From the sequence record NC_027364.1: a DNA stretch of 64,000 nucleotides; one strand, given 5' to 3'. The notes under the pieces are model-generated. The model saw only the letters and a list, made by a program, of their open reading frames with translations, ran no database searches and was not told the origin of the DNA. The position numbers were made by a program, and so were the translations under genes. Positions 1-64,000 of the stretch are shown here, one piece after another (positions within the stretch are counted from its first letter, which is position 1; each line of letters starts with the position of its first letter).

Positions 1-1672
<1,672 letters not shown>

Positions 1673-1683
1673 AAGTCTATATT

Positions 1684-2746
<1,063 letters not shown>

Positions 2747-2790
2747 GTAATAAAAGCTCCAATATGATTTTAATGTTTTGTTCGATAGTA

Positions 2791-2819
2791 ATTATAGGAT
2801 AGAACATTAGTTCTGTCAA
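2791..2819 (-). promoter_or_regulatory. consensus sigma70 promoter (TTGACA-N17-TATAAT) upstream of infC/clpS-like genes
   Basis: Minus strand reads TTGACA gaactaatgttctatcc TATAAT. Confidence 0.9.
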
Positions 2820-3010
2820 GCACTATCATTGTGTTTTTTAATTGCTTCACAGATTGCTTGAACTTGAACAAGATAAGTTTTTGCAAATTCTGCTTGGGTT
2901 CGCACACGGGGGTTCGGTGCGTCTTTGATCATAAGTTCTAGGTCATAAACTACCTTATCAAAAACTCCCTTGTCTTCAATAATACGATCATAAAATGTTT
3001 TGTCAGTCAT
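2816..3010 (-). CDS. hypothetical protein
   Basis: 64-aa ORF with GGAG RBS, in the operon direction. Confidence 0.6.
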   Translation of the reverse strand: MTDKTFYDRIIEDKGVFDKVVYDLELMIKDAPNPRVRTQAEFAKTYLVQVQAICEAIKKHNDSA

Positions 3011-3033
3011 GTCAAGAACTCCATGTTATAAAA

Positions 3034-3600
3034 TTATAATTTAACGTAAGATACTACAGATGCATCAGAAACAGAAGGAACATTAAGATACACGTTCTCA
3101 TACTCAATAAAATCAACAGTACTCGTAGTAAGAGCATTCTTGATACGTTGTATGGTTTTTTGTACAGTAATTTCTTCATTTTCTAGTGCATTAGTGCCAT
3201 TACCTTTCAATGAATCATTGATTAGTGTTTGGATAATCTCAGCAGCTTTTGCTGTTTTCATATCTTCAGTAGTTAGTGCTGCTTGTTCTGCAACACTCAA
3301 AGTACTAAGAAAAGGTTGATAACTAATATATCCAACGGTGATTGTTGCACCAGTTGGAATCGTTTTTGCAGTTCCTGGTGTAGCAAATTCAACATTGCTA
3401 TAAACTGGTACTGAATAAGTTGAAAGCAAACGAGAAAGTTGTAGGTAACGCAAAAGTGCAATTGACTTATCAATAGTTTGCTGGTCAGTCGGTGCGGTTG
3501 TTGGGGAAGATGAATCATAATCACCATACATATAATATGGGATATTATCTAGGTTCGTCCCTGCAACTTCAATTTTAAATACTTGTAGTAAATTGTTCAT
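3034..3600 (-). CDS. hypothetical, probable virion protein (start revised to MNNLL)
   Basis: GGAG RBS before ATG at 3600; ATAAATA late motif upstream; Thr/Ala-rich. Confidence 0.6.
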   Translation of the reverse strand: MNNLLQVFKIEVAGTNLDNIPYYMYGDYDSSSPTTAPTDQQTIDKSIALLRYLQLSRLLSTYSVPVYSNVEFATPGTAKTIPTGATITVGYISYQPFLSTLSVAEQAALTTEDMKTAKAAEIIQTLINDSLKGNGTNALENEEITVQKTIQRIKNALTTSTVDFIEYENVYLNVPSVSDASVVSYVKL

Positions 3601-3683
3601 TGTATATTCTTCTCCATAATACAAAACACTTTTGATTATTTATTATTAAAAATCAAAAATATTTACGTATAACATTTAGTCTT

Positions 3684-5048
3684 TTAGAATCGTGCATTTT
3701 GCCTCAACATAACACTATAGCGTGGGCGTGTCATGGCAGTGTATAAAATTCTACACTTAGTATCATTTGTACCAATACGTTCAATAAAATCAGTATCAAA
3801 CCAAATGTTATCAAAAGTACTTCCTTGTGATTTATGAACAGTGGTTGCATAAGGATAATTGATGATATGTAATTTGTTCTTAATTACATAGTAATCCTGC
3901 CACATATATGGTTTCTTTGTCAATGGATTTATTTCTTTTTTCTCAATATCCTTAACAAGTTTATCAAGTTTTTCGTCCATTGCAATTCTTGTTTCTGGTC
4001 CTACACCTAAAATATAACTACCATTAGGTAAACGGAATTGCCAACAATCTATTCCCATGAAACTTTCACGTTTTACTTCAGGACATTGTATAATTTGTTG
4101 TACTACATATGGACTATTCTCAGTTATGCTTTCAAAAACAATTGGCTCACCTTTAGTAAATTCATCTGGTACTTCAAATAGTTGACTTCTAATGTAGATA
4201 TTAGCCAAATTAACTCTATAGTTAGTATATGCTAAGATTTTATTTTCATTTACGAAATCAAATATTTTTTTAGATGACCCCTTGTTTTCCATAATGAATT
4301 CACGATAAACATTCAAAAACAAATCTTCATCATCAATAGGTGTAATAGTGCTTAAACCATATGTTTGGTGCATAATATCAAATGGATTTTTACTAGTTCC
4401 AATACACTCACGAATAGCAGTTGCAACTGCCAGAATCGGATTATCTAATGCTTGTCGTAAAACCTCAGTTAACTCATATTGAACAGGTACATCAAACGTA
4501 GGAGACAATTTAGTCTCGCCCATTGTTCCTTCTGACTCAACTGGAGGCAATTGACAACGATCACCAATGAATAAAACTGCTCGACGGACACGCCACAATT
4601 GGTCTTGTATGTGCTGGAATAGTTCATCTGAAATCATACTACACTCATCAACAATAAGAATGTCAACGTTAGTATTACTAACTTTACTTTGTGGATCATG
4701 CTTCAGTACTTGACGATTCTTTTCATATACTAATTTTAATCCTAAAAAAGAGTGTATAGTACTAACTTGTGCATCTTCCTTAGTAAGACCAGCATTATTA
4801 ATTAGCATATTACGAATAACAGCATTGGCTTTATGTGTAGGTGAAGTTACTGCAATATTATAATTTTTACATAGTGCTTTTACAATCTCAGCAGTAGTGA
4901 ATGTTTTTCCAGTTCCTGCTGGTGCAGATAAAACTGAAATTGTTTTACCTGCATAGTTGTAAACACGATCTATAAAATCATCAAAGATTTCTTGTTGCTT
5001 ATCCGTAAGCTTAATTTTACTCATCATTCCCTCGACTGATTTATACAT
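3684..5048 (-). CDS. dda: Dda-like SF1B DNA helicase
   Basis: Walker A APAGTGKT, TSPTHKA, LIVDECSM, FIGDRCQLPPV, LTEVLRQ, YATTVHKSQGSTF, LYTAMTR; true start probably near 5027. Confidence 0.85.
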   Translation of the reverse strand: MYKSVEGMMSKIKLTDKQQEIFDDFIDRVYNYAGKTISVLSAPAGTGKTFTTAEIVKALCKNYNIAVTSPTHKANAVIRNMLINNAGLTKEDAQVSTIHSFLGLKLVYEKNRQVLKHDPQSKVSNTNVDILIVDECSMISDELFQHIQDQLWRVRRAVLFIGDRCQLPPVESEGTMGETKLSPTFDVPVQYELTEVLRQALDNPILAVATAIRECIGTSKNPFDIMHQTYGLSTITPIDDEDLFLNVYREFIMENKGSSKKIFDFVNENKILAYTNYRVNLANIYIRSQLFEVPDEFTKGEPIVFESITENSPYVVQQIIQCPEVKRESFMGIDCWQFRLPNGSYILGVGPETRIAMDEKLDKLVKDIEKKEINPLTKKPYMWQDYYVIKNKLHIINYPYATTVHKSQGSTFDNIWFDTDFIERIGTNDTKCRILYTAMTRPRYSVMLRQNARF

Positions 5049-5054
5049 TTCAAG

Positions 5055-6357
<1,303 letters not shown>

Positions 6358-6442
6358 ATTACTTCTTTCTCCATATAAACTATGTAAAACGTAAAATTGG
6401 GTAAATACTTTATAAAAATAACAATAAGATTGGAGATTAACA

Positions 6443-7845
<1,403 letters not shown>

Positions 7846-7848
7846 AAT

Positions 7849-7879
7849 AAAAGGAGCAACATTTTGTTGCTCCTTTTTT
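7849..7879. terminator. bidirectional intrinsic terminator
   Basis: AAAAGGAGCAAC-atttt-GTTGCTCCTTTTTT between convergent genes. Confidence 0.9.
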
Positions 7880-7880
7880 A

Positions 7881-9481
<1,601 letters not shown>

Positions 9482-9500
9482 ATATTATACCCATAAGAAA

Positions 9501-9519
9501 AGGGATTCATAGAATCCCT
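9501..9519 (-). terminator. intrinsic terminator after nrdB
   Basis: AGGGATTC/GAATCCCT stem followed by TTTTCTT on minus strand. Confidence 0.75.
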
Positions 9520-9531
9520 GTTAGTTTGAAT

Positions 9532-10656
9532 TTATAGTTTGAATGGTGTGAATGTATCTACTTGGATATCATTCACAATACCACCAATGATATAAGAACT
9601 TATTTCAGTTTCTTGTGGTGCAACTTGTACTGAACCACCACTAACCCAATGCTCAGTCCAAGGTAGTGGGTTACTCTTAGATACGGTATATGGACATTTA
9701 ATTCCTAGTGCAGTCATACGCTTAGAACCAATCCAACGAACATATTGTTTTAGGATTTCTGCATTCAGCCCAATGATTGAACCATCTTTAAAGAGGAAGT
9801 CTGCCCAAGCTTCTTCTTGACGGATAGCAGACATAAACATTTCCAGTACTTCATCATAACACTCTTCTGCTATTTTTACCATATCTGGATCTTCTTTTTT
9901 CAGAAGACGTAGAATCATTTGGGTTGCTGCTAGGTGTAGGTTTTCATCACGACAGATTAGACGGATAATCTTAGCATTACCTTCCATTAGATTGTTTTCA
10001 GCAAACGCCCAAGAACACGCAAAGCTTGCATAAAAACGAACACCTTCAAGAATGTTAATACTATTCAGACACAACCAAAGTTTTTTCTTTAGTTCGTACA
10101 AACTAATTTCAACTGTTTCACCATTGATTGTATGTGTCCCAACGCCCAATGCACGGTATAAAGTTCCTAATACATCAAGTTCATCGTAGTATTTGGAAAC
10201 ATCAGCCGCACAATCTGTGATTTCTGGAATGTCCAACATAGTATCAAATACTTCAGATGGATTAGGATAAATGTTACGAATAATGTGAGTGTATGATTTG
10301 CTATGAATCGCACCTTCAAAGAATGCCCATGTCTCTATAAAGTTCTCTAGTTCAGGTAGAGATGCATATGGAAGTAACATTAGGTTTGGACCACGACCTT
10401 GTACGGAATCAAGAAGAATTTGACGTTTCAAGTTAGAGGTAAAAATGTGCTTCTCGGAATCATTAAGGTTGGCAAAATCAATTTTATCTTTAGATACGTC
10501 AACTTCACCAGGAGTCCAGAAGAAACTTTTCTGTTGCTCTGTTAGTTTTTCAAGTGTAGAGTATTTGTTACTTTCAAAGCGTTGGATATCAACACTTTCA
10601 TCAAAAAACATATTTTTTTCTAGGTGAGACTTCTCGTTAATTTTGAAAACTGACAT
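9532..10656 (-). CDS. nrdB: ribonucleotide reductase class Ia beta subunit
   Basis: FFWTPGEV, LLDSVQGRG, EGAIHSKSY, ILEGVRFYASF, RDENLH, APQETEISSY. Confidence 0.97.
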   Translation of the reverse strand: MSVFKINEKSHLEKNMFFDESVDIQRFESNKYSTLEKLTEQQKSFFWTPGEVDVSKDKIDFANLNDSEKHIFTSNLKRQILLDSVQGRGPNLMLLPYASLPELENFIETWAFFEGAIHSKSYTHIIRNIYPNPSEVFDTMLDIPEITDCAADVSKYYDELDVLGTLYRALGVGTHTINGETVEISLYELKKKLWLCLNSINILEGVRFYASFACSWAFAENNLMEGNAKIIRLICRDENLHLAATQMILRLLKKEDPDMVKIAEECYDEVLEMFMSAIRQEEAWADFLFKDGSIIGLNAEILKQYVRWIGSKRMTALGIKCPYTVSKSNPLPWTEHWVSGGSVQVAPQETEISSYIIGGIVNDIQVDTFTPFKL

Positions 10657-10686
10657 ATATATTCCTTTATATATTTTGAAATAATA

Positions 10687-10704
10687 ATCCCGCCGAAGCG
10701 GGAT
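10687..10704 (-). promoter_or_regulatory. c(UUCG)g tetraloop hairpin between nrdA and nrdB
   Basis: Minus strand ATCCCGC TTCG GCGGGAT followed by TATTATT. Confidence 0.7.
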
Positions 10705-10710
10705 CTTAAA

Positions 10711-13029
10711 TTAGATTTTACAACTATCACAATCACCTTCATCCAAATCAGGAAGTGATGGTAATACAAATTGTCCAGATTCTGGTTTGGCAGCTTCTTT
10801 CAGTACTTTTTCAACGTCTACTTCATCTGAACCATCATTTGTATTATGATAATAAAGATTTTTCAAACCAACTTTATATGCATACATAAGTTCAGTTAGA
10901 AGAGTTGACATTGGTAACTTACCATCAGGGAAGTGTATTGGGTTATAACTAGTATTAACACTGATACTTTGGTCAATGTATTTTTGTAGAACACCACAGA
11001 TTTGTAGATAACCAATGTTATCTTTCTGATCCCATAGTAAATCATATTTGTTTTTCAACTTATTGATTTCTGGAACTACTTGTTTAAGAATACCATCCTT
11101 AGATAGTTTCTTCGTTACAAGAGAACGTGGCTTTTCAATACCGTTAGTACTGTTACTGATTTGTGCACTTGTTTCTGCTGGCATTAATGCCATTGTTGTT
11201 GCGTTACGAATACCATATTCTTTGATATCGGCACGTAAGGATTCCCAATCTTGTTTTAGTTCTTTAGTTACTAATTCATCAATGTCCGATTTATAAGTAT
11301 CGATTGGAAGGATACCTTTGGCATATTTTAGATTATCAAATCCTTCACACTTACCTTTCTCTTTAGCAAGCTGTACAGAAGATTTAATTAGATAGTAAGA
11401 CCATGCCTCGGCCCACTCGTTAACTGTTTCTAGTGCTGCTTCATTATAACGTAAACCACGTTTAGCAAGGAAGTATGCAAAGTTAATAATACCAACACCT
11501 AGTGGACGATACATTTTTGTAGCACGGTCAGCATGAACTACTGGGTAGTCTTGATAGTCTAATAGAGAATCAAGAGCACGAACAGAAAGATCACATGCCG
11601 TTTCCATATCTTCTGGACGGTCAAAGTTACCCCAGTTGATTGCACTCAATGTACATAAACTAATCAAACCTTCCCCAGTATTAATGTCATCAAATGGCAC
11701 AGATGGTAGTGCGATTTCTTGACACAAGTTGGATTGTTCAATAGGTGCAATAGATTCAATAAATGTTGAATGAGTGTTTGCATGGTCAATATTTTGAATA
11801 TAGATACGCCCAGTTTCAGCACGCTCAGTCATTAAAGTACTGAATACTTCAACAGCAGGTACGGATTTTTTACGGATGCTTTGGTCAGCTTCGTATTTTT
11901 TATATAACTTTTCAAATTCTTTTTGATCAGAGCAGAATGCTTCATATAGCCCAGGGACTTCATTAGGACTAAAGAATGTAATATTCTTTCCATCAACCAA
12001 ACGTTGATACAAAGTTTTGTTTACTTGGAAACAATAGTCCAGTTGACGCACACGGTTAAACTCAGTACCTTTGTTATTTTTAAGGACTACCAAGTTATCA
12101 AATTCCAAATGCCACAATGGGAAGTGAACAGTTGCTGCACCACCACGAACACCACCTTGTGAACAGCTTTTAACAGTCTTAGCAGTAGCTGCAATGAACG
12201 GAATCAGCCCAGTGTGTACTGCATCACCTGAACGAATCTCGGAGTCCAGAGCACGAATGCGGCCCATATTAATACCAAGACCAGCTTTACGTGAAATATA
12301 ACGTAGAATAGCGTGGTTAGAGGAACCAATACTATCCAAGCTGTCACCAACGTTTAGTACTACACAAGAGCTAAACTGACGTGTATTTGTACGTAGACCA
12401 GCCATAATAGGCGTAGGAAGACTAATGTCAAAGTTACTTACTGCATCATAAAACTTTTTAACATATGACATACGAACAGAACGATCATACTCCATAAAGA
12501 TGATTGCTGCAATAGTCATATATGCCATTTGTGGAGTTTCATAAATTTTCTTAGTAACGCGATTTTTGTAAAGGTATTTTCCTTCCCATTGACGCATTGC
12601 AACATAAGTAAATTTATCGTCACGTTTATGTTTGATATAACGTCCAAGCTCTTCTATTTCTTGAAGAGTATATTTCTCAAGAATTTCAGGATCATATATT
12701 TTGGTATCAACCATTTCTTGAAGATGAGCAGTATATTTAATTGGGTCATACTGCCCATATACTTGCTTACGAATACTATAGTTTAATAGTCTTCCAGCAA
12801 CATATTGGTAATTAGGTGTATCTTCTGAAATAAGTTCTGCTGCTGCTTTAATAAGAATATCATGAATAGTACTAGTTTCAATACCTTCATAAAACTGAAG
12901 CTGTGCTCGGATTTCAATTTCAGAAACTGAAATACCACTTAAACCTTCAGCAGCGAAAAATAAAATTTGATGGATCTTATCCAATGATAACGGCTCTTTC
13001 ATTCCATTACGCTTGGTTACGTTAATCAT
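10711..13029 (-). CDS. nrdA: ribonucleotide reductase class Ia alpha subunit with ATP cone
   Basis: VTKRNG ATP cone, FSSCV, SQGGVRGG, QSNLCQEI, LCTLSA, C-terminal CDSC. Confidence 0.97.
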   Translation of the reverse strand: MINVTKRNGMKEPLSLDKIHQILFFAAEGLSGISVSEIEIRAQLQFYEGIETSTIHDILIKAAAELISEDTPNYQYVAGRLLNYSIRKQVYGQYDPIKYTAHLQEMVDTKIYDPEILEKYTLQEIEELGRYIKHKRDDKFTYVAMRQWEGKYLYKNRVTKKIYETPQMAYMTIAAIIFMEYDRSVRMSYVKKFYDAVSNFDISLPTPIMAGLRTNTRQFSSCVVLNVGDSLDSIGSSNHAILRYISRKAGLGINMGRIRALDSEIRSGDAVHTGLIPFIAATAKTVKSCSQGGVRGGAATVHFPLWHLEFDNLVVLKNNKGTEFNRVRQLDYCFQVNKTLYQRLVDGKNITFFSPNEVPGLYEAFCSDQKEFEKLYKKYEADQSIRKKSVPAVEVFSTLMTERAETGRIYIQNIDHANTHSTFIESIAPIEQSNLCQEIALPSVPFDDINTGEGLISLCTLSAINWGNFDRPEDMETACDLSVRALDSLLDYQDYPVVHADRATKMYRPLGVGIINFAYFLAKRGLRYNEAALETVNEWAEAWSYYLIKSSVQLAKEKGKCEGFDNLKYAKGILPIDTYKSDIDELVTKELKQDWESLRADIKEYGIRNATTMALMPAETSAQISNSTNGIEKPRSLVTKKLSKDGILKQVVPEINKLKNKYDLLWDQKDNIGYLQICGVLQKYIDQSISVNTSYNPIHFPDGKLPMSTLLTELMYAYKVGLKNLYYHNTNDGSDEVDVEKVLKEAAKPESGQFVLPSLPDLDEGDCDSCKI

Positions 13030-13075
13030 GTGTCATCCTTGTTTTTTGATGTAAATTTCTTTTTTTAGTGGAAGA

Positions 13076-13094
13076 AAAAGGCGGGACGCCTTTT
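13076..13094 (-). terminator. intrinsic terminator upstream of nrdA
   Basis: AAAAGGCG-gga-CGCCTTTT inverted repeat with T-rich tail on minus strand. Confidence 0.65.
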
Positions 13095-13674
13095 AAGGTT
13101 TGTCCCACCCACGATATACAAATTCTATATGATATCCTGAATTTAAATAATCCGAGTTAACTATGTTAAATTGCATATTTCCAGTTGTAGAATCATATGC
13201 AGGATCTTCAAATGAGATAGAAATAATTGCGTCAGTTCTATTTGTATTATTTGACTGTGCAATCATCGTGTTTGTACCAGCAGCTACAATTTGAATAGTT
13301 CCTGATTCCAAAACCGTTTCGGTATCATCATATGCAATATAATCGATGAATACTCTACTTTCACTTTCAAGAATAACTTCTATACTTTCTTGATTTTGTG
13401 GAAGATCAACTTTAAACGGTCTGTTAATTATTTTTGATACCGTTCTCCACGGTGAAAATTCTGTAATTATTTCTACGTTTTCTTTACCTGAATTTGGATC
13501 AGTAGTCCAAGTTCTACCTGCAACTAAGCTGGCGGGGTCAGATGATGATGGAAGGCCAATAAAAACACGACCCACATCAGTACTGAATCCTATCTGACCT
13601 TTTTCTAATGCATCAGGTAAGTCTCTCTGTTTACCAGTTCTTACTTGTTGTAAAGCAATTTGTTGTTGTGCCAT
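13093..13674 (-). CDS. virion structural protein with Mtd-N-like N-terminal motif
   Basis: QVRTGKQRDLPDALEKGQIGFSTDVGRVFIG motif is typical of phage fibre/structural N-termini; late TAAATA motif upstream. Confidence 0.55.
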   Translation of the reverse strand: MAQQQIALQQVRTGKQRDLPDALEKGQIGFSTDVGRVFIGLPSSSDPASLVAGRTWTTDPNSGKENVEIITEFSPWRTVSKIINRPFKVDLPQNQESIEVILESESRVFIDYIAYDDTETVLESGTIQIVAAGTNTMIAQSNNTNRTDAIISISFEDPAYDSTTGNMQFNIVNSDYLNSGYHIEFVYRGWDKP

Positions 13675-13702
13675 AAAAACTATCTCCTATAGTATTATAG
13701 GA

Positions 13703-14275
13703 TTATTTAGCTTTTTCTTTAACTTCCGCAATACGCTCATTAATTAGTTGAGATACAACTGAGCTATCTACAGAAGATAAAATTTGTTCTGGTACTAAAG
13801 ATTTTAAATGTTTAACATAGTTGGAAACACTTTTAAATTCTTTAGTCTGTAATGCTTCTTTGATAATGTCCAAATCTTCTTTAGATGAAACAACACGCTC
13901 AATAACGACTTCATCTTCTTCCAATTCAGGAGCAAGTTCTTCTGCAATAATTTCAACTTCTTCAGAAACTTTAACTTGTTCTTCACTATCAACAACATAC
14001 TCTTGGATAACTTCTGGTGGTACATTGCGTGATACTTCATCAACACTAATATCTTGTGCAATTTGTTCTTTAATTTCTTCAACAGGTTTAGCACCACGTT
14101 GTTTATAATCTTTGATATTTAGAATTAGCTTATTTGATAAATCAAGTTTATCAATCTCTTCTTCACTAAGTTTAATTACTTCTTCTAAATCATAACCTTT
14201 ACTTACTAGTGCACGAATTGTATATAGATCTTGTTTCATTTTTTTATGCTGCTCCATTTGATTCAATTTCTCCAC
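13703..14275 (-). CDS. hypothetical acidic protein
   Basis: 190-aa Glu-rich ORF. Confidence 0.6.
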   Translation of the reverse strand: MEKLNQMEQHKKMKQDLYTIRALVSKGYDLEEVIKLSEEEIDKLDLSNKLILNIKDYKQRGAKPVEEIKEQIAQDISVDEVSRNVPPEVIQEYVVDSEEQVKVSEEVEIIAEELAPELEEDEVVIERVVSSKEDLDIIKEALQTKEFKSVSNYVKHLKSLVPEQILSSVDSSVVSQLINERIAEVKEKAK

Positions 14276-14963
14276 GTAAAATATAGTATTGTTCTACACG
14301 TTCAATCCACATATTGACTGCATCTTTGAAGTCTTGACCTTCTATGACAAACTCTTGATATTGTAGATTGTTAGGATCTTTTCTTACACAGATGAAAATC
14401 ACACCACGTTCTATATTAGTACCAAACATTTGATTATGGGCTAATGCATATGCTGCAATTTGCATACGATAATTTTCGATTTGTCCCCACTTCTTAACTT
14501 TACGGGAATTTTTATAATCCATAATGGTTGGGATTCCATCATGAACACCTACTAAATCAGTTGTTCCGGCCCATAAACCTTCATAGTACAATGGGACTTC
14601 CTGTCCCCATACTTCATTAATTCTAGGCCATGCTTCTTGCTGAATTTTGTCAGCCATTCTACGTGCAAGAACTCGAATTGGCATACCGCCTTCATGGTCT
14701 GGCTTTCCTTCCAATCTAAATTCCAAGTTCTCATGCATAAAAGTACCAACTGTACATGCTTCTAATGTAATCTCATTAGCCTTTTCTTCACCAACAAATT
14801 CTCTCCATTTCTTTAAACCTTCGTCATTCGAGGTCGCACTTAGAATTGTTGTTACTGACGGCAGATTACCTGTTGGAGTTGAATAAAGGCGACCTTCTGG
14901 GCCGCCTTCAATTCTATTGTAACCAACATATGTATATCTGCTAACAATTGGTGGTGTGTACAT
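14244..14963 (-). CDS. PD-(D/E)XK exonuclease
   Basis: LPSVTTIL, GTFMH, EVPLY, AGTTDL, MDYK, YRMQIAAY motifs. Confidence 0.85.
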   Translation of the reverse strand: MYTPPIVSRYTYVGYNRIEGGPEGRLYSTPTGNLPSVTTILSATSNDEGLKKWREFVGEEKANEITLEACTVGTFMHENLEFRLEGKPDHEGGMPIRVLARRMADKIQQEAWPRINEVWGQEVPLYYEGLWAGTTDLVGVHDGIPTIMDYKNSRKVKKWGQIENYRMQIAAYALAHNQMFGTNIERGVIFICVRKDPNNLQYQEFVIEGQDFKDAVNMWIERVEQYYILRGEIESNGAA

Positions 14964-14976
14964 CCGTGTACTCCTA

Positions 14977-15005
14977 ATTATAGCATTATATTTTAATTTG
15001 TCTCA
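14977..15005 (-). promoter_or_regulatory. TGRGAC-class promoter upstream of exonuclease
   Basis: TGAGAC aaattaaaatataatgc TATAAT. Confidence 0.8.
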
Positions 15006-15338
15006 GTTTTTTTGTTTATTTGCTGTCACAGCAGCTTTTGTGGCCCAATCTTCAACTTGCTCTTCAGAATCTTGCTCGACTTCTTCTGAACCTTCTGCTG
15101 AATTTCCTGCAAAAGTTACAACATCAGAATTAGCATCCTGTACAAAAGGAAGGGAATTCAAAATGTCCATCATTACATTGTATGGAACATCGATGTTGGT
15201 TCTCTTTTTAATTTCAGAAATCAAAGATTGAACATTTACTTCTTCTCGACCCGTGGACACTAAAGACAACGCAATAGTAGTAATCATATTGCGTATATCT
15301 TTACCAGGAGCCTCTTCAGTAAGATCACGAAATCTCAT
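15003..15338 (-). CDS. hypothetical protein, probable internal head protein
   Basis: N-terminus MRFRDLTEE; lies in a late cluster. Confidence 0.6.
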   Translation of the reverse strand: MRFRDLTEEAPGKDIRNMITTIALSLVSTGREEVNVQSLISEIKKRTNIDVPYNVMMDILNSLPFVQDANSDVVTFAGNSAEGSEEVEQDSEEQVEDWATKAAVTANKQKN

Positions 15339-15354
15339 GTAGAATTGTCCTTAA

Positions 15355-16011
15355 TTATTTTTTAACGTATCCTAGAACACGTTTAACTTTCTTTTCATTC
15401 TCAGAAAGCCATGTTTTCATTTCTTCTTTTGAACTAAAGTATTTAGTACCCACAGTTCCGCGAATACTTTCCATTTTTACACCAACTTTACTTGGTTTAA
15501 CAGATTCTTTCATTTCACGTTCAGTTGGTACTGGCTCAGAGATAATGTCTTCTTCAAAGTCTGCGTCTGCATCCATATCAAAAGTTGGGGTATCTGCTGC
15601 AATATCAATATCAACATCTTCACTTCCAATATCAGAAACATCTGGACCGTCAGTGATATCACCAGTTAGTTTAAGTGTTTCAGTACTGATTTTGTCTTTT
15701 ACATCCATTAAGGTAGTAACTGCATGTTGTAGTAGATGGCGAACATTATCACTAAAATTTTGTGCAGCATCTAGACCTTGCTCGGCTTTAATACGGTCAA
15801 GTAGTGGGCCTAGTACGTCAACACCCATGTTGTTAATAACCTCAGATTGACGTTGGAGTTTATCCACAATCTCACCTTTTACTGAAAGAACAATTTCTGC
15901 TTTTTCAATATTAGATTCATTTAGTTGAATAAACTTCATAGCTTCTGCACGAGAAGCTGCTTCCATTAGTTTTTTATATTTTGACATTTGTATTTCCTTA
16001 TAAAATATCAC
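15355..16011 (-). CDS. hypothetical acidic protein, probable head protein
   Basis: 218-aa ORF with LNES/MKES motifs; real start probably MSKYK. Confidence 0.6.
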   Translation of the reverse strand: MIFYKEIQMSKYKKLMEAASRAEAMKFIQLNESNIEKAEIVLSVKGEIVDKLQRQSEVINNMGVDVLGPLLDRIKAEQGLDAAQNFSDNVRHLLQHAVTTLMDVKDKISTETLKLTGDITDGPDVSDIGSEDVDIDIAADTPTFDMDADADFEEDIISEPVPTEREMKESVKPSKVGVKMESIRGTVGTKYFSSKEEMKTWLSENEKKVKRVLGYVKK

Positions 16012-16019
16012 TCATTTAT

Positions 16020-16691
16020 TTACTTTATATAACCTTCGCCTTTTAGAAAGTTTAATACACGCTCTTTTAATTTATACGCTTCAGCTTTCTTTTCTGCAAT
16101 AATTATATCTAAATCTTTTGCTTCATCATACTTCGATTCATTAAGTACGCGTTGACGTTTCTGGGCTGCTTTCAATGCTTCACTAATCACATTCGTGTAT
16201 TGAAGACCCGAACTGATTATACCAAGTACTTTTGCATCTGTCAACATTCTTCCTTCATTGAGAAGATTAACTAATGTAAGTGCTGCTTCATACATCATAA
16301 TATTATTCATGATAATTTGTGAACTATGATTACACTTAATGCTATAAACTTTAGTAGATTTAGTACCTTGTACTTTTTCTTCCACTAAACTCCAATTAGT
16401 TTTTGGTTTAATAGGTGCTTGTGATGGTCGTGGCGAAGGTACTGGTGAATTCCCTGATAAATGTTCATTATACGGAGAATTGTATTGAACCATATGTGGA
16501 TGTTGTGGTTCACCATAATCCATACCTGCTTCATTTAATGAAGTTAAAATAGAAGCCATAGCACCGATATCACCACCAGTTTTATATGGAACTCCCGATG
16601 CGTTATGTGTTTCACCAGCTTCAATGTCATTCAATCCACTTAACAAATCAGCCATCTGATTAACTGATTGTTGATCATATTCGTAATTCAT
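16020..16691 (-). CDS. hypothetical protein
   Basis: 223-aa ORF overlapping the upstream gene. Confidence 0.6.
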   Translation of the reverse strand: MNYEYDQQSVNQMADLLSGLNDIEAGETHNASGVPYKTGGDIGAMASILTSLNEAGMDYGEPQHPHMVQYNSPYNEHLSGNSPVPSPRPSQAPIKPKTNWSLVEEKVQGTKSTKVYSIKCNHSSQIIMNNIMMYEAALTLVNLLNEGRMLTDAKVLGIISSGLQYTNVISEALKAAQKRQRVLNESKYDEAKDLDIIIAEKKAEAYKLKERVLNFLKGEGYIK

Positions 16692-16906
16692 TTACTACTC
16701 CTAACTGTTTGGTAAGATTCAGTACCGTCATCATTTTCTATTTTATTTAGAACACCACGTGATACCATCTTATCAGCTAATTCCTGATAATATTCATTTA
16801 CCTTTTCAACTGGAACAGTACCGCGTGCTTTTATCTTTTGTAATAGTTTATATTCTTCATTAGAAACCATTGTATTGTGACCATGCACATTTAGTACTGT
16901 TCTCAT
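16688..16906 (-). CDS. hypothetical protein (possible small winged helix)
   Basis: 72-aa ORF, LADKMVSRGVLNKI. Confidence 0.55.
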   Translation of the reverse strand: MRTVLNVHGHNTMVSNEEYKLLQKIKARGTVPVEKVNEYYQELADKMVSRGVLNKIENDDGTESYQTVRSSK

Positions 16907-17904
16907 TAACGACCTCGCATACGATGACAGAAATCGATAATTTGGTCTACCATGTCATCATTATCAGATTGTGATGTGTTTGCCATAACACTTTCATCAC
17001 CATAGATATCATCTTCTTTTTCAATATCAGAAATTGCATGTATCATTTCGCCCATACCAGGTGCATGATGTGACAATGGTGATGGTGTATCAGGATTACT
17101 ATCAGGCTCTAAACTGGAATTAGCCATAAGTTCACTGTTAATTTCTTGTGGAGATTTTTCTTCACGAATTGGATTATTTTGATTATCAATAGGATTAACA
17201 TCACTCAAAGGAAAAACGTTCAACTCATTTGGCTTGGTCCCACTTTTAGTAATAACTAATGATTGCTCCGGTGTTTGTCCTGGGTCAACACCAACTACAG
17301 GTTCAACCGAATCTGTCCCGCTTTGTGTACCAGGAACACTAACTTTCATATTATTAGCATTTCTTTGCAACTCAGCTTGTTTCATTTTAGCTTGAGTTTG
17401 TGGATTGACTTGTTGTTGACCCTGAGAAACATTCATTTTAGCAATTTGTTTTGCTTGCATTTGTGTGGCTTGATTTTGTAAATCTTCAAATACAATTGCT
17501 TTTAATTCTTGTGTGGTTAGTTTTGTTATATCTGAATATGTATAATTTTTATGATACTCTTCTGCTAATTGCTTTAGTGACATTGAATCAACAATACTAT
17601 GAAGTTCAGTACTTTCATTAATATGTTTGTTAACATTTTTAGTACTAAAATAATTATAACATTCACTCATCTGTGCTTTGTATTTTTGTAAAATTTGGAA
17701 TATTTCACGATTGTCAGAATTATCAATCGCAGAATTTAAAGTGATAAAATCACCTGCATCCATATTATCAAGAATAACAGAAACATCAACATTCAAATTA
17801 TGTGCATCTGCGAACTTTTGAAGTTCAGTTGCTGTTTGGTTTATATCCATAATTTCTCCATATAAAATAAAAAGACCTCTGTCTTGCTTTATGATATTTA
17901 TCAC
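16906..17904 (-). CDS. hypothetical Gln/Pro-rich protein
   Basis: 332-aa ORF with low-complexity C-terminal half. Confidence 0.6.
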   Translation of the reverse strand: MINIIKQDRGLFILYGEIMDINQTATELQKFADAHNLNVDVSVILDNMDAGDFITLNSAIDNSDNREIFQILQKYKAQMSECYNYFSTKNVNKHINESTELHSIVDSMSLKQLAEEYHKNYTYSDITKLTTQELKAIVFEDLQNQATQMQAKQIAKMNVSQGQQQVNPQTQAKMKQAELQRNANNMKVSVPGTQSGTDSVEPVVGVDPGQTPEQSLVITKSGTKPNELNVFPLSDVNPIDNQNNPIREEKSPQEINSELMANSSLEPDSNPDTPSPLSHHAPGMGEMIHAISDIEKEDDIYGDESVMANTSQSDNDDMVDQIIDFCHRMRGR

Positions 17905-17906
17905 AA

Positions 17907-18299
17907 TTAAGAAAAGGTCTGTTTGCTGATGCTAATGTTAATATCATCACCAGATGTGATAAATTTTGTTATTCGTTTTCCATTTAATTCGGTTGGTAGA
18001 ACCAATGGTATACCATTCAAACGAAGTTCGACATCCATTGGTAATGCGAATTTGAATGTGCTTATGGTACATTTTCCCCAAGAAATTGGCATGTTATAAA
18101 AAGATGAATTATTATCTTTATATAAATCGACTTCATTTTTAACAACGCTTACCATCATTGGATAGTCATATACCATAATAGCTTCCAACAACCTAGACAA
18201 GTTCATAGCACCAGTGAACTTAGAATCTATGATTGTTGGGGTTTTACCATCACCAATATCTACTACAGTGTGAATTGTGTAGAATGTATATGGTTTCAT
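17907..18299 (-). CDS. hypothetical protein
   Basis: 130-aa ORF coupled to neighbours. Confidence 0.6.
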   Translation of the reverse strand: MKPYTFYTIHTVVDIGDGKTPTIIDSKFTGAMNLSRLLEAIMVYDYPMMVSVVKNEVDLYKDNNSSFYNMPISWGKCTISTFKFALPMDVELRLNGIPLVLPTELNGKRITKFITSGDDINISISKQTFS

Positions 18300-18490
18300 T
18301 CTTTGTCCTTATCTTTTTTCTCTACGACTTTGTATCCAAAGAAGTTAGTAGGAGGCAATCTACGATGTAATGGATAATGTAAACCAGTACTGACTGATGC
18401 AATAGCACCTGCTGAAGTAGCTCCAGAAGATGCATTTTCTTTGATATTCTTTTTCTTCATATTAATTTCCTTTATTACGTTTTTCATCAA
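18296..18490 (-). CDS. hypothetical small protein
   Basis: IKENASSGATSAGAIASV resembles the processed N-terminus of the capsid protein (LTESATSGATTAGNIATL). Confidence 0.55.
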   Translation of the reverse strand: MMKNVIKEINMKKKNIKENASSGATSAGAIASVSTGLHYPLHRRLPPTNFFGYKVVEKKDKDKE

Positions 18491-18734
18491 GTGCTATATT
18501 CTCTAACCCTTTTTGAAACTTTTTATAATCTCGGTTTTTTATACTTAGAAATAAGCGTTTTTTTAAATCTTCAGCATCAGTTTGGTTAAACTCATCTTCA
18601 ATGCTCTCCAATAAATGAATCACAGAGTTTATTGCGTGGTCGGCACGATTACTAAAACTCTGTAATGTATCTTTCTCTGGCGTATAGTCAACTATACTAT
18701 CAAGTAGATTCTTTTTATTGGATTTACTAGACAT
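18462..18734 (-). CDS. hypothetical protein
   Basis: 90-aa ORF. Confidence 0.6.
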   Translation of the reverse strand: MSSKSNKKNLLDSIVDYTPEKDTLQSFSNRADHAINSVIHLLESIEDEFNQTDAEDLKKRLFLSIKNRDYKKFQKGLENIALDEKRNKGN

Positions 18735-18737
18735 TTA

Positions 18738-20258
18738 TCATTTCCTTTGATTTAACCATTGCTTCATTGCATGAACACGATCAGTACCAGCATGTGTCTG
18801 TGGATTCTGTATTTCGTTTTGTGTCGTAGAGTTAGGAGCACTATCAGTATTTAGTGTTACTGTATTGTCAGGTTGCACAGATGGTGATTTAGCTGCACCA
18901 GAAAGCGAATGACGTAATGTTTGCATAGTGCTGGGTGGTAACGCCATGTTCCCTCCACCAATCTTAGAAACACCGCTGTGACGGAATCCATTACCTTCGG
19001 TTTCCATTTGTTGTACTGTAGTTGCGTGGTCAAGAACTCTCAATGAATCAATATCATATGACATACGCAAACGGGAACCTACTGCACTACTGTTACGTGT
19101 TTTTTGGAAATCAAACCATAGTTCGCCAGTTTCTTTTCGTGCCTCAATATAAATTACGTTATCAGCAGTATAAATTTTTGAAATACCACCAGCAATCTGA
19201 CTTTGACTTTTCTTATCTTCGTCCATACCACTACGGTTAAACTGAGATGCAGTGAAAACAGTTAAATCCATTTTGGTTGCAAGTGCACGTAATTCTTCTG
19301 ATACAAACTTATCTTTAGTAAATGTATTGGATTTATCATTTGGTCCAAGACGATTAGAAGTTAATAGATCCAAATAGTCCACACATACATAATCAAGTTT
19401 GATTTCCATCTTAATTTGTAATTCACGTAGATAACTTTCAATATCGTCAGTGGTTGTTACAGATTCAGGTAAGCGTTTAATACGCAACATACCACTGTTT
19501 TTACCTTCAACTTTAACAGCAAATCCAATCTTTTCAGCTTCATTTTTTACGTTACTGAGTTTTGATTCAGTCATCATACCATAGATACGAACAGCAACCA
19601 ACTCTTCAGCTAGTTCAAGTGAAATGTATGCACCATTCATACCAGCTTTCGCAAAGTTAACTGCTAAATTTTGCAGTACTACTGATTTACCACCACCTGA
19701 TGCAGCAGCAAAGATCTCTAACTCTCTACGCCCAAATCCACCGAACAGTTTGTAATCAAGAGTTTCCCAACCACTCTTAAATGACCCTTGCATTGTACTG
19801 AGTGAGCGGATTGTATCTTCAGGGTTTTCAAAAATGTCCAAACCTAACTCATTCTGTACCGTTACCAACATTGCTTCTCGGATTAGTTCTTCGATTCCAC
19901 CATATTTTTTCTGATGGACAAGTTCCATTCCTTTTTCAACGGCTAACGCTAATGCTTTATGACGACAAAATTCACCACAGGTATCAAGTACTGATTGTTT
20001 ATGTAATTCTTGAACTTCATATTGATCGTATTGATAACCACCTTTAACTTCAATATCTTTCAAAGTAGGTGATGAACTATATTTTGCAGCATAATCATGC
20101 ACGTATTGAATACTTTCATGAAATGTTTTATCAAAATATTCTGGTTTAAGGATATTTTTACAACGTACATATAAATCAGGATTACTGAAAATCTGAGATA
20201 ATAAGTATTGTTGTGCATTAATCCCATATTGTTTCACATCCACTGTGCTTTGAATCAT
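18738..20258 (-). CDS. gp41: replicative DnaB-like helicase (T4 gp41-like)
   Basis: AAASGGGKS Walker A, YISLEL, CVDYLDLL, FTASQFNR, SKIYTAD, QKTR. Confidence 0.9.
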   Translation of the reverse strand: MIQSTVDVKQYGINAQQYLLSQIFSNPDLYVRCKNILKPEYFDKTFHESIQYVHDYAAKYSSSPTLKDIEVKGGYQYDQYEVQELHKQSVLDTCGEFCRHKALALAVEKGMELVHQKKYGGIEELIREAMLVTVQNELGLDIFENPEDTIRSLSTMQGSFKSGWETLDYKLFGGFGRRELEIFAAASGGGKSVVLQNLAVNFAKAGMNGAYISLELAEELVAVRIYGMMTESKLSNVKNEAEKIGFAVKVEGKNSGMLRIKRLPESVTTTDDIESYLRELQIKMEIKLDYVCVDYLDLLTSNRLGPNDKSNTFTKDKFVSEELRALATKMDLTVFTASQFNRSGMDEDKKSQSQIAGGISKIYTADNVIYIEARKETGELWFDFQKTRNSSAVGSRLRMSYDIDSLRVLDHATTVQQMETEGNGFRHSGVSKIGGGNMALPPSTMQTLRHSLSGAAKSPSVQPDNTVTLNTDSAPNSTTQNEIQNPQTHAGTDRVHAMKQWLNQRK

Positions 20259-20280
20259 CTATGTTCCCTCATTATATGTA

Positions 20281-21336
20281 TTACATCCATTTATCCGTTT
20301 GAGCTTTAATATAAAATGGCTCATCTACTATACTATCATGTATTAATTGTAAACAAAATAACCTACCAAATCGTGCACAAGCTTCTTCAAAGTCCTTGAT
20401 ATGACGTATTGTACTACCTTCTCTTACAGCACCAAAGTCTGGGAAGGAAACACTGAATCCATTTTCAAGTGCTTGGTCTATAGTTATTAATCCATCTTTA
20501 TCTCTATCTGGAACAATAACTATTTTTTTACCTTTTTGCTGTGCATCTTTTAATACATCAATCTGTACATTTGATAATTTAAAGTTATTAGCAGATACAC
20601 CACCCATTAATGCTGCGTCTAACGGACCCTCACATACTAAAATTGTTTTTATTCGTTCATCTTTTAATAAATCATAGTTATATAGTATATTAGTACTTAC
20701 TTGATTTATGAACCTGTATGTACTTCCAGGATCTTTTAATTTATGTCGTGCAGTATAACCAATAATTTTACCATTCATGAAATATGGAATAATAAATCTG
20801 TCATACATTTTATGTTCTTTATTAGGTGACCAATATAATTCTAAGTCTAACAGATATGGGTTTCTTTCATTGACATTATGCAAAACACTTATAAATTCTT
20901 GTGGAATTTTATCTTCAGGTAAAGAAGCCCATTCCCAAAATGTTTTTGCATTTGATGGCAAATCACGTACTGTTACTCGGTCATACAATTTTGATGCAAC
21001 AGTTTCTTGTGCAGCAAAATCACCGCTGTCAACCATTTCTTTAATATAAAACTTAACTAATTCTATTTCTTTATCTTGTGCACCAAAAGAAATGAGCAAA
21101 GACTCCATATCTTTGCTCATATATTTTCCTGGTTGCCAACCAGTTTTTAAACTACAGTTAAAGCAGTTATATGAAACGGAACCATCTGCATTGAACATAT
21201 GATTACCACGGTGCTTTGTATCCGGCCTTGAATGTCCTCTGAACACACAAGCTGGACAGTTGTGTTGTGACCATGTACCAATCGCAGGTACTGGATCATT
21301 CATAATTTGTGCCATTATGTTTTGTACAGCGTTCAT
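20281..21336 (-). CDS. gp61: DNA primase (gp61/DnaG-like)
   Basis: Zn-binding CPAC...NCFNC, IIGYTAR, VCEGPLDA, VPDRDKDG TOPRIM motifs, KDFEE. Confidence 0.9.
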   Translation of the reverse strand: MNAVQNIMAQIMNDPVPAIGTWSQHNCPACVFRGHSRPDTKHRGNHMFNADGSVSYNCFNCSLKTGWQPGKYMSKDMESLLISFGAQDKEIELVKFYIKEMVDSGDFAAQETVASKLYDRVTVRDLPSNAKTFWEWASLPEDKIPQEFISVLHNVNERNPYLLDLELYWSPNKEHKMYDRFIIPYFMNGKIIGYTARHKLKDPGSTYRFINQVSTNILYNYDLLKDERIKTILVCEGPLDAALMGGVSANNFKLSNVQIDVLKDAQQKGKKIVIVPDRDKDGLITIDQALENGFSVSFPDFGAVREGSTIRHIKDFEEACARFGRLFCLQLIHDSIVDEPFYIKAQTDKWM

Positions 21337-21365
21337 AAGTTAATCCTTGTCTTTTCTTACAAATG

Positions 21366-21394
21366 ATTATAGCACACCTTCTAGTTTTGTCTCA
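21366..21394 (-). promoter_or_regulatory. TGRGAC-class promoter upstream of primase/helicase
   Basis: TGAGAC aaaactagaaggtgtgc TATAAT. Confidence 0.85.
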
Positions 21395-22369
21395 TCTACG
21401 TATCAAAATTTTAGGTACTGTTAGGAAAGGGTCGTACACTTTTCGGACAGCAGCATAGTCATATGGTACTGGAACAATTTTGGGATGAATAGCAACCACC
21501 AAACGTAACCACATATAATTTCCTTTAAAATTAAATGCTTGTATTCCGTCAAGTTCTTTTGGAAAACCTTCTGAATCAATTCCATTTTCAATATAATCCT
21601 TTCCATCTAATTTAATAATAAACCATTTATAGTTTTCATTATCATTAGGTACGTTGTTACACAAGCACCCTTGTAGCTGTATTCTACCAATAAATTTATC
21701 AAAATAGATTGCAATACTACTTAATCCATCTACTAATCCAAACTGCATTTGTGCTGGTAGTGGAGTTGATGCGAGAATATCATATTCACCAATCATACCA
21801 TTTCCAATTGGTTCATGATATAAACGCTTTATAGTTGTCCATGCTGGATTTTTATTAACTGATATTTCAGTACTGGGGACAAATACAGGTGCTGCTTGGT
21901 CTGAAATTATTAGCTCTGCTGATGCCTCAAAGTTCATCCCTGTGTATAGATATTGTGTTGGTTCTATAAGTGAACCATCCATTGTTACTTTAGTAATGCT
22001 CCATCTATATTTTGAACCAGGACTGGTATCTTGAATAACTCCTGCTGGAACAATACATCCATAATATACTTTCTTTTTATTTCCTAATGTTTGTCTTGCT
22101 TGTCCACTTTCTGATAACCAACTGGGTTCTTGTTTTTCTAATACAACATCAAATAGTTTAGTATTATTTCGTGCATCAAAAATCATAAATGTAAGATATT
22201 CATTATCTTTCAATAAAGTATATTTTCCATCAGCGTTGTGAACAGTAAAAGATAAATTATTATTTGCCCCTCTATATATAGTTAGTTTTTCATTGCTATA
22301 TGGCATATTAAAATTGCCCAATGATACTTCCTGATTATAAGGGTACATAAACACGCCGTGATGAGCCAT
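21392..22369 (-). CDS. hypothetical late (probably virion) protein, start revised to MAHHG
   Basis: GGAAGGA RBS before ATG at 22369; late motif upstream. Confidence 0.6.
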   Translation of the reverse strand: MAHHGVFMYPYNQEVSLGNFNMPYSNEKLTIYRGANNNLSFTVHNADGKYTLLKDNEYLTFMIFDARNNTKLFDVVLEKQEPSWLSESGQARQTLGNKKKVYYGCIVPAGVIQDTSPGSKYRWSITKVTMDGSLIEPTQYLYTGMNFEASAELIISDQAAPVFVPSTEISVNKNPAWTTIKRLYHEPIGNGMIGEYDILASTPLPAQMQFGLVDGLSSIAIYFDKFIGRIQLQGCLCNNVPNDNENYKWFIIKLDGKDYIENGIDSEGFPKELDGIQAFNFKGNYMWLRLVVAIHPKIVPVPYDYAAVRKVYDPFLTVPKILIRR

Positions 22370-22380
22370 AGTTTTTCCTT

Positions 22381-22419
22381 CCATAAATAATAGGTATAAA
22401 TTTATACTAATATTTATGG
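22381..22419. promoter_or_regulatory. palindromic face-to-face late promoter pair
   Basis: CCATAAATA...TATTTATGG arms around a perfect 14-bp palindrome GTATAAATTTATAC, between divergent genes. Confidence 0.6.
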
Positions 22420-22426
22420 AACTAAT

Positions 22427-22780
22427 ATGAATCAATATAACACTATTCCACCATTTATTACTGTAATCCAGTATGATGGTAAAACGTTTGTAGGTATCAT
22501 CAAAATCAAAAGCAAACAGTATACAACTCTTTACTGTTTCGATGATATGGATGATTCAATGCAAGACGAATTGTTAGGTATAGCACACGATTGGTGGTGG
22601 CAAAGTAATAGAACCATTCCAGTTTGTCTATTCTTTCAAGAAGAGATGGAGAAATTTGAACCGTACACACAGAGATTCGATACACCGTCGGTGAATTTCG
22701 TATGTGGTCCAGTAGTTTCTTTAAGCAATTTGCCACAGAAACGCATCAAGCGTCGTAATGTGGCTCTTAAGAAGAAGTAA
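22427..22780 (+). CDS. hypothetical protein
   Basis: 117-aa ORF, WWWQSNRTIPVCLF; divergent from its neighbour. Confidence 0.65.
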   Translation: MNQYNTIPPFITVIQYDGKTFVGIIKIKSKQYTTLYCFDDMDDSMQDELLGIAHDWWWQSNRTIPVCLFFQEEMEKFEPYTQRFDTPSVNFVCGPVVSLSNLPQKRIKRRNVALKKK

Positions 22781-23405
22781 GATGTTCAACTAAAGCATTT
22801 AGTTGTACAACAATCATTAAGCTATATGCGTAAGCATGTGGCTTTTTGAAATATCGTAATTTATTTCCTGCTTGGTCAGTGCCTATAGTGCTATAATCCC
22901 ATATGGTGGCTTTAACTTCGTCCCATGTGTTCATACTTTGGCACTGCCTTTTTCCTGGGCGAATCATTGCAATAAACATTGCTAGTTCGTCTATAGATTT
23001 AGGCTTCCATACATTTAATAAAGTTACATGTTTTTTAATTTGCGATAGATGTTCTACAATTTCGGGTTCTAACAATAGATCCCAATTTGGTTCCTGATTC
23101 ATTAGTTCTTTTAAATGCTCTCTATCACGAACATACATGTAAGCTGACTGTGAAAGAATATCAACTTTTTGATACCCTAACCTTTCAGCTTCTTTATATT
23201 GTATACTTGCCAATCCAGTGATTGGATCAATAGGTATATTATCAAAATGAACACCACTATTATGGGGGATTAAACCATCCTCCGTAATTTTTTCAGTACT
23301 TCGCACACATGGAAGTTTAGCGATTACGCTTTTACTATCCTTGAAGTCAATGTCAATATCAGTTCGGGCTTTTCTATAATGTTTAGAATCGGTCGAATCC
23401 TGCAT
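22767..23405 (-). CDS. miniature DNA polymerase III alpha (DnaE)-like protein
   Basis: TDIDIDF, HNSGVHF, GYQKVDIL, LAMFIAMIRPGK, YFKKPHAYAY match DnaE motifs PDFDVDF, HAGGVVI, GLVKFDFL, IALVALFRPGP, FNKSHSAAY. Confidence 0.75.
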   Translation of the reverse strand: MQDSTDSKHYRKARTDIDIDFKDSKSVIAKLPCVRSTEKITEDGLIPHNSGVHFDNIPIDPITGLASIQYKEAERLGYQKVDILSQSAYMYVRDREHLKELMNQEPNWDLLLEPEIVEHLSQIKKHVTLLNVWKPKSIDELAMFIAMIRPGKRQCQSMNTWDEVKATIWDYSTIGTDQAGNKLRYFKKPHAYAYSLMIVVQLNALVEHLTSS

Positions 23406-23712
23406 TTTTTATTTGCTCCTGTAACTGTTTAACTGTATTAGTCAAAGTTGATATTTGATTCTCTAATAATCTACAATTTTGTTTTGTCTTTGCCAATTCT
23501 TGACTTAAACTGAAAAAGCGTTCTTCGTGTCTTTCTACCAAAGAAATAATTTTTTCAATACGAGCAGGATCATGAACTTGAAATGTTTTACCATCTAAAG
23601 TTATTTCAGTAATAGATCCTTGTCTAAGTAGAGATATTTGTTTTGATTTTTGTTCTTTAGGTACAGGTACATACCCTTCTGGTATTTTATTATATATACT
23701 TTTTCCATTCAT
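23383..23712 (-). CDS. hypothetical coiled-coil protein
   Basis: Heptad-rich C-terminus. Confidence 0.6.
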   Translation of the reverse strand: MNGKSIYNKIPEGYVPVPKEQKSKQISLLRQGSITEITLDGKTFQVHDPARIEKIISLVERHEERFFSLSQELAKTKQNCRLLENQISTLTNTVKQLQEQIKNAGFDRF

Positions 23713-24419
23713 AATCCTGCCTCACATAGCATAATCTTAATTTCATCACAATCCTTTTTGTATTTTATAGTTTTGATTTCAAAATAACTTGGATCGATGT
23801 ATTTAAGTATATATTCAATTTCTGAGTTTGATAGTTTTTTAAAAAACTTATTAGTACTTTTTTTAGGAGCAAGCCAGATAATCCAAGGTGAAATTTTACC
23901 ACTCTCAATCCATGCAATTGCACGGGCAGAACTTACATTTTCAAAGAAAGTATTCCATTGTACATTCAAATTTTCAGCCCATTCAACCAGTGAGATAACA
24001 CTTCTTGCAATTGCTTCTTTTGGGTGCTCGGCACGAATTGTTTTTAATATCCATTCATCTTTTGCTTTATATGTACTCCATTCCGTGATTGGTTTGTTAT
24101 TGATAATCAAGTACTTTACAAACTCGTCCACATTAATAATATCTCTATTATTCAAATAGTATTCGGCAAAACTATAAAAATCATTAAAGTACTTTGACTT
24201 TATAAAAGCAATAAAAGGCTCTACGCCTTTTTTAAATGGGAACTTATTCAATTCCATAAATTGCATATATATACGAAAAGCCTCCATCATCTGGCGGCTT
24301 TGGCGGTCTTCGTATCGGTCACGTTTTATACATTTATGTGTGTTTACAGTTTCTTCACGTTTAAATTCACGATCACAAAATCTACAGGTATATACTTGAT
24401 TACTTGATTTCTTTGCCAT
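23709..24419 (-). CDS. hypothetical protein with N-terminal zinc finger
   Basis: CRFCDREFKREETVNTHKC (C2HC-type). Confidence 0.6.
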   Translation of the reverse strand: MAKKSSNQVYTCRFCDREFKREETVNTHKCIKRDRYEDRQSRQMMEAFRIYMQFMELNKFPFKKGVEPFIAFIKSKYFNDFYSFAEYYLNNRDIINVDEFVKYLIINNKPITEWSTYKAKDEWILKTIRAEHPKEAIARSVISLVEWAENLNVQWNTFFENVSSARAIAWIESGKISPWIIWLAPKKSTNKFFKKLSNSEIEYILKYIDPSYFEIKTIKYKKDCDEIKIMLCEAGL

Positions 24420-25245
24420 ATTTTTTACATTCTTCTTTAAACAATTTCATCATAGATTTCTTTTCATTATCTTGAAAACCATTATTGTCAAGAAATGTCT
24501 CAAATGTTTTTTTATCATACTGCAATAGAACAATTTTGTACTCATCTTCATTCATTTGAGTAGATATAGTATCAGGTTGTGAGCTTTTAATTAACTCAAA
24601 TAATTCGTTATTTGCCTTTTTGAAATTCTTAGAAAAGTTTAACCAGTTACGTGGCATTTCTTGTCCACCAATCATATCATGGACTGAACACATAAGCTGA
24701 TATACTAATTCTGGATGTTCTTTCATATCCCAAAATCCATCATTAACCATATCATTTAGCATAATAAGTTGGTATTTGACAACTTCAGTATCTACTAATG
24801 AAACAATTTCGGAACCTGATACGCCAAATTCGACCATTGAGGATATTAATTTTTGTGCGTCATCTTTTGATTGGACTGCAAATTTAATACGCCAATCATA
24901 ATCACTATGACAGTACTTAGTTACTGATGAAACATTTGTCCCTGAAGACTTTAATTCAGTAACTAGTTCAGTCAGTGCTTCTTTACCACCAGATTTCCAT
25001 TTTCCAAATACACTTTCAACTTTACTACTAGGGTAGGTTACTTGTAACGAATCATCTAAAGAGCTTACCCATCGCAAAACAGTATATGGAGTAAACTCTT
25101 TTCGTTCTTTTTCGGTCATGTCATTATAGTACTTATAATCAGCACGGTCAATGTGTTTTAGAAATTCAGCAATAGAAAAAGAATGCTGTGTTGGTTTTTC
25201 ATCATCATCGACCGACTTATTTTTAATATCACTGAAATCAAACAC
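24400..25245 (-). CDS. putative clamp loader small subunit (gp62-like) with internal insertion
   Basis: FLKHID...EFTPYTVLRWVSS and LNDMVNDGFWDM...HPELVYQL resemble gp62-family motifs. Confidence 0.5.
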   Translation of the reverse strand: MFDFSDIKNKSVDDDEKPTQHSFSIAEFLKHIDRADYKYYNDMTEKERKEFTPYTVLRWVSSLDDSLQVTYPSSKVESVFGKWKSGGKEALTELVTELKSSGTNVSSVTKYCHSDYDWRIKFAVQSKDDAQKLISSMVEFGVSGSEIVSLVDTEVVKYQLIMLNDMVNDGFWDMKEHPELVYQLMCSVHDMIGGQEMPRNWLNFSKNFKKANNELFELIKSSQPDTISTQMNEDEYKIVLLQYDKKTFETFLDNNGFQDNEKKSMMKLFKEECKKYGKEIK

Positions 25246-25249
25246 TATT

Positions 25250-25747
25250 TTATACTCCTAGATACAAATCTTGAATTTTTTCGTTTTCATCTGCAAAGTA
25301 CACACATGGTGGATTTTCACCACTATGTAGTGGGACGCATAGTAAATTCTTTTTAGGTAACATTGGTATCTGCCACTTTGTAGTTAATGCAAATACACGT
25401 AGTACTTTGACTGGTTCAAACTTAGGATACATTGAACGGATAGGATTGTAAACAAAAGCTTTTGGTTCTTTCATGTTAAGAATGTTTTCAATTGTACACA
25501 TCTCAACCATACCAGTTTCTTCATCACCTAACATAATTTGCCATCCTAGAGGCACTTGAATAATCTTTTCACCAATTTGAAGATCAGCACTAATACTATT
25601 AAATGATACGGTGTTTAGAATATGTCTAAAATAAAAATCAGATTCACCATTTGGGCTTAGATCCAAAACACAATACATTTCTTCAGGGATATGTTCTGTT
25701 ACTAAATCCATGTCAAAAGAATTATTTTCAGGTGTTAATACGTTCAT
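25250..25747 (-). CDS. conserved hypothetical beta-rich protein, possibly a degenerate Hint fold
   Basis: Pattern of beta strands resembles Hint domains; no catalytic residues seen. Confidence 0.4.
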   Translation of the reverse strand: MNVLTPENNSFDMDLVTEHIPEEMYCVLDLSPNGESDFYFRHILNTVSFNSISADLQIGEKIIQVPLGWQIMLGDEETGMVEMCTIENILNMKEPKAFVYNPIRSMYPKFEPVKVLRVFALTTKWQIPMLPKKNLLCVPLHSGENPPCVYFADENEKIQDLYLGV

Positions 25748-25756
25748 GTCATCTCC

Positions 25757-26185
25757 TTAGTACTGCGAATCTTCTTCGTCATCATAATATTCTTCATCAT
25801 CTTGGTCTTCTATCCCATAAAATTCAAGTCCATAAGTTTCACACATCTCTTGAATTTTATCTACATCAGTATCCAGATATGAATCAAAATTACCACTTAG
25901 ACTTACTACATCAATAAAAGTTTTCGTGTCAGTACTTGCATAGATGATATCATATTTCAATGATTCTACTTTAGAATCAATTCGTGTCTGTAATTCATAG
26001 ATATTAATCCAAGAATCACTATCAATATTACATCTCCATACGTTGGTATCATCCGTTTCTAGCTCAGGTATATAGTCAAGAGAAGATACCATGTCATCCA
26101 TAATACCATCATCGTTCAACAATACATCCATAACTTCTAAAGTTTCTTGGTCACAAATAAAAGCAATACTAGATCTCAATTCCAT
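25757..26185 (-). CDS. hypothetical acidic protein
   Basis: 142-aa Asp/Glu-rich ORF. Confidence 0.6.
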   Translation of the reverse strand: MELRSSIAFICDQETLEVMDVLLNDDGIMDDMVSSLDYIPELETDDTNVWRCNIDSDSWINIYELQTRIDSKVESLKYDIIYASTDTKTFIDVVSLSGNFDSYLDTDVDKIQEMCETYGLEFYGIEDQDDEEYYDDEEDSQY

Positions 26186-26219
26186 TTTATTTTACATCCT
26201 TGTTGTTGTCATATGACAC

Positions 26220-26248
26220 ATTATATCACAAACAGCGGGTTTATCCCG
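26220..26248 (-). promoter_or_regulatory. variant TGRGAC-class promoter (CGGGAT-N17-TATAAT) overlapping a terminator-like hairpin at the end of uvsW
   Basis: CGGGAT aaacccgctgtttgtga TATAAT; CAGCGGG/CCCGCTG stem. Confidence 0.5.
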
Positions 26249-27725
26249 CTGTGTTTTCCCAATCTTTAACATCTATTATACTATGAGGATATTGTGCTTC
26301 CTTATAGTAAGCTAAACGTTCTCGTAAATGCTTGGCACTATACTTATTAGAACCACTAATATCATATATTTCTACGTGGTCTTTATCTTCTGCTCGGCGT
26401 AATCCACGTCCAATTGACTGTATAGTTCTTACAAAACTTTTTCCTGGCTCAATCAATACTACATTATATAACCTTGAAATACTAATACCAGTACTGGCAA
26501 CGCCGTATGTCGCAATAAGTATTTTATTATCAGCCCAACGAATTTCACCATAAGATGATTCTCGATCTTTCTTTTTAGTTTCTCCACGAACGAATTCTGA
26601 TTTGGGAATGCCTAAAAATTCACATAGCAACTCACCTGCTTCAAGTCTATCTACTAAAACTAAAGTGTTTCCTGATTCAGATAACGCAGATATCAATGAC
26701 GCTACATATGCCATCCTATCTCTGTCAGTTACTAAGTATTTCAACTCTTCAGCATATGATGCAAACTTCATACTACTTTTTAGTTTTATGCAATTCACAT
26801 TACATGTACTTAGTATCTGTTTATCTTGTAATTCCTTTGCAGTTATTTTAAATATAACATCACCAACATTACATTTGATTTTCGCGGCAACTACCGGATC
26901 TTTAGGAATTGTTCCAGTAAGACCCCAACGTAATGGTACGTTATTCATAACTTTAGAAAGTACTTGAACTAATGCGTCACCGCCTGCACCTTGACACTCA
27001 TCAACGATAACACAAACTACTCCATCGATAAAATCATTCACGTCTTGTTCAGTTAATTCAATTTCACCTTTCTTGGTTTTCTTCCATAGAGAGTTAAATG
27101 ATTGCCAAGTCGTAATAGTATGTTGGTGACCAAAATCTTTTTGTGAACCATAGAACATGCCAGTATCCAACCCACACATAATGTAGTCATCATATGTTTG
27201 TTGTACTAAGTCAGTACTTGGTACTATTATAACAGAACGTCCATACTCTTGCACTTTCTTTGACAATGCAGCAGTAATGAGAGTTTTACCTGCACCAGTA
27301 GCTGCCAATAGTAGTCCGTGTGGATTAGCCAAACATGCATTAACCGCATTAACTTGATGTTCACGTAGTTTTATGGATTTACCTTCCATGTGGTGTCCTG
27401 CACCGAATACAACATCACTAAAAATATCTTCATCAATGGGGTCAAATTTAAATCCATAATCTACCCTATGATCTACTAATTCAATGTCAATCTTAGCTTC
27501 ATCAAGAATAGGCAATAACTTATCTAACATATGATAATAAGTTGTCCCGCCTAAATTCATAAACTGAACTTTACCATCCCAACGCCCAATACGTCCTGCT
27601 GGTGTGAACTTTGCATATGGTAACACATATTCAGTTGCACGAATCATCTTTTGTCTAATTGAGGGATCAAGTCCCTCAAATTTACAATTCACCTCATCCA
27701 ATAAGGTTAACTTACAAGTTTTCAT
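26241..27725 (-). CDS. uvsW: UvsW-like SF2 helicase
   Basis: LREHQ, AATGAGKT, VIVDECQ, GLTGT, ATYGVASTGISI, QSIGRGLR. Confidence 0.92.
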   Translation of the reverse strand: MKTCKLTLLDEVNCKFEGLDPSIRQKMIRATEYVLPYAKFTPAGRIGRWDGKVQFMNLGGTTYYHMLDKLLPILDEAKIDIELVDHRVDYGFKFDPIDEDIFSDVVFGAGHHMEGKSIKLREHQVNAVNACLANPHGLLLAATGAGKTLITAALSKKVQEYGRSVIIVPSTDLVQQTYDDYIMCGLDTGMFYGSQKDFGHQHTITTWQSFNSLWKKTKKGEIELTEQDVNDFIDGVVCVIVDECQGAGGDALVQVLSKVMNNVPLRWGLTGTIPKDPVVAAKIKCNVGDVIFKITAKELQDKQILSTCNVNCIKLKSSMKFASYAEELKYLVTDRDRMAYVASLISALSESGNTLVLVDRLEAGELLCEFLGIPKSEFVRGETKKKDRESSYGEIRWADNKILIATYGVASTGISISRLYNVVLIEPGKSFVRTIQSIGRGLRRAEDKDHVEIYDISGSNKYSAKHLRERLAYYKEAQYPHSIIDVKDWENTAG

Positions 27726-27740
27726 CCATGATTACCTTTA

Positions 27741-28559
27741 TTAATTAGTTCGAGTATTATATTCGTACTCAAATGTATATACTAAATCTTTATCACAGTT
27801 AGGGTTACTTGCATCTAAAATGTCACTATTAGTAATCATCCATTCAATGTAATTCAATGGAACTGTACTCATTGGCTCACCTTTGTGTTTACCAAATGGC
27901 ATGAATTGATAACGCATTGGTGTGTTGCAGAAAGTTACAATTTGCTCACCAATATCACCATTAGGTTCAATATGTCCACGTTCGATTGCAATTTCAACTA
28001 ATTTGATTAGAACCTGATAACACATGAACACATCGTCTTTTGCTGCGTGTGCATTAACAGGTCGATGAACATCACGATAACATCCAAACTTATACCACAA
28101 ATAACTTAGAGTTAAGTTTTTAAATTCAATATCTTCTGCGAACATTTTCTTAGCAAGACGAAGGGTACAAATCCATTTATTTTCATCAAGTAAGTACTGT
28201 GAAATTGAGTTACGATATTTATATTCGTTATCTACCATCATTCTACGGTCAAATTGTACATTATGACCAACAAAATACTTACGGCATCCCATAAGTGCAT
28301 CAATGTTATCTAAATCATCTTTATACCCAACACAATTAGCTACATCCTCAGTACTGATAAAGTGCACAGCAGATGCCTCTGGTGGAATATCTTTCAAGGG
28401 TTTGTATCTCAATGTATAGTTATCAATAGTATCAATGTTTTCATGTGAAGTATGTGGATACGAGATACTAAATTCAATAATATCATCTTCACTCTCAACC
28501 CCAGTAGTTTCAGTATCTAGAACTGCTACATTTGATAAAAACTCATTTAATTTTGTCAT
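27741..28559 (-). CDS. DnaQ-family 3'-5' exonuclease (ExoX-like)
   Basis: LDTETTG, VGHNVQFD, AHAAKDDV (DEDDh) and C-terminal MPFGKHKG. Confidence 0.85.
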   Translation of the reverse strand: MTKLNEFLSNVAVLDTETTGVESEDDIIEFSISYPHTSHENIDTIDNYTLRYKPLKDIPPEASAVHFISTEDVANCVGYKDDLDNIDALMGCRKYFVGHNVQFDRRMMVDNEYKYRNSISQYLLDENKWICTLRLAKKMFAEDIEFKNLTLSYLWYKFGCYRDVHRPVNAHAAKDDVFMCYQVLIKLVEIAIERGHIEPNGDIGEQIVTFCNTPMRYQFMPFGKHKGEPMSTVPLNYIEWMITNSDILDASNPNCDKDLVYTFEYEYNTRTN

Positions 28560-28576
28560 TTTATTCTCGCATAGAA

Positions 28577-28597
28577 AAAGGACGCGATATGCGTCCT
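28577..28597 (-). terminator. hairpin after uvsY
   Basis: AAGGACGC-gatat-GCGTCCTT followed by T-run on minus strand. Confidence 0.7.
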
Positions 28598-28606
28598 TAA
28601 TGATAA

Positions 28607-29068
28607 TTATTCTAAACGTGCATCCTCAATACCAGCGGCACGTAGTCTCACAATATTGTTTAACTGAAAAGCTTTCATCTCTAAGGATTTAACAATACTT
28701 GAATATGTATTTCTTATATAAGATACCTCGTTTATAAGTTCTGCTAACTCACAAACATCTTTATCACCTTCAACATATTTTTTACAGTCAGATGAAGATA
28801 GTGCACGGCGGTATCCTTCGAGAAAGTATTTGAACTTCTCGGCTTGTACCTGACGCATTTCAATTTCTAACATTTCCAATACTGCTTCAAGTTCTTGAAG
28901 CTGGCTTAGACGCGTCTCATGCCAGCCAGGAATCTCTTGAGCAATTTTTTCAATGATGCCAATCTTCTTTACTTCACGACGAGCTTCTTCAACTTCTTTG
29001 TTAAAGAACTCAATCATTTCAATAATTTTAGATTTATCATCTTTGATAATCCAATGCCAAGGTTTCAT
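28607..29068 (-). CDS. uvsY: recombination mediator UvsY
   Basis: Helical protein next to uvsX; ALSSSDCKKYVEGDKDV, FQLNNIVRLRAAGIED. Confidence 0.8.
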   Translation of the reverse strand: MKPWHWIIKDDKSKIIEMIEFFNKEVEEARREVKKIGIIEKIAQEIPGWHETRLSQLQELEAVLEMLEIEMRQVQAEKFKYFLEGYRRALSSSDCKKYVEGDKDVCELAELINEVSYIRNTYSSIVKSLEMKAFQLNNIVRLRAAGIEDARLE

Positions 29069-30186
29069 TATTCCTCACTAATATCCACATCAGTACCAAA
29101 AGTTTCATCACCTTTTTCTTCTTCTTTAACTTCTTCAATCAAAGGATGATTTTTAAATTGATGCATTACCAAATCAAGACATGAATCTTCATTACGCATC
29201 CACTCTTTGCGATATTTTAGAATCTGTTCGCCAGTTACAATATCAACATACAATAGACGGTTACCTGATTTAGTGATTAGACCGTATTTTTCAAACATAT
29301 CTAGTAGACCACTACGTGGGTCCATACCTTTATCCCAAGGAATTTTAATTTCTACATCTTCAAACGGCTTGTTGTAACGAGTCTTCATGACTTTACATTT
29401 AGCACGAATACCATTTACTTCGGAAGTTTTATTTCCGTCTTCATCTTCTTTAAGTTTTAATTTACCCATTGCGATAACCATAGATGAAGCATAAATCAAA
29501 CCACTACCACCTGAAACTTTAGGATCTGGGTTAAACATGTCCTGAGATTCATAACTGTGGTTAACGCAAACCATACCAATGTTCAATGAACCAATAGAGT
29601 TTACACAGTTTGTGATATATGCTTTAAGCTGTTTGGGTTTATGACCCATGTCACCTTTAAGGTTACCCGCTTTCATTTGATCATTGGCTACTTCAGTGTT
29701 TAGCATACCAATTGAATCAATAATAAACAATACTTTTTGACGTTCATCTTTAGGTGTATTTTCGTATTCTTTACGATATCCTTCAATGAACTCATAGGTG
29801 AATTTTGCAACGTCACCAATCATACCCATATTGACTTTCAAAAGTTTTTCTTCAGAAGTGTCAACACCAAGTGCTTGAAGCCAATCTGAATCCAATGCGT
29901 TCTCTGAGTCAATCATAACAACAAAGATGCCTTGTTTTTGAGCTTCACGTGCAATATTACCAGATACGATAAAAGATTTACCACTACCTGATTCACCAGC
30001 AAACATCGTTACTTTGCCTAGTGGGATACCACGGTCAAAATAGCCACTGATGCGATAATTTAGTGCGTAGTTACCAGTACTAACCCATGTATCTGGATCA
30101 TGAAAACCAACACTAACACCAGTATTCTTTTTAACACTACCAGTACTGTTTTTAAGAATGTTCGCAAAACCACTTGTCATTTTCAT
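29068..30186 (-). CDS. uvsX: RecA-like recombinase UvsX
   Basis: FAGESGSGKS, IDSENALD, IIDSIGML, VSGGSGLIYAS. Confidence 0.92.
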   Translation of the reverse strand: MKMTSGFANILKNSTGSVKKNTGVSVGFHDPDTWVSTGNYALNYRISGYFDRGIPLGKVTMFAGESGSGKSFIVSGNIAREAQKQGIFVVMIDSENALDSDWLQALGVDTSEEKLLKVNMGMIGDVAKFTYEFIEGYRKEYENTPKDERQKVLFIIDSIGMLNTEVANDQMKAGNLKGDMGHKPKQLKAYITNCVNSIGSLNIGMVCVNHSYESQDMFNPDPKVSGGSGLIYASSMVIAMGKLKLKEDEDGNKTSEVNGIRAKCKVMKTRYNKPFEDVEIKIPWDKGMDPRSGLLDMFEKYGLITKSGNRLLYVDIVTGEQILKYRKEWMRNEDSCLDLVMHQFKNHPLIEEVKEEEKGDETFGTDVDISEE

Positions 30187-30217
30187 AATTCGCTCCTTGA
30201 ATTTTATGAAATAAAAC

Positions 30218-30238
30218 GGGGCAAACTCCGTTGCCCCT
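30218..30238 (-). terminator. hairpin after gp32
   Basis: GGGGCAA-actccg-TTGCCCC, T-rich tail on minus strand. Confidence 0.7.
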
Positions 30239-30255
30239 TAACTTTTCAAAAACTA

Positions 30256-31308
30256 TTACTTACCTTGTTGTTTCAAACGAGCAACTAGTGCAGATGCAGA
30301 TAGTTGTTCTTTTGGTGCTTCAGGAGTGGTTGCTGCTGGGGTAGCGACTGGAGTTACTGGAGCAGCTTGTGGGGCTGGTGTAACTGGAGCAGTAGGTGCT
30401 ACTGGTGCAGGTGCTGACTCTTGTTGTACTGGAGCAGGAGTTGGTTTTGATTCAGTAACAGTTCCAGAGTTAGGTTTTGGTACACCTGCTGGACGATATG
30501 CAAATGCCCAACGTGCTGGATCATATGCTTCACCATTTACTGATGCTTCGAACATTTCTTCAATTGCTTTCAACTCTTCTGGAGTTGGTTGTTTTGGCAT
30601 AAAATCATTTAGATTGTATAGGCCATATTTTTCAATTGCTGCTAGTTCTTCTTCGTTTAGTGGACGCTCAGACATGGAGAATTGAGACATGTCGTAGCTA
30701 TTATAACCACCACCATTCTTAGTTTTAACAATACCAAAATCACGACCTTGAACGTAGTGAGTTGGAGACTCTTTGATGCCTGGGTTTAGCAGGATGGATT
30801 TAACTTTATCAAAGATATCTTTGTTAGCCAGAATACGACGAATTGGATTTTCTGGTGCAATGTCGTCTTTTACTGCAACGCTATCAGGAGCAATAAAACA
30901 TTGCATTAGATAGGTTTTCTTCTTCCAGTAACGACCAGCCATTGCTTTTAGTTCTTCGTTCCCTGTTTCATTCGCACTTTGGAACCATTGACGTACTTCT
31001 TTCAGAACCGGACAGGATTTAGGAACCCACATTTCGTTACAAGGTACTTGAACGGTAACTTTATCAGTGTGCATACCGACTACACCATTGAAAGTTAGGT
31101 TAATCATGTCACGTTCACGCCAGAAGAATGGGTTAGACTCATCTGCATCTGGTAGAAAACGTAGGTTTAGTGGTTCGTTATAAGGTACGTTCCAGAAAGC
31201 TAAGAACGAATCAGCTTTACGCTCGCCAGTAAATGTACCATTCTTTTGAGCTTCTGCTTTTTCTTGTTCTGCTTTTAGGTGTGCACGAATTTCAGCTAGA
31301 GATTTCAT
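30256..31308 (-). CDS. gp32: single-stranded DNA-binding protein (gp32-like)
   Basis: LRFLPD, CPV, GRDFGIVKTKNGGGYNSYDMSQF; Pro/Ala-rich tail. Confidence 0.85.
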   Translation of the reverse strand: MKSLAEIRAHLKAEQEKAEAQKNGTFTGERKADSFLAFWNVPYNEPLNLRFLPDADESNPFFWRERDMINLTFNGVVGMHTDKVTVQVPCNEMWVPKSCPVLKEVRQWFQSANETGNEELKAMAGRYWKKKTYLMQCFIAPDSVAVKDDIAPENPIRRILANKDIFDKVKSILLNPGIKESPTHYVQGRDFGIVKTKNGGGYNSYDMSQFSMSERPLNEEELAAIEKYGLYNLNDFMPKQPTPEELKAIEEMFEASVNGEAYDPARWAFAYRPAGVPKPNSGTVTESKPTPAPVQQESAPAPVAPTAPVTPAPQAAPVTPVATPAATTPEAPKEQLSASALVARLKQQGK

Positions 31309-31395
31309 ATATATCTTCCTTGATTTTGGGTTTCTTTGTTATTTGTTAATTGGCTTCAATGTTTCAGAAACTTCATTGTTCCTTCAACGTTTTAC

Positions 31396-31424
31396 ATTAT
31401 AGCACAGGTTTTTATACTGTCCCA
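31396..31424 (-). promoter_or_regulatory. TGRGAC-class promoter upstream of gp32/uvsX/uvsY
   Basis: TGGGAC agtataaaaacctgtgc TATAAT. Confidence 0.85.
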
Positions 31425-31435
31425 TATTTTTTTAA

Positions 31436-36693
<5,258 letters not shown>

Positions 36694-36702
36694 TCATTGA
36701 TA

Positions 36703-36731
36703 ATTATAGCACATCTTGAATCACTTTCCCA
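36703..36731 (-). promoter_or_regulatory. TGRGAC-class promoter upstream of rnh
   Basis: TGGGAA agtgattcaagatgtgc TATAAT. Confidence 0.75.
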
Positions 36732-36736
36732 GATTT

Positions 36737-36808
36737 GATAAATAATATCATAGAAATTCATTAAATATCTCAGTAAATTTAAATGCTAGTGATATTTTTT
36801 GATAAATA
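36737..36808 (+). promoter_or_regulatory. tandem late promoters (GATAAATA twice)
   Basis: GATAAATAATATCATA at 36737 and GATAAATA at 36801, upstream of a highly biased gene pair. Confidence 0.65.
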
Positions 36809-36854
36809 ACTTTAAGCAGGATATACCTGCACAAAATTTGACAAGGAGATTTTC

Positions 36855-37454
36855 ATGAGTCTTAATTCTTTTAACCGTAACTATGGTATGTCTAGCGTTG
36901 CTCGCGAATGGTGGGGTGGTAATAACGGTTTCGTTACCATCGTAATCGATCTACCAACTGATGTTGAACTAGGTACTACCAAAGTTACTTCTGACGGTTC
37001 TGATGTTCAAGCTGAAGCGTATCAAACTGCTCTAAGTAATGCTCAATATAACCTATTCATGGTTACCCAACTACTACAACAACGTGCAGTTCTAGTGACT
37101 ACCTCTCTACTAGCTCTTGATTCAGAAGTTGTTATTCCTGCTGATTTCAAAAATGCTAATCCAAACGTAGTTGCGTTCGGCACTAGTGGTGCTGATGTAG
37201 CAGGTGGTGCTAATTCTGTTGCATTGACTTTCATCTGTGAACGTCAAGACGTATTTAACAAGCAAGAAGTTCGTCCTGGTTCAGCATGTCCTGCTCCAGT
37301 TGATCCAACTGTTGACCTAGCTAAGTCTATCGCTCAAGCTAAAGTTTTCCGTACCAAAACTTTCGTAAGTCAAGGTACTGATGGTGTTGGTGATGCAGGT
37401 GCATCTACTGCTGTAGCAATTAAAGTACGTGCTGCTCTTCCTGTTCAACTATAA
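36855..37454 (+). CDS. abundant virion protein, paralogue 1
   Basis: AAGGAG RBS; strong high-expression codon bias; shares QQRAV and ERxxVFNK with the next gene. Confidence 0.7.
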   Translation: MSLNSFNRNYGMSSVAREWWGGNNGFVTIVIDLPTDVELGTTKVTSDGSDVQAEAYQTALSNAQYNLFMVTQLLQQRAVLVTTSLLALDSEVVIPADFKNANPNVVAFGTSGADVAGGANSVALTFICERQDVFNKQEVRPGSACPAPVDPTVDLAKSIAQAKVFRTKTFVSQGTDGVGDAGASTAVAIKVRAALPVQL

Positions 37455-37468
37455 TAGGAGGATAGATT

Positions 37469-38158
37469 ATGTCATATACTAATACTTCTTTTGAACGTAT
37501 CAATGGTTATTCCTTTGAACGTATTCTAGGTTACTTTTGTGGCACTAACGCCCTAGCATCCATTGCTATCAGTAAGCTAGGAAACGTAAACGTTCTAGTT
37601 ACTGGTGCAGTTTCTTCTTATGCTGGTCTACAACGTTTTCTAAACACTGATATTCCAGAAGAAATTCTAGCATATCTAAATGATAAAGGTATCAAACGTA
37701 TTGATGGAACTGCATTTGTTCTTGGCACACTAGAAGCTGATTACAATGCATCTTATGCAGCACAAACTAACGTTAAACGTATTGTCGATGTTGTTCAACA
37801 ACGTGCGGTTATCATCGCTACCTCTAACATCGCAGGTAATGGTCTTGAAGTATTTCCAGTTACTGGTTTCACCAACGCACCTGATGGTGTATTGAGTGCA
37901 GGTTCAGTTAGTATTGCTGATGCTTCTGTTGTTACCTTCCTAGTTGAACGTGCTGGTGTCTTTAACAAAGATCTTAAATCACCACAAGGTGTACCAAGTA
38001 CTGAATCCGAAGAAGGCCGTCTACTAATTGATGATCTAACTGGTGTTCCACTACTTGCTAAAGATGGTGTTACCGAAGTTTACCTACGTTCCCAATCTGC
38101 TGATGCAGCAGGTGATTTCGGTGTTAAACTTTTCCAATACATCCCAGCATTGGTTTAA
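37469..38158 (+). CDS. abundant virion protein, paralogue 2
   Basis: AGGAGG RBS; same shared motifs and codon bias. Confidence 0.7.
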   Translation: MSYTNTSFERINGYSFERILGYFCGTNALASIAISKLGNVNVLVTGAVSSYAGLQRFLNTDIPEEILAYLNDKGIKRIDGTAFVLGTLEADYNASYAAQTNVKRIVDVVQQRAVIIATSNIAGNGLEVFPVTGFTNAPDGVLSAGSVSIADASVVTFLVERAGVFNKDLKSPQGVPSTESEEGRLLIDDLTGVPLLAKDGVTEVYLRSQSADAAGDFGVKLFQYIPALV

Positions 38159-38171
38159 TATTTTTCAAAAG

Positions 38172-38200
38172 AAAAGGAGAGCAAATGCTCTCCTTTTTTT
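38172..38200. terminator. bidirectional terminator
   Basis: AAAAGGAGAGCA-aa-TGCTCTCCTTTTTT between convergent genes. Confidence 0.85.
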
Positions 38201-38205
38201 ATATG

Positions 38206-38943
38206 TTATCTATATGAACGAAATCCTTCAGGCAAACCAGGTAGCTTGTCTAATCCTTCGTTCGCACTCACCAGCTTTGTGTCGTAATCATCACTGAAAT
38301 CATCCGTAGCAAGTTTACGCCCCAAGTCTCTCACAAAGTTATCGATAATTTCTTCTTCATCATTTCCTGGATGACCTTCAGCTTTCAACTTTTTCCAGAA
38401 ATATTCATTATAGTCAAATACAAACTCAACTTCATTAGTTTCAGGATCAAGAACAACATCCAAATCAATCCAAGGTTCTTTACGAAGTGTGTATATTTCC
38501 TTAGAATATTCACTTTGTGTGATTTCATCGTAACGATATGCAAATTCAATAGCCTTAAGCCTTTTTTCATCACCTTCTGGCATTAACTCAATGATTTCCA
38601 TATCATATTCTTTTTCTGTAATAACTCCAATACTTAGTTTTGCATCAAGAACTTTAACATCATACTGTTCACGAGTAATTTTAGAATATTTTAGTTCAAC
38701 ATCAAGTACAGCAATTAGATATTCCAAATCTCCAATTACGCTATATTTCTTTTTAATATCCAATTGGGCCAATTCAACTTCATATGGAGTTAGATATGTC
38801 AATTCAGCAACTTTCATATCAGCTTCATAATCATCATTGTAGTAGTATGCTTTAGCTATCTCTTTTGCCTTTCCAGAAAGTCCCCAGTGAGCAGGGACCA
38901 TCCAAAATGGAATAAATTTCTTTTTAGCCATTTTTCTTACCAA
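38206..38943 (-). CDS. hypothetical protein
   Basis: 245-aa acidic helical ORF. Confidence 0.65.
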   Translation of the reverse strand: MVRKMAKKKFIPFWMVPAHWGLSGKAKEIAKAYYYNDDYEADMKVAELTYLTPYEVELAQLDIKKKYSVIGDLEYLIAVLDVELKYSKITREQYDVKVLDAKLSIGVITEKEYDMEIIELMPEGDEKRLKAIEFAYRYDEITQSEYSKEIYTLRKEPWIDLDVVLDPETNEVEFVFDYNEYFWKKLKAEGHPGNDEEEIIDNFVRDLGRKLATDDFSDDYDTKLVSANEGLDKLPGLPEGFRSYR

Positions 38944-39223
38944 AAATCTCTTCGATTTTCATTACATAATATGTATCTTCGCCGCCACCAAGATCTTCAG
39001 TCAGTGGTGTGTTCAAAGATGAACGACCAAACACAACCATATCACCTTCTTTAATATTATGTTCTGCAAGTTGTCCGTTCGGAAGAATTTTACCTGGACC
39101 AACGGAAATTACCATCCCAATACATGGTGGTTCAACATTACCTAGAATAATACCACCAGTACTTTTATTCTGTGCTTCAATTTGTCGAACAAGAACGTAA
39201 TCATTAATCATTTTAATTTTCAT
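38924..39223 (-). CDS. groES: GroES-like co-chaperonin (start revised to MKIKM)
   Basis: NDYVLVR, KSTGGIIL, GMVISVGPG, IKEGDMVVF; GGAGGT RBS. Confidence 0.9.
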   Translation of the reverse strand: MKIKMINDYVLVRQIEAQNKSTGGIILGNVEPPCIGMVISVGPGKILPNGQLAEHNIKEGDMVVFGRSSLNTPLTEDLGGGEDTYYVMKIEEIFGKKNG

Positions 39224-39224
39224 A

Positions 39225-39431
39225 TCAGTAACCTCCAGTATTTGCAAACCATTTTCCACGGAAATAAAGATTAGCACCCTTATCACCTGGAGTGAACACT
39301 TCCAACTTCATAGTTTTTTCACCATTACATTTAGGACAATCATGAGGTTCATCACGATTTGCAATTTTAACAATTTTTTCCATGCTATGTTTGCATTCTT
39401 CTTTTTCACAACGATATGTATATAATGGCAT
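39225..39431 (-). CDS. FmdB-family zinc-ribbon protein
   Basis: MPLYTYRC..C......CPKC...FRGKWF. Confidence 0.8.
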   Translation of the reverse strand: MPLYTYRCEKEECKHSMEKIVKIANRDEPHDCPKCNGEKTMKLEVFTPGDKGANLYFRGKWFANTGGY

Positions 39432-39495
39432 TTTGTATTCCTTTACTTTTTAAATCAAACTAATTTGGGGAACATAGTGTTCCCCGTTATTTATA

Positions 39496-40227
39496 TTAGC
39501 AGCCAGTTACGTAAAATTTGTATACTGCAATTCCAGTATCTAGTGTTACATTTAGCATACCAGTTTTAGTAATACCAAGTGATACTGATTCGGCATTAGA
39601 TACGCGAGATAATGCTTGAAGTACGCGATCAATATTATAACCAAAACCAAGACCTAATTCACCTTCAGTTTTAGAAAAAGCTAGAGAACCAACGTGGTTA
39701 CTTTTGTTTTTCTCACCAACGTGAAAGTATAGGGTGTCGCCTTCAGTATACGGAGTTACAAGAGAACTAAAAGATTTAAATACACCAGAAAAACTCTTTA
39801 GTTCCTGAACTTTTGCTGCACTAGGAATAACCTGTACGTCATATGGTTGTTCATGAAAACGTGGTTGAACTGGAATAAGTTTTTCAGCTTGTACCATAAA
39901 TGTAGTGCTTGCATCTTCAGATTTAAATGCCAGACTTTTAACTGAACCATCTTTAACATTTGATGTGATTGTGGTTCCTTCGGTACTGTATGTTTTTAGA
40001 GACATTAGACCCTGAAGAAGACCTAGATTACCTAAGCCAAAACGACCCTGAACTTCAGGAACATCTTCTTTAGTATATGCTCGCATTACAAGAGTTCGGT
40101 CATCTGTGTACGCTTCTAGATATACACGTTGTCCTTCACCACGGTCTTCACTGCTTACTGCAATACAAGAGAAGTCAATACCACTGGTTGTGTTTACGAG
40201 GTCACGTAGTACGTTGCGTAGATCCAT
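39496..40227 (-). CDS. putative sliding clamp (gp45-like)
   Basis: 243-aa two-domain alpha/beta pattern, close to the polymerase, middle-type promoter. Confidence 0.55.
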   Translation of the reverse strand: MDLRNVLRDLVNTTSGIDFSCIAVSSEDRGEGQRVYLEAYTDDRTLVMRAYTKEDVPEVQGRFGLGNLGLLQGLMSLKTYSTEGTTITSNVKDGSVKSLAFKSEDASTTFMVQAEKLIPVQPRFHEQPYDVQVIPSAAKVQELKSFSGVFKSFSSLVTPYTEGDTLYFHVGEKNKSNHVGSLAFSKTEGELGLGFGYNIDRVLQALSRVSNAESVSLGITKTGMLNVTLDTGIAVYKFYVTGC

Positions 40228-40291
40228 TATATAATTCTCCGTTTTATTTGTTAATCAAAAAATGTTTTTATGTAAGATTACTACAAGCACC

Positions 40292-40320
40292 ATTATATCT
40301 CAAAAATGATGCTTGTCTCA
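40292..40320 (-). promoter_or_regulatory. TGRGAC-class promoter upstream of the clamp gene
   Basis: TGAGAC aagcatcatttttgaga TATAAT. Confidence 0.85.
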
Positions 40321-40328
40321 ATTTTTTA

Positions 40329-40628
40329 TCAGTATTTTGTATTCCAACGTTGAAGATAAGGCTTATCAATTGTAGAACTCATGCCAATTTTATCGCGTAA
40401 TTTTTTCAAGTCTTTTAATGTATGTACATCATCGACAAAAACAACTTTACGCTTTTTCACAAGAGTGTAAACATCAGCAATCTCTCCGTCAACTTCCACT
40501 GAACCAGTGCGAGTAAAACCCGCACCAATTAGAACTACTTCTTCATCATTATCATATGCTAGTACAGAATTAATGATACCATTACCTTCTAATACTTCAC
40601 CAATACGCTTATATATATTACTCATCAT
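40329..40628 (-). CDS. hypothetical protein
   Basis: 99-aa ORF. Confidence 0.6.
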   Translation of the reverse strand: MMSNIYKRIGEVLEGNGIINSVLAYDNDEEVVLIGAGFTRTGSVEVDGEIADVYTLVKKRKVVFVDDVHTLKDLKKLRDKIGMSSTIDKPYLQRWNTKY

Positions 40629-40767
40629 TTTTACCTTGTAATGAAGTCCATTCTACATATTTTTCCCATGCCTCATTTACACTTTCTTCAGTAAGATTCA
40701 ACATCTCATTAGTGAAAGTATCGTTTACTTCGTCATAGTTTAGTTCAATTTCATTTACAATAACCAT
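40618..40767 (-). CDS. small acidic protein (49 aa), missed by ORF track
   Basis: AAGGAG RBS; MVIVNEIELNYDEVNDTFTNEMLNLTEESVNEAWEKYVEWTSLQGKNDE; fills the gap and overlaps the next start. Confidence 0.7.
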   Translation of the reverse strand: MVIVNEIELNYDEVNDTFTNEMLNLTEESVNEAWEKYVEWTSLQGKNDE

Positions 40768-40778
40768 ATTATTACTCC

Positions 40779-43700
40779 TTACCAAGTGAAGAATCCATTG
40801 TTTACTGACGCAGTACTTTTTTCATGAATACCAATATCCATATCCAAAATACCAAAAATATTCTCTAATTTTTTAGTTAGAACAATCTCTTCCATTTTTT
40901 CAGTATCAAATGGTAGTTCCAAGAACCATTCTGGAAGATACTCAACACAGTCAATTGGATAACCAACAGCTTTAATTCCCATAGGATTATCTTTTAAGTT
41001 ACAGACAATTACTTTTGTTCCATCCGTTACTTCTGGTACAGATTTATCATCATAAACTTCACGTAGACGGTTCCATTGGATACCAGCAAGAACGTGACCA
41101 ACTTTACACTTACCAGTTAGCTGATATTCAGCCTCTAAATTAGTGTAGTTTTTTACAGTTTTTGGTGAACCTTTTTCATGTACAGGCATATCCTTAAATA
41201 CGTCCTTAAACTCACGTACACGCTGTTTTAGCTGTTGTTCACTCTCACCTACAAGTAATGCGATTAGAGTCTCTTCTAGGAAGTTCTGGATGTATTTTGG
41301 CGTGTCTGAGCGTTTAATTTCAAGACCCATCGCTTTGATTTCACCTGGTTTACCATCAATATCTTTACGGAACCCATCTTCCCAGTACTTCAGAATTGCA
41401 TAACGTTTTTTCTTCAAGAATAGGCCACGCGAACCAACCATCTCAAGGTCTGCACCAACAATCTTACCTTTTTCAATACCAGTGTTGAACATCTCATGCA
41501 TAAATGATGGGAAAGATTCACCAACTTCTTCACCAATTTTAATATACATATCAACAATCTCTTCTTTAGATAGATTATATGGAATACCTTGTTCTTTCAG
41601 ATAATGAGTTACACTAAAGTAAACTGAGTCAGTATCACCATAAATTACTGAACCACCTTGGTGGTTATATACACCAGTAGTAATTTCATTGATACGACTT
41701 GCCATATGTTTGGTCATAGAACGTCCAGTTAATGTTACGGATTGACCTAAACGTTTGTCAAAAAAACGAGAACCTTTGTTCAATAGTGCACCATATAGAC
41801 TGTTTAGAAGAATCTTACGAATCTGTTGGTTCTGTTTCCAGAAAGCACTACGTTGTTTGAAGTAATCTTTTTCTTCTTTAGGACAGAAAATACGACCATC
41901 TTTTAGTACTAATCCGTTTTCTACAATCAACTTAGCAACTTCATCCCACTGTCCTTTACCAATTTCTTTACGAAGTAAGTATACAGGATCATTATCATGA
42001 ATATTAGTTCTAAACATTGTACCAGGGGTATAGTTTGATAGTAGTGGTTCAACTTTTTCATAGCCATTAAACTCCCAACCATCAGTATACATATGTTTGT
42101 AGTCAATGACCATTTTTTGCTGTGCTTTACGTTCAGAATACCATTGAGTTAGAATGTCAGGAATTACACCAGACTTAGACTTATCAAAAAGTGTTCCGTT
42201 TGCACTAAGTACAATAGTACTATCTTCTGCAAAAATAATATCATATAGCTCTTTGCCCGTTGCTTTAAAAGAACTCCCATCTTCTAAATCAACAATCAAT
42301 GTTTCTTCTGACTTTTCATGAACCATTGTAAATTCAACAGCAGCAAATAAACCATGCCATGCCGCAGTCCAATCTGGTTCAAATGATTTAGATTTAGATT
42401 TGTTCTTCTGTTCTTGGATTTTAGCTGCAAGATACGCATCGGTGTAATCTTGACGTAATTGACCAAGAATACATTCAGTACTCATACCCAAAGTACGTAG
42501 AACAGTAGGGTAAAGAGAGTTAAAGTCAGTACACCCAAGGTCACTTACAAGTCCTAGTACTGGATCTTGTACCCATGCACCTGCTGCTTTTGCACTAATT
42601 TTCTCATCTTCTTCTTCACCATCTTCACCATAATATTCCATTTCTGGATCAAACTCAAGATCATCTTTCGGTGCTTTGTTGAAAACAACTTCACCACGAG
42701 TATGTGCTAAGTTGATAATAGCAGTGTCGATTAGTGCTACTGAACCCATTGTTGTACTGATAAGTACACATTCTTTGTGTGCAAGTCGATTGTGTAGGTT
42801 GATATAGTCACATTTAGCATCAATCTTTTTAAGAAGAATACTATCCTGTTTAGAATAACGCAAGAAAGTAATGTAATCCTCTCTGTAAAGTTTATCCAAT
42901 GAACCTTCATAGGATACTTTATTTTCTTTAGTTACTTTTTCAGCAATATAATCTAGTTTATAAGATTGTTCAACTTGACCAGCATGTTTCTTATACAAAG
43001 CCAAATAATCAAGATGGACGCGACCTACCAGATCATATGTTTGAACAGTTTTACCAAAGTTGTCTGCTTCACGTGAATTTGGTTTTTTATTCCATAAACA
43101 CCAACGAGCAGTTGTTGCTTCATTGAAGATTTTTTTAGTTCGATTGATCATATATGGAATATCAAAGAATTCACTATTCCATCCTGAAATAACATCAGAA
43201 TCATCAATTAAACTAAAGAATTCCATAAACATTTCCTTTTCGTCTGTATATAAAATTACAGTACTGTTAGGATCGTTTGTTTCTTCATTTAGTTGGCGAA
43301 CAATATCTTGTGCTTCATAAATTTCCATATCAGCAGGTGGTAAAGTAAGTACATAATCCTTTCCAGTCCATGATTGATATAGAGAAATAGCGGTTACTCG
43401 GTTAAACGGGTCTGATGGTGGAGCATAACCAAATTTCTTATGGAAATCAGTCTCGATATCGAAGAACACGATGTTCAAATCGGGTGAACCTTTTCCCATA
43501 TATTCTTTAGCTAATGTTTTAAATGTAATGTTACAGTCACTTTCAAAAATACGTAGACCTTCACTTTTGTGTTGCTCTACACTTTTATTCATTTGAGCTT
43601 GAGTTTGAAACTCAAAATGTTTAGCCATTGTACCATAAACAGTTTTATGTGTTCCTTGTGGGGATTCAACATAATATTCATATACTGGATCTAATTCGCG

Positions 43701-43784
43701 TAGAATACGTTTACCATTCTTACGTTCAACTACATGAAGAATATCACCAGTACGTTTACGTTCCATATAAGCATCGATATACAT
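40779..43784 (-). CDS. gp43: family B DNA polymerase (gp43-like)
   Basis: Exonuclease FFDIET, GWNSEFFDIPY, YSKQD; polymerase DFNSLYP, KILLNSLYG, YGDTDS, KKRYA. Confidence 0.97.
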   Translation of the reverse strand: MYIDAYMERKRTGDILHVVERKNGKRILRELDPVYEYYVESPQGTHKTVYGTMAKHFEFQTQAQMNKSVEQHKSEGLRIFESDCNITFKTLAKEYMGKGSPDLNIVFFDIETDFHKKFGYAPPSDPFNRVTAISLYQSWTGKDYVLTLPPADMEIYEAQDIVRQLNEETNDPNSTVILYTDEKEMFMEFFSLIDDSDVISGWNSEFFDIPYMINRTKKIFNEATTARWCLWNKKPNSREADNFGKTVQTYDLVGRVHLDYLALYKKHAGQVEQSYKLDYIAEKVTKENKVSYEGSLDKLYREDYITFLRYSKQDSILLKKIDAKCDYINLHNRLAHKECVLISTTMGSVALIDTAIINLAHTRGEVVFNKAPKDDLEFDPEMEYYGEDGEEEDEKISAKAAGAWVQDPVLGLVSDLGCTDFNSLYPTVLRTLGMSTECILGQLRQDYTDAYLAAKIQEQKNKSKSKSFEPDWTAAWHGLFAAVEFTMVHEKSEETLIVDLEDGSSFKATGKELYDIIFAEDSTIVLSANGTLFDKSKSGVIPDILTQWYSERKAQQKMVIDYKHMYTDGWEFNGYEKVEPLLSNYTPGTMFRTNIHDNDPVYLLRKEIGKGQWDEVAKLIVENGLVLKDGRIFCPKEEKDYFKQRSAFWKQNQQIRKILLNSLYGALLNKGSRFFDKRLGQSVTLTGRSMTKHMASRINEITTGVYNHQGGSVIYGDTDSVYFSVTHYLKEQGIPYNLSKEEIVDMYIKIGEEVGESFPSFMHEMFNTGIEKGKIVGADLEMVGSRGLFLKKKRYAILKYWEDGFRKDIDGKPGEIKAMGLEIKRSDTPKYIQNFLEETLIALLVGESEQQLKQRVREFKDVFKDMPVHEKGSPKTVKNYTNLEAEYQLTGKCKVGHVLAGIQWNRLREVYDDKSVPEVTDGTKVIVCNLKDNPMGIKAVGYPIDCVEYLPEWFLELPFDTEKMEEIVLTKKLENIFGILDMDIGIHEKSTASVNNGFFTW

Positions 43785-43821
43785 CGTTTGTATTCCCTTA
43801 CGTTTATTAAGTTAAAAAGAA

Positions 43822-43841
43822 AGCCTCCGTCATTGGAGGCT
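43822..43841 (-). terminator. hairpin between dsbA-like gene and polymerase
   Basis: AGCCTCC-gtcatt-GGAGGCT, followed by TTCTTTTT on minus strand. Confidence 0.65.
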
Positions 43842-43863
43842 ATTTAATATATTTTAGTACTAA

Positions 43864-44166
43864 TTAGTAATCATCTGCTTGTGGAAGATTATTAGTAACA
43901 CTAAGAATAGTTTCGATATTATCGAGTTTATTTTGTTTGTCAAAGTAATCACCTTTGTACATACGTTGTGCAGCTTGTTTGATATCAGATGCATCGATAC
44001 CAAGTTCATCAGAAACACTAGAAACAAAATCAGATAAGGATGCTTTGGTATCATCAATGAAAGTTAGTTGTACAACAATGTTGTTAAGTGCGTCACCGAG
44101 ACGTTTACGTTGTTCATCGTTTAGATCACGAATTTCAACTTTAACTTCTTTTTTAGATTTAGCCAT
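43864..44166 (-). CDS. DsbA/GapR-like dsDNA-binding protein (start revised to MAKSK)
   Basis: Helical pattern ...VSDELGID..DIKQAAQRMYK resembles T4 DsbA (AKDELGVDGKMFNRLLALYHK). Confidence 0.6.
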   Translation of the reverse strand: MAKSKKEVKVEIRDLNDEQRKRLGDALNNIVVQLTFIDDTKASLSDFVSSVSDELGIDASDIKQAAQRMYKGDYFDKQNKLDNIETILSVTNNLPQADDY

Positions 44167-44230
44167 TTTGTATTTCTCCATGTGTGTTTTCAAAAAAATG
44201 TCACCTCACCACAATCGGTGAGATGACTTA

Positions 44231-44259
44231 ATTGTATCACGTCTTTACGTGTTGTCTCA
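44231..44259 (-). promoter_or_regulatory. TGRGAC-class promoter upstream of dsbA-like gene and polymerase
   Basis: TGAGAC aacacgtaaagacgtga TACAAT. Confidence 0.8.
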
Positions 44260-44772
44260 TTTTTTTTCCGGTTTAACTGGAAATGAAAATGTTTTCTTGA
44301 TCATGTCTGCTGGTTTGATTGAATTCAATTGCGTTACATAATCTTTCAATTTTACAAACAATACAGCTTCTTCATCAGTTGCTAACTCAAGATCCATAGC
44401 AGTTTTTAAGTGTCCAAGTTCTTGAATTGCAATGTATTTCAAATTAGATAATTCATTTTTTAGGCGTTCAATTTTTTCTTCTTTAGTTTCAATATAGTCA
44501 TGAATAGTATTTCCATCGTAAACCATACCATAAAGTTTGTTAATATCACCATCATATTCAATTTCAGAAACACTAAAACCTAAAGGTACTAGATCATAAA
44601 TGTTATATGATGCTGAAACAATTAAACCGTTAATATCATACATAAATTTTGCTTTATTAATGTCAAACAATTCACGAGATTCATACCAATCCATACCTTC
44701 ATCGGACATCATATACAAAGAATTAGGATTACCACCTTCTTTATCATACATCTTAAAATTTGTTAGTTGCAT
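44257..44772 (-). CDS. tail fibre assembly chaperone (Tfa-like); start revised to MQLTN
   Basis: EGMDWYE N-terminus and LKTAMDLELATDEE....L.....FPVKP C-terminus; follows the fibre gene. Confidence 0.8.
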   Translation of the reverse strand: MQLTNFKMYDKEGGNPNSLYMMSDEGMDWYESRELFDINKAKFMYDINGLIVSASYNIYDLVPLGFSVSEIEYDGDINKLYGMVYDGNTIHDYIETKEEKIERLKNELSNLKYIAIQELGHLKTAMDLELATDEEAVLFVKLKDYVTQLNSIKPADMIKKTFSFPVKPEKK

Positions 44773-44782
44773 TACACATTCC

Positions 44783-46393
44783 TTATTGTTGACGTACTGT
44801 TTCCCAGTTACCATTTATTTGCATTTGAACATAGCGATAACTAATTCGTTCTAAGTGAGTGCCTGAACTACCATTAACAGAAATCCATACGCCATCCATA
44901 AATGCACCTTCTGGTGTATATGTCCATGAAGAATCAGGTATTTTACTTGTTTCAATACGTGCACTCAAACGAATACTTTGTACGTTATTAGTACTAATTT
45001 GCAAAGTAACGTTGCCACTAGCATCAGCAGCAGTACCGTTAATTGAACGAACAATATTTTTACCACCAACAGTAGCTGAGTTGTTAGAAACAGTTAATGA
45101 TGGAGCAGCTAAAGTACCAGAAGAGTTTACAGTAACTTCTGCTCCACCGGAACGTAATCTCAATGTATTATTTGAAGAGTTATGATACACTGCCGCACGC
45201 TCACCACCGCTTGCGTTACGGAAATATAGAACTAATGATGTATCATTTGACTTAATTGACGCACTGTTTGCAATAGTCAATGAACCAGTCATTGTATCAC
45301 CAGTTTTTAGTACATAACGAGTGTTTGCAACTTTTTCACTCAATGCGACGTTAGATTCAGCAATGTTATATAGGTATGCAACGTTAAAGTGTTCCACATC
45401 AATGTTGCTAATACCATGATAGTGTGGTTGGTTTCCACCAAGTGTGTTAGTGTTTCCACTAAATGAGTGAATGTGGTCTGGTGCTTCGTTAATGTTATTG
45501 ATTACAGTTGGTATACCGTTATCATTACTTGAAGTTAACGCATTTAGACCACTACGGTCCATACCTTTTAGTGCTTGACTATGACCATGACGACCAGCAG
45601 CACCAGTGGTTCCACTAAAACTAAATGAGTGTGATGGTAACTGGGCAACACTTAATACTGTGCCGCTAATATTACCGCTACTACCAATAACACTATCAGT
45701 TTTAGTTACACCAGATGTAGATATACCTTTTAAGTATGCGTTTTGGTTAAGGTTTGGTACTTGTTTGGTAATTGTACCATTTTCCCCCTCCCATTGCCAC
45801 CACATACCATCAGCAAAACACCAACCGTCAGACGTTTTCCACGGAGCACCTTGTGAACCGTTTCGTCCACTTTGTCCATTCGATTGCCCTGACATTTGTT
45901 CACGTATACTAGCAACAGATTGACCAGAAGTCAATGAATATTGTGTAATAGCACCAGGTTTAAGTGAAGTGTAAAGACCAGTTGGACCAGAACCACCACT
46001 AGAAGCAGTAGGGAATACAATGTTTAAGTTTGTTCCACTAATACTTGCACTAGGAACAGTACTGCTACTGTATGTTACACTTTCTACTTTTAAATTTAAT
46101 TTTCTGTTTACTTCATCTAATGAAATTCTAATTGGTTCCAAAATAGTATCAGTATCGTATACTGCAATCCAACTTGTACCGTTATGATACTTCAAAACTA
46201 ATTCGTTTCGATCAAAAACCATTGCACCTTGTTCACCAGTAGGTAACGTTTGTACTGGTATAATAACTGATGACGAATTAAAACGAATAGGTCTTGGGTT
46301 AGTTGGTGTACCACCAAGCACTATTAGTTCTAAAGATCCATTAGCACCAGTACTGGTCATTGTATCCAATGGGTTATTAAAACTTATGCTCAT
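44783..46393 (-). CDS. tail fibre protein
   Basis: Gly/Ser/Thr-rich; collar-like GWCFADG; HxH motifs; YVLKTGDTMTGSL; C-terminal YVQMQINGNWETV. Confidence 0.85.
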   Translation of the reverse strand: MSISFNNPLDTMTSTGANGSLELIVLGGTPTNPRPIRFNSSSVIIPVQTLPTGEQGAMVFDRNELVLKYHNGTSWIAVYDTDTILEPIRISLDEVNRKLNLKVESVTYSSSTVPSASISGTNLNIVFPTASSGGSGPTGLYTSLKPGAITQYSLTSGQSVASIREQMSGQSNGQSGRNGSQGAPWKTSDGWCFADGMWWQWEGENGTITKQVPNLNQNAYLKGISTSGVTKTDSVIGSSGNISGTVLSVAQLPSHSFSFSGTTGAAGRHGHSQALKGMDRSGLNALTSSNDNGIPTVINNINEAPDHIHSFSGNTNTLGGNQPHYHGISNIDVEHFNVAYLYNIAESNVALSEKVANTRYVLKTGDTMTGSLTIANSASIKSNDTSLVLYFRNASGGERAAVYHNSSNNTLRLRSGGAEVTVNSSGTLAAPSLTVSNNSATVGGKNIVRSINGTAADASGNVTLQISTNNVQSIRLSARIETSKIPDSSWTYTPEGAFMDGVWISVNGSSGTHLERISYRYVQMQINGNWETVRQQ

Positions 46394-46433
46394 GTATAAA
46401 TCCCTTTATGATTAATATATACTATATTTATTC

Positions 46434-46760
46434 CTATAGCAAGTCGTTATCCATATCATCCCACACAGAATCAATGATGTTTGCTGCTATCTTTTTAGAC
46501 ATTTTAAACCACTCTGTGTTTGGTTGTCTAGTTGCATTCATTTGTTTAAGCCTTTTATGTATCTCTTTTTCAGCTAAACGTGCGTCTTCAAAGTGAACTT
46601 CATGATAAACTTCAAAATCACGAAACGGGGTAGCTGTCTGATACGTTCTCAAACGCTCTGTCATTTCAGATTTAGAAGTGAAACCAATCTTAACATAGTC
46701 AGGCCATGCAGAGTTTATTATAACATAACATATCTGTGACATAGATTCAATCTCCATCAT
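46434..46760 (-). CDS. T5orf172/GIY-YIG-like domain protein
   Basis: CYVI...YVKIGFT...ERLRTYQTATP...AEKEIHKRL...EWF. Confidence 0.8.
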   Translation of the reverse strand: MMEIESMSQICYVIINSAWPDYVKIGFTSKSEMTERLRTYQTATPFRDFEVYHEVHFEDARLAEKEIHKRLKQMNATRQPNTEWFKMSKKIAANIIDSVWDDMDNDLL

Positions 46761-46781
46761 TAATATGGAGATATTTATCTA

Positions 46782-47132
46782 TCAACTAATAGTGAATTTT
46801 AAACCAATATCAATTAAACGTTGAAAAGGATTATGTGGCTGAAATTCCGATGGTTCTTGTGCTATGTTTAGTACAGGAGCATCAGAATGCAGCACTGACA
46901 TACGCTCTCTATAATGATCTATGTATTCTTCATACAACATATCTTCAGTATGTGTATTAAGTATATCTTCTATGAAAGAATCTAAACTATAATCCAATCT
47001 ATCATCATTATAATACAATGTTTCAGTGGCTTCATCATATCCAACTAACGTACCATAAGGAACATTTATTTCTATATTTGAGTACTGACTCTTTAAGTAC
47101 TCTTCTTTGTTAAATTTGTATACAGTTAACAT
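46782..47132 (-). CDS. hypothetical protein
   Basis: 116-aa ORF with AAGGAG RBS. Confidence 0.6.
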   Translation of the reverse strand: MLTVYKFNKEEYLKSQYSNIEINVPYGTLVGYDEATETLYYNDDRLDYSLDSFIEDILNTHTEDMLYEEYIDHYRERMSVLHSDAPVLNIAQEPSEFQPHNPFQRLIDIGLKFTIS

Positions 47133-47188
47133 AATTTGATCTCCTTAATGTCACCTATGTGTATTTAGATGATTATCAAAAAAGAAAA

Positions 47189-47206
47189 GGGACTCCGAAG
47201 AGTCCC
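47189..47206 (-). terminator. UUCG-loop terminator after the major capsid gene
   Basis: GGGACTC TTCG GAGTCCC TTTTCTTT on minus strand. Confidence 0.9.
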
Positions 47207-47250
47207 TATTGTTTTTAATTTCTTGATTAAATCTTTTAAATCGATTACAA

Positions 47251-48426
47251 TTACATGAAAGTAACGTTTTTGATAGCGATTTTGCTGTAGTAGTCAGCAG
47301 CGTTACCAAGAGATGAAGTACTATCAGTCAATTGTACATAGCCATAACGGGTTAGAAAAGTTGTTACGAGTTCCCCAGTGTTAGGGTCCATTACAGTACC
47401 AGAAGCCATTAGTGGGATGTATGGGCAATAGAACACACCAGCATCAGTTTCAGCATTACCTTTATAACCAATCAAAATGTCCTCGGCATCTGAAGCATAC
47501 GTATCAACAAAAATACGCATAGTGCTGTTTAGAGTACCTACAAACTTAACGTTAGTTGGTGCTTCGAAAGTACCTTCAGTGGTACGTGCAAAGCTAGAAG
47601 TAGTAGCAGATTGTAGAATGGTTAGTGCAGTTGGGGAAACAACAGCCCAGTTTGCAGCACCACGCTTAGTACGACGAGCAACTTCGTTTGCTTGACGGTT
47701 AATTAGAGTTGCTAGAGCAGCGTGCTCATCACCAACGAAGGTTGCAACACCAGTAACTTTAGATTGGTCATAAGTTACAGCAGCAGCACCAGGTAGTGCA
47801 CGTAGACGGCTTAGTAGCTCTTGGTCGATTTCTACGGTAACTTCTTGAGCGATTGCAGCCATTAGTTCTGCTTCAACGTCAACACCATGTTGGGATTGAG
47901 CATCTTGTGCAGATTCAACAGTCCAACGTGCAGATAGACGACGAGATTTCGCTTCAACAGTTTCACGTAGAATACGGATGTTAACGCGACGACCCATAGT
48001 ACCTTCTAGTTGGCTAGTAGGAGCAGCTTGTGGGTTGCTATTATCCGCATTTAGATCACCAGAGTAGGATTTAGCGATTTTGTATGGAGAAAGCATTTCT
48101 TCACCAGCGATAACACCAGGTGCGTTATCAGCATATTGCACACGTAGGGTGTGGATCTGACCAACTGGACCAGTCATTGGTTGAACACCGATGATTTCGT
48201 TAGCAATAACGGTTGGCATTACACGACGCATAATTGGTAGAATCACTTTGTTTAGAGTAGCGATGTTACCAGCGGTAGTTGCACCAGAAGTTGCGGATTC
48301 AGTTAGCATAACTTTACGATGGTTATCAAGAACAGTTTCCATTACAGACTTACGAGTACCCTGTAGACCTTCAACTAGTTTCTCTTTTACTGCTACCCAT
48401 TTGGATTCATTTAGTAGTTGTGACAT
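47251..48426 (-). CDS. gp23: major capsid protein (gp23-like)
   Basis: IIGVQPMTGPVGQIHTLR, AKSRRLSARWT, EVTVEIDQE, FYCPYIPL, TRYG. Confidence 0.95.
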   Translation of the reverse strand: MSQLLNESKWVAVKEKLVEGLQGTRKSVMETVLDNHRKVMLTESATSGATTAGNIATLNKVILPIMRRVMPTVIANEIIGVQPMTGPVGQIHTLRVQYADNAPGVIAGEEMLSPYKIAKSYSGDLNADNSNPQAAPTSQLEGTMGRRVNIRILRETVEAKSRRLSARWTVESAQDAQSQHGVDVEAELMAAIAQEVTVEIDQELLSRLRALPGAAAVTYDQSKVTGVATFVGDEHAALATLINRQANEVARRTKRGAANWAVVSPTALTILQSATTSSFARTTEGTFEAPTNVKFVGTLNSTMRIFVDTYASDAEDILIGYKGNAETDAGVFYCPYIPLMASGTVMDPNTGELVTTFLTRYGYVQLTDSTSSLGNAADYYSKIAIKNVTFM

Positions 48427-48455
48427 TATATATCTCCTTAAAGATGTTATATTCG

Positions 48456-48490
48456 TTTTTCAGTATGATATTATTTATAGAACTGAAAAA
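48456..48490 (-). promoter_or_regulatory. late promoter TATAAATA for the capsid gene, inside a 9-bp inverted repeat
   Basis: TTTTTCAGT-tcTATAAATAatatcat-ACTGAAAAA. Confidence 0.75.
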
Positions 48491-48517
48491 TTTGATTATT
48501 AAAATGCTTTAAAATGT

Positions 48518-49633
48518 TTATTTTTTATTGATACCTGAAAGAACATCGAGTTCTTTTAGGAATGCCATATCGTCAGCGGTCATTTCTTCGCTTTCAACAA
48601 TAGCCTGACGGTTGCCAGTGATTACTTTACCTTCTGCAAGAGTTTTCTTAGCGGAAGACTGAACTGCTTGACGAGTGGTAGCAGATTCATTTACTTTAGT
48701 ACCGTTAAGTACTGACTTATGGTACTTGCTGAAATCTTCTTTAAGCTTTTCAGTAGGTGAAGTAGCTAGAAGGGATTCCATAATTTGTTTTTGCTGTGCA
48801 GTTAGTGGTTTTACTAGTTCAGACATAATCGCATTACGTGCTTGTGCATCTTCCATAATACGTAGTTTGGTTTTAGCAGCTTTAACGGCATTAGCAGTTT
48901 CATGTAGTTCTTGCTTAACTTGAGCAATTTCATCTTCTTTAGATTTAATTGATTCAGTTAGGGAACGTAGCAATGAATTTTCATTAAATTGTTTGACATT
49001 AAACTCTTGAGCAAATGCTTCAAAGATTTTACGACCAAACATATTTTGTTTTGCTTCCACTAGATCTTGTTTCAACGCATATAGATTCTTCTGAGTGGTT
49101 TCTGCAATATATTTAGCAGCACTTTCAGATGTACGTTTGATGAAGTTATTACGAGCTTCAGCAATTTGACGTGAACCTTCAGCAAGTAGTTTAACGCGAG
49201 TTTCTACTAGTTGGCGTTTTTCAGTGTGGAATTCTTTTAGCTCTTCTGCTAGGATACCGTTAGAAAAATTAACGAATTTACCCATGCATTCATGAAGATG
49301 CTTACGTTCTTTACGCATTTGTTTAACTTCTTCAGCCAAAACAGAGTTTGAAAACGCAGAGAAATTGCTTAGTGTTTTACGTAGAGTTACACGATCTTCA
49401 ACGAGACGTTTTTTCTCTTCATATACAGCACCCATTTCTTCAGCAATGACTTGAGTAACCATAGTGTTCAAACCTTCGGTTAGTTCAGCCAAATCTTGCT
49501 GATAACGGCCTTTCATTTCTTCACGCATCTCTGCGGCTAGTGTATTCTTTTCTTCATTCCATGCTTCCTGAATTAGCTGTTTTGCCTCATCAGAAAGAGA
49601 TGATTCTTTTAGAAGCTTTTCTAATTTAGACAT
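48518..49633 (-). CDS. prohead scaffolding protein (gp22-like)
   Basis: Long coiled coil between protease and capsid genes. Confidence 0.8.
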   Translation of the reverse strand: MSKLEKLLKESSLSDEAKQLIQEAWNEEKNTLAAEMREEMKGRYQQDLAELTEGLNTMVTQVIAEEMGAVYEEKKRLVEDRVTLRKTLSNFSAFSNSVLAEEVKQMRKERKHLHECMGKFVNFSNGILAEELKEFHTEKRQLVETRVKLLAEGSRQIAEARNNFIKRTSESAAKYIAETTQKNLYALKQDLVEAKQNMFGRKIFEAFAQEFNVKQFNENSLLRSLTESIKSKEDEIAQVKQELHETANAVKAAKTKLRIMEDAQARNAIMSELVKPLTAQQKQIMESLLATSPTEKLKEDFSKYHKSVLNGTKVNESATTRQAVQSSAKKTLAEGKVITGNRQAIVESEEMTADDMAFLKELDVLSGINKK

Positions 49634-49699
49634 TCGTTCTCTCCTTTAAGTACTGAAATATCTGTACTTCAACATACAGATATTTATATTTTTAAAATG

Positions 49700-50323
49700 T
49701 TAACCTTTTAATTTCTTGAAAAAATCGTATATTTCAGAATCTAAATTATTTACTTTTTTAGATTCAGTGATTTTTTTAGAACTATTACAAGGTGATCCGT
49801 ACTTACTCATCAGAGATTCAAATACCGCTGTTGGGTATGCTTCTGGAGCACTAGGTTGAGCAACAATATCAATAGTGATAATTTCAAAATCAGAAACTAT
49901 TCCATTATAATCAACGTTACCGGAACCGCGAGAACTTACACCAAGTTTTACACCAGCCTCTAGCATTTTACGGATATTTTGACCATGTGCAGTATCAAGT
50001 AGTTTGATTTCTGCCATACCATTAGCACCTTCCATCCAAACCTTAGTAATCATTGCTGCTACTCGGTCTAGGTTAATAGTTAGTGTTTCTGGATGGTCAC
50101 ATTCAACAAGAATGCTTTCACCTTTAGCTAAACGCTGGTTCATGTTATTTACTGCCCTTGTAATTTCAGATAAAGGGTAAATTCTCTCGTTCAAATTTCG
50201 TTGGTCGGCTTGAATAGCAATACCACGAAGATAGCAGTCACGCCCACCAAATCCATTATCACGATGTTCCAAAACAACTTTAGAATCATTGAATGAAGAC
50301 CATTCACGAATCATACTACTCAT
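49700..50323 (-). CDS. gp21: prohead protease (gp21-like)
   Basis: LRGIAIQAD..NLNERIYP, ECDHP, KLGVSSRGSG, DIVAQPSAPEA. Confidence 0.92.
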   Translation of the reverse strand: MSSMIREWSSFNDSKVVLEHRDNGFGGRDCYLRGIAIQADQRNLNERIYPLSEITRAVNNMNQRLAKGESILVECDHPETLTINLDRVAAMITKVWMEGANGMAEIKLLDTAHGQNIRKMLEAGVKLGVSSRGSGNVDYNGIVSDFEIITIDIVAQPSAPEAYPTAVFESLMSKYGSPCNSSKKITESKKVNNLDSEIYDFFKKLKG

Positions 50324-50343
50324 AATGATCTCCTTTCAGATAT

Positions 50344-51204
50344 TTATTTTAGTTTAGGTTGTGCTTTGCTTAGTGGTGATTTAGAATTAGATGCAGTAGT
50401 TTTTGGTGCTTTAACATCTTTCATTTCACCGCGAGCATTTTTACCAAGATCTAGACTATCTTTTGGTAGAACAGATTTATCATCTAGGTCTAGTAGTGGT
50501 GCTTGGTCAGTTTTCTTAGCGAATTTAACTGGCTCTGCTCCTGCTACTGGAGATTTAGCTTCTGGTGCTACTGGAGATTTGGAATGAGTACCAGCTTTTT
50601 CTTTCTTATCAACTGGAGCAACTTTTTCTAGTTTGAAGGATTCACCGAATTTTTCATCACCGAATTCAACATCAGCAAATTCGTCGTCACCGTCAACGCC
50701 AACTTCTTCTTCGCTATCTTCTACTTCTTCTTCAGAATCTAGTTCAACTTCACCGTCACCGATTTCATCAAACATTTGTTGTAGGCCACGGAAAGCATCT
50801 TGGATTGATTCCCATTGGTCTTCGGAAGGAACATCAGCATCAGCTTTCACTTCAACGTCAACATCGTCTTCACCGTCACCATCTGCATCAGCAGAGAATT
50901 CAACTTCTTCTTCTGCACTTTCATCTTCTTCACCAAGGGTGTATTCGATTTCAGCATTTAGACCTTCGTCTGGTTGTACATCAAAATCTTCGTCAAGCTT
51001 TTCTTCATCTTTGACTTTAACTTCGACTTCACAATCTTCATCGTCGTCTTCATCTTCCATGCTTTCTTCTAGTTGTTTGTTAATTTCTTGAGCTTGCTCA
51101 ACGAAATACTTACGCATTTTTTTATCAGCAATATCTTGTTCGCCATTTGCGAACGCCGCAATTGCTTCTTGTAGTAGTTTTAAATTCGCCATTATATCCT
51201 CCAT
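50344..51204 (-). CDS. highly acidic prohead core-like protein
   Basis: Asp/Glu-rich; sits in the head operon where T4 has gp67/68. Confidence 0.6.
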   Translation of the reverse strand: MEDIMANLKLLQEAIAAFANGEQDIADKKMRKYFVEQAQEINKQLEESMEDEDDDEDCEVEVKVKDEEKLDEDFDVQPDEGLNAEIEYTLGEEDESAEEEVEFSADADGDGEDDVDVEVKADADVPSEDQWESIQDAFRGLQQMFDEIGDGEVELDSEEEVEDSEEEVGVDGDDEFADVEFGDEKFGESFKLEKVAPVDKKEKAGTHSKSPVAPEAKSPVAGAEPVKFAKKTDQAPLLDLDDKSVLPKDSLDLGKNARGEMKDVKAPKTTASNSKSPLSKAQPKLK

Positions 51205-51293
51205 AGATATATTACATTCGTATAAAGTATGATATTATTTAGTACTGATTAAAATCGCCTTTTTTAAAAGCTTTAAAAAGTGCGATTTTTGAT

Positions 51294-51521
51294 TTACATT
51301 AACCCAGAACCGTCACCAGTTGGTGCAGCGGCATAAACAACTGCAACCACATTTTTGCGGCGTTGTTCTTCATGTGCTTTAAATTCACGGTACTTTCTTA
51401 AGTTGTTTAATACTTGTAATGTTAGTTTCGGTTTTCTGGAATCAGTAATTTTATATACGTTCTGATCATCTTCAGGGTCGTACATTGAATCACTGCTAGA
51501 TTCAAAGATGTCCTTTAACAT
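51294..51521 (-). CDS. hypothetical head-region protein
   Basis: 75-aa ORF, RKPKLTLQVLNNLRK. Confidence 0.65.
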   Translation of the reverse strand: MLKDIFESSSDSMYDPEDDQNVYKITDSRKPKLTLQVLNNLRKYREFKAHEEQRRKNVVAVVYAAAPTGDGSGLM

Positions 51522-51594
51522 TTGATCTCCTTGAAATATGCATTATAAATGAGGGTAAAAATAAACCCTCATTCTTATACACTGTTATTTATGT

Positions 51595-53334
51595 TTAAAA
51601 AGAATTGCCTAAATTATTAGGGTTGAAGCCACCACTTCCACTCTGTTGCTCTTGGTATTCGGCATCAGCACTTTCCAAATTACCTTCTCCATCAATACCA
51701 AGATCCATTCCAGGATCATTTGGAGCATCAATACCAACAGACTGTAATCCAGCGGAATCTTCTTCACCACCAGAAGGTTGGGAACCATCTTGTGGATTCT
51801 CTTGTAACCACATTTGTTCATTCTTAACAATATCAGCTTTAGAAAAGCCCATTTTTTCAAGAATTGTTTGTTTCGCCATATAAGGCAAGTCATTAAGAGG
51901 AAGATATGTATTAATTAGTTTAGCATCTAGTTCAGCTTTACGATAAGAAGCTAAGTTAATAGGTGGATTCATAATAACTTCAAAAGATGAAGTACTAATG
52001 TTATATCCATTTTTAACCATAAATCTTTTGAATTCAGCATCAAAATGTTTTGCAACTAAACGTTGATAACGCATACATTGATTATTGAATCGCAATTCAC
52101 TTGCCATAGCTTGTGTAGCACCATCACCAAATAATGAAACACCACCATCATCTGGACCTTGTGGTAGATAAGAAGCTGGTATTTGAAGACCACGAATCAA
52201 TTTATTATTGAAATAACGTAAGTCATCAATTTGTCCTAAGTTATCACCGCCTGGTAATGTTTGAACATCTGAACCACGACCTTCAGAAGTTTGTGGGAAA
52301 AAGTAGTCTTCTAAAATGCTTAATGGATTATATGCTGCATCCATTAATGAAGTACTTCCACCTTTGTTTGAAGGTATTCTACGCTGGTGGATTTCATTTT
52401 TAAATCTTTCAACATAAGCCATCGCTTGGTGTGCTTGCATATCACCAACATCAATTTTAAATACACGACGCTCAGGTGCACGTTGTACACGATAAATTAT
52501 GATACTATCTTCCAGAAGTTCTTTTTGCTTATAGACTTTAAATACGTCCTCAAGTATACTAGTACCAAAAGGCCATACCCCATCTTGTCCTGTATTTAGC
52601 GTTAGATGAATTACGTGTTCTGCACCAACAGGAATAACGTCTAATTGACCGTTAGTACTGAATGGGTCAGCAGTATTTCCTTGACTTGTAAAACCAGATG
52701 CACCACCCGCAGCTACTGAACCACCGCCACCCATTGTTGTCGGAATAGCTCCTGGATAAGCGGTTTTATCAAATCCTACTTGAAGGTTACTAAAAACTTT
52801 ATCTTTCAAATTTAATGATACGTCACGTATATAATAAATTACTGGTGTTTTACCAGTGGCTTCGTTAACAAATACTTGCTCAACATTTTTGGGGCTTACC
52901 CAATACCAATCGAATGTTTCTGGATCTCGAATGAAAAATTGATCACCATATTTCAGAAGACCACGCACAATTTCATACATTCGTGTTTTAAAATCATTTT
53001 GTTCAGTCCATGCATCTAAACGATCTTCAATAGTCGTTACTTCAGTATCACCAATGTCATCTTTATATTTGATTTTATATGGTAAACCAAAATCTTCAGT
53101 ACTTTGGGTACAAAAGTCAGCAATTATATTCAATGCAGTTCTAATTTCAGGATCTTGGTCCATTTGCTCATACTGACTATAACGCTCAGTACGGTTTGCC
53201 AATCCATTATATACAACAGGAAGATAGGAAGCGAAATTTGTTTTCGTTCCTGTTGATTTATTGCTATTACTGGACTGATTTGGGATGGTCGATAGTTTAG
53301 ACCTTCCCACTGTCATATGTCGTTTCCAACTCAT
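51595..53334 (-). CDS. gp20: portal protein (gp20-like)
   Basis: LLEDSIIIYRVQRAPERRVFKIDVG, LEDYFFPQ, LPGGDNLGQIDDLRYF. Confidence 0.95.
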   Translation of the reverse strand: MSWKRHMTVGRSKLSTIPNQSSNSNKSTGTKTNFASYLPVVYNGLANRTERYSQYEQMDQDPEIRTALNIIADFCTQSTEDFGLPYKIKYKDDIGDTEVTTIEDRLDAWTEQNDFKTRMYEIVRGLLKYGDQFFIRDPETFDWYWVSPKNVEQVFVNEATGKTPVIYYIRDVSLNLKDKVFSNLQVGFDKTAYPGAIPTTMGGGGSVAAGGASGFTSQGNTADPFSTNGQLDVIPVGAEHVIHLTLNTGQDGVWPFGTSILEDVFKVYKQKELLEDSIIIYRVQRAPERRVFKIDVGDMQAHQAMAYVERFKNEIHQRRIPSNKGGSTSLMDAAYNPLSILEDYFFPQTSEGRGSDVQTLPGGDNLGQIDDLRYFNNKLIRGLQIPASYLPQGPDDGGVSLFGDGATQAMASELRFNNQCMRYQRLVAKHFDAEFKRFMVKNGYNISTSSFEVIMNPPINLASYRKAELDAKLINTYLPLNDLPYMAKQTILEKMGFSKADIVKNEQMWLQENPQDGSQPSGGEEDSAGLQSVGIDAPNDPGMDLGIDGEGNLESADAEYQEQQSGSGGFNPNNLGNSF

Positions 53335-53345
53335 TATTTTCGTCC

Positions 53346-55550
53346 TTAACTGTTTCTCTCACCTTGAGTGTTTTCAGAGATAGTTCTTAGATAGTTATTT
53401 GTCTGTTGCACGGCAGATAGAGATTGCTCATTAACATCAGCAAGTTTTTTAAGTAACTCTTTCATGTCTTCTGATATTGTGGCATTATTATTAGCATTTG
53501 CCATACTACTACCACTATTTATCATCGCTTTCATGGCCTCATAATCGTCCGGTTCAGCTTGAATTGGTGGTTCATTTGGACCCCATGCTGATTTATCAAA
53601 AGTTTTTGGAGTTATGGTAACATATGGTGCAACATGTTCAGATTTTTCGATTCTCGCAGTTGCTCTTGGCTTATTTTCAAGACCACTACTAATAAGTTTT
53701 TCAGCAACTGATTCATCAAGGGGTTTTGGTTGTTTAAAGTTTCTACTTGAATTCCATTTTAAAAAACCATCAAATGAACTAGAAATATAATCACCAAATG
53801 AATTCATTTTTTCTTCAAAATAATTATTAACTTTTTCTGCACCATCGGTAACAGAATTGTTTTCTACTTTTACTTTGTCATCTGATCCACCAAACCAACC
53901 TTTAACAGAATCCCAAAGTTTACCAGGAAGATCCATTAGGTTATTCATAAAGCTATCAAATGCTTCTGAAACTTTATTATATCCACTACCAAAAATTTCA
54001 GTACCTAACCCTTCTAACCACTGCTCAAACTCACCACCAATCCTATCCAAATACGCAACTGCATCTTTCGCAATAGGAACCAAACCAAAACCATCAAGTG
54101 CTAACTCTCCGATAAATTCCCATGCACCATCAGTACGGTCTGCAATATCAGTAAGGTAATCCGCAATAGAATTTTGTGTATCTGCATACATTTTATTAAA
54201 TGGTTCAGTAAATTCTTTACTAATCCATCTATTGAATCTATCAGTGAATTGTGTTAGTTTATCTGCTGGTTGACTCTTAGGATCATTAATCGCAGCTTCC
54301 ATATCAAGTAGTTGTTGGTTGAAGGTTGCTGCCGTAGTGTTTCCTAATTGTATCTGATTTAATAAATCTTGCTTTATTAGTTCTTTGTTCTTTTTAACAA
54401 ATTCCAATTGTTGACGGCGAATTTCTTGTGAATCAGTAACACCACTACGTACCAAGTTCTCACCTAAATCAGCAAATTGGTTCAGTACTGGAGTCAATAA
54501 ATCATCTGGTACTCCACCAATAGTTAAACGATGTGAAATTAAACGTAGAAAATCTGCACCAGCATCACCCATACTGGCAGCAGCTTCGTTAAATGCTTTT
54601 GATGTTGCAACTGCTGCTTTACTAGATAATCCAGAATAGTTTTGTAATGCGATTTGCATTGAACGTGTGTCTAATGATTTATCTAAGTTTTGTGTTTTAT
54701 TTAATAGTGCATCAACTGACTCACCCATACTTTTACTGAACTTAGTCATGCTCATGATAAACTGTTCAGTACTTTTTGCTTGATCCATACTACGTAACAT
54801 TTCTCTTCCACCAAATTGCTTTTGGAATTTAATATTACGTGCAGTTAAATCAGTTAATGTTTTTTGAGAAACACCATATAAACCTAATTGATTTTGTGCT
54901 TGTTGCACAGTACCCAATAATTTACCAAATGTAGAAACACCATCACCATATGCACCATCTAATTGTGCAACAACGGCACTATGAGTTTGTAATGCTTCAC
55001 CAAATGCATCAATACTCATCATTGATGCACCAGCACCTTTTAATATGGAGCCGTAACCTTCAGATAGAGCGACACCAGCACTGTTTATTCTATTATAAAC
55101 TTCAAGCTGTGCATTTAACACATTATAAACTGCTAAACCAGCGTCAGCGACCAATTTGAATGCAGATGCTGCTGCACCAACTGGACCTGGGATCATTGCT
55201 AATGAACCAGCAAATGAAGATGCACTCATTCCTAGTGAGTTTACAACATTGCTAACGTTTGCAGACGTACTCATCATAGTTTTGCCGACATTCGATACTT
55301 CAGATGATAATGATTTGAATATTTTTCCAAATTCTTTACCATCATCAGCTTTGTTATTTGTTCGAGAGCCACGGTTTCCAGTACTTGATGAATTACTTCC
55401 ATTACGTTTTCCACTTTTAGAACCGGATTTCTTTCTATCATTTTTTATATTTTCAGCCAATAACTCACGAATAGCACTCAAACTATCGTTGTTATCTTTA
55501 GTTTGATTAACCAACTGCTGGAGTAGGTAATCACTTGTATTTCCAGCCAT
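53346..55550 (-). CDS. long helical virion protein, possible tape-measure/baseplate hub component
   Basis: 734 aa, Ala/Ser/Gly-rich helical; late promoter upstream. Confidence 0.45.
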   Translation of the reverse strand: MAGNTSDYLLQQLVNQTKDNNDSLSAIRELLAENIKNDRKKSGSKSGKRNGSNSSSTGNRGSRTNNKADDGKEFGKIFKSLSSEVSNVGKTMMSTSANVSNVVNSLGMSASSFAGSLAMIPGPVGAAASAFKLVADAGLAVYNVLNAQLEVYNRINSAGVALSEGYGSILKGAGASMMSIDAFGEALQTHSAVVAQLDGAYGDGVSTFGKLLGTVQQAQNQLGLYGVSQKTLTDLTARNIKFQKQFGGREMLRSMDQAKSTEQFIMSMTKFSKSMGESVDALLNKTQNLDKSLDTRSMQIALQNYSGLSSKAAVATSKAFNEAAASMGDAGADFLRLISHRLTIGGVPDDLLTPVLNQFADLGENLVRSGVTDSQEIRRQQLEFVKKNKELIKQDLLNQIQLGNTTAATFNQQLLDMEAAINDPKSQPADKLTQFTDRFNRWISKEFTEPFNKMYADTQNSIADYLTDIADRTDGAWEFIGELALDGFGLVPIAKDAVAYLDRIGGEFEQWLEGLGTEIFGSGYNKVSEAFDSFMNNLMDLPGKLWDSVKGWFGGSDDKVKVENNSVTDGAEKVNNYFEEKMNSFGDYISSSFDGFLKWNSSRNFKQPKPLDESVAEKLISSGLENKPRATARIEKSEHVAPYVTITPKTFDKSAWGPNEPPIQAEPDDYEAMKAMINSGSSMANANNNATISEDMKELLKKLADVNEQSLSAVQQTNNYLRTISENTQGERNS

Positions 55551-55638
55551 AACATTCCCTTTTAATAGATGTATTATAGAAATATTTATGAAACTATAGA
55601 GAATATAAAAATTAGTTTAATTTAATCTTTTTTAGTCT

Positions 55639-55646
55639 TATAAATA
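55639..55646 (+). promoter_or_regulatory. T4-type late promoter TATAAATA
   Basis: Exact consensus 35 nt upstream of the ATG at 55681. Confidence 0.75.
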
Positions 55647-55680
55647 CTAAAACACATTTATTACATGGAGATTTAATAAA

Positions 55681-56517
55681 ATGGCTATGAATCCACTTGC
55701 TAAGTACACTAAAATTGAAGAGATCAGTACTAAGTTAGTTACAAACGGCGTTATTCCTTATAAAGAAGGAGTTCTAGGTCCAAAAGGTGTCAAATGTGGA
55801 GTTTGTGCACGTAGTGCACGTGATGAAATGACACTTAATACCCCCGATATGTTACTAAACGGAGATGCAGTATCCCGTGTTATTGAAAACTGTGTTCCTA
55901 ATGTAATTGACGCTGATGAGTTGTATGTAAATGACGTTGAAATGCTTCTTATTGCTATTAAAGTTGCTTCTAAAGAAGAAACATATGATATTAACGTTGT
56001 ATGTCCTGAATGTGAAAAAGAAGGTCGATTTGAACGTAATCTATCATATCTTCTTGAAACTGCACAAGCATTTGAAGAAATCCCATCAATTGATTTAGAT
56101 AATGGACTACGTTTAGAATTTAGACCACTGACATGGAAAGAATATTCATCGTTTGCTGAACGCATGTTCAGTGAGCAGCAGAAGACTAAGTTTCTTGAAA
56201 CTGCTGATATTGATAAAGATGAAAAAGTAAAAATATTTTCTGAAGTATTTGAAAACATGGCTCAACTTAACTTCGATATGATTGGTGGAGTTATTGCAAA
56301 AATTATAACACCAGATGGTGATGAAGTAGTTGAAAAAGAATTTATTAATGAATGGCTTGGACAACAATCGAAGGGAGTACTTAAACTAATTCGTGAAAAA
56401 ATGGATGAAGTACTTGAAATTGGTGTATCTCATAGTATGGAAGTAGAATGTGATGGATGTAATCATCAATGGGAAATTGATGGACTAAAATATGATCCTA
56501 GTCATTTTTTCGAGTAA
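55681..56517 (+). CDS. baseplate hub assembly protein (gp26-like)
   Basis: MNPL N-terminus, LLIAIKVAS, CPEC and CDGC zinc motifs. Confidence 0.7.
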   Translation: MAMNPLAKYTKIEEISTKLVTNGVIPYKEGVLGPKGVKCGVCARSARDEMTLNTPDMLLNGDAVSRVIENCVPNVIDADELYVNDVEMLLIAIKVASKEETYDINVVCPECEKEGRFERNLSYLLETAQAFEEIPSIDLDNGLRLEFRPLTWKEYSSFAERMFSEQQKTKFLETADIDKDEKVKIFSEVFENMAQLNFDMIGGVIAKIITPDGDEVVEKEFINEWLGQQSKGVLKLIREKMDEVLEIGVSHSMEVECDGCNHQWEIDGLKYDPSHFFE

Positions 56518-56726
56518 TGCTTCTCCAGTCATCTCCTGAAGAAATACAAGAAGTACTGAAGGAGATAGAACTGAATAAGTCAGAAATCAAAAATGCACTA
56601 ATGGAATGTTCTGTATATATGGATAACATTGACTATGGAACACTCCTTAATATGCCATTAATAGATAGAGACTTATTAGTTAAGTCTTTTAATAAAAAAA
56701 TTAAAAAACAAAACGAGAAGCACTAA
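56517..56726 (+). CDS. small baseplate assembly protein (gp51-like)
   Basis: LLNMPLIDRDLLV motif; coupled to gp26-like gene. Confidence 0.55.
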   Translation: MLLQSSPEEIQEVLKEIELNKSEIKNALMECSVYMDNIDYGTLLNMPLIDRDLLVKSFNKKIKKQNEKH

Positions 56727-56736
56727 TTTTCATATA

Positions 56737-56763
56737 GCCAGCACATTGTTGCTGGTTTTTTTT
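56737..56763 (+). terminator. intrinsic terminator
   Basis: AGCCAGCA-cattgt-TGCTGGTT followed by T-run. Confidence 0.85.
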
Positions 56764-56980
56764 GGTTTTAAACTACAGAATTATTTGAATTGAATTATGA
56801 AAGGATTAATTTTAATATTATTGGATTCATCTAACTCATTTCATTCGTTAGCTGAAGAATATTCGTTACTACGTAACTCATATTCATTTAATTAAATTAA
56901 TTATAAAGAACTTTAAAAGATTTAATACTTGACGGGATTTGTTGAGGACATTTTCATCCCCCCGCAGGGGAATGAAGACA

Positions 56981-57436
56981 ATAAAAAAGAGACAATGAAG
57001 TCTCTATTTCTTGACGCTGATGGTTTCAGCATTTATTGTATTGCGAATTTCTTAAAAATATATTAAGAACGAAAGCGGGTTGCTCTGTTTCTCTCTATCG
57101 CAGTCATGTGCAACGGTCGTCAGTCTTAATCATCCTGACACTCACCTGAAAGTCTATACAATCAAACTTCAGGCTGTTTATTAAAATCACTTAATAAACT
57201 CCCTTAGCAAATCTGGTAAGGTGCGATCCTTATATGTCTATCTAGGAACTCTCTGTATGCTTATCGGAGTTCTTTATTGAGCCGCATTGCCGTGAGGGGT
57301 TCAAACTATGCCCACATCTAACGGGTTTCTTTTGCTCATCGCACTGTTGAACTGCTCATCTGCCATCTACATTTTCGATAGGATCAGGTTCTAATTTATA
57401 TGCATTTCTGCATTCAACAGGATTGTCATTACTACA
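56981..57436 (-). ncRNA. candidate structured non-coding RNA (or origin primer transcript)
   Basis: No ORF; promoter at 57443-57471; terminator-like AGAGAC/GTCTCT + T-run at 56981-57006; about ten helices including a GAAA tetraloop. Confidence 0.55.
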
Positions 57437-57442
57437 ACAAAC

Positions 57443-57471
57443 ATTATAGCACAAACTTTAAAGTTGTCTCA
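57443..57471 (-). promoter_or_regulatory. TGRGAC-class promoter facing a gene-free region
   Basis: TGAGAC aactttaaagtttgtgc TATAAT. Confidence 0.85.
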
Positions 57472-57524
57472 CTATTTTTATAAAAATATTCATTAAGTAC
57501 TTAAAATATTGCAAATAACTAATC

Positions 57525-57532
57525 TATAAATA
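57525..57532 (+). promoter_or_regulatory. late promoter TATAAATA
   Basis: Exact consensus upstream of endonuclease VII. Confidence 0.75.
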
Positions 57533-57562
57533 TTTTGATAACAAATAGTTTGGTGAGGAATT

Positions 57563-58054
57563 ATGAAAAAAAGATTAAAAGATAGTAAGGATGCTGCAAA
57601 CTATCGAAACGAATTGCTAAAGAAACAAAATGGAATAGATCCTATAATTAAAGAACCAATAACTAAACCAGTACTGGATCACTACCACTATGGTAACCAA
57701 CATTGTAGACAAGTTCTTCAAAATGAAGTCAATGCTTGGGAAGGAAAGGTACAAAACAGCTTCAATCGATATATGAAGCACTTAACTGATAAACCATTAT
57801 ATGAGGTACTCAGAAATCTTGCTGATTACTTAGAGCGTAATAACAGCATTCCTGACGATGAACAAGTTATACATCACACTGCACTAACTGTGGATGTTAA
57901 TAAGTTTAAAAGGCTTCCAGCAACACAGCAAAACGCGATTCTGGAAGGGTTAGGAGTTGTCCCTGGTAGTAACACTACTGCTCGTGTAAAGCAAGCTAGA
58001 AAGCTGATTAAGGACGGTAAATTAAATATGGTTGATATAAAAAAAGGGAGCTAA
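57563..58054 (+). CDS. recombination endonuclease VII (gp49-like), lacking zinc cysteines
   Basis: QNG.D, VLDHYH, RQVL..EVNAWEG, LRNLADYL, IHH are collinear with T4 gp49. Confidence 0.75.
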   Translation: MKKRLKDSKDAANYRNELLKKQNGIDPIIKEPITKPVLDHYHYGNQHCRQVLQNEVNAWEGKVQNSFNRYMKHLTDKPLYEVLRNLADYLERNNSIPDDEQVIHHTALTVDVNKFKRLPATQQNAILEGLGVVPGSNTTARVKQARKLIKDGKLNMVDIKKGS

Positions 58055-58064
58055 GGCTCCCTTT
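58043..58064. terminator. bidirectional terminator
   Basis: AAAGGGAGC-taag-GCTCCCTTT between convergent genes. Confidence 0.85.
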
Positions 58065-58072
58065 ATCTTTAA

Positions 58073-60220
58073 TTAGAAAACATCGTCAAGGGTTGCATAT
58101 TCAACAGTACTGAAACCGTCCTCTTTAACAACTTTGAGGATTTTTTCAGTCTTAGATAGTAACTCTTCTCTGTGGGAAATAGCATAAACGTTCTTACCAC
58201 GTACAGCAGCCATATCTTGGAAGATAGACCACACACGTAGAACACCACTTGAGTCAAGACCTTGGTCAATCATCTCATCAATGATAAGAATATTAATACT
58301 TTGGTATAATGACTCATATGTATCACGGAAAGCACAAGATAATGCGATGTTTACCCTTGTACGCTCACCTCTACTAAGCTGTTTATAGTCAAAGTACTGT
58401 CCACTCTTCTCAATTTCAACACTCAAATCATTCAAAAACACAACATTATGCTCAGAACCGCACATATCGATATAGTACTGAAGTCGTGTATTCAAATATG
58501 ATATATTTTGCTCAATAATACGTTTACGGACATAAGAATCCTTGTTTAAAAGTAATTTAACCAAGAAATCTTGGTGATTTGACATTTTATCAAGATTATT
58601 ATAGTCGCTATAATCAATTGGTACTAAAGAATCAGTCTTCAGGGTATTAATTTGGCTAATAAATGTGTTAGTAGTCTTCAATTCACGATCTAATTGCTGT
58701 GATAATGAATTTACAGTCATTTCTAACTCTTTAACTTCATATTTGTTTAATGTATCTGGAACTTCCATTAGTTCATATGAGTTAAGTTCATCATATGATG
58801 ACATAAGTTCATTTGCATAGATGTTTATTTGTTCTTCTTCACTCTTTCTGACCAATTCTTGAAGCTTATGTTCATGCATTTGTGCTTCTGAAAGTGTATT
58901 ATAATATGTCACAGGCTTAGGTGGCATATCAAAAATCTCAATACTATCAATTTCTTGAAGTAATGTTTCAATTTCAGAAGAAGAACTATCAATTTTAGCT
59001 TGAAGATCATTAATAGTACTTTGGATTTTGTCTTTAATTGAAGAAGTATGTTCGTTATGTTCCAATTCAGACATACAAAGTGGACATTTGCTGTTTTCAA
59101 CTGTTGATAATTTGTCAATTTCAGCATTAATTGAACATTCATATCCTTTTAAAGCTATTTTTAGTGAGTTTAGTTTTTGTTCTTTGAAACGTTTTTGGTT
59201 ATTATTCTCTTTTAGAATACCCTCTAACTGTTTCCATATCTCCAACTCATTATGATTTTCCAATTCTGCACTAATATCAATAGTTTTTAGCTTATCAATG
59301 CTTAGATTTAATGCTCTTTTAGATCTTTCAAGTTCACGGTCATATGCATCAAATTTTAAAGCCAACTCTTGTACACGGCGTTCGATTTCACCACGCTTTG
59401 CGTTATGAATAAGAGCTTTCTCTTTTATGTCCGCAGCTTCATAGAGGTCATTAAAGTCTAAAGTTTTATATATATTCAACTCTTCATTTAACTTAGATAC
59501 TCTATTATTTTTATCAATTTCAAACTGGTTTGCCTGTTCTTGTAGTGCCTCAATACTTTTTTGAATACGTTCATTACTTGCAGCTACAGTTTCATTTTTG
59601 AACTTTTCTTGTTCGGCTAAACGTTTAGTATCCTTATACATCTCCTTTAGCATTTCAGCTTTTTCCGTCAACTGTGTTATTCCAAGAAGTTCTTCTATCA
59701 TATCACGTTGTTTTTGTGTGGATAAAGCTAAGAAAGGTTCAACGTTAGCATTCAGTACTACAATATGTTCAAATAATAATTGAGATATACCAAGAATTTC
59801 ATTCAAATCTTCTTGTGTGTCTTTCTTTTCTCCCCTTGATTCATCTTCAATTTTATTATCTTTCCCTAAAGTAACAAAATTGAAATACGTGGGACTTCTC
59901 CCACGTTCAACCAGATATTGTACACCATCTTTTTCAAACTCTACAACTACTTCACAATTTTTTCCATTAGTTTTATTGACTAGGTTAGGAATTTTAATAT
60001 CGTTACCAATACTTTTACCAAATAATCCAAAAACTAATCCTTGAATAATAGCACTTTTCCCTACACCATTTCGACGTCCGGTACTGTCACCACCTTCAAT
60101 AACTGCATCATTATTTTGACCCAGTACTAATGAAATGTCGGAACCATTCAAGTCAATTGATTGTGGTGCATTACCAAATGAAAAGAAGTTCCTCATAGAT
60201 ATACGTGTAATGTTTAGCAT
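58073..60220 (-). CDS. gp46: Rad50/SbcC-like recombination ATPase (gp46)
   Basis: NFFSFGN, RNGVGKS, CPLC zinc hook, LSRGE, IIDEMIDQGLD, ISH. Confidence 0.93.
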   Translation of the reverse strand: MLNITRISMRNFFSFGNAPQSIDLNGSDISLVLGQNNDAVIEGGDSTGRRNGVGKSAIIQGLVFGLFGKSIGNDIKIPNLVNKTNGKNCEVVVEFEKDGVQYLVERGRSPTYFNFVTLGKDNKIEDESRGEKKDTQEDLNEILGISQLLFEHIVVLNANVEPFLALSTQKQRDMIEELLGITQLTEKAEMLKEMYKDTKRLAEQEKFKNETVAASNERIQKSIEALQEQANQFEIDKNNRVSKLNEELNIYKTLDFNDLYEAADIKEKALIHNAKRGEIERRVQELALKFDAYDRELERSKRALNLSIDKLKTIDISAELENHNELEIWKQLEGILKENNNQKRFKEQKLNSLKIALKGYECSINAEIDKLSTVENSKCPLCMSELEHNEHTSSIKDKIQSTINDLQAKIDSSSSEIETLLQEIDSIEIFDMPPKPVTYYNTLSEAQMHEHKLQELVRKSEEEQINIYANELMSSYDELNSYELMEVPDTLNKYEVKELEMTVNSLSQQLDRELKTTNTFISQINTLKTDSLVPIDYSDYNNLDKMSNHQDFLVKLLLNKDSYVRKRIIEQNISYLNTRLQYYIDMCGSEHNVVFLNDLSVEIEKSGQYFDYKQLSRGERTRVNIALSCAFRDTYESLYQSINILIIDEMIDQGLDSSGVLRVWSIFQDMAAVRGKNVYAISHREELLSKTEKILKVVKEDGFSTVEYATLDDVF

Positions 60221-60228
60221 ATAGTCCC

Positions 60229-61278
60229 TTATAACGATCTGTAAATTTGGATTAGAAGATTTTTATCAAACATTGGTGAATCAATTTCCATAATTTGCTG
60301 CAAAACTATCTCATCAACTGATTCAGTACTTTCAAAACTAACACCATCTTCGATTAATTCTGAAATACTTTGCTTGCTTGTCACAACATTAAACTCTCTA
60401 ATGTTATAAAGTTTAGTAAATGTATCACGAATAAAACTAATCTCATCAGTTGTTATTGATATATCAACTTGAACTTTTGATATTGTGTTATCTTGTAGAT
60501 AATAGCTTGGATCAGTCAACAATTCAGAAAGTGTGAATGTTCTATATTTTGGTGCATTATCCCATGACTTGAAAATAGGTTCTTTGCCATGTTCAAGAAT
60601 CATCACACCTCTTGCATCATCCCATGTATCGGAAAAATTATGTGGAAAACAATTACCAGTATAAACTACACGAGTTCCTTTTGAAGTTGTTTTTGACTGT
60701 CGTTTATGAAAATGTCCACTAAAAACATACTCACATCCACCAAAAGAACCTTCTGTTTCTTTTCCATGATCAGGCATTTCTACCATCTTGTTAAGCAAGT
60801 AACCTGGTAACTCTAAGTGACCAAAAACATACTTACTTTTTAGTTGAGGTAACAACTTATATTCATCTTCAATCATAAATGGAATGAAAGTACAATCATC
60901 AAAGGTTGTAATTTCATTAATGAATTCTATATTTTCATAAACTTGAGCCATATTGATACTTGTTATATCACGTTTGTTTTTATGATACATATCATGGTTG
61001 CCGACTAAAAAATATACTTTTTCAAAATTATCATTTAATAATTGAAGAATTTGTAAACCATAGTTTAGTGTTTGAATATTGATATTACTTCTATTATGAA
61101 AATAATCTCCCATAAAAACACAAACTTTGATATTATTTTTTTTAGCTACATCAATCATGAATTTAATGAAGTTTAAACAATCTTCATTGTGTTGCTTGCT
61201 GTTATTCTTTAAACCTAAGTGAATATCAGTGAATGTAATTGCTTTATCAAACAGAGCCATCTTCATTTTTCCTTTCAA
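60229..61278 (-). CDS. gp47: Mre11/SbcD-like nuclease (gp47)
   Basis: TDIHLG, MGDYFH, VGNHD, FGHLE, FSGHFH; real start probably MALFD. Confidence 0.93.
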   Translation of the reverse strand: MKGKMKMALFDKAITFTDIHLGLKNNSKQHNEDCLNFIKFMIDVAKKNNIKVCVFMGDYFHNRSNINIQTLNYGLQILQLLNDNFEKVYFLVGNHDMYHKNKRDITSINMAQVYENIEFINEITTFDDCTFIPFMIEDEYKLLPQLKSKYVFGHLELPGYLLNKMVEMPDHGKETEGSFGGCEYVFSGHFHKRQSKTTSKGTRVVYTGNCFPHNFSDTWDDARGVMILEHGKEPIFKSWDNAPKYRTFTLSELLTDPSYYLQDNTISKVQVDISITTDEISFIRDTFTKLYNIREFNVVTSKQSISELIEDGVSFESTESVDEIVLQQIMEIDSPMFDKNLLIQIYRSL

Positions 61279-62086
61279 TCATGTTCAATTCAATTTCAAT
61301 TTGACGTGTATGTGATGGCGTAAAGCCATGCATTTCAAGTAAATCATCACGTATATTTCGAACATTTTTCTCACTATTCAATATAGAACGAAAACTATTG
61401 TTTACGAATGATGTATAGTAAGAGAAAGGATTTAGCTGAACTGCTGGTTTATCTTTTTTATAAAGAATGCTCTCTTTAAAGAGAAGTGCGTTTTTAACTA
61501 ATTGTATTCTTGCATCACCCATCATTTCATCTAAGTATGTATAGTTTCTGTAATTAGATTTATGAGAGATTTCCTCAGCAAGTTTAATGAACATCTTCCC
61601 TAGTTCATTTGTAATTTTACCATGAACAGTACTGAATTCACCAGTTTCAAGATCTCCTTTCCAATGAGAACGACATACTTCATAGAGAATTCCTTCATTA
61701 TCTACAATGTAATGCTTGAATGGTTCAAAGTTAACTCTAGTGTCGGGTGGAATATGTTCATCTGTAATAACACGAATAACAACTTCATCAATTGGAACGT
61801 CAGTGATAACTAAATTGTGTTCATCTGCATATTCTTTAGCTTTTTTAGCACTCATATTTTCCTTTTCACGAATACTATCAAGCATTTCATTGTTCAGTCG
61901 TTTAATTCGTGCTGCCTTAGCTTTTTCTAGTAACTCAGCAGTAATTTCTGACTCATGAAAAACAATATAATCATACATACTATATGATTTGTCTAATAAC
62001 CAGCAATATGAAATTTTACTTTTTTGTATTTCACGAAGTAAATCAGCATTATTGAGATACTTTTTACGCTTTGGTCTATTTGTCAT
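61247..62086 (-). CDS. gp55: late-transcription sigma factor (gp55-like) with insertion
   Basis: YLNNADLL, ELGKMFIKLAE, NYRNYTYLDEMMGDA, NPFSYYT...NSF. Confidence 0.85.
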   Translation of the reverse strand: MTNRPKRKKYLNNADLLREIQKSKISYCWLLDKSYSMYDYIVFHESEITAELLEKAKAARIKRLNNEMLDSIREKENMSAKKAKEYADEHNLVITDVPIDEVVIRVITDEHIPPDTRVNFEPFKHYIVDNEGILYEVCRSHWKGDLETGEFSTVHGKITNELGKMFIKLAEEISHKSNYRNYTYLDEMMGDARIQLVKNALLFKESILYKKDKPAVQLNPFSYYTSFVNNSFRSILNSEKNVRNIRDDLLEMHGFTPSHTRQIEIELNMIERKNEDGSV

Positions 62087-62143
62087 TGTATTTTACTCTC
62101 CATGTTTAAATCCAATAGGTACAATCCTTGTACCATCAATGTT

Positions 62144-62172
62144 ATTATAGCACCAAAAAGCAGTTTGTCCCA
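62144..62172 (-). promoter_or_regulatory. TGRGAC-class promoter for gp55-gp47-gp46
   Basis: TGGGAC aaactgctttttggtgc TATAAT; back-to-back with a + strand TATAAATA at 62175-62182. Confidence 0.85.
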
Positions 62173-62217
62173 CGTATAAATACATCAAATGTTCCCTTAT
62201 TATGGAGAATCAAAAAG

Positions 62218-62949
62218 ATGATTGATCGTAGAATTCGATTACGACCTAAAGCCGCAGGTGCTAACTATGTATATGGTGATTTTGGAGATAGCTCCGAACC
62301 AACTCTACTTTCGTTTCTGCGTCCAACTAATGGGTTGGTTTGGACTGTAACACCAACAATTACTGAACAAAGGTCAATTCAGTATGAAACACAGTCTCCT
62401 ATACATACCAACAGTAACTATAACAACTATAAGAACACTACTAATACAGTTTTCACTATTCAGGGTGAATTTTATGCAAATACAGCAGCAGAAGCTATGT
62501 ATGCGTTGGCATGTGTTCATTTTATACGTTCTGTTTCATTGATGGATTTTGGTAGACAAGCTGCTTCGGCTAATAACCCCGAACTCGCAATTGCGGGTGC
62601 ACCACCACCAATCTTACTTCTAAGTGGATATGGTCGTTATACATATAATGATATTCCTGTTATTTTAAAATCTTATAATTTTACTTACCCAAATGATGTT
62701 TCTTATATTCAAGTTCCATTGAATAGTAGCGATAGTACTTTTAATTTATCCGACATGGATAGTAGAAAATTCTTCGAACAACTTAGAAGTACTGGATATA
62801 TGAACCCACAAGATGAAGTTTGGGTTCCACAAAAAATCTCAGTTATGTTACAACTTGAAGAACAACCAACATCGGATTATATGACTAAAACGTTCAACCT
62901 CAATGCATTCAAACGTGGTGAACTATTACGTAAAGGAGGATTCATTTAA
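62218..62949 (+). CDS. baseplate/tail-tube-initiator-like protein (start revised to MIDRR)
   Basis: GAPPPILLLSGYG..IPVILKSYNFTY motif of tube-initiator-like proteins; late promoter upstream; the track start overlaps promoters. Confidence 0.55.
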   Translation: MIDRRIRLRPKAAGANYVYGDFGDSSEPTLLSFLRPTNGLVWTVTPTITEQRSIQYETQSPIHTNSNYNNYKNTTNTVFTIQGEFYANTAAEAMYALACVHFIRSVSLMDFGRQAASANNPELAIAGAPPPILLLSGYGRYTYNDIPVILKSYNFTYPNDVSYIQVPLNSSDSTFNLSDMDSRKFFEQLRSTGYMNPQDEVWVPQKISVMLQLEEQPTSDYMTKTFNLNAFKRGELLRKGGFI

Positions 62950-63263
62950 TGTCCAACTATAGTCAATACTCACCTTACGCTAAGGTGAAACAAACATGGT
63001 ATCTTGGGTATAATTTACCACGTGATATTGTTCCGGCTGATACTGATGATTTTTATGAGATCCCATTGAAATATGAATATCAACCTTGGCGTTTAGCATA
63101 CGAAATGTATGGTAATGAACGCTTATATTATATTTTCGCATTGTTAAATCCAGACATACTAGGAGAAGATCCTATATATAATTTTAAAAGTGGAGTAACA
63201 ATTAGAATACCAGCAAATCAAAGAGTACAGAATTATCTTAATGGTACTCGAAACATAGGCTAA
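62949..63263 (+). CDS. baseplate wedge protein (gp53-like, LysM fold)
   Basis: PWRLAYEMYGNERLYYIFALLNP...G..IRIP. Confidence 0.75.
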   Translation: MSNYSQYSPYAKVKQTWYLGYNLPRDIVPADTDDFYEIPLKYEYQPWRLAYEMYGNERLYYIFALLNPDILGEDPIYNFKSGVTIRIPANQRVQNYLNGTRNIG

Positions 63264-63274
63264 TGGAGTAACGT

Positions 63275-64000
63275 ATGGCAGATTTACGAAGTACAGTTGA
63301 TAATTTTCAAAATGATATTACAAGTATTACTGGTAAGGCTAAAACCACCACATCTAATGCACTTGATAGTTTGAAAGCTACAGCAAATACATTACAAAAT
63401 GATGTAAAAACTATTACAAAAAATAATTACAAAGCAAATGTAAGTAATGTAGTATCATTACCAAAACAAAGTGCTAGTGTTGATCAAGTTTATGAAGATC
63501 TCGATTTAAGTCAGTTTGTAATACCGTATGACAATAAATTATTGAAATATGATAACCCAACTTGGCACTTTTGTTTATTTGCCTTAGATAAAGATGATTT
63601 TAAAAACTTTTGGCTTTACCCAGATGCAGAAGTGCAACGACATGTGATATCAGAAAGTGGTGTTACTGGCAAATATAATATCACTAGTGTACAAATGACA
63701 CAAGCTGGACCTTCAACACCAGGAATGACAACAAACTATTGTTTTAATACAGCAGTACTTAATATGTCTGAAAATAATAGTATGAGTCTATATGATGAAT
63801 TAATTTCGTTAAGTAACAAACTTAGATATCATAAATTTATGGACTTGCCATTGATCTTGGAATTAAAGTTTATTGGCTTTAATAAAAATGGAATACCTGA
63901 AATTATCCCAGAAACAACAAGACGCTGGTCAGTTAAAATTAATAGTGTTACTGCAAGTGCTTCACAAAGTGGTAGTACTATGATGTATACTATGAACTTA
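63275..64000 (+). CDS. probable baseplate hub protein, truncated at window end
   Basis: GGAG RBS; open from ATG 63275 (MADLRSTVDNF...) to base 64000; follows gp53-like gene. Confidence 0.6.
   Translation, partial: MADLRSTVDNFQNDITSITGKAKTTTSNALDSLKATANTLQNDVKTITKNNYKANVSNVVSLPKQSASVDQVYEDLDLSQFVIPYDNKLLKYDNPTWHFCLFALDKDDFKNFWLYPDAEVQRHVISESGVTGKYNITSVQMTQAGPSTPGMTTNYCFNTAVLNMSENNSMSLYDELISLSNKLRYHKFMDLPLILELKFIGFNKNGIPEIIPETTRRWSVKINSVTASASQSGSTMMYTMNL

Follow-up and report, generated by a model that had tools for sequence, protein, structure and literature searches.

The phage protein gp488 is a genuine relative of bacterial DnaE, the alpha subunit of DNA polymerase III (Pol III alpha), that comprises the C-terminal catalytic half only. 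Most probably, it is the C-terminal subunit (hereafter C-unit) of a two-subunit minimal C-family polymerase whose N-terminal subunit (N-unit) is gp449, and which assists a B-family replisome. This interpretation of the C-unit as a subunit is based on homology, fold, residue conservation, the strict co-occurrence of the two halves, the existence of natural single-chain forms and a conserved gene neighborhood.

Relationship of gp488 to Pol III alpha

The window, i.e., the whole stretch of 64,000 nucleotides from record NC_027364.1 that was analyzed here, derives from Escherichia phage PBECO4, a 121Q/Rak2-like phage (Table 1). An AGGAG ribosome-binding site is located upstream of the start of gp488, and the protein, which is already labelled "DNA polymerase" in both RefSeq and PHROGs, matches its PHROG family with E 2e-108. 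The first-pass annotation had reported this reading frame as encoding five DnaE motifs in order, and both the frame and the order of the motifs are confirmed: TDIDIDF (residues 15-21), HNSGVHF (48-54), GYQKVDIL (77-84), FIAMIRPGK (144-152) and FKKPHAYAY (186-194). Its surmise that similar genes are already annotated in relatives is likewise correct.

Table 1. Positions of the features discussed in the text
Feature	Coordinates	Strand	Description
DnaB-type helicase	18738-20258	-	Pfam DnaB_C
Primase subunit	20281-21336	-	RefSeq label; ORF without Pfam match
gp487	22427..22780	+	117 aa; PHROG 11637; convergent to the C-unit gene, 14-nt overlap with its 3' end
gp488 (ACQ29_gp488), C-unit gene	22767..23405	-	ATG start; 212 aa; PHROG 11778
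F186-K-K-P-H190-A-Y-A-Y194	22824..22850	-	Finger motif; E. coli F756-N-K758-S-H760...Y764
R149-P150-G-K152	22950..22961	-	Finger motif; E. coli R639-P-G641 (profile and hhalign)
K80-V-D82	23160..23168	-	Third catalytic aspartate; E. coli K553, D555; both invariant
H48-N-S-G51	23253..23264	-	Beta-hairpin motif resembling DnaE H-A-G-G (E. coli H511 region)
D16-I-D18-I-D20	23346..23360	-	First catalytic strand; E. coli D401, D403, D405 (profile mapping)
gp489	23383..23712	-	109-aa coiled-coil protein; PHROG 14909; labelled virion structural
gp490	23709..24419	-	236 aa; N-terminal C2H2-type zinc finger; PHROG 11058
gp491	24400..25245	-	PHROG 11758; possible gp62-type small clamp-loader subunit
gp512 (RefSeq)	40779..43784	-	gp43-like DNA polymerase of family B that includes an exonuclease domain
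gp449, N-unit gene	239,915-240,433	same as gp488	172 aa; PHROG 11127

A Pfam search with the single gp488 sequence yields a weak match to DNA_pol3_finger (residues 129-162, E 0.045), and the orthologue from phage RsoM2USA exceeds the Pfam cut-off for the same domain. When a profile built from 92 homologues was compared with the PDB, the sole matches were Pol III alpha chains, aligned in three collinear blocks (E 4.4e-6 for Taq, 6.7e-5 for E. coli and 1.5e-4 for M. tuberculosis); thus, the five motifs are not a chance resemblance, and the claim of a drastically reduced C-family protein holds. For the DxDxD, KVD, RPGK and FKKPH motifs, the residue correspondences given by this profile are those in Table 1, with K188 and H190 equivalent to E. 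coli K758 and H760. Moreover, hhalign pairs gp488, from residue 46 on, with the H-P-S-G motif of phage DnaE. Among the 90-92 homologues, for which the mean column identity is ~25%, D16, D18, K80, D82 and P150 are invariant, and D20, H48, G51, R149, K152, K187, H190 and Y194 are each conserved in at least 90%. All three catalytic aspartates (D16, D18 and D82) are therefore kept, as had been claimed, and poor conservation of these residues in homologues is not what we observe.

A structural comparison with DnaE had been suggested at the outset. The AlphaFold2 model of gp488 alone has a pLDDT of 96; the top 13 Foldseek matches of this model are all Pol III alpha, and the matches include neither Pol beta nor any CCA-adding or cGAS-type enzyme. 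VIA structure alignment gives Z scores of 9.8 with Taq alpha and 8.4 with E. coli alpha, followed by 3.2 for the next fold, and the alignments with alpha span ~200 of the 212 residues. The model covers residues 399-784 of E. coli alpha only, with ~186 residues deleted within this span, and the chain stops at the position corresponding to residue 784. Profile and model coverage show that the thumb, full fingers, beta-clamp motif, HhH and OB domains and the tau-binding C-terminus are missing from gp488. The PHP domain (PF02811) is matched by neither gp488 nor gp449; intact phage DnaE proteins do match it. The reported absence of the PHP, clamp-binding and OB regions is accordingly upheld. The description 'palm-only' is not, given that residues ~95-212 form helical fingers with the RPG and KxH motifs.

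The missing half and its fused forms

The nucleotide-binding element is encoded elsewhere. gp488 lacks the Gly-Ser element, and the counterpart of E. coli R362-G363-S364 sits on gp449, the gene of which lies ~30 kb from that of gp488 and ~7.6 kb beyond the window; hence, gp488 is not the complete minimal nucleotidyltransferase that had been envisaged. gp449 matches PHROG 11127 with E 3e-87 and PF07733 with E 2e-9, over the cut-off, and the Pfam match terminates at 'EFLK', the exact point where DnaE runs on into PDxDxDF. The R-G-S-S motif is invariant among 43 N-units. Compared with full-length phage DnaE by hhalign, the C-unit and the N-unit align to consecutive, non-overlapping segments with probabilities of 95.5% and 96.2%, respectively. 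The N-unit profile alone found no match in the PDB at E <= 0.01, and the assignment of the N-unit to DnaE is drawn from Pfam, hhalign and the joint profile. In the joint alignment, the rows of the N-unit are usable up to their final ~10 residues. At its N-terminus, the N-unit has a stretch of ~95 residues that matches only its own phage family, with no detectable DnaE counterpart.

The two halves are strictly paired. A PF07733 scan of the 121Q-like record identifies the N-unit as its sole Pol III alpha domain, and all six phage records that were searched whole, among them that of a 141-kb (non-jumbo) Alishewanella phage, encode one N-unit and one C-unit, 4 to 182 kb apart. Both halves are annotated in PBECO4 as well, so that seven genomes have one of each. 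The tblastn counts for the two halves are equal or nearly so in each genus (in Klebsiella, where one record is an 86-kb fragment, 11 versus 10).

Furthermore, rare natural single-chain forms exist (P0194, P0390, P0391 and P0231) in which the halves are fused at the identical point, after EFLK. One fused gene occupies the C-unit's own locus, and translational coupling links one fused form to a gene for an AEP-type replicase; scans of IMG/VR detected no fused forms. In an unrooted tree, the fused forms fall in two places among the split forms, which requires two changes, only one of which is forced by strongly supported branches; the tree supports neither a clearly ancestral nor a clearly derived status of the fused form. 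In the metagenomic locus L007, the split relative nearest the fused form, an N-unit directly upstream of the C-unit was considered; the overlapping gene proved to encode a gp490-family Zn-finger protein.

The predicted complex and a proposed mechanism

Complex prediction for gp449 with gp488 yields ipSAE values of 0.90, 0.90 and 0.91, with 0.00 for the best control, a score that shows likeness rather than binding because the model may be reproducing contacts that it has learned from within single DnaE chains. Of 80 solved complexes, 58 attain this ipSAE mark, as do 2 of 110 mismatched pairs. The alignments for the prediction were built from whole proteins only, leaving out cut pieces of fused proteins. 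The predicted interface involves the GRGSS loop and the EFLKW end of the N-unit and the DxDxD strand and KKPH motif of the C-unit. The model thus predicts that gp449 and gp488 associate, with the active site at this interface.

Under the proposed mechanism, the C-unit would supply the metal-binding D16, D18 and D82, the adjacent K80 and cut-down fingers (RPG, KxH), and gp449 would supply the Gly-Ser nucleotide-binding half of a Pol-beta-like palm. Splitting by an intein was considered and rejected: the N-unit chains stop 0-12 residues beyond EFLK, and the C-unit chains begin 0-22 residues ahead of DxDxD. As there is no room for an intein at the split ends, the halves are predicted to join non-covalently, the active site forming where they meet. 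The product would be a core of ~385 residues devoid of the PHP, thumb, clamp-binding, OB and tau-binding parts. We infer that such a heterodimer would act as a template-directed DNA polymerase of low processivity that helps the B-family replisome, possibly in primer extension, or in gap filling and repair, as suggested by Iyer et al. (2021).

A core without a thumb or a recognizable clamp contact makes the grip on the primer-template hard to account for, which counts against this explanation. The more specific proposal that gp449-gp488 is a working second replisome polymerase, extending primers or filling gaps beside the B-family replicase and coupled, physically or through regulation, to the clamp loader, gp490 and the primase-helicase, can be offered only tentatively, as a rather doubtful possibility. 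In that case, group 2.2 phages would operate a hybrid replisome with polymerases of families B and C, and the enzyme would be the smallest functional C-family core and a candidate for a model of the ancestral form.

Gene neighborhood

In six divergent phages, the C-unit is encoded within a module of clamp-loader, Zn-finger, primase and DnaB genes, and the N-unit adjoins the RFC clamp loader. In PBECO4, the helicase and primase reading frames form the downstream end of this conserved module, and the clamp-loader gene, gp445, is just beyond the window. A stand-alone DnaQ-like exonuclease, gp495, is encoded as well. The upstream gene, gp489, overlaps the start of the C-unit gene by 23 nt; in Vibrio phage 2.275.O, a comparable small coil gene is found at this position, but PA5oct has none. 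Homologues of gp490 are found upstream of the C-unit in RsoM2USA, Vibrio 2.275.O, PA5oct, Atu_ph07 and L007, and its relatives are phage proteins of its own family only. Shorter members of the gp491 family in RsoM2USA and Slickus01 come directly after the RFC clamp loader and also match PHROG 225, 'clamp loader' (E 5.5e-7 and 3e-4); gp491 itself does not match PHROG 225. On the other side, gp487 homologues are convergent to and downstream of the C-unit in Vibrio 2.275.O, PA5oct, Atu_ph07 and L007, and lie beside the fused gene in L019, with a 3' overlap in PA5oct, Atu_ph07 and L019 and none in Vibrio and L007. A scan for promoters and terminators performed no better than on shuffled sequences. 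The RNA runs that contain the C-unit gene are metagenomic or unlabelled.

The family B polymerase gp512 (PF03104, E 3.8e-23; PF00136, E 1.1e-21) is presumably the main replicase. Thus, the B-family replisome that the first-pass annotation placed alongside gp488 stands with respect to the gp43-like polymerase and the helicase, both of which are in the window; the primase owes its identification to the RefSeq label. Pfam gp45 models for the sliding clamp match nothing in the 121Q-like record.

Given the 'virion structural' labels of neighbors, a role of gp488 as a virion component was also considered and appears unlikely: in PA5oct, mass spectrometry flags are attached to the C-unit neighbors gp262, gp258 and gp257, and none to the C-unit, gp264.

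Alternative explanations

The notion that gp488 alone is a self-sufficient palm-only mini nucleotidyltransferase, engaged in end extension, DNA modification or second-messenger synthesis, draws on the retention of all three aspartates and on the confident model of the lone chain, which suggests that it may fold on its own. However, with the Gly-Ser element on gp449, about half of the chain made up of fingers rather than palm, both halves in seven of the seven genomes checked, natural fusions, an interface predicted at the active site itself and Foldseek matches among which Pol beta, CCA-adding and cGAS-type enzymes are lacking, we regard this as the most improbable of the readings. Only marginally more credible, and still highly unlikely, is a catalytically dead remnant that persists as a structural or regulatory part of the replisome or as a decoy for host Pol III partners. 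The extreme reduction of the protein and the disappearance of accessory domains that DnaE normally needs would fit such a fate, but the invariance of the aspartates and of R-G-S across very divergent homologues is the pattern of an active enzyme. Moreover, with the PHP/epsilon site, the beta motif and the tau-binding C-terminus all lost, a decoy would have nothing to offer to these host partners.

A more serious contender, albeit an unlikely one, is that the heterodimer is indeed one enzyme but not a templated polymerase, i.e., that it works as a terminal transferase, as a nucleotidyltransferase linked to a primer or protein, or in the synthesis of a nucleotide signal or of modified DNA. The Pol-beta superfamily includes many non-templated enzymes, the loss of the thumb, clamp contact and proofreading domain suits a non-processive reaction, and the phage is already equipped with a complete polymerase of family B. 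In Pol III alpha structures, however, the RPG and F-x-K-x-H-x-x-x-Y finger motifs bind the template and the incoming dNTP, and precisely these DnaE motifs are kept beyond the palm, H190 aligning with E. coli H760. Furthermore, in every phage that was examined, the genes have clamp-loader, primase and helicase genes around them, and the coupling of one fused form to an AEP-type replicase gene points the same way. Nothing favors the non-replicative, decoy or signaling role put forward in the first-pass annotation, gp488 being embedded in the conserved clamp-loader/primase/helicase module. A templated two-subunit polymerase assisting the B-family replisome is therefore the reading that we prefer.

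Implications

An active two-protein core would be smaller by far than any other C-family DNA polymerase. It would reveal what catalysis truly needs of Pol III alpha, and it would provide a tractable model for the assembly of replicative polymerases from separate modules, as argued by Iyer et al. (2021). Activity would also imply that a large, widespread group of T4-derived phages uses polymerases of both the B and the C family. As for annotation, neither gene alone should be called "DNA polymerase"; the two are better labelled as the N- and C-terminal subunits of one enzyme.

Comparison with known systems

Bacterial DnaE (E. coli 2HNH, Taq 2HPI/3E0D, M. tuberculosis 5LEW) is the only significant match by both sequence and fold. 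The palm residues (E. coli D401, D403, D555, K553 and R362-G363-S364) and the finger motifs are kept, whereas the phage pair totals ~385 residues in two chains compared to more than 1100 in one. The DnaE thumb between the DxD and H motifs is reduced from ~105 aa to 27 aa in the C-unit, ~80 aa are deleted within the fingers, and nothing extends past E. coli residue ~784. Unlike in stand-alone nucleotidyltransferases of the Pol-beta superfamily (Pol beta/X, CCA-adding, cGAS/CD-NTase), hG[GS] and the aspartates are not on one chain. In cyanobacteria, DnaE is likewise encoded by two distant genes, but there each half bears part of an intein, and splicing yields a single full-length chain; the phage break is located elsewhere.

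That no function was known for such genes, as initially stated, understates the literature. [quoted passage not shown] These phages also possess a family B polymerase, with which the split enzyme was proposed to cooperate. The gp449/gp488 pair is the same thing, gp488 being its C-terminal unit. The split system is thus already known; what is new is the conserved EFLK split point, the rare fused forms at the same locus, the predicted heterodimer with controls, the occurrence in a 141-kb phage, and the conserved synteny in which clamp-loader, primase and helicase genes accompany both halves.

Replisomes with two polymerases are familiar from B. subtilis, with DnaE and PolC, and from eukaryotes, with Pol alpha and Pol delta/epsilon. 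The parallel is a functional analogy only, the shared element being a second, less processive polymerase, which in these phages is encoded beside primase and helicase genes; in contrast to those replisomes, the main replicase here belongs to family B and the putative helper to family C.

The C-unit is a reduced homologue of Pol III alpha

The 212-aa product of gp488 (the C-unit) of Escherichia phage PBECO4 is labeled 'DNA polymerase' in RefSeq (ACQ29_gp488) and belongs to PHROG 11778 'DNA polymerase' (E 2e-108), with some relatives annotated as 'DNA polymerase III alpha'; window position 1 corresponds to PBECO4 record position 248,001 (identity 100%). PBECO4 is a jumbo myovirus of the 121Q/Rak2-like type, in the genus Asteriusvirus. 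The five DnaE motifs that the first-pass annotation recognized within these 212 aa are all present in the order stated, at residues 15-21, 48-54, 77-84, 144-152, and 186-194. The sequence alone gives no useful match in the PDB and matches Pfam DNA_pol3_finger below threshold (E 0.045); the orthologue from phage RsoM2USA clears the Pfam cut-off for this model. The family is large: one search recovered 785 clusters (90% identity) and a second 268 representatives (50% identity). A 92-member profile matches only Pol III alpha chains in the PDB (Taq, E 4.4e-6; E. coli, 6.7e-5; M. tuberculosis, 1.5e-4), in three collinear blocks. The profile alignment equates D16, D18, and D20 with E. coli D401, D403, and D405, K80 and D82 with K553 and D555, R149-P-G with 639-641, and K188 and H190 with K758 and H760. 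Across 90-92 homologues with a mean column identity of ~25%, D16, D18, K80, D82, and P150 are invariant, all three claimed catalytic aspartates (D16, D18, and D82) being among them, and D20, H48, G51, R149, K152, K187, H190, and Y194 are at least 90% conserved.

Structure prediction points the same way: Pol III alpha accounts for all of the first 13 Foldseek matches in the PDB to the AlphaFold2 model of the C-unit (pLDDT 96, pTM 0.86), and VIA-align superposes residues 6-212 on 393-841 of the Taq ternary-complex chain (Z 9.8) and residues 13-212 on E. coli alpha 399-784 (Z 8.4), compared with Z 3.2 for the nearest unrelated fold. The likeness to DnaE is thus real and the C-family assignment correct. 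Relative to E. coli alpha, the C-unit covers 399-784 with 200 residues instead of 386: the D405-H511 thumb (about 105 aa) is cut to 27 aa, about 80 aa between RPG and FNKSH are gone, and everything after ~784 is missing (the remaining fingers, beta-binding motif, HhH, OB, and tau-binding end). Residues ~95-212 form helical fingers, which contradicts the earlier description of the protein as palm-only.

The Gly-Ser element is encoded by a separate gene

Palms of the Pol-beta type require a helix-Gly-Ser element for holding the incoming nucleotide, and this element is absent from the C-unit ORF. A Pfam DNA_pol3_alpha scan of the closest whole record, that of a 121Q-like phage, yielded one additional match above the cut-off, a 180-aa ORF that contains G-R-G-S-S and ends in '...EFLKW'. 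In PBECO4, the corresponding N-unit is gp449, which lies about 7.6 kb beyond the window, at a distance of about 30 kb from gp488. R140-G141-S142-S143 is invariant in 43 N-units, all of which terminate 0-12 residues past EFLK, and a joint profile equates R140-G141-S142 with E. coli R362-G363-S364. In DnaE, the Gly-Ser helix continues via 'ERFLNPERVSMP' to 'DFDVDF', the point at which the C-unit starts, so that the split maps to the short stretch linking E. coli residues ~393 and 400. In profile-profile comparisons with two intact phage DnaE proteins as references, N-unit 96-172 aligned with 351-430 of FADO DnaE (probability 96.2%, E 2e-9) and C-unit 46-151 with 530-668 (probability 95.5%, E 1.5e-8), collinearly and without overlap. 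No relative outside the family was detected for the initial ~95 residues of the N-unit, which are predicted to contact the C-unit in the complex model; a PHP domain was found in neither half.

In our view, the C-unit very probably depends on gp449, the two being the C- and N-terminal halves of one split Pol III alpha core.

Locations of the genes discussed
Feature	Location	Strand	Description
gp488 (C-unit)	window 22767-23405	minus	212 aa; ATG start, AGGAG ribosome-binding site
gp449 (N-unit, ACQ29_gp449)	record 239,915-240,433	same as gp488	label 'DNA polymerase'
gp487	window 22427-22780	plus	convergent with C-unit gene, 3' ends overlap by 14 nt
gp490	window 23709-24419	minus	236 aa, N-terminal C2H2-type zinc finger, PHROG 11058
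gp491	window 24400-25245	minus	PHROG 11758
Stand-alone DnaQ/epsilon-family 3'-5' exonuclease	window 27741-28559	minus	PF00929 (E 6.7e-15), PHROG 192 'DNA polymerase exonuclease subunit'
P0231 and 'Replicase' genes	metagenomic contig L005 1516-4181		fused N+C protein and AEP-type protein
DnaE of Bacillus phage Edson	L022 2960-7305		three ORFs

Co-occurrence, natural fusions, and predicted association of the halves

A tblastn search of 50,697 phage records recovered the two halves in matching numbers of records per genus (Escherichia 34/34, Pseudomonas 11/11, Salmonella 8/8, Erwinia 8/8, Xanthomonas 4/4, Yersinia 4/4), with Klebsiella at 11/10; the single unpaired Klebsiella record is an 86-kb fragment, and the additional N-unit matches come from Streptomyces and Bacillus phages with full-length DnaE genes. 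Both genes are annotated in the PBECO4 record, and whole-record profile searches of six phage records each returned exactly one copy of either half, both encoded on the same strand and separated by 4.2 kb in RsoM2USA, 10.9 kb in Alishewanella phage Slickus01, 29 kb in Vibrio phage 2.275.O, 30 kb in the 121Q-like phage, 43 kb in PA5oct, and 182 kb in Atu_ph07. Slickus01, with a genome of 141,644 bp and an RFC clamp loader immediately upstream of the C-unit block, demonstrates that the split mini Pol III also occurs outside the jumbo phages.

Moreover, four metagenomic clusters contain both halves in one chain (P0194, P0390, and P0391, 375-376 aa; P0231, 336 aa). These are joined at the same point as the split, with the Pfam DNA_pol3_alpha match spanning the junction, and each PBECO4 half matches fused proteins in plain BLASTP. 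On one contig (L019), gp487- and gp486-family genes come after the fused gene, which hence sits at the C-unit locus of a related phage. Fused forms occur at two places among split forms in an unrooted tree, which needs 2 changes; the strongly supported branches alone require 1 fusion/split change. Intein-mediated joining is ruled out, as neither split end has spare sequence, and any association of the halves must therefore be non-covalent. Complex prediction gave ipSAE values of 0.90, 0.90, and 0.91 for the pair and 0.00 for all three controls; in calibration, 58 of 80 solved complexes and 2 of 110 mismatched pairs attained the same mark. Such a pass may echo a similar solved structure known to the prediction model; here that similarity is the hypothesis itself, so the score indicates likeness rather than binding. 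The predicted interface (~200 contacts) includes the GRGSS loop and EFLKW end of the N-unit and the DxDxD strand and KKPH motif of the C-unit.

Gene neighborhoods and other replication genes

In every phage examined, the C-unit lies in a conserved run of gp492, gp491, Zn-finger gp490, (gp489), C-unit, the small convergent ORF gp487, gp486, primase, and DnaB helicase, the first four genes of which overlap or abut; the C-unit start and the stop of the gene upstream overlap by 23 nt. A second block comprises the N-unit, x, a GroES-like gene, x, and the RFC clamp loader; the RsoM2USA genome has this block joined directly to the first. Homologues of gp490, whose detected relatives are all from phages, lie upstream of the C-unit in RsoM2USA, Vibrio 2.275.O, PA5oct, Atu_ph07, and one metagenomic phage, where the gp490-homologue stop overlaps the C-unit start. 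Short gp491-family members directly follow the RFC gene in RsoM2USA and Slickus01 and match the T4 gp62-type clamp-loader family PHROG 225 (E 5.5e-7 and 3e-4), suggesting that gp491, located about 30 kb from the large clamp-loader subunit gp445 in PBECO4, may be a gp62-type small subunit. In that case, where the blocks are joined, the clamp-loader genes would lie between the two polymerase halves.

The sole opposite-strand gene amid a long minus-strand run is gp487. Its convergent arrangement is kept in PA5oct, Vibrio 2.275.O, Atu_ph07, contig L007, and beside the L019 fusion, with the 3' overlap recurring in PA5oct, Atu_ph07, and L019; antisense or regulatory coupling to the C-unit gene is possible.

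The stand-alone exonuclease occurs in addition to the exonuclease domain of the B-family polymerase; it is a candidate for the proofreading partner of the mini Pol III, which lacks a PHP domain. No sliding clamp was detected in the 121Q-like whole record with the two Pfam models of T4 gp45; gp444 (208 aa, PHROG 420), which adjoins the clamp loader, is a candidate. The 8-kb contig L005, which also carries a PG_binding_1 gene, may represent a compact primase-polymerase and mini-DnaE replication module.

Function of the split core

The analysis establishes the homology and fold of the C-unit, its conserved active site, and its partner gene, together with the co-occurrence, natural fusion, and synteny of the halves. 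We propose that gp449 and gp488 would form a heterodimer with a composite active site, as the complex model predicts, and that this heterodimer would act as a template-directed DNA polymerase of low processivity, assisting the B-family replisome. A split core of this kind is the likely overall explanation; that it is an active templated DNA polymerase we regard as an even bet or slightly better.

A heterodimer with non-templated chemistry would share the same two halves and is an improbable alternative. The first-pass annotation had favored a non-replicative role, such as signaling or a decoy. The conserved clamp-loader, primase, and helicase context points instead to DNA replication, as do the PA5oct mass spectrometry data, in which the C-unit is not among the detected virion proteins and its neighbors are, and the translational coupling of the fused P0231 gene to a 552-aa AEP-type 'Replicase' gene (PF03090, with HTH domains), whose stop it overlaps; the argument is one of association, drawn from a phage group in which synteny is strong. 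A dead remnant or decoy, which the extensive losses relative to E. coli alpha might suggest, is very unlikely. The enzyme envisaged earlier, a self-sufficient palm nucleotidyltransferase, has the catalytic aspartates in its favor and the location of the Gly-Ser element on gp449 against it; we give it the least credence of all.

Comparison with known systems

Bacillus phage Edson has a full-size DnaE annotated as three ORFs with gaps of 0.4-0.7 kb (PHP and palm to PF07733 ~111; palm from ~143 and fingers; HhH and OB). These breaks do not match the jumbo-phage split, and introns or mobile insertions are their probable cause. The split Pol III alpha itself is already known, published as a computational prediction: the C-unit is the C-terminal unit of the system described by Iyer et al. 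(2021; PMC7824862). A full-text literature search retrieved no further paper on it and no experiments, and in genome papers it appears simply as 'DNA polymerase III' or under 'two DNA polymerases'. Iyer et al. (2021) suggested that the enzyme may cooperate with the B-family polymerase in one-strand synthesis or repair, and that it may model an ancestral form. The split core may be the smallest C-family polymerase.

Follow-up and report, generated by a model that had tools for sequence, protein, structure and literature searches.

We favor, with a confidence somewhat better than even, the interpretation that the window (the 64,000-nucleotide stretch of record NC_027364.1 analyzed here, from Escherichia phage PBECO4/121Q, Asteriusvirus) contains a stand-alone minus-strand gene for a non-coding RNA of ~510 nt, and that this RNA would act in trans as a folded particle, a scaffold or decoy akin to GOLLD and ROOL. 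The transcript is a prediction, and its function is not established. A first-pass annotation, made from the letters of the window alone, had inferred an undescribed, densely folded minus-strand phage RNA with its own promoter. Conservation across genera, covariation, an excess of G-U pairs, the promoter and the lack of an Rfam match all support that inference. The length of ~460 nt given at the time was too short, since the conserved length is ~510 nt and conservation runs on to 56928, beyond a terminator-like hairpin.

Locus, promoter and distribution

We scanned both strands for stretches not covered by ORFs of at least 50 aa, leaving uncounted any ORF that runs off a window end. The biggest uncovered stretch was 56727–57562 (836 nt); the other uncovered stretches longer than 170 nt all abut the window ends. 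The G+C content was 0.42–0.43 across 57100–57400 as opposed to 0.25–0.33 in the flanks, so the description of this top internal gap as ORF-free and G+C-rich was correct. The locus is not protein-coding: each frame of the window copy, all six included, contains 7–16 stop codons, and most indels (84%) are not multiples of three.

A minus-strand promoter pointing into the gap had also been proposed, and a consensus scan retrieved it at 57443–57471 as a putative sigma-70 extended –10 promoter. It comprises a –35-like GAGACA (57470–57465), TG (57451–57450) and TATAAT (57448–57443), with GAGACA-16-TATAAT spacing. The same layout at an equal distance was present in 53 of 54 non-redundant relatives, bacterial copies among them; TG was retained in 45 and an exact TATAAT in 41. 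The window has seven promoters of this class, where 0.04 would be expected. Judging from the match to consensus, host sigma-70 RNA polymerase would most likely transcribe the gene, with a predicted start near 57436 on the minus strand. The limits of blastn and nhmmer matches, together with two alignments (A1 and A2), placed the conserved stretch at 57438–56926 and the whole RNA at about 56928–57436. Both ends, like the abundance of the RNA, are predictions; there are no expression data on any family member. RNA position p corresponds to window position 57439 – p, the first nucleotide being at 57438. In current phage annotations, the loci of the family are blank or occupied by spurious small ORFs.

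All ~72 of the RaK2-like jumbo phages in the phage collection keep the minus-strand stretch 57438–56926, at 56–96% identity, and its copies there occupy three differing gene neighborhoods whose flanking genes are not the same. Each of these phages has several diverged paralogs (2–4 confirmed per genome, at most five BLAST places). Looking beyond the sequence of the window, we found at least three family members in PBECO4, the second and third at 93.7 kb and 38 kb, and found that the family reaches prophages and genomic islands. A D-type member, as in Munch/EJP2, was not detected as a fourth PBECO4 copy. A first loose pattern, GAAACNGNGNAACCCGC, gave mostly chance matches and was replaced by a strict two-block pattern, which returned 2–4 copies per jumbo-sized contig and none in smaller viral contigs.

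Some Enterobacterales prophages and islands carry one copy each, between an integrase and a CI-type repressor; these bacterial copies adjoin serine or tyrosine integrases and are convergent with S24/HTH repressors. At a single locus, in E. coli LR-29-1, a family member shares a small island with candidate defense genes (PDC-M45). The family, with RNA lengths of about 430–630 nt, was found only on Enterobacterales mobile elements, lytic as well as temperate. No protein gene or downstream gene constantly adjoins the RNA across these contexts, and searches of the neighboring proteins with PHROGs and PADLOC returned only families of unknown function plus one candidate defense system in one island. 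We noted that PBECO4 copy B is co-directional with, and 41 nt upstream of, a 612-nt ORF. Since some copies thus lie just upstream of co-directional genes, a cis role of individual copies is not excluded.

Covariation and the predicted fold

The first-pass annotation had suggested aligning jumbo-phage relatives and testing for covariation, and the helices do covary. Our structure model, consisting of 19 helices and one pseudoknot (106 pairs), was scored on the 54 non-redundant sequences. Pairing was retained in 84.4% of cells, compared with 71.7% in shuffled controls and 38–45% with slid partners; 72 of the 106 pairs changed on both sides, and the covariation score was 0.358 versus 0.154. None of 500 shuffles reached the observed values. 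Covariation, short of any direct structural measurement, thus shows the RNA to have a predicted fold with some 19 helices and one or more pseudoknots, which many invariant unpaired nucleotides hold together.

The minus strand, already favored in the first reading, was supported by an excess of G-U over A-C cells in model pairs (556 versus 187), with which the conserved promoter and the terminator-like hairpin agree. Canonical pairing was 84.4% on the sense (minus) strand versus 77.6% on the antisense strand. The folding energy was below that of shuffled sequences for the RNA strand (z = –3.7) and for the opposite strand (z = –3.4) alike; with both z values about –3.5, folding energy alone does not choose the strand.

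All elements of the model described below are on the minus strand. Helix P1 (57344–57420), which closes the 5' domain, pairs CUGUUGAA (57420–57413) with UUCAACAG (57351–57344). At least six contiguous pairs formed in 41 of 54 sequences, with 30 distinct strand sequences, and RNAalifold (domain 1) agreed. P2 (57401–57412) is a UGCA-GAAA-UGCA hairpin with a GNRA tetraloop at 57408–57405; a hairpin of variable sequence is found there in all lineages, often GAAA-capped, and the alignment is poor at this position. P3 (57360–57387) is a hairpin with two bulges and a conserved loop, GAAAAUGUA, and precedes a conserved GAUGAG; 94.7% of its cells are paired, and seven of eight pairs change on both sides. 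P4 (57338–57334 with 57282–57278; 99.6% paired, four of five pairs covarying) encloses P5 (57324–57321 with 57293–57290; 99.5% paired). The internal loop between P4 and P5 has two conserved strands, AAAAGAAAC and CAAUGCG; a variable insert is present in P5. In the P6 hairpin, GAACUC/GAGUUC (57246–57272; 91% paired), all five aligned pairs change on both sides. P7, UAAGG-AUCGCA-CCUUA (57217–57232), has the compensatory variants UAUGG/CCAUA, UGAG/CUCA and UAGG/CCUA in alignment A2, its score being depressed by misalignment. It is followed by an invariant, Shine-Dalgarno-like UAAGGGA (57200–57206; A234–A239 invariant in 54 sequences), after which no conserved ORF was found. This motif is unpaired in the preferred model; RNAalifold instead pairs RNA positions 233–237 with CCUUA. 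P8, a GUUUA/UAAAC hairpin (57176–57199), was supported by covariation scans with at most six pair types per position, and its tip bears a variable insert in relatives.

The long P9 hairpin (57145–57173) covaries, its inner six pairs being at least 94% paired with at most six pair types. Its apical loop, AUUGUA (57162–57157), enters a pseudoknot with UACAAU (57035–57040), a strand that stacks on P11 in the model; this pairing is held in 99.7% of cells, and all six pairs change on both sides. P10, GUGUCAG/CUGACGC (57116–57141; 89.7% paired, with covariation), precedes an invariant GACCGUUGC. P11 (57102–57098 with 57046–57042; 98.5% paired, four both-side pairs) encloses P12 (57095–57091 with 57075–57071; 100% paired, two both-side pairs), with the invariant loop AAACAGAGCAACCCG, and P13 (57069–57065 with 57053–57049; 86.5% paired, four both-side pairs). 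The P14 hairpin (57010–57030) contains the first CGUCAAG motif (57016–57010), and its GAYG/CGUC register is 90% paired.

P15 (56982–57005), picked up by a terminator scan, has a 6-bp AGAGAC/GUCUCU stem (57005–56988) followed by the U-run UUUUUAUU. This hairpin had been taken as the terminator that closes the RNA. The stem and U-run exist, and all five pairs covary, but the hairpin is internal, the conserved RNA being ~60 nt longer, and it is missing from several paralogs in which the downstream module persists. That 3' module (56928–56970), supported by invariance and G-U retention, consists of P16, P17 and the second CGUCAAG (56934–56928). P16 is CCCC-UGCG-GGGG (56970–56959), in which G477–G481 are invariant and C-to-U changes keep G-U pairs, on the RNA strand only. 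P17, GAUGA/(C)CGUC (56958–56954 with 56935–56931; 91% paired), has an A-U pair flipped to U-A in one family member (L165). The motif CGUC[AC]A, situated in the 3' strand of helices, was counted 77 times in sense orientation, where 10 would be expected, and 7 times in antisense. The strict pattern gives 0–5 per RNA, whereas CsrB/RsmZ-type sponges have many repeats of their short motif, placed in hairpin loops. Invariant unpaired nucleotides in the family include GAAAAUGUA, GACCGUUGC, AAACAGAGCAACCCG, CGGCAAUGCGGC and UAAGGGA. For the G-run and its candidate tertiary partners CUUUCGU, CCCGU and CCCGC, the columns are invariant or G-rich, and covariation is therefore uninformative on tertiary pairing. 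A long-range pairing of GAUGAG with a 3' CUCGUC was rejected upon inspection of the alignment, where variants break it.

Most helices drawn from the single sequence recur in this model. Compensatory changes in relatives were seen for CTGTTGAA/TTCAACAG, the GAAA-capped hairpin, GAACTC/GAGTTC, GTTTATTAA/TTAATAAAC, CCTGAA/TTCAGG, GTCAG/CTGAC and TTCTTAA/TTAAGAA. The proposed GCTGA/TCAGC does pair in the window copy, but the register of the family, GAYG/CGUC, is 3 nt off. Similarly, CCUUA does pair with a UAAGG, although covariation backs the upstream one (57232–57228) and not the downstream one. The long-range GTGCGAT/ATCGCAC helix could not be upheld: it has mismatches or gaps in most relatives, and part of its sequence belongs to P4.

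Candidate functions

In the reading that we prefer, the RNA is inferred to act in trans as a folded particle, and neither by antisense pairing nor as a cis leader. We take it to be a platform or scaffold that binds a macromolecule of the host or the phage, or further copies of itself; the repeated GAUG/CGUC-A modules (2–5 per RNA) and the invariant UAAGGGA possibly serve such a role. The scaffold-or-decoy step is inferred by analogy and by exclusion of alternatives, with no partner identified. Jumbo phages spend up to ~2 kb per genome on conserved, strongly promoted paralogs, which implies an important role in infection.

The decoy variant falls under the trans-acting particle idea and is separated here for its own predictions: the CGUCA hairpins would titrate one host protein (a global RNA-binding protein, a defense sensor or a nuclease), with the paralogs adapted to its different variants. 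It would suit the confinement of the family to Enterobacterales mobile elements of both lifestyles, the accessory slot that prophage copies fill beside the integrase, and the LR-29-1 copy lodged in one small island with PDC-M45. Moreover, two CGUCA motifs co-change in three lineages, as expected with one common reader. However, the 2–5 motif copies per RNA are far below those of CsrB-type sponges, a sponge would not require so elaborate a conserved core, there is no known candidate for the protein and the defense-island context is a single locus; we regard this variant as unlikely, without dismissing it. We are slightly more skeptical of a new ribozyme class, in which the RNA would process itself, or cleave or ligate another RNA, with the junction nucleotides as active site and the GAUG/CGUC helices as substrate-like elements. 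In its size, its pseudoknot and its exceptional number of invariant unpaired nucleotides the RNA recalls large ribozymes, and these nucleotides would suit a ribozyme just as well. A U-G pair is conserved in the 2–5 near-identical helices, and no terminator accounts for where the conserved RNA stops on its 3' side. Yet no known ribozyme model matched, even at E up to 5–10, nothing points to a substrate, and comparable conservation is found in GOLLD, ROOL and OLE without known catalytic activity (PMC12286853).

A replication primer or R-loop RNA at an origin (of the T4 oriF/oriG or ColE1 RNA II type), hybridized via the G-run and with the copies as origins, had been offered as an alternative in the first-pass annotation; our results disfavor it, and we give it very little weight. 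A strong promoter does lead into a gene-free region, and close to the 3' end a U-run precedes an invariant GGGGGG. T4 has several origins, as these genomes have several copies, and ColE1 RNA II is of similar size to the window RNA. A primer would not, however, need 19 helices and a pseudoknot held by compensatory change over the full length; the C-to-U changes opposite the G-run preserve the RNA hairpin and not a DNA motif; the prophage and island copies lie between integrase and repressor, away from replication genes; and there is no conserved AT-rich unwinding element downstream. It is scarcely credible that there is no RNA gene at all, and that the locus is a decayed protein gene, a DNA-level element made of protein-binding repeats, or a cis leader. 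Plus-strand TTGACG-like repeats can be read as DNA sites, and copy B is directly upstream of co-directional genes, but the stop codons in all frames and frame-breaking indels, the compensatory pair changes with G-U asymmetry (an RNA signature), and the variation of neighbor genes and orientation between contexts all contradict it. Covariation largely refutes this reading.

We also entertain, as a tentative possibility that we would not bet on, that Enterobacterales mobile elements use, in this family, an ornate RNA particle of a new class with a biochemical activity of its own, reprogramming the infected cell. If so, it might be an RNA-only co-assembly of the diverged paralogs of one phage, a ribosome- or defense-protein-binding particle, or a ribozyme; were the paralogs to co-assemble, the concerted GAUG/CGUC changes would mirror intermolecular or swapped helices. 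The copies in prophages and in a defense-type island tie the family to conflicts among mobile elements. To our knowledge, few bacterial or phage RNAs are large, highly structured and of unknown function, and new biology has come from each of them; we know of none among those described that has a convenient Enterobacterales model. The present family belongs to coliphages for which laboratory E. coli is a host (the listed host of phage Sharanji is K-12 MG1655), which makes genetics, RNA-seq, pull-downs and cryo-EM straightforward.

Comparison with known RNA classes

In an Rfam 15 search (4227 models), there was no match at gathering thresholds in the whole window, and none on the RNA in eight bacterial loci, which settles the database check proposed earlier. 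In E-value mode, applied to the window region and six other copies, the matches inside the RNA were short, far under gathering scores and mutually unrelated; better-scoring matches fell on flanking terminators. No description was found in the literature on jumbo phage non-coding RNA, RaK2/121Q/PBECO4 transcriptomes, large ornate RNAs or surveys of structured viral RNA, so the family is apparently undescribed so far. The hallmarks of tRNA, tmRNA, RNase P RNA and group I/II introns had been reported as absent, in agreement with ARAGORN and Rfam. ARAGORN found no tRNA or tmRNA in the window and no tRNA in 32 family-bearing loci, and the sole Rfam tmRNA match (5.5 bits, E = 9.9) was on a fragment. 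Bacterial RNase P RNA had no match at E up to 10, and the pseudoknot sequence varies, unlike P4 of RNase P. Group I/II introns were rejected on the lack of an Rfam match, the RNA's own promoter and its intergenic position in every context. An Hfq-type base-pairing sRNA (about 50–300 nt, with a seed and a 3' terminator) does not fit an RNA of ~510 nt whose conservation is structural and whose terminator-like hairpin is internal and dispensable in paralogs. A riboswitch or cis leader does not fit the family, as across the three phage contexts and the prophages the gene downstream is either a different one or convergent.

ColE1 RNA II, in which a G-rich segment is important in hybrid formation, and the T4 origin transcripts are likewise promoter-driven non-coding transcripts of several hundred nucleotides. 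Unlike them, the window RNA is under pairing selection over the whole molecule, and its family is also found in integrated elements far from replication genes. The ncRNA001–004 of PA5oct, a jumbo phage and relative of the RaK2 group, are gene-free, strongly transcribed regions of 236–619 nt defined by RNA-seq (PMC7318152) and show that such phages produce abundant long non-coding RNAs. No structure is reported for them, and ncRNA002 (451 nt), the only one of the four compared, was negative by nhmmer and had no hallmark motif of the window family.

For the window RNA, the nearest working analogy is with the large ornate phage RNAs GOLLD and ROOL. ROOL (RF03087), of about 500–650 nt and unknown function (PMC12286853), is similarly a large, multi-helix, pseudoknotted phage and prophage RNA with its own transcription unit and no constant partner gene. 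It differs in lacking any sequence or structure match, and in its hosts, which are Lactobacillales or rumen bacteria and not Enterobacterales. The window family has several diverged paralogs per jumbo phage genome. Many GOLLD and ROOL loci have tRNA genes close by and those of the window family do not, which counts against the likeness. GOLLD (RF01998), also without a model match, is longer (>800 nt versus about 430–630 nt), whereas the window family has no link to tRNA arrays and is multi-copy per genome. Both are ornate phage and prophage RNAs that contain variable inserts and are conserved in the 3' part but more variable in the 5' parts. Ribosome association of GOLLD in pull-downs has been reported (PMC12286853) and can be set beside the invariant Shine-Dalgarno-like motif, unpaired in our preferred model, of the window RNA.

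An ORF-free gap with a predicted minus-strand promoter

The window matches Escherichia phage PBECO4 at 100% identity, with position 56700 equivalent to PBECO4 304700, and phage 121Q at 99.9%; both are Asteriusvirus jumbo phages of the RaK2-like group. Its longest internal ORF-free interval (56727–57562, 836 nt) is flanked on one side by a 69-aa ORF coming after the baseplate hub gene (56517–56726, plus strand, phrog_18291) and on the other by the gene for endonuclease VII (57563–58054, plus strand). The core of this gap is 42–43% G+C, compared with 25–33% in its surroundings. Both the size of the gap and its G+C-richness had been remarked on in a first-pass annotation, which proposed a densely folded RNA of ~460 nt transcribed from the minus strand, and both were borne out. 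A strong hairpin with a T-run (CCAGCACATTGTTGCTGG, 56736–56757), kept across genera, ends the plus-strand unit of the baseplate hub and the 69-aa ORF.

The proposed promoter was also found, as a sigma-70-type element with a TG-extended –10 (GAGACA-16-TATAAT, 57470–57443, minus strand), and its spacing to the RNA is preserved in 53 of 54 aligned sequences, bacterial copies among them. It is one of seven members of a promoter class in the window (TGRRACA-N13-15-TGnTATAAT, or TG[AG][AG]ACA in a variant spelling), all on the minus strand with 5' ends at 62172, 57471, 44259, 31424, 21394, 15005 and 9308, where shuffling gives an expectation of 0.04; bacterial RNA copies bear the same type. Given the conserved promoter and its class, transcription should begin near 57436. 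The stem and T-run said to close the unit are present as helix P15, an intrinsic-terminator-like hairpin followed by a U-run (57005–56988, minus strand), but conservation does not end there. It continues through P16, a C4/G6 hairpin, and P17, a GAUGA/UCGUC helix ending in CGUCAAG, and this module is among the best-conserved parts of the RNA. Since several paralogs lack P15 entirely and retain P16/P17, the functional RNA would extend to about 56928; both ends are predicted in the absence of expression data. About 100 nt past the 3' end, on the same strand as the RNA, other genera carry a hairpin with compensatory changes (TTGCCATTCTTCGAATGTCAAAGAATT, plus strand; about 1100–1135 in locus L008 and about 1090–1125 in L010), not clearly seen in PBECO4-type Asteriusvirus nor in RaK2/K64-1. 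This hairpin could be one more piece of the transcript or else the next gene's promoter region (TTGACA lies within it).

The locus is non-coding. Every frame of the window copy contains 7–16 stop codons, and indel lengths are not multiples of three in 84% of cases. In the deposited records of SHEFM2K, E9.1, JP4, Hallingskeid, Yen9-04 and K64-1, the locus holds two to five short 'hypothetical protein' ORFs of 23–70 aa, which are almost certainly spurious.

Covariation supports an elaborate fold

We tested a model of 19 helices and one pseudoknot, derived from a covariation scan and from RNAalifold predictions for four domains, on an alignment of 54 sequences that are mutually <95% identical. 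The first-pass annotation had called for a covariation test of its dense fold; here, 84.4% of cells were paired, compared with 71.7% after shuffling and 38–45% when partners were slid by 1–3 columns; 72 of the 106 pairs had changed on both sides, and the covariation score was 0.358 (control, 0.154). None of 500 shuffles matched the observed pairing and covariation values. Support was best for P3, P4, P6, P11, P12, P13, P15 and the pseudoknot, in which the P9 loop (57162–57157) pairs with 57040–57035 (99.7% paired, all six pairs covarying). The alignment of variable regions is imperfect, and the weaker scores of P1, P2, P8 and outer P9 are attributed to misaligned, length-variable regions: a per-sequence search for P1 recovered at least six contiguous pairs in 41 of the 54, with 30 different strand sequences. 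Between the helices are long unpaired stretches of invariant sequence.

The excess of G-U over A-C cells (556 vs 187), on which the earlier case for the minus strand is upheld, gives better canonical pairing on that strand (84.4%, vs 77.6% on the opposite strand). Folding energy does not choose between strands, since both fold better than shuffles (z = –3.7 for the minus strand and –3.4 for its complement).

A GAYG/CGUC helix that contains a conserved U-G pair and precedes A-rich sequence occurs two to five times per RNA, a count that takes in an optional ~30-nt module at the tips of P8 or P13. This module (UACAAUAUAGAUCCGUCCAAAAUU), found in the P13 tip and/or P8 of many family members, is missing from the window copy (P13 tip, equivalent to 57054–57064) and present in its close relatives UE-S1 (94% identical; labeled repeat_region in that record, at 1587–1744 of locus L002) and A4 (88%, L003). 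Two constant CGUCA(A/G) motifs (57016–57010 and 56934–56928, minus strand) change in concert by lineage (L165, L134, L219, L015 and L016), as CGUC/CGUC, CGAC/CGAC in one Serratia copy whose partners changed to match, or CUUC/CUUC in the RaK2 type; in L165 the GAUG partners of both motifs show matching changes. Such concerted change is consistent with a single reader of both sites, with swapped pairing or with pairing between molecules. The sequence UAAGGGA is invariant, unpaired in the preferred model and Shine-Dalgarno-like; no conserved ORF follows it.

Jumbo phages, paralogs and bacterial islands

Blastn of the RNA stretch matched ~72 records in a collection of 50,697 phage records, all RaK2-like jumbo phages, with hosts in Escherichia, Salmonella, Klebsiella, Erwinia, Yersinia, Cronobacter, Pectobacterium and Serratia and two labeled Xanthomonas. 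The latter, OR258281 (XaC1) and OP292654 (XbC2), cluster with enterobacterial jumbo phages (Mimasvirus/Eneladusvirus-like), and their recorded host is unlike the enterobacterial ones of the rest of the family. Identity between genera is 67–77% over 56921–57406, outside which the gap is not conserved across genera. The element always lies in an ORF-free gap of ~700 bp with varying neighbors. In Asteriusvirus, Munch, Hallingskeid, GAP32 and CBB these are baseplate hub and endonuclease VII; in BF, pEa_SNUABM_44, Yen9-04, XbC2 and Kaldavass, an ADP-ribosylglycohydrolase region; in RaK2 and K64-1 the element is upstream of ORF446, a methylase and a cytidylyltransferase.

A metagenomic-relative query revealed a second place in the same phages (PBECO4 93,661–94,126, the RaK2 ORF446 context), and PBECO4 has a third copy at 37,970–38,539. 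The strict two-block pattern GACCGTT-N14-30-GAAACNGNGNAACCCGC found 32 stretches in the viral collection, nearly all on contigs >100 kb, most of jumbo-genome size, with two to four per contig. By nhmmer the window holds a single copy, 56–70% identical to its paralogs. The tree has several paralog groups, each with multiple genera, which argues that they are old and individually maintained. The second copy (within locus L156, PBECO4 92161–95626; L016 in RaK2) is in every case closely followed, in the same direction, by a 612-nt ORF and the genes for a DNA methylase and a cytidylyltransferase; the distance to the ORF is a mere 41 nt in PBECO4, which could allow read-through into these genes.

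The pattern also found 77 stretches in metagenomes and 12 contigs from bacterial genomes. By nhmmer, nine of these contigs carry full-length members: eight come from Enterobacterales (Serratia, Citrobacter, Enterobacter, Silvania, Buttiauxella and others), and the other is a short MAG contig binned as Clostridium. In most of these loci the RNA follows a large serine or tyrosine integrase in the same direction and faces a convergent CI-type HTH/S24 repressor, which places it at a prophage's accessory end. Serratia fonticola has two ParB-like genes between integrase and RNA, and no repressor was seen there. Only 2 of 5,426 complete E. coli genomes have the RNA. In LR-29-1 it has no annotated feature over it and sits within a 1.4-kb unannotated gap of an island of ~10 kb next to ffs, the 4.5S RNA gene (locus L246, chromosome 3469973–3488553). 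The same island has a tyrosine integrase that is broken, an IS3, and genes for DUF488 and dual-OB proteins that match PDC-M45, a candidate defence system in PADLOC. Prophage copies are interspersed among jumbo-phage paralogs in the tree. Each jumbo phage keeps several diverged members of the family, and mobile elements of a single bacterial order exchange it.

Possible function and relation to known RNAs

Our analysis establishes, though without expression data, that the RNA gene is autonomous and that its elaborate fold is under strong selection. A cis-regulatory role is unlikely, because neighboring genes and orientation vary. Antisense action is likewise inferred to be unlikely, as selection acts on pairing and the invariant nucleotides are scattered, without a contiguous seed. 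An R-loop primer, the alternative raised in the first-pass annotation, is not favored either: structural constraint covers the full length, and prophage copies stand beside an integrase, so we judged a primer or origin role unlikely. What remains, by inference, is action in trans as a folded particle. Its repeated GAYG/CGUC helices, concerted CGUCA motifs and unpaired UAAGGGA suggest a binding platform, a functional proposal that is inferential. With these features, and with cis, antisense and primer roles unlikely, we favor by analogy a particle like GOLLD/ROOL (PMC12286853) that would serve as a scaffold or decoy or would self-assemble. The main rivals to a GOLLD/ROOL-like particle are a ribozyme and a decoy for a specific protein.

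The suggestion that this is an undescribed phage RNA is supported by covariation, by the conserved promoter and by the lack of an Rfam match. A search of Rfam 15 gave nothing at gathering thresholds, and permissive E-values gave no consistent weak match on the window copy or six other copies; the only notable matches came from the hairpin at 56736–56757 and are terminator look-alikes of sRNA families. Neither the window nor any of 32 family loci contains a tRNA or tmRNA by ARAGORN, in line with the reported absence of their hallmarks, and full-text literature searches turned up no account of the element. PA5oct, a related jumbo phage, makes abundant long non-coding RNAs (PMC7318152), but its ncRNA002 (451 nt) is unrelated to the present family. 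GOLLD and ROOL resemble our RNA in size, complexity, association with mobile elements and absence of a partner gene; by contrast, our RNA matches neither model, has no tRNA linkage, occurs in other hosts and is multi-copy. It is a new RNA family, distinct from GOLLD/ROOL, within a known, poorly understood kind of ornate phage RNAs.
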